Positions 1-14,630 of a DNA stretch of 14,630 nt are shown one piece after another; within the stretch, counting starts at the first letter, position 1; every line of letters starts with the position of its first letter. The notes beneath the pieces were generated by a model. The model saw only the letters and a program-made list of their open reading frames with translations, had not been told where the DNA came from and made no database searches. Position numbers and translations under genes: made by a program. The DNA lies in IMG/VR virus record IMGVR_UViG_3300029288_004479. The stretch is one strand, 5' to 3'. This stretch comes from a virus. Taxonomy: Duplodnaviria > Heunggongvirae > Uroviricota > Caudoviricetes.

Positions 1-54
1 TCGATATACCAATTTTATTACTATTAGGGTTTGGAGGAGGGTCAACAAAAGCGA

Positions 55-888
55 ATGCCAGTTGACGCAACAGCAATCATAGGTCTTCTTATAGGGTTCC
101 TTGTCGTAGGCGTGATAGGGGTATATGTGGGAGATCAGATGGTAAGTGCAGCAAACTTATCAGCAACAAACACATATACAACAGGAAACACCGAAGTTAC
201 AACTACTTCTTCATGGACAATTCCAGCCAACGTATACTCTATTGATCTTATCGTCATAGGGTCAGGTGGTGGTGGAGGTTCAGGTACAAACTCAACCGAG
301 AAAGGTGGTGGCGCTGGTGGAGCCGGTACAGCATCAACGTATACGGGAATATCTACAACACCGGGCGGTTCAGTAGCAATCGTCATTGGAGCCGTAGGTA
401 CAGGGGGAACAGATGGTAACGGCACAGCAGGAGCGGCCTCGTCCGCGACAGTAGGTGCAACGCCATACACAGGAGCAGGTGGATCAAAAGGTATTAACGG
501 TACAAGTGCAACCATAAACGGTGCTAATGGTGCTGCCGGATACGGTGCAACAGGATCATCAGGTACGGCAACAGCAGGTACGGGAGTAGTGACTCCGGGT
601 ACAGCAGGCACAGTAGGAACCGGTCGGGGTGCAGGTGGCCCGGGTGGTGGTATGGGAGCAGCAGGGTCTGACGGATCTGGTGGTAACGGTGCCGCAGGTG
701 CCGTAGAGATCACGTATTACACGACAACAGGAACTGTTGATCCATTGTATGCATCACAACAGAGTGTAGTTAGTACATTCCAGTTAGGTGTAATATTATG
801 TAAGATCATTGTTATCGTATCAATAGCAAGTATAGTATTTGTACTCCTTCAGAAGACCGGACTGATTCCACGGTTTGGAGAAAGGTAA
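55..888 (+). CDS. Putative virion structural protein: two hydrophobic helices (spindle-shaped-virus capsid-like architecture) flanking a Gly/Thr-rich domain
   Basis: The track starts at TTG 31, but ATG 55 downstream of GGAGGAGG is more likely. N-terminal AIIGLLIGFLVVGVIGVYVG and C-terminal FQLGVILCKIIVIVSIASIVFVLL hydrophobic segments. The central VYSIDLIVIGSGGGGGSG...GGGAGGAG...GAAGAVEITY segment is typical of phage glycine-rich domains. Four N-X-S/T sequons. The capsid assignment is inference. Confidence 0.6.
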   Translation: MPVDATAIIGLLIGFLVVGVIGVYVGDQMVSAANLSATNTYTTGNTEVTTTSSWTIPANVYSIDLIVIGSGGGGGSGTNSTEKGGGAGGAGTASTYTGISTTPGGSVAIVIGAVGTGGTDGNGTAGAASSATVGATPYTGAGGSKGINGTSATINGANGAAGYGATGSSGTATAGTGVVTPGTAGTVGTGRGAGGPGGGMGAAGSDGSGGNGAAGAVEITYYTTTGTVDPLYASQQSVVSTFQLGVILCKIIVIVSIASIVFVLLQKTGLIPRFGER

Positions 889-918
889 CTTAAAAAGTTA
901 CTTACATTAACCTTTTTT
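863..918 (+). repeat. Copy 1 of a ~57-bp imperfect direct repeat (gene 3' end + hairpin + T-tract, likely terminator)
   Basis: tgattccacggtttggagaaaggtaacttaaaaagttacttacattaacctttttt; 48 of 59 aligned columns match 1301-1359; inverted repeat GTAACTT/AAGTTAC at 885-901, then a T6 tract. Confidence 0.85.
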
Positions 919-970
919 AGTAATCGTGCAAAATAGCAAATATTACTTCCTTTTATTATAGATAAGGCAG

Positions 971-1284
971 CAAGAAAACCCCTGTTTTTAAACAGGGGAT
1001 GAATTGCGTTAACCCAAACAAATAAATCTGAACGCATTGAAACTATGAGTGACCATACAATGTTGAATTGTATGTGTGTTGCTCTCACAACAAGATTGTG
1101 CGAACACAATGTAGCTGGTGATTCTCCCGCAAACGAGATAGTCAGTAGTGGCCGTTTCAACCGGCCTGTGAGAATAAGGTTGGCTTTCGAGCCGACAAAC
1201 TTCTCCAAAGTAATTAGAACGAGATGTGTTGTTCACCAGAACGACCTCACGCTCAATCCTCCCATTTTAACGGGAGGTAGTTGA
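971..1284. mobile_element. Non-autonomous IS200/IS605-family element with no transposase or nuclease ORF and a structured-RNA interior
   Basis: Subterminal hairpins at both ends: caagaaaaCCCCTGTTT-tt-AAACAGGGGatgaattgc (979-998) and CCTCCC-attttaac-GGGAGGtagttga (1258-1284). On the minus strand these read TCAACTACCTCCC...GGGAGG and GCAATTCATCCCC...GGGGTTTTCTTG, matching IS200/IS605 end patterns as I recall them from IscB-type elements. Exact boundaries are uncertain by a few nt. Confidence 0.7.
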
Positions 1285-1326
1285 ATACAGAGGAATGGGT
1301 TGATTCCACGTTCTGGAGACGATTAG
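1285..1326 (+). pseudogene. Remnant 3' end of a paralogue of the 55-888 gene
   Basis: ata cag agg aat ggg ttg att cca cgt tct gga gac gat tag = IQRNGLIPRSGDD*, versus LQKTGLIPRFGER* at the end of 55-888. Confidence 0.7.
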
Positions 1327-1359
1327 TGACTTAAAAAGTTACCTATATTAACCTTTTTT
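1301..1359 (+). repeat. Copy 2 of the ~57-bp repeat (hairpin + T-tract terminator)
   Basis: tgattccacgttctggagacgattagtgacttaaaaagttacctatattaacctttttt; hairpin GTGACTT/AAGTTAC is retained with one G.U pair. Confidence 0.85.
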
Positions 1360-1366
1360 GAGAAAG

Positions 1367-1398
1367 TATATATCTGCAAGCGATTAAACATATATCTG
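1367..1398 (+). promoter_or_regulatory. Putative archaeal promoter with TATATATCTG motif (two copies)
   Basis: TATATATCTGCAA at 1367-1379 and ATATATCTG at 1390-1398, upstream of the operon starting at 1445; the same 13-mer recurs at 11020. Confidence 0.5.
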
Positions 1399-1444
1399 AT
1401 TGCTATAATGTAGCAAATCAGAAAGATGGTGGTCAGAAACAAAC

Positions 1445-2227
1445 ATGCCAAAAAAGAATGTATTAAATGACTGGGTTCTCCCATCAAAGTTTGAAGACCG
1501 GAAGAACGTACCGCTTGTAGACCTTACAACGGATTATTCATTTTATCCAAGAAAAACTGTGAATCAGGACAAGATTGACGAATACACGAAACTTGTCAAA
1601 AAGGGGCACGAGTTCCCGCCCATTGATGTTATTAATGTCGATGGTATCCTTAAGGTTTACGACGGATTCATGCGTTTTTCAGCATACCAGTCAGCTAACC
1701 GCACAACGATTAACTGTCGTGTAGTTAAAGGAACAAAACAGGATGCGTTACGGTTTGCAGCAAATAGCAATCTCGGTCGCAAAAAAGATCAGGGACTTCC
1801 ACGGAACAAAGATGATGTCGAGAAGATCGTCAGGAGTTTCCTGTGTGACGACATTCTTGGTAGTGCACCAAGTAAACTGATTAGTGATTGGGCACACGCA
1901 AACCCACAGGTTATTGCACGTATGCGCCCACCCGCAAGTGTTCGGGCATTAAGTCGGGGAAAACCGGGGGGTAGTTCCCCAAACTTGCCTGCATCTAGCC
2001 CTGTTGGTGTAACTGATGACGAAGGGTTAGATGCAGATCTCATAAAAAAACAGTTGTCATTAGAAGTAACAGATATCGTTGAACCGTCAAAGTCGGTTGA
2101 TGTCAAGGTTAGGTATAGCACATATGTGGTGCTGGAAGTAATCTTTAAGAAAACCCCCGGTCGTTGGGAAACTCTTGGCGACCTTGTAGAAGATCTTGCA
2201 ATACACAAACTAAAAACAATGGAGTGA
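1445..2227 (+). CDS. ParB/Srx-like N-terminal domain protein
   Basis: YPRKTVNQDKIDEY...EFPPIDV...KVYDGFMRFSAY (ParB DGxHR-like motif), followed by AANSN...GLPRNKDD...KIV and a probable HTH region. Confidence 0.75.
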   Translation: MPKKNVLNDWVLPSKFEDRKNVPLVDLTTDYSFYPRKTVNQDKIDEYTKLVKKGHEFPPIDVINVDGILKVYDGFMRFSAYQSANRTTINCRVVKGTKQDALRFAANSNLGRKKDQGLPRNKDDVEKIVRSFLCDDILGSAPSKLISDWAHANPQVIARMRPPASVRALSRGKPGGSSPNLPASSPVGVTDDEGLDADLIKKQLSLEVTDIVEPSKSVDVKVRYSTYVVLEVIFKKTPGRWETLGDLVEDLAIHKLKTME

Positions 2228-2236
2228 TGAAAAAAC

Positions 2237-3085
2237 ATGTTAACACAAATTGCAGAAATGCCGAACATCGGCAAGGAAATGATTACGCCCGGTCTTGCAC
2301 AGGCAATTCTTGGGTTGAACCACAGGAACCGTAAGATTGATCCGGATCGAGTAGATCATTTTGTTCGTCTTATCAAGACAAATCAATTTGACAACTCGGT
2401 TCCCGATCCGATTGTGATTGACAGGAACAACGTTCTCATTAACGGCCAGCACCGGCTGACCGCGATCAATAAATCGGGTGAATCAATTCCTATGTATGTC
2501 CAGCGTGGCAGTAACCACGACCTGATTCTCAACCTCGATCTTCAGAGGAAGAGGACTATCGGACAAGCCGCATACATTATGGAGAGCAACCACAACCAGT
2601 TCCACACCAAAATGGCGGCACTGATGTTCCAGATGTACGTTACCGAACTTAAGGGAGAACCGTTTACCAACATTAAACTCTCGGCAAAGGAAACCCTGAT
2701 GATTGCAGATAAGTTTACCAGCGGTATCAGGTTTGCAGAGAAGAGTTTCGGTCGGGCAACCGGCACGATTGGCCCGGTCAAAGCTGCACTTGCGCGTGCG
2801 TATTACGGAGAGACCGATAAAGACAAACTCTTTGAGTTCGGGCGGGTCTACAACACAGGGATGTATGATGCATCTATCGGTCAGGTTCCGGTAAAACTTG
2901 AGAAGTATGTTAACAGTATGTCGCGCAGTGCAAAGTATGATAAGAGCCGTGAGATTTATCTGGCGACAGAGTATGCGATCCGGCATTACATGCTTAACCG
3001 GCAGGTCAAGAAGATCAAACCGGCAGAAAAAGAATTATACCCTGCGGTTAATCAGATGTTTAAATCTCTGAACATCAAGATCTAA
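2237..3085 (+). CDS. ParB-like (DGQHR-type) domain protein of phage type
   Basis: ITPGLAQAIL..NHRNRKID..RV...DPIVIDRNNVLINGQHRLTAINKSG...YVQRG, the ITP/NR/DGQHRL pattern of phage ParB-like proteins. Confidence 0.75.
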   Translation: MLTQIAEMPNIGKEMITPGLAQAILGLNHRNRKIDPDRVDHFVRLIKTNQFDNSVPDPIVIDRNNVLINGQHRLTAINKSGESIPMYVQRGSNHDLILNLDLQRKRTIGQAAYIMESNHNQFHTKMAALMFQMYVTELKGEPFTNIKLSAKETLMIADKFTSGIRFAEKSFGRATGTIGPVKAALARAYYGETDKDKLFEFGRVYNTGMYDASIGQVPVKLEKYVNSMSRSAKYDKSREIYLATEYAIRHYMLNRQVKKIKPAEKELYPAVNQMFKSLNIKI

Positions 3086-3098
3086 TTTTTTTGATATT

Positions 3099-3374
3099 AT
3101 GGCTACGACAAGGATAGATTTACTTTCAAAAAAAGAGGATCAGTGTGATATGTGCAAATATTATGTTGCATTGAGCACCCTTGAGGGGTTTGAACAACAA
3201 CACCTTCTTGAACAAGAATCTTATGTTGGTAAGGATTATATAAATGATTATGGTAAGTGCCGACGCTATCCCCCATTATATCAACTTACCTATAAGAACA
3301 CACCGACATTTAAATTCCCAAGAATAAATGGATGTAACTGGTGCGGCGAGTTTAAAAGAAAGGAGGGTGAATGA
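3099..3374 (+). CDS. Small Cys-rich (probable metal-binding) viral protein
   Basis: CDMCKYY...GKCRRYPP...FPRINGCNWCGEFK; paralogous to 3836-4081. Confidence 0.75.
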   Translation: MATTRIDLLSKKEDQCDMCKYYVALSTLEGFEQQHLLEQESYVGKDYINDYGKCRRYPPLYQLTYKNTPTFKFPRINGCNWCGEFKRKEGE

Positions 3375-3454
3375 TAAACTTAAAAGTATTATCTGGACTT
3401 TTAATTTTATTATTTCTTGTACCCTGTGCGTCAGCGATGGAACAAATGAAATAA
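3371..3454 (+). CDS. Possible 27-aa ORF consisting of a signal-peptide-like sequence (not in the ORF track)
   Basis: ATG overlaps the previous TGA (ATGA) after GGAGG; MINLKVLSGLLILLFLVPCASAMEQMK*. Confidence 0.3.
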   Translation: MINLKVLSGLLILLFLVPCASAMEQMK

Positions 3455-3476
3455 CATGTAATGGTAGTTTACCACA

Positions 3477-3839
3477 ATGACCCCACAACAGCCCAACCCG
3501 TTGAGATGCGAGACATGCGAATTTGACCCATTGAAAAAAGGATTATCCTTTGAATCCTGTCCTTTGTGGGATCAAATCCCCTATGGACACGATGAGTTGT
3601 TTAGAGATGAGAGAATAAAACTTCTCGGACAGTTCCGCGTTACGACAAAGTATACGGGTTGCACCTCACATTCATCAATGGTAACCACCGAACAACGTAT
3701 TGAAGATGCAGTCGCGGAACTGGAACGAATCAGAAAACCAGATACACCAAGGTATGATCCATATGATAATGGGTGGGATACAGGATTTGAATGCGGGTGT
3801 AATCGGGCAATAAGTCTATTACAGGAGATTAAAAAATGA
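3477..3839 (+). CDS. Hypothetical protein with Cys cluster
   Basis: CETCEF...SCP...GCTSH; ATGA overlap with the next gene. Confidence 0.7.
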   Translation: MTPQQPNPLRCETCEFDPLKKGLSFESCPLWDQIPYGHDELFRDERIKLLGQFRVTTKYTGCTSHSSMVTTEQRIEDAVAELERIRKPDTPRYDPYDNGWDTGFECGCNRAISLLQEIKK

Positions 3840-4081
3840 GTCGTGAAACTACAGGGCCGGTTGGCGTAATCACGCACGGAAGACCAGAGGGAGAAAGTTG
3901 TGAGAACTGCTTTTACTGTCTTTCATATATAATTAGAGGATCTATTGGATTTAAACCTGCGAACATCGAGGTATTTGAATGTTGCAGGAATCCACCGGTT
4001 CAACCTTTTGATAACTGCGGATCATCGAAGTATCCCGAAACAAACGAAAATAACTGGTGTGGGGAGTGGAGGCATCGATGA
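3836..4081 (+). CDS. Small Cys-rich viral protein, paralogue of 3099-3374
   Basis: CENCFYC...ECCRNPP...YPETNENNWCGEWR. Confidence 0.75.
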   Translation: MSRETTGPVGVITHGRPEGESCENCFYCLSYIIRGSIGFKPANIEVFECCRNPPVQPFDNCGSSKYPETNENNWCGEWRHR

Positions 4082-4533
4082 CCAAAACTTCCCGGGATGT
4101 TGACAATCAGCAAAAAAAACAGCAATGCCATGCGACTGTATGTAAATTATATCCATCATGTGGGCGTTATAGTAATTATTTACCCCCCTGTGCCACAAAC
4201 GTTCCTGTAAAAAAACAGACATCTTCCGAATTACGCATGAACGAGGAACGAAGGGAATACAACATCTCGTTCAAAGAAGATCCATTACTTACGGCATTCG
4301 CTGAAGGTCAGAAATATGGGAGAGACGAAGAACGGAGGAGATTAAGAGATCTACTCAAAGCGATATTCAGTGATAAGGCAGAAACCGCAGATACATTGCT
4401 GCACGACCCCTTTACAAAATTGACCTCCAGAAGGACGTTAAAAATTCAAGGGACAACATTCGCTGAAGCAGTACTTATTGTTGAAGAATATTTAAGTGAA
4501 CAACACCAGCAAACATTTCTTAAAAAGGAGTAA
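4078..4533 (+). CDS. Hypothetical protein
   Basis: ATG 4078 overlaps the previous TGA and follows GGAGG, so it is preferred over the track's 4057 start; N-terminal C/H cluster, charged C-terminal part. Confidence 0.65.
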   Translation: MTKTSRDVDNQQKKQQCHATVCKLYPSCGRYSNYLPPCATNVPVKKQTSSELRMNEERREYNISFKEDPLLTAFAEGQKYGRDEERRRLRDLLKAIFSDKAETADTLLHDPFTKLTSRRTLKIQGTTFAEAVLIVEEYLSEQHQQTFLKKE

Positions 4534-4535
4534 AA

Positions 4536-5270
4536 ATGATACTTAAACAGATAACAATCACCGGTGCAGATGACGATACGGAACAAGACGATCTCTATTC
4601 TCTGTCAGAGAAATATCCATTTGTAGAATGGGGGATTCTGTGGTATCCTAAAAAGATGGGAGAACCACGGTATCCTACAAGTGGGTGGATAGGAAGATTC
4701 CTTAGCAAAAAACCGAAGAACGTATGTGTCTCACTTCATATCTGCGGGAGAGACGCAGTGGATTTTGGATATCGTATAGATGAATCTCCATTATGGGATT
4801 ATCTGATCAATGCAAACCGGGTTCAATTAAATTTCCCGTATAAAAAAGTGGATTTGGATACCGTTCTTGCGATGCTTCAACGAGGGAAATACGATCTACG
4901 GTATGCCATAAACCGATACCACGCCCTTGATCCCGGGCGGTATGTAATTATTCAGGCAAACGAAGGCAATAGAATCCTAAACGCATGTCTTGAAGATTAT
5001 CCCGCGATAGAATTTCTGTTTGACGAGTCAAGGGGTAATGGTGTAAGTATACGAGAATATCCGAAACCTATCGCGAGAAAACGCAATGGGTATGCTGGTG
5101 GAATAACACCGGATAATGTTCTGGCAGTTCTTCACGATCTAAAAAAAGTAGTTCCGGAATATGACGAGATTTGGCTTGATATGGAGTCCGGAGTTAGAAC
5201 GGATAATAAACTCGATCTTAAAAAAGTTAAATCTGTTCTGGCGGATGTTAATTCAAAAATAATACACTAA
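4536..5270 (+). CDS. Phosphoribosylanthranilate isomerase (TrpF)-like TIM-barrel protein, function unknown
   Basis: ITITGADD, VEWGIL, LHICG, RVQLN, FLFDESRGNG, YAGGITPDNV, WLDMESGVRT resemble the TrpF-like barrel family (AGGL.P.NV, D..SGV phosphate-binding end). Confidence 0.7.
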   Translation: MILKQITITGADDDTEQDDLYSLSEKYPFVEWGILWYPKKMGEPRYPTSGWIGRFLSKKPKNVCVSLHICGRDAVDFGYRIDESPLWDYLINANRVQLNFPYKKVDLDTVLAMLQRGKYDLRYAINRYHALDPGRYVIIQANEGNRILNACLEDYPAIEFLFDESRGNGVSIREYPKPIARKRNGYAGGITPDNVLAVLHDLKKVVPEYDEIWLDMESGVRTDNKLDLKKVKSVLADVNSKIIH

Positions 5271-5286
5271 AATGGAGTATTAAATT

Positions 5287-6066
5287 ATGGCAGAGAATTT
5301 ACCAGTAAAATGCACATTAAAAAAGCTCGGAAAAACATATAACCATCTCGGAAAGGAGATAATTACAGCAATTGTAATGGCAACTACGTTGTGTTTAGCC
5401 GCTCTTCCGGGAATGATCGTTGTGGCACTCGCAGTGTACGGGTATATCATTACCGTGGGTGTAGCAATGGCACCTTATCTACAGGTAGCACCACAGCCTT
5501 CTGTATCGCTTGTTTCAACGCAGTTTGTTGGATTTATGGCAACCCTCTTATTAGGTGCCGAACTCTTATGGGTTTGTGCAACAATAATGTATGTCTCTTT
5601 AATGTGGATCTACAAAAGAATGGGAATATTAGATCTGATTAATAAGATATCCGATTGGTGCGATGATTATTCTCCGATTACAAAAGCCGCAAAGGAAAAA
5701 GCAGAACTGGAAGATAAAACCCCCGAACTCATCGAAAAACCAACATATGATAACGCGTGGGCGAAATCAACACTTATTGAAGTTATATCAACGCCGGGGT
5801 TAGTGGCTCTCTTTGTAACACAAGTATTATTATTTGTTATTGCACGTTTAGGCATACAGACATTGATTACAGGAACTACAATGATTAAAATAATGTTAAT
5901 ATTTGCACCACAAACTCCTCCAGAAAGTATATCTGCGCTCTTTGTTGTTGTGGGTGCTGTGTTCATTGGTGTTGCAACGCTCCTTATTACAGAACCGTTA
6001 GTAAAATGTTTGTGCACGAACCTTAATGTAGACAAATTCGTCCAAGAACCGAGTGAGAATCAGTAA
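5287..6066 (+). CDS. Multi-pass membrane protein
   Basis: About four long hydrophobic segments in two pairs separated by a charged loop. Confidence 0.7.
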   Translation: MAENLPVKCTLKKLGKTYNHLGKEIITAIVMATTLCLAALPGMIVVALAVYGYIITVGVAMAPYLQVAPQPSVSLVSTQFVGFMATLLLGAELLWVCATIMYVSLMWIYKRMGILDLINKISDWCDDYSPITKAAKEKAELEDKTPELIEKPTYDNAWAKSTLIEVISTPGLVALFVTQVLLFVIARLGIQTLITGTTMIKIMLIFAPQTPPESISALFVVVGAVFIGVATLLITEPLVKCLCTNLNVDKFVQEPSENQ

Positions 6067-6102
6067 GGCTCATCAATAGCCCCTCTTTTTGCGGGGGAAT
6101 AG

Positions 6103-6110
6103 TTTATATA
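6103..6110 (+). promoter_or_regulatory. TATA box for the histone gene
   Basis: TTTATATA about 40 nt upstream of ATG 6149, with GAGGT RBS at 6135-6139. Confidence 0.55.
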
Positions 6111-6148
6111 CTACCTTATCATAAATGGTAATACGAGGTATTATATTT

Positions 6149-6496
6149 ATGGTATCAAAACCGGCAGAACTACCACTTGCACCAGTCAAGAGGGTATCGG
6201 AGAGTAGTGGAGTCCAGAGAATTGGGATTCCCGCCGTCGAGGTAATTGCGCTCGCGGCAAAAGAATGGATTAAGGAGATTACGACTAGTGCAGAGAAATA
6301 TGCGATCCATGCCGGTCGTAAAACAATAAAGCCAGAAGATATTCTTGTTGTCATTAAAGACAAGGGAATCACCGTTCAAATGCCAGCAAAGAAATCACGA
6401 AAATCATCTTCTTCTCAAAAGTCAGTTCAAAAGCCAGTAGCCGCACAACCCGCAGCGAAGCAGCCGGGTCAGCAGCCACAGCAACCCAAGCAGTGA
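6149..6496 (+). CDS. Archaeal histone (HMf-type fold) with ~40-aa basic low-complexity C-terminal tail
   Basis: ELPLAPVKRV...QRIG...AEKYAIHAGRKTIKPEDI aligns with HMfB ELPIAPIGRI...ERVS...AIKLARHAGRKTIKAEDI; start at 6149 is preferred over 6125 from TATA/RBS placement. Confidence 0.9.
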   Translation: MVSKPAELPLAPVKRVSESSGVQRIGIPAVEVIALAAKEWIKEITTSAEKYAIHAGRKTIKPEDILVVIKDKGITVQMPAKKSRKSSSSQKSVQKPVAAQPAAKQPGQQPQQPKQ

Positions 6497-6515
6497 TGGG
6501 GGTAAAACCCCATCA
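6494..6515 (+). other. Perfect 8-bp hairpin spanning the histone stop codon and the next start
   Basis: TGATGGGG-GTAAAA-CCCCATCA. Confidence 0.55.
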
Positions 6516-6790
6516 TGTTATCGGGTAACAGATATATTATATTTACACTCACAGAATTTCTCGGTGGGTTGTTATTATTTATCTTGGGTGTTTTGACGTT
6601 CCTTTCATCATTTACGATGAAATGTTCGGAAGCAGAGGTTATTACAGTCCAGATGGTATGTCTGATCATGATATATATCGGGGTACTTAAACTCGCTCCA
6701 TATGCAGACGAGTTTACTATGTGGGCGTATAATACAGGATCACAACATATATATGAATGGCAAACGAATAGGAAGAAGGACAAGAAATAA
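6515..6790 (+). CDS. Small two-TM membrane protein
   Basis: Two hydrophobic segments and a basic C-terminus. Confidence 0.6.
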   Translation: MLSGNRYIIFTLTEFLGGLLLFILGVLTFLSSFTMKCSEAEVITVQMVCLIMIYIGVLKLAPYADEFTMWAYNTGSQHIYEWQTNRKKDKK

Positions 6791-6803
6791 GTAAGCAAGC
6801 AGT

Positions 6804-6875
6804 GCTGGAGTAGGGTAGTGGTTATCCTTGGACATTTGGAGTGTTTAGACGCCGGTTCAATCCCGGCCTCCGGCA
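6804..6875 (+). tRNA. tRNA-Pro(TGG)
   Basis: Acceptor GCTGGAG/CTCCGGC, anticodon stem GGACA/TGTTT with loop TT-TGG-AG, T arm GCCGG-TTCAATC-CCGGC, A73, no encoded CCA. Confidence 0.8.
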
Positions 6876-6886
6876 TTTATTACAAC

Positions 6887-6958
6887 GTTGCTGTTGGGTA
6901 GTGGTTATCCTTGATGATCCGGAATCATCAGACGACAGTTCAAATCTGTCCAGCGACA
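6887..6958 (+). tRNA. tRNA-Pro(CGG), atypical (C33, U9)
   Basis: Acceptor GTTGCTG/CAGCGAC, anticodon stem GATGA/TCATC with loop TC-CGG-AA, T arm GACAG-TTCAAAT-CTGTC; D arm identical to the previous tRNA. Confidence 0.75.
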
Positions 6959-6979
6959 TTTCCTCAATGTGAGGAGCGA

Positions 6980-7052
6980 ACTCCCGTAGTCTAGCGGTCA
7001 AGGATGCCGGACTTTGAATCCGGCGGCGTCAGTTCGAATCTGTCCGGGAGTA
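6980..7052 (+). tRNA. tRNA-Gln(TTG)
   Basis: ACTCCCG/CGGGAGT with the archaeal Gln A1-U72 pair, CCGGA-CTTTGAA-TCCGG, one T-stem mismatch. Confidence 0.92.
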
Positions 7053-7072
7053 TCCCAAAAAAAGGGAAAAGA

Positions 7073-7145
7073 AGCCCCGTAGTGTAGCCGGTAATCATCA
7101 TAGACTCTGAATCTATGGAGGTCAGTTCGAATCTGACCGGGGCGA
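7073..7145 (+). tRNA. tRNA-Gln(CTG)
   Basis: AGCCCCG/CGGGGCG (A1.G72 mismatch), ATAGA-CTCTGAA-TCTAT, GTCAG-TTCGAAT-CTGAC. Confidence 0.88.
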
Positions 7146-7155
7146 TAGCAATCTC

Positions 7156-7164
7156 TTTTATATA
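7156..7164 (+). promoter_or_regulatory. TATA box upstream of pyrE-like gene
   Basis: TTTTATATA about 30 nt upstream of ATG 7191/7197. Confidence 0.5.
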
Positions 7165-7196
7165 CCCAGACGAACTATCTCTATTCGTGAATGTAT

Positions 7197-7717
7197 ATGG
7201 AAAATACAATTGCGGAGATGTTAATCAAGCGAAAGGCGATTGTATTTGGAGAGTTTAGTTCCCCGAATGGAGTGACCGCCGACTATATTATAAATATGAA
7301 ATCAGTAATAACTCATCCAGCAAGCCTCTCTTTGATAGCACATAAAATAATACAAGAGTTTGATTTTGATACGGTTGCCAGTGTAGTAATTAGCGGGTTA
7401 CCAATAGCAACAACAATCGCAATGATTGCTAACAAACCTTTAGCTATTATACGAAAAATTCCGGCAGATCATAATTTAAAAGAGGCAGTATCGGAGATGT
7501 CAAAGGAGAGAATGTCCTGCTTATTGAAGATGTGACGAGTAAAGGTGAATCGGCATTATATGGTGTAAAAGCGTTACGTGCATCGGGTGCAATGTCAAAT
7601 CGTGTAGTTACAATTATAAACAAAGAACAAGGTGCTGAACAGTTATTAAAATTAAATGATATTAGGTTATATGCATTATCCACAGTTAAAGATTTGAAAA
7701 GACTCGCCCTATCCTAA
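7197..7717 (+). pseudogene. pyrE: Orotate phosphoribosyltransferase-like gene split by a -1 frameshift between 7475 and ~7490
   Basis: Frame 1: AIVFGEF...DYIINMK...KPLAIIRK..ADH. The -1 frame continues IGDVKGENVLLIEDVTSKGESALYGVKALRASGA...VVTIINKEQGAEQLL. Together they give a full-length archaeal PyrE fold. Confidence 0.85.
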
Positions 7718-7823
7718 AAATATAAATATGGGGGAGATCAACATAGATAATGTCAATACCGTAACACGTATTGACACACAAAAGGACAGCGCCAACGAAA
7801 GCAGCTAAAGTCATTCGGTATCC

Positions 7824-8114
7824 CCCAGATCTTCCCATTCACTGGACAAACAAAGAAAACGGTGGTGCCTGCGGCAGCACAAATGGTGGGAATTGGTAAA
7901 CGCTTGTCGATGTGTACAGCAAGTGGTTCTGTTCCGTGAGGGCAGGAGGTTTCCCACTCAATACAAAGTACCCAGATCTTCCCATTCACTGGGCAAACAA
8001 AGAAAACGGTGGAGTCTCCTTTATAGGGGGGCAAAAAACGGTGAAGTTCCAATCACTAATTCGAGGACTGACCTCGCTTAGTGGCCCCCGTTCCGTGAGG
8101 ACGGGGGGTTCACC
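7824..8114 (+). ncRNA. Two tandem ~150-nt structured RNA-like units of unknown class
   Basis: 42-bp direct repeat (7824-7865 / 7971-8012, 1 mismatch), plus diverged but co-varying three-way junctions (7886-7957 / 8040-8114) with a GUUCC-GUGA-GG tetraloop hairpin; no credible ORF. Confidence 0.65.
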
Positions 8115-8258
8115 CAAGAAGCAAATAACAGCAACCATCGGGCATAGGTGTATCATTTTCTCTTTCCCTCATTGTCCTTATCTCAAGAGGATAAAAAGAG
8201 ATGAGAATCGTATCTGTGGGGGTGTTGCCGCACCCCTATAGGTGCAAAAAAAACATAA

Positions 8259-8332
8259 GCCAGTATAGCATAGTGGTCTAATGCGTCGGTTTTGTAAACC
8301 GAATGTCGAGAGTTCAAATCTCCCTACTGGCT
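8259..8332 (+). tRNA. tRNA-Thr(TGT)
   Basis: GCCAGTA/TACTGGC, GCAT/ATGC D stem, TCGGT-TTTGTAA-ACCGA, U73; one T-stem mismatch. Confidence 0.92.
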
Positions 8333-8336
8333 TTCT

Positions 8337-8409
8337 GCCTCTGGAGCAGTGAAGGTACTGCGCCACTTTCGTAAAGTGGAAGTAACGGGTTCGATCCCCG
8401 TCAGAGGCT
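8337..8409 (+). tRNA. tRNA-Thr(CGT), atypical core (G8, U14, A48)
   Basis: GCCTCTG/CAGAGGC, GCAG/CTGC, CCACT-TTCGTAA-AGTGG, ACGGG-TTCGATC-CCCGT, U73. Confidence 0.85.
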
Positions 8410-8413
8410 TCCA

Positions 8414-8485
8414 GTCACTGGAGCAGTATGGTATTGCGCCTGCTTGGTAAGCAGGAAGTAGTGGGTTCAATTCCCATCGGTGGCT
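8414..8485 (+). tRNA. tRNA-Thr(GGT), atypical core (G8, U14, A48)
   Basis: GTCACTG/CGGTGGC, GCAG/TTGC, CCTGC-TTGGTAA-GCAGG, GTGGG-TTCAATT-CCCAT, U73. Confidence 0.85.
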
Positions 8486-8488
8486 CTT

Positions 8489-8574
8489 CAAGTGAAAGCT
8501 TGGACGAATCCCAAACGTAAAATGGGTGGTGCGGATGTCGTGAAAACGACCGCCGTGGATATTATATATCCACG
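8489..8574 (+). other. Hairpin-dense spacer between tRNAs (possible small ncRNA or processing element)
   Basis: CAAGT-GAAA-GCTTG, CCCA..TGGG, GTCGT-GAAA-ACGAC, CGTGGATAT-TAT-ATATCCACG. Confidence 0.45.
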
Positions 8575-8586
8575 TTAAAAACAAAT

Positions 8587-8698
8587 GGGCCTATAGTGTG
8601 AGCGGCAGCACGTCAGACTTTTAAGGGGACTCTTCCCACGACCACCACGGAGTTCCCGAAGAAATCTGATTGCACGGGTTCGATTCCCGTTAGGCCCA
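8587..8698 (+). tRNA. tRNA-Lys(TTT) with a 40-nt intron (8624-8663) at position 37/38
   Basis: GGGCCTA/TAGGCCC, TCAGA..TCTGA anticodon stem. Bulge-helix-bulge: CUUU pairs with GAAG (8658-8661), bulges UA|A and AA|A, intron stem GGGGACTC/GAGTTCCC. Confidence 0.93.
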
Positions 8699-8722
8699 TT
8701 AGACCCGTATAAGACCCATATT

Positions 8723-8947
8723 ATGAAGTTATTGTTTCATCTTTTCGAAAACTCCAACGCCGCTCGTGGCAAATGTTGTTATACTTGTTGTCAAAGGAAA
8801 TGGGATTACGTCGCGCACCAATATCGTTGTGATATATTACAAAGGCAAGTGAAAGAAAACTACATATGCACAAATTTCATGTGGTGGGACGGAAAATCAA
8901 ATACAATCCATAGGGAATGGACGTATCCCCCGGCAGCAATACCATAA
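8723..8947 (+). CDS. Small Cys-rich hypothetical protein inside the tRNA array
   Basis: KCCYTCC...YRCDIL...YICTNF; fills the gap between two tRNAs. Confidence 0.55.
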   Translation: MKLLFHLFENSNAARGKCCYTCCQRKWDYVAHQYRCDILQRQVKENYICTNFMWWDGKSNTIHREWTYPPAAIP

Positions 8948-8992
8948 AAAAACACAAGTATTATAATCTTATAAGGCAATTTAATAAAAAGA

Positions 8993-9064
8993 GGGTGCGT
9001 GGTATAACGGACATTATCACAGCCTGTCACGTTGTGGACTCGCGTTCAACTCGCGGCGCATCCG
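8993..9064 (+). tRNA. tRNA-Asp(GTC)
   Basis: GGGTGCG/CGCATCC, ACAGC-CTGTCAC-GTTGT, TCGCG-TTCAACT-CGCGG, G73. Confidence 0.92.
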
Positions 9065-9085
9065 TTTTATGTATGGGATAAATTT

Positions 9086-9676
9086 ATGTTAACTTCAGAA
9101 CAGGCAAGAAAAATTGGAATTATTGGTGCAAAACTTACAGGTGAAATAAGTAAACAACGCAGATTAGTAGCAATTGCAAATTACGATAAAGATCCAAAAT
9201 TATGTCTAATCTGTGGTAAACCACTATCCTACCAACAGAAACTTAATAGAAATAAATATTGTAGTCATTCATGTGCTGCAACAAAATCAAATCAAAACAG
9301 AAAAGTAAAAAGAATGTGTTTGTTTTGTGGGAAAATACTAAATAAAGATCAAAAAAAGTTTTGCAGTCACACATGTCATGGTAATTATGTTACATCAAAA
9401 CACATGATGGATGGAGAACCATGCAGTCCAAAATCATTAAGAAGATATTTATTAGTAACAAGAGTGTATATGTGTTCAGAATGTGGATTACCAACGTGGA
9501 AAAATAAGCCAATTCCATTGGAAGTGCACCATATTGATGGGAATTGTGATAACAATAAGGAAGAAAACTTGGAATTATGGTGTAGAAACTGTCATGGTTT
9601 AACTGAAAATTTTGGAAATCGTAATAAAACAGGGAATGGAAGAAGAGTAAAAACAAGATTAAAAAAACACAATTAA
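9086..9676 (+). CDS. HNH (homing-type) endonuclease with N-terminal zinc-ribbon repeats
   Basis: CLICG..YCSHSC, CLFCG..FCSHTC, then CSECG...LEVHHIDGNCDNNKEENLELWCRNCH. The track start at 9032 lies inside tRNA-Asp; ATG 9086 is used instead. Confidence 0.92.
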   Translation: MLTSEQARKIGIIGAKLTGEISKQRRLVAIANYDKDPKLCLICGKPLSYQQKLNRNKYCSHSCAATKSNQNRKVKRMCLFCGKILNKDQKKFCSHTCHGNYVTSKHMMDGEPCSPKSLRRYLLVTRVYMCSECGLPTWKNKPIPLEVHHIDGNCDNNKEENLELWCRNCHGLTENFGNRNKTGNGRRVKTRLKKHN

Positions 9677-9690
9677 AATTTAACTTTATT

Positions 9691-10377
9691 ATGACAAACG
9701 ACACATTACTCGAAAAAGTGAAAATGGCGGTTGTCATTTTCCTATATTTTGGGATAATATATCCAATACGGTTTATTATATGGCCTCTCACTAAAATAAT
9801 TTATACTAATATTTACCTATTTGTCTGCCTGTTTTTCATTTGGGTAATGTCAATTATGGGTGTTTTTAAGAATTTTAACGAAACGTTCAGTCAAAAAATA
9901 ATGGAAAACCGCCTTGATTTAATATGGACTATTAAACCCATTGTAACAATATTTGGTTTTGAAATAACTCCTATGCATATTTTCATCGTAATTATGGGGT
10001 TATTATTTATATACAGGATCTTTGAAGTAATTAATAATATAATAAGTATGGTAAAAGTGATCCTCGGGCATACACTTATGGCGGTGTTGTGGGTATGGTT
10101 TACAATATGTGGGGATAAAGATCGTGCCGTAATGTTCATCCAATCACCAAGTGAAAGAAAATCAATATTAGTATTTTGGGGACTTCTGGTTTTGGCAATA
10201 ATAGCAGTAATTGTATTCTTTTATCTCAAATCATTATCACAAGACATATCTTCAGATTATCTTATAACCTCAATGAATATGACATCACACTTAAATGATA
10301 CGGTATCGTTAGGAACACCGGCATTAAATAATATCTCTTTACAGGAAGCAATTGACAAAACATACGAGATGGTGTAA
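9691..10377 (+). CDS. Multi-pass membrane protein
   Basis: About five hydrophobic segments; C-terminal region with several N-X-S/T sequons (NMT, NDT, NIS). Confidence 0.7.
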   Translation: MTNDTLLEKVKMAVVIFLYFGIIYPIRFIIWPLTKIIYTNIYLFVCLFFIWVMSIMGVFKNFNETFSQKIMENRLDLIWTIKPIVTIFGFEITPMHIFIVIMGLLFIYRIFEVINNIISMVKVILGHTLMAVLWVWFTICGDKDRAVMFIQSPSERKSILVFWGLLVLAIIAVIVFFYLKSLSQDISSDYLITSMNMTSHLNDTVSLGTPALNNISLQEAIDKTYEMV

Positions 10378-10378
10378 C

Positions 10379-11017
10379 ATGGAATTTCAGATAGATGGAA
10401 CTGTATTACCAATACTTACCATAACCCTAAAAAAAGGAGAATCCGTATATTCTCAAAGTGGTTCATTAGTGTCAATGACAGAAGGTATAGTATTCCAGAC
10501 GGAATTACTGGGTGGGATTACAAAGGCGATACGTAGGTTAGCCGGAAAAGAATCAGCATTCATTACAAGGTTTATCGCAAAAGAGGATGGGGCAGTAGTA
10601 TCATTCTCGGAAGAAAACGTTCCGGGTGTGACTCGTGCATTCTATTTAGATAACGATGAACTGTTATGTGAACGATCATCATTTTTGTGTTCGGAATCGA
10701 CGGTAGATCTGGACATTGCGTTCTTAAGAAAAATATCGGCAGGGATATTCAGTAAAGAGAGTTTTGTTTTCTTACGTGTGTCAGGGAAAGGATACGTGTT
10801 TCTCCACCCACACGGTGAGATTAAAGAACACACATTAAAAGAAGGGGAGAAATTACGGGTTTCACGCGGTAAAGTTGTGGCGTTTGAAAAGACTGTTGAC
10901 TTTAATGTAGTGTTCTTAAAAACAGCAAAAACCATTTTGTTCTCGAAAGAAGGTTTGTTTATTACAGAGTTGACCGGGCCGGGAAAAGTATATGTCCAAT
11001 CGACAGTGAAATGGTAA
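10379..11017 (+). CDS. AIM24 family (TIGR00266-like) protein
   Basis: I.GTVLPILTITLKKGESVYSQSGSLVSM...ESAFITRF...LCERSSFLC...ESFVFLRVSGKGYVFLH.HG...FSKEGLFITELTGPGKVYVQS; ATG 10379 follows the previous stop. Confidence 0.9.
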   Translation: MEFQIDGTVLPILTITLKKGESVYSQSGSLVSMTEGIVFQTELLGGITKAIRRLAGKESAFITRFIAKEDGAVVSFSEENVPGVTRAFYLDNDELLCERSSFLCSESTVDLDIAFLRKISAGIFSKESFVFLRVSGKGYVFLHPHGEIKEHTLKEGEKLRVSRGKVVAFEKTVDFNVVFLKTAKTILFSKEGLFITELTGPGKVYVQSTVKW

Positions 11018-11019
11018 AC

Positions 11020-11032
11020 TATATATCTGCAA
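11020..11032 (+). promoter_or_regulatory. TATATATCTGCAA promoter-like motif
   Basis: Identical to 1367-1379; lies upstream of GGAGGT RBS and ATG 11070. Confidence 0.5.
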
Positions 11033-11069
11033 CAATCATATTATGATATTAACAATCAGGAGGTTGTAT

Positions 11070-11261
11070 ATGGTTGAATCAGAAAATAAAAGTGTGCCTT
11101 TTTCCGGGTATATCTGGTTAATCGGTCTGTTTATTTGTTGTGTTGCTCTTGTAGCAAACCGTTATGTTCCCGAGGACAGTATGTTAACTACATCAATGTC
11201 CGTTGCGGGGCTTGTCGTAATGGTGATCTTCGGCGCACGGGCGATTGCATATAAATCATGA
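11070..11261 (+). CDS. Small two-TM membrane protein
   Basis: GGAGGT at 11059-11064 favours ATG 11070; two hydrophobic segments. Confidence 0.65.
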   Translation: MVESENKSVPFSGYIWLIGLFICCVALVANRYVPEDSMLTTSMSVAGLVVMVIFGARAIAYKS

Positions 11262-11578
11262 AAGTTAAAGAAACCACAATGCAATCCGTTACAATAGAGA
11301 AGCGGTATTGCGATCAATGTGGAAAAGAGACGCATGAGTTAAGTTGTCACCAACGGCACTGTAATTTGTGTGGGAAAGATCTTTGTTGGGATTGTACAAC
11401 CACCGTTGATGAAGTGGACGAACCGGATATTTGGCACACAAGTTATTGCAAATCCTGCTTTGAGATTTATCGCAAAAACAAACAAGAATTAGACGAACTG
11501 GATCTTAAAATCAACACGATCTGGAATAAAATGAGAGAAGAAGCAGAAAAAAAGAGAGTAGATTTCAGGAGGGAATAA
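11258..11578 (+). CDS. Zinc-finger protein with C-terminal coiled coil
   Basis: CDQC, CNLC, CWDC, CKSC motifs. Confidence 0.75.
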   Translation: MKVKETTMQSVTIEKRYCDQCGKETHELSCHQRHCNLCGKDLCWDCTTTVDEVDEPDIWHTSYCKSCFEIYRKNKQELDELDLKINTIWNKMREEAEKKRVDFRRE

Positions 11579-11581
11579 TTA

Positions 11582-11794
11582 ATGTTAAAAGATAGTTTTA
11601 TTTTAGTAAGTAAATTATTGATAAGTGTTATTTTTATCGGAATCGTTGCATATATATCAGTAACGGCGTCGTCGGGGATATTAGGGATCATTGGTCTTGA
11701 GAGTCCAACCGTAGGAATATTAATCGCATTATTAATCGCAGCAGCAATGTCGAGTGCAGCGTTAACGGGAATAGATAGGAGTTATTTGAAATGA
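11582..11794 (+). CDS. Small two-TM membrane protein
   Basis: Hydrophobic; similar to 11791-12057. Confidence 0.65.
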   Translation: MLKDSFILVSKLLISVIFIGIVAYISVTASSGILGIIGLESPTVGILIALLIAAAMSSAALTGIDRSYLK

Positions 11795-12057
11795 AGATAA
11801 GTTGTGTAGTAAAAACATCTATATTCTATCTAATAACTTTTATTGCAGCAGTGATCTATTTCGGAATTTCGGTTGCGGTATCAGGGTTTCTTTCGTTACA
11901 TATCCTTGGATTTTTTGGAATTGATAAATCTGCATATCAAGGCATGGCACTAATGGTATTAGTATTGAGTATATTAATTATAATTATATGTTTATCTACT
12001 GGGGTAACCGAGTGTTATCTCAAAGAAAAAGAAAAAAGAAAGAAAGAGGTGTTGTAA
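11791..12057 (+). CDS. Small two-TM membrane protein, likely paralogue of 11582-11794
   Basis: ILGFFGIDK...STGVTECYLK versus ILGIIGLES...LTGIDRSYLK. Confidence 0.65.
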   Translation: MKISCVVKTSIFYLITFIAAVIYFGISVAVSGFLSLHILGFFGIDKSAYQGMALMVLVLSILIIIICLSTGVTECYLKEKEKRKKEVL

Positions 12058-12350
12058 TGACGATTGCAGACGATCTTATGAAGACAGCACCGTTTGAAAT
12101 GGGGTTTGGAGTAGGTGGTGTAGTTATAGGAATATCTTGTTTATGCTCATTATGGCTTATATTGAGTGCCATGTCGATAGACACCGAACAATCCCTTGCG
12201 GTTACACGAGTATTAATGGAACACAAAGTGTTTATTGTTAGTCTGATATACGGATTTTGTTTTATGATCTTTCTCGGATGGGGCGGGTTAATGGCGGCAA
12301 TAATAAAGACCATAAAAAACACAAACCGGTCAAACAACAATGACATATAA
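12057..12350 (+). CDS. Small two-TM membrane protein
   Basis: ATG 12057 overlaps the previous TAA (TAATG); two hydrophobic segments. Confidence 0.65.
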   Translation: MTIADDLMKTAPFEMGFGVGGVVIGISCLCSLWLILSAMSIDTEQSLAVTRVLMEHKVFIVSLIYGFCFMIFLGWGGLMAAIIKTIKNTNRSNNNDI

Positions 12351-12367
12351 AACAACGAGGCTATATA

Positions 12368-12649
12368 ATGGAAGGAACACCACCGATCTTAAATATTCAC
12401 TCACAGAAAGATCCGCACGATAATTGTTATATCGTGGGTAATTGGCATGGACTAGTTAATTTACACAAAGCATTGAATGCGTATTTCGAAGATAAAAAAG
12501 AAGAAAGAGAATTCTTTGTTAGTGATGGAGAAGGATATACCCTTCATATTATCCGTGAAGACAATGTAGACAGATTAGCACTTCCCTACACCTCGGAAAC
12601 ATCACAAGAGCGAAGAGACTACGCGAGATATCCGTGGGGCGTTAAATAA
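12368..12649 (+). CDS. Hypothetical protein of a type I associate with phages
   Basis: H..YIVGN..GL..L..AL....FF.SDGEGY.L.I...L.LPY pattern; family not named. Confidence 0.65.
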   Translation: MEGTPPILNIHSQKDPHDNCYIVGNWHGLVNLHKALNAYFEDKKEEREFFVSDGEGYTLHIIREDNVDRLALPYTSETSQERRDYARYPWGVK

Positions 12650-13159
12650 ATGGAACAACAACCTGTAATCCTGTTTGATGCACAGAAGATTTACAAGAAA
12701 ATAACAACAAACTCAACCTATGAAGATGCACATATGGAAATCATATTTGGGTTAATAATGTTGATACCCTTCCTCTTTCTATGGGTAATGTTCACTGGAG
12801 GGGCGTTGTATCCCGAAGACCGAATTATAACCGTAGATTCGGTTGAATATCATTCTCATGTCACGTCAACTGCATGGAACGATCCCAACTACGTTACAGG
12901 AGAATATATTGAAATAAGGATCACCGATACAAATGGTGCAAAATATGAATTCTCACCATCAAAACACGCTCTAGATAATCCTATGTATGCCAAAATCAAT
13001 AATGGCTGGGCGTTTCTTCCACACGAGCAAACAATAGAATCTGGTGGGAAATACAAAATAACATTGTGGCATTCGATATTCATGGGGAATTATGTTACCG
13101 ATAGTTTCTCAAACTGGAATCCTAATCCCGAAATATCAAAATGTGTGAGGTTGGATTAA
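12650..13159 (+). CDS. Membrane-anchored protein with probable extracellular beta-rich domain
   Basis: Single TM IIFGLIMLIPFLFLWVMF followed by a polar, beta-strand-like region. Confidence 0.65.
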   Translation: MEQQPVILFDAQKIYKKITTNSTYEDAHMEIIFGLIMLIPFLFLWVMFTGGALYPEDRIITVDSVEYHSHVTSTAWNDPNYVTGEYIEIRITDTNGAKYEFSPSKHALDNPMYAKINNGWAFLPHEQTIESGGKYKITLWHSIFMGNYVTDSFSNWNPNPEISKCVRLD

Positions 13160-13199
13160 TGGTGGCAATCGTGAAAATTATAAAAACAGATACCCAACA

Positions 13200-13373
13200 A
13201 TGACATATAAAACCCCATTTGATGAATATTCATTGGTGGAAATGTTACGCGATTGGGAGATCGATGCAACAACAGCCGGTAACCTTGAAGAAGCAAAAGC
13301 ATATCGGCGTGTAATTAACAGTGTATTAAATGGTGTTGTAAATCAAAGACCTCACGTAAAATACAGGATATAA
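13200..13373 (+). CDS. Small hypothetical protein, 57 aa (not in the ORF track)
   Basis: MTYKTPFDEYSLVEMLRDWEIDATTAGNLEEAKAYRRVINSVLNGVVNQRPHVKYRI*; stop is 3 nt before the aglB start. Confidence 0.55.
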   Translation: MTYKTPFDEYSLVEMLRDWEIDATTAGNLEEAKAYRRVINSVLNGVVNQRPHVKYRI

Positions 13374-13376
13374 ATT

Positions 13377-14630
13377 ATGAAGATTCCAGACCTCAAAAAC
13401 AGAAACACATGGGCAATTATATCGATTGTAACCTTTTTTACAATCTTTGCTCTCTGGCTACGGCTACTGCCGCTGCTGACATTAGGCAATGCAGATAATA
13501 TGAATATCGTGGGGAGCGACGACCCGTTGTATAACCTGCGCCTTGTTGAACATATGCTTGCGAACAACATGAACTATCCGTGGTTCGATGCGATGACACA
13601 ATATCCGATTGGAACACCAGTATATTGGGGGCCATTATTCACGACAGTGATCGCAATCGCATGCCTTCTTGTTGGAGCAACAACCCGCCCGGAGATCCTT
13701 AATGTTTTACTGATAGTCCCGCCGTTAATGGGAGTTGCACTTGTTCCGGTTATGTATTATGCGGGAAAGGTCTGTGGCGACTGGAAAACCGGTTTAATCA
13801 CGTCGGGATTTACAGCAGTTATTGCAGGGACATTTTTCTACAGGTCGATCTATGGATATGCCGATCACCACATTGCAGAAGTATTATTCTCGGCGATATT
13901 CTGTCTGTTATATATGTATACGCTCCTGTCGGAGAAAGACAAGAAGATCGATCTGAAAGATATCGGGACGTATAAAAGTGCACTTCTCCTCGCATTTATA
14001 ACGGGTATTGCGTATTTCCTCGGTTTAATGGTAATGCCGACAATGATCTTGTTTGCAATGATAGCGGGGATATACACGATCCTACAGTTTATTATCGATA
14101 GGTTTAGAGGGAAATCAAGTGAATACTTATTAATTATTAACGCCGTGGTCTTTACAGTAGTAACGGTCAGTCTTCTGGTATTCGGACTGAAAAACACAAC
14201 CGGTCTGGATCTTACAACATATTCAATAGGTCATATATATGCATATATAGGTTTAATTGCCGGTTCGGTTATTTTATACGCGCTCCAGCAATACCTTACA
14301 TCTAAAGACAAACTCTATTACCCGGGAGTGATTGCAGGTATTGGTATAGTTACTGCGGTAATCCTGAGTATAGTTAACCCCCAATTATACTCGTTGTTTA
14401 TCAGCAACTTCTTCTCGTTCTTCGGGCAGGTAAGTATTACAAACACCGTTCAGGAAGCGAGAGGATGGACAATGGAACTGGCATGGTCAACGTTCAATTA
14501 CAGTATTATCTTGATGATTGGCGGATTCTTGGTGATGTTATATAACAATATCAAGGATGACAGACCGGAACAGGTATTTGCAATGGTTTGGTCAGTTATT
14601 ATCTTTGCGTCTACATGGCAACACGTCCGG
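13377..14630 (+). CDS. aglB: Oligosaccharyltransferase AglB (STT3 family), 5' portion, runs off the window end
   Basis: Translated by hand, 418 codons with no stop: MKIPDLKNRNTW...LRLLP...GSDDPLYNLRLVE...YPWFDAMTQYP.GTPVYWGPLF...PPLMG...FFYRSIYGYADHHIAEVLF...TVQEARGW...STWQHVR. Contains the catalytic D, DxH and TIXE-like motifs. Confidence 0.95.
   Translation, partial: MKIPDLKNRNTWAIISIVTFFTIFALWLRLLPLLTLGNADNMNIVGSDDPLYNLRLVEHMLANNMNYPWFDAMTQYPIGTPVYWGPLFTTVIAIACLLVGATTRPEILNVLLIVPPLMGVALVPVMYYAGKVCGDWKTGLITSGFTAVIAGTFFYRSIYGYADHHIAEVLFSAIFCLLYMYTLLSEKDKKIDLKDIGTYKSALLLAFITGIAYFLGLMVMPTMILFAMIAGIYTILQFIIDRFRGKSSEYLLIINAVVFTVVTVSLLVFGLKNTTGLDLTTYSIGHIYAYIGLIAGSVILYALQQYLTSKDKLYYPGVIAGIGIVTAVILSIVNPQLYSLFISNFFSFFGQVSITNTVQEARGWTMELAWSTFNYSIILMIGGFLVMLYNNIKDDRPEQVFAMVWSVIIFASTWQHVR

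Follow-up and report, generated by a model that had tools for sequence, protein, structure and literature searches.

Positions 961-1285 of the window, as we call the entire 14,630-nt stretch of DNA analyzed here, appear to be a non-autonomous, ORF-less derivative of an IS200/IS605 element, of the PATE/MITE type, that has kept the guide-RNA scaffold of TnpB; given the sequence comparisons described below, we put the probability of this reading at about 0.88. The identity as a gene-less IS200/IS605 derivative is, in itself, a high-confidence assignment. The element, about 330 bases in size and without a protein gene, is a new example of the already described PATE kind, found in an archaeal mobile genome, and brings in no new RNA class: a known mechanism accounts for what looked like a structure-rich orphan RNA.

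The window belongs to a JGI metagenome contig of 216,809 bp, the genes of which are packed on one strand. The neighboring genes include a tRNA array (one of the tRNAs with an intron), a histone, an HNH nuclease, and an AglB/STT3 oligosaccharyltransferase, and the source is an archaeal virus-like or other extrachromosomal element. The close relatives of the ParB-like neighbor come from the same strain, with identical DNA; an exhaustive search otherwise yielded only distant ParB proteins, and no relative of this gene was found among the IMG/VR viral contigs. Two tRNA predictions within the window differ between programs: a 112-nt tRNA at 8587-8698, probably intron-containing, is identified by Rfam and is not reported by ARAGORN, and a tRNA-Asp at 8993-9064, identified by ARAGORN and not in Rfam, overlaps the start of the ORF for the HNH endonuclease (9032-9676). 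The parts of the element are the following.

956-960, plus strand: target or transposon-adjacent motif (TAM) TTATA, directly 5' of the left end.
961-1012, plus strand: left end (LE), with a subterminal hairpin at 979-998 and a lower stem GCAA/TTGC at 970-973/1003-1006; delineated by BLASTN to relatives.
1013-1106, plus strand: middle segment of 94 nt, specific to the miniature form, with hairpins at 1054-1074 and 1095-1110; without a match in full-length elements.
1045-1284, plus strand: ORF of 79 amino acids, not regarded as a gene; the final ~58 codons represent a residual tnpB frame, and its homologs are only TnpB C-termini.
1107-1285, plus strand: putative reRNA (omega RNA) scaffold, a relic of the last ~59 tnpB codons and the right end; 82-92% identical to contigs L005-L008.
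1114-1119/1141-1146, plus strand: scaffold helix in the RNAalifold consensus.
1123-1126/1135-1138, plus strand: scaffold helix of a variable hairpin in the RNAalifold consensus.
1150-1154/1162-1166, plus strand: scaffold helix GGCCG/CGGCC in the RNAalifold consensus.
1170-1174/1201-1205, plus strand: scaffold helix GAGAA/TTCTC, enclosing GTTGGCT/AGCCGAC.
1179-1185/1190-1196, plus strand: scaffold helix GTTGGCT/AGCCGAC in the RNAalifold consensus.
1254-1265/1270-1283, plus strand: scaffold helix of the right-end hairpin in the RNAalifold consensus.
1254-1285, plus strand: right end (RE) with the subterminal hairpin CCTCCC..GGGAGG and the terminal transposon-encoded motif TTGAA; kept in 9 of 9 copies of the TnpB family.

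The boundaries are set by homology. An earlier note on this DNA had placed the element at 971-1284; the alignments give 961-1285 plus the motif at 956-960. On the left, the block 956-1012 is similar to contigs L006 (2399-2455; 93% identity by BLASTN), L007 (1392-1437; 91%), and L008 (97-148; 80%), where it matches the sequence just outside the first gene of full-length elements. Contigs with differing upstream flanks align from 955/956 on, and the pentamers that precede the left end in seven independent copies (TTATA, TTATA, CTATA, TCATA, CCATA, TCATA, and TCATA) share the form YYATA, with TTATA found in the window and in L006, and with unrelated sequences further upstream. The lower stem of the LE hairpin covaries among relatives, L009 and L015 included (GCAA/TTGC, GCGC/GCGC, and GGGC/GCCC). 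On the right, the similarity ends after GGTAGTTGAA at 1285 in every alignment, the loose ends of contigs fall at 1285/1286, and, in the relatives, the tnpB stop codon TGA sits 1 nt inside this shared boundary. The element is bordered by TTATA on one side and TACAG on the other, so that there is no target-site duplication, and terminal inverted repeats are absent. The hairpins at the two ends (979-998 and 1259-1278) resemble each other, both having the form CCnCCn, a TTTT(T)AA(A) loop, and nGGnGG on the same strand, and this likeness recurs in at least eight relatives. Such mutually similar LE and RE hairpins are a hallmark of IS200/IS605 ends.

The relatives of the element carry the expected genes. 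The 79-codon ORF has one homolog, on a short contig from the same sample (L005), where the frame extends upstream into VLNADIVGSMNQIRK, a RuvC-III-like motif; a search with this longer protein fragment retrieved 30 IS605 OrfB/TnpB proteins (PF01385, PF07282), with C-termini 49-92% identical. Four contigs (L007, L008, L018, and L020) contain Y1_Tnp beside OrfB_IS605 (tnpB). BLASTN of such contigs against the window, akin to the check proposed in the earlier note, showed the ends to be shared with full-length relatives, either with tnpB alone (L006; 1,546 bp) or with tnpA, a 122-aa ORF, and tnpB (L007 and L008; ~2.35 kb). With subterminal hairpins at both ends and relatives that encode Y1 TnpA and TnpB, the assignment to IS200/IS605 made in that note holds. 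The conserved ORF of 121-122 aa between tnpA and tnpB (L007:1856-2224, L008:568-933, and L019:149-517, all on the minus strand) has no Pfam family and may serve this IS family in an accessory role. The right part of the miniature element, 1107-1285, aligns with the 3' end of tnpB together with the RE of L006 (92% identity by BLASTN), L005 (90%), L007 (85%), and L008 (82%).

The nearest relative of the miniature element is the TnpB-only IS of contig L006. Contigs L023 and L024 are 100% identical over 20.5 kb, the latter belonging to an ENA contig from another sample that matches the genome of the window, and L006 and L024 lie on one ENA record, so the TnpB-only IS resides in the same genome as the window; from the coordinates, it is located ~10.2 kb past the window end and ~23.5 kb downstream of the miniature element. 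Directly downstream of this IS are two tRNA genes, L006:4173-4261 (89 nt, probably intron-containing) and 4418-4492. The encoded TnpB (P0004; L006:2501-3943) consists of 480 aa, with RuvC motifs I and III present and the motifs GIDLGV and LNAD readily read. Both this protein and its relative P0005 (L007:2501-3760) have no cysteines at the usual Zn-ribbon CxxC sites (YTSRTDALAYDE…KSITGVILNAD), and the PF07282 score of their family is below the curated cutoff. Because of these two features, the nuclease activity of P0004, plausible from its sequence, is not assured. Among solved structures, Cas12f alone was matched, weakly (E about 1e-4).

The sole tnpA in the ~35 kb examined (window, L001, and L023) comes from another IS605, the ends of which are unrelated, and shares only 40% identity with the TnpA of this family; the cognate TnpA, which is present on another contig from the same sample (L007), thus may be encoded elsewhere in the genome or in the host. 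That second, unrelated IS605-type element (L023:15580-17320), about 3.3-5 kb past the window end in the same genome, encodes a TnpA of 138 aa and a TnpB of 392 aa in the same orientation and has hairpins CCCCCGGATTTATCCGTGGGG on the left and CCCCTGCCTTTAGGCATGGGG on the right.

In TnpB systems, the last part of tnpB doubles as reRNA scaffold, and the guide is taken from the DNA just beyond the right end (Karvelis 2021, PMC8612924). The sequence of 1107-1285 fits this architecture, and we take the conserved RNA that it would specify to be a standard TnpB reRNA read from the plus strand. Folding of 919-1290 gives -108.5 kcal/mol on the plus strand, compared to a mean of -82.2 for dinucleotide shuffles (z -4.95; 0 of 100 as good), far beyond chance, so the hairpins seen in the earlier note are real. 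We aligned the right part of the element with its counterparts in eight relatives, the TnpB C-termini of which are 92% to 53% identical. The RNAalifold consensus comprises 42 pairs in eight helices, and compensatory double changes occur in 16 of these pairs, compared to a shuffle mean of 6.3 (none of 500 shuffles reached 16) and to 0-1 such pairs when the partners were slid by 1-3 columns; these counts come from 9 sequences, in 8 of which the region is also coding. Across the alignment, 94.4% of the cells are paired. The copy in the window retains 39 of the 42 consensus pairs, having lost three, including the innermost pair of the RE hairpin. The covariation analysis suggested in the earlier note thus came out in favor of a structured RNA, with 16 of 42 pairs compensatory and no shuffle as good. 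That note would have given up its reading had the interior proved to be a decayed coding fragment devoid of covariation; the right part is, indeed, a fragment of tnpB, yet the base-pair covariation is there.

The inverted repeats listed in the earlier note are all found in place: CATACAAT/ATTGTATG (1054-1061/1067-1074), TCTCACA/TGTGAGA (1083-1089/1167-1173), ATTGTG-CGAA-CACAAT (1095-1110), GGCCG/CGGCC (1150-1154/1162-1166), GTTGGCT-TTCG-AGCCGAC (1179-1196), and the end hairpins (979-998 and 1259-1278). The proposed TCTCACA/TGTGAGA helix closing three hairpins is, by contrast, not upheld: the full-length relatives lack a counterpart of TCTCACA, and this helix competes with GAGAA/TTCTC (1170-1174/1201-1205), which shows compensatory changes in the relatives. 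The idea that the whole interior is one multibranch RNA survives for the structured right part but not for the left 50 nt, which would be the DNA hairpin of the transposase, nor for the 94-nt middle segment, the pairing of which with the right part is not conserved. The retention of a guide-RNA scaffold in an ORF-less copy, also put forward there, agrees with the covarying region 1107-1285, to judge from the alignments; its use would be in trans. A group I intron or another ribozyme was considered and rejected, given that Rfam has no match and homology accounts for the structure.

The stretch is present in six sequencing runs, which stem from four studies of landfill or groundwater metagenomes; no RNA run is listed among them. 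In four runs, one from each of four studies, the summed contig depth is 3-10 times that of the flanks exactly over about 955-1285. The loose ends of contigs lead into at least six different left flanks (at 955/956/967/970) and at least three different right flanks (at 1285/1286), and independent assemblies break at 1015 (L003 and L004) and at 1234, as expected of a repeat. Other, diverged gene-less copies were seen among the contigs of these runs. The middle segment 1013-1106 itself occurs in other contigs of the four runs, with 6-10% divergence, joined to the LE or to the RE/scaffold side; hence, gene-less copies with the same middle exist elsewhere. The miniature element is a mobile, multi-copy family. 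No empty-site or excision joints were found among the contigs of the four runs, which is to be read with the fact that contigs drop rare variants. A search of phage records with 600-1700 gave no DNA match in distant mode, and the IMG/VR viral contigs contain no exact match to three element patterns of 21-23 nt; exact-pattern scans located the RE hairpin in seven metagenome contigs and in two MAGs of Thermoplasmatota.

These observations bear on the main competing possibility, a somewhat unlikely one in our estimate, namely that the element in the window is a dead relic, produced by an internal deletion in an IS, recent enough for the ends and scaffold still to look intact, and neither mobilized nor used as a guide RNA. 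The three lost consensus pairs (one of them in the RE hairpin), the location of the insertion in a decayed gene fragment, and the lack of a cognate tnpA within the ~35 kb examined would all be natural for such a relic. However, the ORF-less form with its private middle is found in several diverged copies at different sites, which implies that this form transposed after the deletion, and the whole covarying scaffold of ~180 nt has been retained. TnpA should need only a hairpin of ~30 nt. Accordingly weighed, the reading of 961-1285 as a derivative that keeps a TnpB guide-RNA scaffold is preferred, with moderate confidence, at about even odds, that the RNA of this particular copy is actually made and used.

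The minus strand folds as well as the plus strand (-110.4 kcal/mol compared to a shuffle mean of -86.2; z -4.78, 0 of 100 as good), in line with the strand ambiguity pointed out in the earlier note; the orientation of tnpB in the relatives, nevertheless, resolves the scaffold to the plus strand. An independent, structured non-coding RNA of the minus strand that is unrelated to transposition and ends at the hairpin 998-979 followed by a T-run seems, therefore, very improbable, even if the terminator scan reports 998-979 on that strand, and weak, sub-threshold Rfam matches (psRNA14 and RydC) occur there as well. The E-values of these matches are 0.5-1, with scores far under the gathering thresholds; the putative terminator is the LE hairpin, which the IS family conserves at a constant spacing from the target motif, and, on the plus strand, the right part that is conserved runs collinearly with tnpB.

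Equally hard to sustain is the view that the ORF 1045-1284 (79 codons) is a genuine small protein gene that originated from the C-terminal tail of TnpB. The frame is open and was called by gene callers on L004 and L005, but no Pfam or PHROG family matches any of the three ORFs that overlap the element, and the homologs are only the tails of full-length TnpBs. Furthermore, no Shine-Dalgarno-like sequence precedes 1045, and other copies have lost 1 nt at 1039 and gained 2 nt after 1066, changes that disrupt the frame. The start of this ORF lies in the middle segment, which, compared on both strands with the interiors of five full-length elements, gave no significant local alignment. This segment might act as a promoter, lengthen the RNA at its 5' end, or be filler; as a lesser possibility, it might be a promoter or 5' module that gives the miniature element transcriptional autonomy. 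The sole promoter-like sequences that we could read are TATA-like runs at 952-960 and 1021-1030.

The same ends accompany other cargos. Elements in L009 (586-1904), L015 (on the minus strand of the locus), and L013 have the same LE and RE hairpins and YYATA motif and carry, in place of tnpB, a 396-aa RRXRR (PF14239), IscB/IsrB-like gene. The shared right end lies on the 5' side of this gene, across ~100 nt of non-coding DNA, so that the same flank would be read as a guide from the opposite strand; the RE-adjacent region of these elements is unrelated in sequence to the scaffold, and the Rfam HEARO model does not match them. In L010 (3259-3458) and L017 (minus strand), a second, unrelated TnpB lineage (C-terminus with LNADLNAARNIA) is found with an identical RE hairpin followed by TTGAC, which indicates that the transposase-recognized ends are exchanged between TnpB lineages in Thermoplasmata MAGs. 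The RE hairpin thus is kept also in elements with other cargo, and the transposase-recognized ends are a module common to several cargos: one pair of ends serves at least four, a TnpB with a degenerate Zn-ribbon, the second TnpB lineage, the RRXRR/IscB-like gene, and the gene-less form. This IS family circulates among Thermoplasmatota-associated genomes and the 217-kb archaeal virus-like element. That the scaffold would be an IscB-type (HEARO) omega RNA or a wholly new class of guide-RNA scaffold, the latter suggested in the earlier note, has a negligible probability: no Rfam family matches the scaffold, and the same end hairpins do occur with the RRXRR (IscB/IsrB-like) gene, but the scaffold is 82-92% identical to ordinary tnpB 3' ends with their RE, the guide side is at the RE as in TnpB systems, and the corresponding region of the RRXRR elements is of unrelated sequence. 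The failure to match the HEARO consensus, as opposed to the new class, was reproduced: within the region, Rfam yields nothing at the gathering threshold and, at E<=10, no HEARO and nothing beyond chance-level matches; on L006 and L009, it yields only tRNAs.

The insertion site is made up of the following segments.

850-918, plus strand: 3' end of the resident Gly-rich gene (ORF 31-888), a hairpin, and a T6 run; copy 1 of a repeat of ~70 nt.
919-955, plus strand: left flank, possibly a decayed remnant collinear with about 811-849 of the resident gene; suggestive only.
1286-1305, plus strand: sequence directly 3' of the right end, predicted from the TnpB reRNA architecture (PMC8612924) to supply the guide.
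1286-1359, plus strand: right flank, in which the final 13 codons of the resident gene, its hairpin, and its T-run recur in diverged form (78-91%); from repeat search and alignment.

The resident gene matches Pfam Gly_rich_2 and PHROG tail families. The 3' end of this tail/capsid-like gene and its terminator-like hairpin form the direct repeat pair 850-918/1288-1359 around the element, the second copy of which lacks the upstream gene body and translates in frame as IQRNGLIPRSGDD*. When the element is excised in silico, its two flanks together match the resident gene collinearly at about 811-918. The left part of this alignment is weak: for 919-955, 101 of 500 shuffles were as good in an unrestricted local alignment with the resident gene (not significant), and 18 of 2000 in a global alignment restricted to the collinear 60 nt. 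The 3' end of the Gly-rich gene has a partial, diverged tandem duplicate, and the element sits within this duplicate, for which recombination with an insertion-carrying relative and repair after a break are candidate origins. Two other readings were rejected, namely an integrase-type att duplication and a 70-nt target-site duplication, the latter because the repeat is not adjacent to the LE and its identity is only 78-91%. The guide 1286-1305 has no other target-type match with 3 or fewer mismatches within the window. In the resident gene, the corresponding site lacks TTATA, and about 6-7 of the first 20 positions of the guide are mismatched, so this gene would not be a target.

Combining these observations, we propose the following mechanism. 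The LE and RE hairpins would be single-stranded DNA substrates of TnpA which, supplied in trans, would excise the element and insert it 3' of YYATA, in this case TTATA. The scaffold of ~180 nt, shared in full-length elements with the 3' end of tnpB, would be transcribed on the plus strand and, together with ~16-20 nt of the flank beyond 1285, would give a guide RNA. A TnpB made elsewhere, the closest candidate being that of the TnpB-only IS ~23.5 kb downstream, would load this RNA, and the complex could cut element-free insertion sites (TTATA and flank), an outcome that would help the element to be retained or to home. We infer from the arrangement of the sequences that this copy is transcribed, that TnpB loads the RNA in trans and cuts, and that the copy is still mobile. 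A further conjecture, which we consider improbable, is that the orphan reRNA, if loaded by TnpB from the sister IS, guides cutting of the uninterrupted, variant Gly-rich 3' ends of co-infecting relatives, with the element's own genome spared. If true, this would be a transposon-derived gene-drive or superinfection-exclusion device in an archaeal virus, and the diverged tandem duplication around the insertion would be a repair scar of such cutting. Archaeal mobile DNA here provides a clean natural case of a guide-RNA module that would act in trans, and the system offers a testable triple of TnpB, reRNA, and TAM (TTATA-like).

Among the known systems, the HEARO/IscB omega RNA (RF02033) is likewise a guide-RNA scaffold encoded at a transposon end in the same IS superfamily, but the scaffold described here has no Rfam match to it at E<=10 and is homologous to tnpB 3' ends rather than to the regions upstream of iscB. 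The Sulfolobus TnpB editing systems (bioRxiv 10.1101/2023.03.06.531077; PMC11043419) resemble the present one in having an archaeal IS200/IS605 TnpB, a guide RNA derived from the RE, and a T/A-rich TAM; they represent another lineage, and the likeness is one of descriptions, not of sequences or TAMs. With the reRNA of the ISDra2 TnpB (Karvelis et al. 2021, PMC8612924; cryo-EM, PMC10097598), the element shares a scaffold that extends from within the 3' end of tnpB to the RE, a guide that would be the flank just 3' of the RE, and a TAM that is the TnpA target motif 5' of the LE. There is, however, no detectable sequence similarity between the two, the TAM is TTATA-like as opposed to TTGAT, and the cognate TnpB is a protein of 480 aa without the Zn-ribbon cysteines. 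The tertiary features of the ISDra2 reRNA include a pseudoknot.

The closest counterparts are the PATEs, ORF-less IS200/IS605 derivatives with omega RNAs that need TnpB in trans, for example, those of Geobacillus stearothermophilus (Meers et al. 2023, PMC10055086). The element in the window differs from these in its archaeal (Thermoplasmatota-associated), virus-like host, in its ends and TAM (YYATA), in being known from sequence alone, and in its private 94-nt middle segment. In common with the PATEs, it has no protein gene, LE and RE hairpins that are shared with autonomous and TnpB-only elements, multiple copies, a conserved target motif at the LE, and an apparently retained omega RNA (reRNA) that would need TnpB in trans.

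What the first reader, a model, noticed from the sequence alone, without database searches (positions are those of the whole stretch)
7824..8114. Unrecognised tandem ~150-nt structured RNA with compensatory changes, inside the tRNA array
Seen, domain A (near-identical in both copies): CACUG/CGGUG stem around an A-rich loop G(A/G)CAAACAAAGAAAA, then a variable hairpin. Domain B (sequence diverged, structure kept): closing stem GUGGGAA/UUCCCAC versus GGUGAA/UUCACC; an 8-nt linker; CGCUUG/CAAGUG versus CACUAA/UUAGUG; one G; then a bulged-U hairpin UUCUG-U-UCC-GUGA-GGGCAGGA versus CCCCCG-U-UCC-GUGA-GGACGGGGG. Double compensatory changes and a retained GNRA loop indicate selection on RNA structure on the + strand. 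The linkers AUUGG (copy 1) and CCAAU (copy 2) are complementary and could join the copies. I cannot assign it to any family I know. Large ncRNAs and ribozymes are known beside phage tRNA arrays, so a new tRNA-associated ncRNA or processing ribozyme is plausible.
Basis: partly seen in the sequence, partly recalled or inferred. Interest (0 to 1): 0.8.

Follow-up and report, generated by a model that had tools for sequence, protein, structure and literature searches.

The report
Twin structured RNAs in viral tRNA array
A large uncultured archaeal virus carries, inside one of its tRNA gene clusters, two back-to-back copies of a folded RNA of about 147 bases. It matches no known RNA family, its shape has clearly been preserved by selection, and its job is still unknown.

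Summary
Window 7824-7970 and 7971-8117 are two tandem 147-nt units. Each has a near-identical 42-47-nt 5' block and a diverged 3' domain that keeps the same three-way junction.

- **Structure:** on four sequences (two paralogues, each in this virus and in a relative about 90% identical, L008), 98% of pair cells are paired. Seven pairs changed on both sides. Slid controls give 37-53% paired.
- **Strand:** G-U pairs place the RNA on the + strand.
- **Selection:** copy 1's junction domain is 98.6% identical to L008, against about 89% for the flanking gene and tRNA. Copy 2 is 77% identical, and its stems still pair in both viruses.
- **Excluded here:** any Rfam family, tRNA, BHB intron, hammerhead or HDV-like core, protein coding.
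- **Distribution:** no further homologues turned up in any collection or in the relatives with tRNA arrays that I searched.

Best reading (about 0.4): a new, lineage-restricted family of tRNA-sized stable RNAs. Each sits behind an A-rich tRNA-type leader, is probably matured with the tRNAs, and may act as a protein-binding or decoy RNA. Nothing supports a ribozyme. Expression could not be tested. The scan had not noted this RNA on other DNA.

The parts
7721..7728 (+). TATA-like octamer TATAAATA, 4 nt after the PRTase stop codon; candidate archaeal promoter for the RNA unit (inferred)
   Evidence: Read from the sequence. The surrounding 7712-7736 is identical in L008. No transcript data.
7752..7775 (+). 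8-bp hairpin GUCAAUAC/GUAUUGAC, near the expected transcript start
   Evidence: -10 kcal/mol, z = -3.7, 0 of 200 shuffles as good. Identical in L008.
7824..7970 (+). Copy 1 of the RNA unit (147 nt)
   Evidence: 190 bits to model R1. 93.9% identical to L008 overall.
7824..7865 (+). Copy 1 5' block: possible hairpin CCCAG(7824-7828)/CUGGA(7842-7846) with a 13-nt loop, then the A-rich strand 7847-7860 and GGUGG
   Evidence: Nearly identical to 7971-8012. The C-to-A change at position 13 of the block is shared by both copies in L008, which suggests concerted evolution.
7862..7880 (+). Copy 1 variable hairpin
   Evidence: -10.5 kcal/mol, 97% of the ensemble.
7886..7957 (+). Copy 1 three-way-junction domain, 72 nt: P1 7886-7892/7951-7957, 8-nt linker 7893-7900, P2 7901-7925, P3 7927-7947 with GUGA loop
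   Evidence: 71 of 72 positions are identical in L008.
7971..8117 (+). Copy 2 of the RNA unit (147 nt; the model alignment runs to 8128)
   Evidence: (74 bits to a model built from copy 1 only).
8014..8032 (+). Copy 2 variable hairpin; its sequence is replaced in L008 but it is still a hairpin
   Evidence: window -9.2 kcal/mol, L008 -9.8 kcal/mol; 55% identity.
8040..8114 (+). Copy 2 three-way-junction domain, 75 nt: P1 8040-8045/8109-8114, linker 8046-8053, P2 8054-8083 (two-tier hairpin), P3 8085-8107 with GUGA loop
   Evidence: (z = -3.9). 77% identical to L008; the stems still pair there, with coordinated changes.
8154..8165 (+). T-rich run CATTTTCTCTTT after copy 2; a weak candidate archaeal terminator or pause (inferred)
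   Evidence: Read from the sequence. Only the T4 run is kept in L008.
8210..8245 (+). 16-bp hairpin directly ahead of the A-rich leader of tRNA-Thr(UGU); a neighbour of the RNA units, not part of them
   Evidence: z = -6.1. The loop differs in L008 and the stem is kept. An analogous GGGGUG...CACCCC hairpin precedes tRNA-Thr in L010.

Best explanation
The two units are paralogous genes for a previously undescribed structured RNA of a large archaeal virus, transcribed on the + strand.

Shown: each unit has (i) a conserved 5' block, which may form a small hairpin with a 13-nt loop and is followed by a 14-nt A-rich single strand; (ii) a hairpin of free sequence; (iii) a short A-rich linker; and (iv) a tRNA-sized domain of 72-75 nt. 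That domain is a three-way junction closed by a 6-7-bp stem. Its conserved parts are the nucleotides around the junction and the tip of P3 (GUUCC-GUGA-GG).

Inferred: the units are transcribed from the TATA-like box at 7721-7728, possibly running on into the tRNA-Thr genes. The junction domain sits exactly where a tRNA would sit in this array, that is, hairpin, then A-rich leader, then a stem starting with G. So it is probably released by the host tRNA-processing enzymes (RNase P at the 5' side of P1, a 3' trimming activity after it). It would then accumulate as a stable small RNA, like RNAC and RNAD of the phage T4 tRNA cluster.

Most speculative step: the mature RNAs act by binding a protein. 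They could be a decoy or scaffold for a host or viral factor that handles tRNA-like RNA. The conserved junction and P3 tip would be the recognition surface.
For: - **Real tandem paralogues:**
- **Fold kept by selection:** 98% of cells paired, 7 doubly changed pairs, slid controls 37-53%. Each junction domain folds alone into the same shape.
- **Strand:** several G-U pairs would be A-C on the minus strand.
- **Purifying selection:** copy 1's junction domain differs at 1 of 72 positions from L008, while the PRTase gene is 89.8% and tRNA-Thr 88% identical. By my arithmetic P is about 0.002 under the background rate.
- **Copy 2 preserves its stems:** it changes 17 of 74 positions yet keeps them, including a coordinated loss of one pair in P3 and a complete sequence swap in the variable hairpin.
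- **Composition:** G+C is 47-51%, like the tRNA genes and unlike the 27-38% of the coding DNA.
- **tRNA-like placement:** the leaders before P1 (CACAAAU, CAAAAAAC) resemble the leaders of tRNA-Thr, Lys and Asp in the same array and of the L010 tRNAs. Domain size is 72-75 nt with a 6-7-bp closing stem.
- **More stable than its neighbours:** both copies are retained in L008, although two of the three tRNA-Thr genes, tRNA-Lys and tRNA-Asp are not there.
- **Precedent:** T4 RNAC and RNAD are small RNAs of still unknown function (PMC9697503). That they lie in the T4 tRNA region is from my own knowledge.
Against: - No expression or end-mapping data exist, so the transcript, the processing sites and stability are all inferred.
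- The domain is not a tRNA by any detector. It has no D-arm or T-loop, so recognition by RNase P is an assumption.
- If the 5' block were only a discarded leader, its near-identity between the paralogues would need gene conversion to explain it. One shared substitution hints at that but does not prove it.
- The evidence rests on two viral lineages only. A more distant relative with a syntenic array (L010) lacks the RNA.
- No partner protein was identified.
Confidence: 0.4

Rival explanations
1. A pair of trans-acting regulatory small RNAs. The conserved 5' block (the 13-nt loop AUCUUCCNAUUCA and/or the A-rich strand) would be a seed that pairs with host or viral RNAs. The three-way junction would be a stabilising 3' scaffold whose sequence is free to drift.
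For: The 5' block is the part most conserved between the paralogues (94-98%), while the 3' domain keeps only its shape. This layout is typical of small regulatory RNAs (general knowledge).
Against: No antisense target beyond chance was found in the 14.6-kb window. The best match is a 12-mer against copy 2's linker and P2, which changes in L008. Between orthologues the 5' block of copy 1 evolves at the background rate (90.5%), while its junction domain is the constrained part (98.6%), the opposite of a seed-plus-scaffold design. The rest of the genome and the host could not be searched.
Confidence: 0.2
2. A cis-acting leader: tandem ligand- or protein-binding aptamers (riboswitch- or attenuator-like). 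They would control read-through past the T-run at 8154-8165 into the tRNA-Thr genes, perhaps in connection with the adjacent PRTase gene.
For: A three-way junction with a conserved core and a GNRA tip is typical of aptamers. Tandem aptamers are known, for example the glycine riboswitch (general knowledge). The PRTase gene and the RNA are present together in two lineages and absent together from the syntenic array of L010. A T-run follows copy 2.
Against: No riboswitch family and no PyrR binding site matched, even at E <= 10. The PRTase is PyrE-like, not PyrR-like. No conserved alternative pairing is shared by both copies: the GGUGGA/UUCACC alternative exists only in copy 2. Each unit carries its own 5' block upstream of the aptamer-like domain, which is not where an expression platform lies. 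The RNA has its own promoter-like box, separate from the PRTase gene.
Confidence: 0.1
3. A self-cleaving or processing ribozyme repeated in tandem, which cuts at unit borders to release monomers or to trim neighbouring tRNAs.
For: The tandem head-to-tail layout, with a conserved sequence at each unit start, would suit self-cleavage. HDV-like theta ribozymes are known next to phage tRNAs (PMC10879173).
Against: No ribozyme family of Rfam 15 matched at E <= 10. The junction strands (8, 1 and 1-3 nt: UUGGUAAA, GUUCCAAU or UCUUACAU) lack the hammerhead CUGANGA and GAA core, and copy 2's linker is not even conserved between orthologues. The fold is not a nested double pseudoknot. The copies lie about 140 nt upstream of the nearest downstream tRNA (tRNA-Thr, 8258), not abutting any tRNA.
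Confidence: 0.07
4. Non-functional remnants: duplicated spacer or decayed tRNA-like sequence that still folds because it is young or by composition, with no role of its own.
For: Very narrow distribution, with only two close lineages. Other spacers in these arrays also contain hairpins.
Against: The paralogues are old enough for their 3' domains to have diverged strongly, yet 7 pairs changed on both sides and stayed paired. Copy 1's domain is far more conserved than the flanking coding DNA. Both copies survive in L008, where neighbouring tRNA genes were lost.
Confidence: 0.1
5. A protein-coding repeat. The period is 147 = 49 codons, and one frame reads PDLPIHW(T/A)NKENGG in both copies.
For: One frame is open across copy 2 (7912-8241). 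The C-to-A change in L008 is synonymous in that frame.
Against: A TAA stop in copy 1 is conserved in both viruses. L008 has indels in copy 2 that are not multiples of three and break the frame. Substitutions follow base pairing, not codon position. No BHB intron exists that could remove the stop.
Confidence: 0.02

Closest known systems
RNAC and RNAD (species 1 and 2 RNAs) of bacteriophage T4
   Same: Small non-tRNA RNAs of a virus, of tRNA-like to twice-tRNA size, with function still unknown (PMC9697503). From my own knowledge, they are encoded with the T4 tRNA genes and matured by host tRNA-processing enzymes.
   Different: No sequence or structural similarity was tested or is expected. T4 is bacterial; here the host is archaeal. 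T4's two RNAs are not tandem paralogues with a shared 5' block. Expression is proven for T4 and not here.
tRNA (RF00005) and tRNA-like structures
   Same: The domain is 72-75 nt with a 6-7-bp closing stem starting with G. It sits behind an A-rich leader, in a tRNA array, on the same strand, with G+C like the tRNAs.
   Different: There is no cloverleaf. It has three helices rather than four, no D-arm, no T-loop (a GUGA tetraloop instead), and no conserved anticodon-like loop. The tRNA model and ARAGORN do not call it.
HDV-like theta ribozymes beside phage tRNAs (PMC10879173)
   Same: A structured RNA associated with viral tRNA genes.
   Different: Theta ribozymes are minimal double pseudoknots that abut a tRNA end. 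This RNA is an unknotted three-way junction with a long 5' module, about 140 nt from the nearest downstream tRNA, and it matches no HDV-type model.
phi29-type packaging RNA (pRNA)
   Same: A viral RNA of 120-170 nt built around a three-way junction.
   Different: The complementary linkers are not conserved in L008. The genomic context is a tRNA array, not a packaging module. No similarity was shown. I list it only as a resemblance recalled from memory.
Large ncRNAs near phage tRNAs (GOLLD, ROOL)
   Different: Those are 500-800 nt, are in Rfam and did not match. This unit is 147 nt and tandem.

Membership tests
Any Rfam 15 family | Score at or above the family's gathering threshold | tested here: not met
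   only tRNAs in the window. (7650-8300, E <= 10): only chance-level hits, none over the two units except a 13-bit fragment.
tRNA | Cloverleaf with D-arm, anticodon arm, T-arm and T-loop; detected by RF00005 or ARAGORN | tested here: not met
   none at default settings, including the metazoan-mitochondrial armless mode; only inconsistent noise at relaxed thresholds.
Archaeal BHB intron or splicing-endonuclease substrate | Helix, 3-nt bulge, 4-bp helix, 3-nt bulge, helix, conserved between relatives | tested here: not met
   My scan recovers the tRNA-Lys intron as a perfect motif (outer helix 6 bp, inner 9 bp). In the RNA region it finds only minimal 3-bp candidates, which differ between the window and L008.
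Hammerhead ribozyme | Three-way junction with core strands CUGANGA, GAA and a cleavage-site H | tested here: not met
   The junction strands are UUGGUAAA, GUUCCAAU or UCUUACAU (8 nt), G (1 nt) and 1-3 nt. No Rfam hit.
HDV-like or theta ribozyme | Nested double pseudoknot (P1, P1.1, P2, P3, P4) with the catalytic C in J4/2 | tested here: not met
   The 3' strand of P1 closes the domain with nothing pairing beyond it. No HDV-type Rfam hit at E <= 10. Pseudoknots were not searched exhaustively.
CRISPR mini-array or solitary repeat unit | Repeats of 24-48 nt separated by unrelated spacers of about 30-70 nt | tested here: not met
   The stretches between the blocks are about 100 nt and are homologous in fold to each other.
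PyrR binding site with a PyrR-type protein | Match to RF00515; adjacent PRT-fold protein of the PyrR family | tested here: not met
   No RF00515 hit. The adjacent PRTase scores as PyrE (97 bits) and its nearest solved structures are OPRTs.
Viral tRNA-cluster stable RNAs (T4 RNAC/RNAD type; a loose class, not a homology family) | Non-tRNA structured RNA gene inside a viral tRNA cluster, on the same strand | tested here: met
Viral tRNA-cluster stable RNAs (T4 RNAC/RNAD type) | Accumulates as a discrete stable transcript matured by tRNA-processing enzymes | not testable with these tools
   No RNA run was listed.
phi29-type pRNA | Conserved intermolecular loop-loop complementarity between copies | tested here: not met
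   AUUGG/CCAAU exists in the window only. In L008 copy 2's linker is UCUUACAU, leaving a different 4-bp match that is no better than chance (my own reading).

The most novel reading that the evidence does not exclude
The units are a new class of virus-encoded tRNA-shaped effector RNAs. They would be made by the host's own tRNA-maturation enzymes and used by a giant archaeal virus in one of two ways: to trap or redirect a host factor that acts on tRNA (a defence nuclease, a modification or repair enzyme, or a ribosome-associated factor), or as a new catalytic RNA. The invariant junction and the GUUCC-GUGA-GG tip would be the active surface.
Probability: 0.15. Interest if true: 0.8.

Novelty: new variant of a known kind. 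Interest (0 to 1): 0.55.

Why it matters
Large archaeal viruses and extrachromosomal elements are only now being described, and almost nothing is known about their non-coding RNAs. This is a clean candidate for a new structured RNA family. It shows paralogue and orthologue covariation, stronger conservation than the flanking genes, and a telling position inside a viral tRNA array that also carries spliced tRNAs. If it is a processed tRNA-shaped effector, it would extend an old unsolved puzzle, the stable RNAs of the T4 tRNA cluster, to archaea and give it a tractable structural handle. Its weaknesses are the very narrow distribution (two close lineages) and the absence of any expression data.

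Tried and rejected
**Searches for more members (all negative)**
- Exact or gapped pattern scans of viral contigs gave nothing, or chance hits that the covariance model rejected.
- Scans of metagenome contigs and genome contigs gave the same result; the model rejected the hits.
- The pattern itself is valid: it hits the window and six held loci.
- blastn of 7000-9200 against phage records found only a 51-nt tRNA-like match.
- Model R2 with filters off found nothing in relatives with tRNA arrays or HNH homologues: L010, L015, L001, L036, L037, L038, L040.

**Resources not available**
- The window's own genome is not held, so the rest of the virus could not be searched.
- No archaeal genome handle could be obtained for a host-lineage search.
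- Expression: no RNA holder was listed, so no reads could be laid.

**Readings considered and dropped**
- Protein homologue routes: the PRTase has only one diverged relative. That relative, L008, supplied the orthologous RNAs.
- A programmed -1 frameshift in the PRTase gene, at a U_UUA_AAA site: rejected. Other assemblies of the same virus have one more T and an intact 173-175-aa gene.
- A TATA box inside copy 2's variable hairpin: not conserved in copy 1 or L008.
- Pairing of the 5' UUCCCA with P1's UGGGAA: broken by the C-to-A change in L008.
- A pseudoknot between J1/2 and the 3' tail: sterically implausible, and its register differs between orthologues.
- A BHB motif formed between the copies: none.
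- An antisense target in the window: none beyond chance.

Full report
**Setting.** The window comes from a large, AT-rich, virus-like archaeal element.
- It carries a histone-fold gene, an AglB gene, many small + strand ORFs and a tRNA array. Earlier notes of this scan describe the same genome in the same terms.
- The array reads Pro, Pro, Gln, Gln, then a PyrE-like phosphoribosyltransferase gene (7191-7717), the feature under study, Thr x3, Lys, Asp, and an HNH-type gene.
- tRNA-Lys (8587-8698) carries a 40-nt insert that ARAGORN missed and Rfam found.
- The same virus occurs in other assemblies, and where they cover 7701-8260 (L002, L005, L006, L007) that stretch is 100% identical.
- One relative, L008, has a PRTase 90% identical in protein and holds the orthologous region.

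**Observation.** The repeat finder gives two copies of a 47-nt block, 94% identical and 147 nt apart (7824 and 7971), plus the shared motif GTTCCGTGAGG.
- Both occur only here in the window, against about 0 expected.
- The 3' two-thirds of the units align poorly at the sequence level.
- Folded alone, each 3' part gives the same three-way junction: a 6-7-bp closing stem P1, an 8-nt linker, hairpin P2, one G, and hairpin P3 with a GUGA loop (z = -2.1 and -3.9).
- I built a covariance model from copy 1 of the window and of L008 only. It finds both copy 2 sequences at 73-74 bits and aligns them helix for helix.
- On that four-sequence alignment, 98.1% of pair cells are standard pairs and 7 of 30 pairs changed on both sides. 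Sliding the 3' partners by 1-3 columns drops pairing to 37-53%. The alignment is fitted to the model, which flatters these numbers, but the gap to the slid controls is large.
- G-U pairs in P2 and P3 would be A-C on the other strand, so the RNA is on the + strand.

**Evidence from the orthologue.** Background identity between the two viruses is about 89% (PRTase gene 89.8%, tRNA-Thr 88.2%, leader 89%).
- Copy 1's junction domain differs at 1 of 72 positions (98.6%). By my arithmetic this has a probability of about 0.002 at the background rate, so it indicates purifying selection on sequence.
- Copy 2's junction domain is only 77% identical, yet every helix survives. P3 loses one pair through coordinated changes on both strands. 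P2 is re-registered but still a two-tier hairpin.
- The variable hairpin of copy 2 has an entirely different sequence and still folds.
- G+C over the units is 47-51%, like the tRNA genes and unlike the 27-38% of the coding DNA.

- The domain-A stem CACUG/CGGUG never covaries and loses a pair in L008 copy 1. An overlapping hairpin CCCAG/CUGGR has one C-G to U-A change and one mismatch. Neither is established.
- The proposed AUUGG/CCAAU bridge between the copies is gone in L008, where copy 2's linker is UCUUACAU.
- The 'bulged U' is better described as a UU/N internal loop, because the opposing base is G, A or U in the four sequences.

**What it is not.**

| Candidate | Result |
|---|---|
| Any Rfam 15 family | No family reaches threshold; nothing meaningful at E <= 10 |
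| tRNA | The tRNA model and ARAGORN, including its armless-tRNA mode, do not call it |
| Splicing-endonuclease substrate | My BHB scan recovers the tRNA-Lys intron as a perfect motif, but finds nothing conserved in or around the units |
| Hammerhead or HDV-like ribozyme | The junction strands lack the hammerhead core, and the fold is not an HDV-like double pseudoknot |
| Protein-coding repeat | A stop codon in copy 1 is shared by both viruses, and indels that are not multiples of three in L008 copy 2 break the only candidate frame |
| PyrR-type RNA-binding module | The neighbouring PRTase is PyrE-like, not PyrR-like |

**Distribution.** The family was found only in these two lineages.
- Five pattern scans of public collections found nothing, or only chance hits that the model rejects.
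- The model, run with filters off, found nothing in about 120 kb from seven relatives that carry tRNA arrays or the HNH homologue.
- L010 is informative. Its array is syntenic (Pro, Pro, Gln, Gln, Thr, Lys, Asp, HNH) but lacks both the PRTase gene and the RNA. So the two appear to have entered, or been lost, together.

**Anatomy of the likely transcript (inferred).**
- A TATA-like octamer lies 4 nt after the PRTase stop codon (7721-7728), and the surrounding 7712-7736 is identical in L008.
- A strong 8-bp hairpin follows at 7752-7775.
- The two units come next, followed by a T-rich run at 8154-8165.
- A 16-bp hairpin (8210-8245, z = -6.1) and an A-rich leader then precede tRNA-Thr.
- The short leaders before each P1 (CACAAAU, CAAAAAAC) look like the leaders of the real tRNAs in this array and in L010.
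- The junction domains are 72 and 75 nt long.

**Interpretation.** I am fairly sure (about 0.85) that this is a genuine structured RNA under selection.
- Its function is open. My best reading, at about 0.4, is a pair of tRNA-sized stable RNAs that are cut out by the tRNA-processing machinery and act through protein binding. This would be the archaeal-virus counterpart of the still unexplained T4 RNAC and RNAD (PMC9697503).
- The main weakness of this reading is that the 5' block, which it treats as a leader, is the part most alike between the paralogues. One substitution shared by both copies in L008 hints at gene conversion.
- The alternative that the 5' block is a functional seed is the chief rival (0.2). 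Against it, between orthologues the junction domain of copy 1, not the 5' block, is the constrained part.
- The other rivals are a cis-acting aptamer pair (0.1), non-functional remnants (0.1), a ribozyme (0.07) and a coding repeat (0.02). None has positive evidence.

**Limits.**
- Only four sequences from two close lineages are available.
- No RNA data were listed.
- The rest of the viral genome and the host could not be searched.

Earlier notes of this scan gave context and leads: the BHB introns, a promoter rule, and another unassigned structured spacer in a second tRNA array. None described this RNA on other DNA.

Noticed in passing
window 7191-7717 (break near 7489): The PyrE-like phosphoribosyltransferase gene is split into two frames in this window. 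Other assemblies of the same virus have one more T (GCAGTTATC against GCAGTATC) and an intact 173-175-aa gene. This is therefore a 1-nt deletion or assembly error, not the programmed -1 frameshift that the nearby U_UUA_AAA site first suggested.
   Followed up: yes
window 8587-8698: tRNA-Lys(UUU) carries a 40-nt intron after position 37. The intron forms a textbook helix-bulge-helix-bulge-helix motif (outer helix 6 bp, central 4 bp, inner 9 bp). Rfam finds the tRNA; ARAGORN does not.
   Followed up: yes
L010:2605-2785: In a related virus, a tRNA-Gln(UUG) gene has an insert of about 105 nt after the anticodon loop. The insert folds into a long structured hairpin (z = -1.9). ARAGORN missed this gene. 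It may be a large tRNA intron that encodes a structured RNA.
   Followed up: partly
window 8210-8245; L008:1113-1147; L010:2990-3060: A strong hairpin GGGGUG...CACCCC (16 bp in the window, z = -6.1), followed by an A-rich leader, precedes tRNA-Thr(UGU) in all three viruses. The loops differ. It may be a conserved processing or transcription signal of these arrays.
   Followed up: partly
window 7146-8257 compared with L010:2989-3073: The PRTase gene and the two RNA units are present together in this virus and L008, and absent together from the otherwise syntenic tRNA array of L010. This suggests they were gained or lost as one module between tRNA-Gln and tRNA-Thr.
   Followed up: partly
L008:1160-1300 compared with window 8258-9086: The close relative L008 keeps only tRNA-Thr(UGU) between the RNA units and the HNH-type gene. 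This window has Thr x3, Lys and Asp there. The tRNA content of the array therefore turns over faster than the two RNA units.
   Followed up: partly
window 8486-8586 compared with L010:3147-3241: The spacers before tRNA-Lys share a CCCAAACG...GGGUGG element in both viruses. This is another conserved spacer structure of unknown role.
   Followed up: no

Follow-up and report, generated by a model that had tools for sequence, protein, structure and literature searches.

AglB transfers preassembled sugar chains to proteins. To our knowledge, viruses have until now been thought to bring sugar-adding enzymes at most, the final transfer being left to the host. The stretch of DNA analysed here (14,630 nt in its whole length, referred to below as the window) ends inside a reading frame that resembles aglB and follows an array of virus-like genes. 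The question raised by this locus is whether the gene belongs to the virus-like element itself or is a cellular gene that happens to be seen in such company. We consider it likely that the frame encodes a functional AglB, acquired from a host and now an auxiliary gene of a virus-like element that is large (~217 kb), AT-rich and associated with Methanoregula-type methanogens. In short, this is an orthodox, complete AglB at an unorthodox location. The coordinates of the relevant features are collected in Table 1.

Table 1. Features of the aglB locus (positions in the window unless another locus is named)
Feature	Position	Strand	Remarks
Virus-like context	31..9676	+	Gly-rich 'minor tail' type protein, two ParB-like nucleases, Cys-rich ORFans, tailed histone, eight tRNA genes, HNH endonuclease
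Small membrane ORFs (overlapping or abutting), AIM24 protein, zinc-finger ORF	9691..12350	+	On the strand of aglB
Exact 19-nt direct repeat, left copy	12335..12353	+	At the stop of ORF 11988-12350
Two-gene cassette between the 19-nt repeats	12368..13159	+	93-aa protein and 169-aa membrane-anchored ORFan
TATA-like box ATTATAAAA	13177..13185	+	~24 nt before ATG 13200, inside a 40-nt gap
Exact 19-nt direct repeat, right copy	13195..13213	+	Spans the start codon of the 57-aa ORF
57-aa soluble ORFan	13200..13373	+	Ends 3 nt before the aglB start
aglB, first 418 of 860 codons	13377..14630	+	Open frame, Pfam/NCBIfam, motifs, 100% match to P0002
Loci with a second, non-syntenic aglB	L038, L054, L056, L058, L063, L064, L074, L076, L112, L117-L119, L121, L122, L124, L127, L150; G001:C1:856762-859389		

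The aglB reading frame and its product

The plus-strand frame opens with the ATG at 13377 and is still uninterrupted after 418 codons, where the window ends. A preliminary description of this DNA had reported such a frame with four motifs, and all four were found: GSDDP at residues 46-50, GYADHH at 160-165, TVQE at 357-360 and, at the very end, R418. The 418-residue part, with D49, D163/H165, E360 and R418, would correspond to the membrane GT-C domain. It is matched by the Pfam STT3 model (PF02516) with 3.6e-21 and 76.6 bits vs. a cutoff of 24.5, and on TIGR04154 the half-length protein scores 397 bits.

The residues expected of the catalytic centre can be followed one by one in the alignments. 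D49 (GSDDP, external loop 1) is invariant in the AglB alignment and aligns with the equivalent Asp of the A. fulgidus enzyme AfAglB-L (PDB 3WAJ). The second metal-binding motif, of the D-x-H type, is D163-H164-H165 (GYADHH), which was aligned to GFNDHH of 3WAJ. The TIXE-type motif of external loop 5 is represented by TVQE, in which E360 is invariant in the AglB alignment. R418, located after the membrane domain, is likewise invariant there, and it is aligned to an Arg of 3WAJ.

A search of a protein collection yielded a full-length version of 860 aa, P0002, which is 100% identical across the 418 residues. It is flagged as a product of the DNA analysed here, and there are records of it from three contigs, the longest of which has 216,809 bp. 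Judging by this length, the 3' end of aglB lies ~1.33 kb past the end of the window. P0002 scores 853 bits on NCBIfam TIGR04154 (cutoff 450), with a match to profile positions 2-831 of 831, and its C-terminal domain contains WWDYG (565-569) and the DK motif D622...K629, both beyond the window on the same contig. The two motifs and the end-to-end profile match show that the C-terminal domain is not truncated. The preliminary description, which had placed WWDYG out of its reach, had named such a truncation as an outcome that would tell against its reading.

The match of 3WAJ to P0002 has a value of 3e-44 with the motifs aligned. An AlphaFold2 model based on a 10-row alignment is of low confidence (pLDDT 59); a Foldseek search with this pLDDT 59 model returned AfAglB at the top (7E9S, 3WAK, 3WAJ), then eukaryotic STT3 and then PglB, with TM-scores of ~0.47. 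The reported AglB/STT3 oligosaccharyltransferase frame is confirmed, and the set of motifs is complete in P0002.

Gene neighbourhood and the junction upstream of aglB

The genes of the window are all located on one strand, and 4-nt overlaps between them are frequent. In the virus-like part, the Gly-rich protein matches phage minor-tail families (4e-12), the two ParB-like nucleases match phrog_5931 (1e-31) and phrog_1033, and the HNH endonuclease matches phrog_1271 (3e-23). No capsid or packaging genes were found within the window, and the 13 kb preceding aglB are free of sugar genes. When 23 window proteins were compared by tblastn with 160 host aglB loci, no match was obtained except one, on a locus (L065) that is described below. 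A comparison of positions 1-13376 with 228 Methanoregulaceae genomes gave matches which, among those listed, all lie in the tRNA array near 6966-7070.

Some smaller features of the virus-like part were also recorded. Between tRNA-Gln and tRNA-Thr there is a tandem repeat (7824-7870 and 7971-8017, ~147 nt apart) with 47-nt cores that are 94% identical, a possible structured RNA. The 3' end of the Gly-rich gene, together with a hairpin-and-T-run sequence (850-918), is repeated ~440 nt downstream (1288-1359) with 78-91% identity, and there may have been an insertion between the two copies. A short ORF at 7191-7535 gives a weak phosphoribosyltransferase match (E 0.019) and is perhaps a piece of a pyrE-like gene.

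The order of genes at the host loci is as follows: two GlmU-like genes, glmS, a hexapeptide acetyltransferase, GT4, aglB, DUF2098, eIF2-gamma, Rpo7, Kae1-Bud32 and Ham1. This conserved block occupies 4050-19947 in L091 and is the same in L003, L082, L109 and L111. None of its genes is present upstream of the window's aglB, though GT4, glmS and glmU directly precede aglB in the two clades that are nearest to the element copies.

Instead of host genes, a 57-aa ORFan abuts aglB, with the 3-nt spacing that had been described for it. No match of this ORF to Pfam or PHROG models was found, nor any homologue in the 160 host aglB loci. The two genes are probably co-transcribed. The TATA-like box ATTATAAAA, which has counterparts before the histone gene (6125) and before the ORF at 11043, is a candidate promoter just upstream of the pair, and as far as its sequence and position go, it may be the promoter of the 57-aa ORF/aglB unit. 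The earlier remark that the gene has no separate promoter gap thus holds for aglB itself, while the two-gene unit, preceded by the 40-nt gap containing the box, may have a promoter of its own. The plus strand between 11917 and 13433 has no run of five or more T, so that transcription from the upstream genes can enter aglB; a scan for sigma-70 promoters and intrinsic terminators is uninformative for archaea. On the upstream side, the strand shared with the virus-like genes and the lack of such an oligo-T run support the original reading of an element-encoded AglB.

An exact 19-nt direct repeat is found near the junction, with an estimated chance expectation of ~4e-4 in 14.6 kb. It had been suggested that an att site be looked for near 13160-13377. 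The search brought up only this repeat pair, which encloses an upstream two-gene cassette of 860 bp and not aglB; neither a tRNA nor an integrase gene was found at the junction upstream of aglB. The pair has the look of an internal event in the element, a small insertion or a duplication, and not of a provirus end. The 93-aa protein of the cassette (12368-12649) has an invariant DGEG motif and belongs to a large unnamed family of 1,714 representative clusters at E<=1e-3, for which no Pfam or PHROG model was found. Searches of IMG/VR with the ParB-like protein and the 93-aa family yielded no relatives, the alignment being in part too diverse to scan.

These data bear on the possibility that aglB belongs to the host chromosome, directly beyond the end of an integrated provirus, or that it was joined to the array by mis-assembly. 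AglB is ordinarily a chromosomal core gene, the flank seen here is the upstream one, a direct repeat does lie near the junction, and the GC3 of aglB (0.47) is above that of most element neighbours (~0.2-0.4). Nevertheless, we regard this explanation as improbable, since host synteny is missing upstream, the junction with the ORFan measures 3 nt with no oligo-T run before aglB, the repeat delimits the cassette and no provirus end, and the exact AglB protein is present on three contigs. Moreover, the window AglB is at most 63% identical overall to the other 160 AglBs of the tree presented below and has a long branch. The preliminary description would have been contradicted if aglB were the host's single syntenic copy; the absence of the conserved block genes upstream speaks against that. 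As for GC3, the sister host genes range from 0.51 to 0.63, and the intermediate value of aglB fits a captured gene part-way to the composition of the element.

Origin and maintenance of the gene

The nearest relatives of the window AglB are all AglBs of Methanoregula or Methanoregulaceae, with 60-63% identity overall and no more than 66% in the N-terminal half. Trees were built for 161 AglBs with FastTree and for 47 with IQ-TREE. An AglB tree had been put forward as a check on the preliminary description; in both trees, the copy is nested within a Methanoregula clade of 13 rows (SH-aLRT 100), and its end branch is long, 0.6 vs. a median of 0.21. The hosts of this clade have ~47-55% GC, and the chromosomal block is kept by all members whose flank is long enough. 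Since the copy is nested in a clade with chromosomal synteny, it derives from the hosts' main aglB and not from the clades of second, non-syntenic paralogues. Together with the lack of the host block in the context seen, that of the upstream side, this nesting argues for an auxiliary host-derived gene on the element.

The paralogues themselves are common. Many Methanoregula MAGs have a second aglB that lies away from the conserved block and groups in clades of its own in the tree (Table 1), which means that the hosts often have more than one oligosaccharyltransferase. In one complete chromosome the AglB paralogue is just 39% identical to P0002. A Methanoregula-type AglB with 56% identity was also seen on a 2.6-kb contig binned as Dehalococcoidales (L155), probably because of a binning error.

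Another explanation would be that a low-GC Methanomicrobiales archaeon has the 217-kb piece as a plasmid-like or secondary replicon, with aglB as the working copy of the cell and not a viral auxiliary gene. Genes of cellular type are indeed present in the window (histone, AIM24, tRNAs), and low-GC hosts do exist, as illustrated by L109 with 42% GC. However, L109 and other low-GC hosts keep the syntenic block, the window AglB nests among hosts of ~47-55% GC with the chromosomal block, and the neighbours are of ParB-like, HNH and tail type. We therefore give this explanation little credence.

A second case was found on the above-mentioned L065, a metagenome contig of 6.5 kb with 37.7% GC, where an intact aglB has small same-strand ORFans alone on both sides and no host synteny. 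Its AglB has a branch of 0.67 and is placed in another clade of Methanoregula (SH-aLRT 99). Forcing the L065 and window copies together gave a tree that was rejected with an lnL difference of 84 and an AU p of 1e-4; this grouping had been chosen with the tree already in view. The capture on L065 is thus separate from that of the window, so that aglB has left the chromosome for low-GC, ORFan-rich DNA at least twice. The protein encoded at 5956-6249 of L065 (97 aa) resembles the 93-aa protein of the window (36% identity, 1e-21), the two genes being located on opposite sides of aglB. Whether the 93-aa gene marks L065 as kin of the window was considered, and the marker was dropped, because a family with 1,714 representative clusters is too widespread for its sharing to prove kinship of L065 with the window's element.

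The host AglBs also allow an estimate of the constraint on the element copy. Of the 87 columns at which 150 host AglBs do not vary, it keeps 86, and it keeps 144 of the 149 columns with at least 98% conservation, as compared to 40% agreement with the host majority at variable columns. The five departures at columns with at least 98% conservation are G376S, N581T, F630L, N727K and P752S. The retention of conserved columns despite the long branch indicates that the element aglB is under purifying selection and probably encodes a working enzyme.

The opposite assumption would be that aglB is a passenger copy that has no role and is drifting to loss. The long terminal branch and the five departures at highly conserved columns might be taken in its favour. 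We find it very hard to accept, given that the 860-codon frame is intact, that 96-99% of the conserved residues are kept vs. 40% at variable sites, that all catalytic motifs are intact, and that the independent second capture on L065 is intact as well. The element copy is an intact and probably working gene.

Proposed role and comparison with known glycosylation systems

The data above show what the gene is, that it is complete, that its upstream context is not that of a host, that it comes from a host and that it is under purifying selection. What we infer about the expression, activity, targets and benefit of the element AglB can be put together as follows. With aglB taken by the element from the main chromosomal locus of its host, the gene would be read with the 57-aa ORF, either from the TATA-like promoter at ~13177-13185 or by read-through of the co-directional array. 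By analogy with A. fulgidus AglB, the protein would be inserted in the host membrane, where D49, D163/H165 and E360 would hold a metal ion, R418 would bind the phosphate of the dolichol-linked glycan, and WWDYG with the DK motif would read the Ser/Thr of N-X-S/T sequons. On the same analogy, exported proteins would receive dolichol-linked glycans made by the host or modified by the element. The most likely benefit would be that N-glycosylation capacity is kept or raised for the exported or virion proteins of the element during infection; a change of the host surface glycans would be a less likely alternative.

It had been proposed that the enzyme serves a sequon-bearing, capsid-like protein of the element. 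The counts do not support this. The Gly-rich capsid-like protein has 4 sequons vs. 2.2 expected (p 0.17), which is within chance, and its enrichment was discarded as a candidate signal. The window proteins overall are not enriched, with 16 sequons observed vs. 17.8 expected. The multi-pass membrane protein encoded at 9691-10377 has 5 N-X-S/T sequons vs. 1.4 expected, a number that is reached in none of 500 shuffles. Three sequons of this protein are located in its C-terminal tail; a weak match to PMT_2 (GT-C) was noted for it (E 0.011).

A more far-reaching scheme, which seems to us doubtful, is that a drifted donor or acceptor preference, in combination with glycosyltransferases, gives rise to a different N-glycan on host S-layer and virion proteins. 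As in phage seroconversion, superinfection would be blocked or receptors would be masked, and the capture of aglB would be a recurrent strategy, with at least two independent captures from Methanoregula.

With an AglB of its own, an element could continue to glycosylate its proteins independently of the host, or it could alter the host surface. In general, such a gene adds to the picture of very large methanogen elements with genes for chromatin, translation and surface modification. Archaeal N-glycosylation governs S-layer stability, virus attachment and virion stability, and for most archaeal viruses the reliance on host glycosylation machinery is unknown (PMC10384203). Complementation systems with aglB mutants exist (PMC5131992). 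No relative of the AglB was found in IMG/VR, searched with the single protein and with the alignment, or in the GenBank phage collection, searched by tblastn, so that there is no recognised viral precedent in these two collections. Searches of the literature for a virus- or phage-encoded oligosaccharyltransferase, and of the literature on Borgs for an oligosaccharyltransferase, found none; in the literature on large viruses of Methanoregula and other methanogens, no description of the window's element was found.

Three known systems can be compared with the element AglB. The closest is the chromosomal AglB of Methanoregula (TIGR04154, 'oligosaccharyl transferase, archaeosortase A system-associated'), which it matches in length, motifs and start position. 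In contrast to the chromosomal gene, the element copy has virus-like ORFans on its upstream side, where the glmU-glmS-GT4 / DUF2098-eIF2gamma neighbourhood would have glmU, glmS and GT4, and has a terminal branch about three times longer and a lower GC3. The AglB-L of A. fulgidus (3WAJ, 3WAK, 5GMY, 7E9S) combines a multi-pass membrane domain with a C-terminal domain that faces outward, an architecture predicted for the element copy as well, and D49, D163/H165, R418, WWDYG and the spaced DK motif (DVEMAQGK vs. DIEMETGK) align between the two, although their identity is as low as ~21%. Finally, the glycosyltransferases of archaeal viruses, e.g., A197 of STIV (PMC10384203), likewise represent a part of the protein-glycosylation pathway carried by a mobile element. 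These are, however, soluble enzymes that add sugars, whereas the element AglB is the final, membrane-bound enzyme of transfer.
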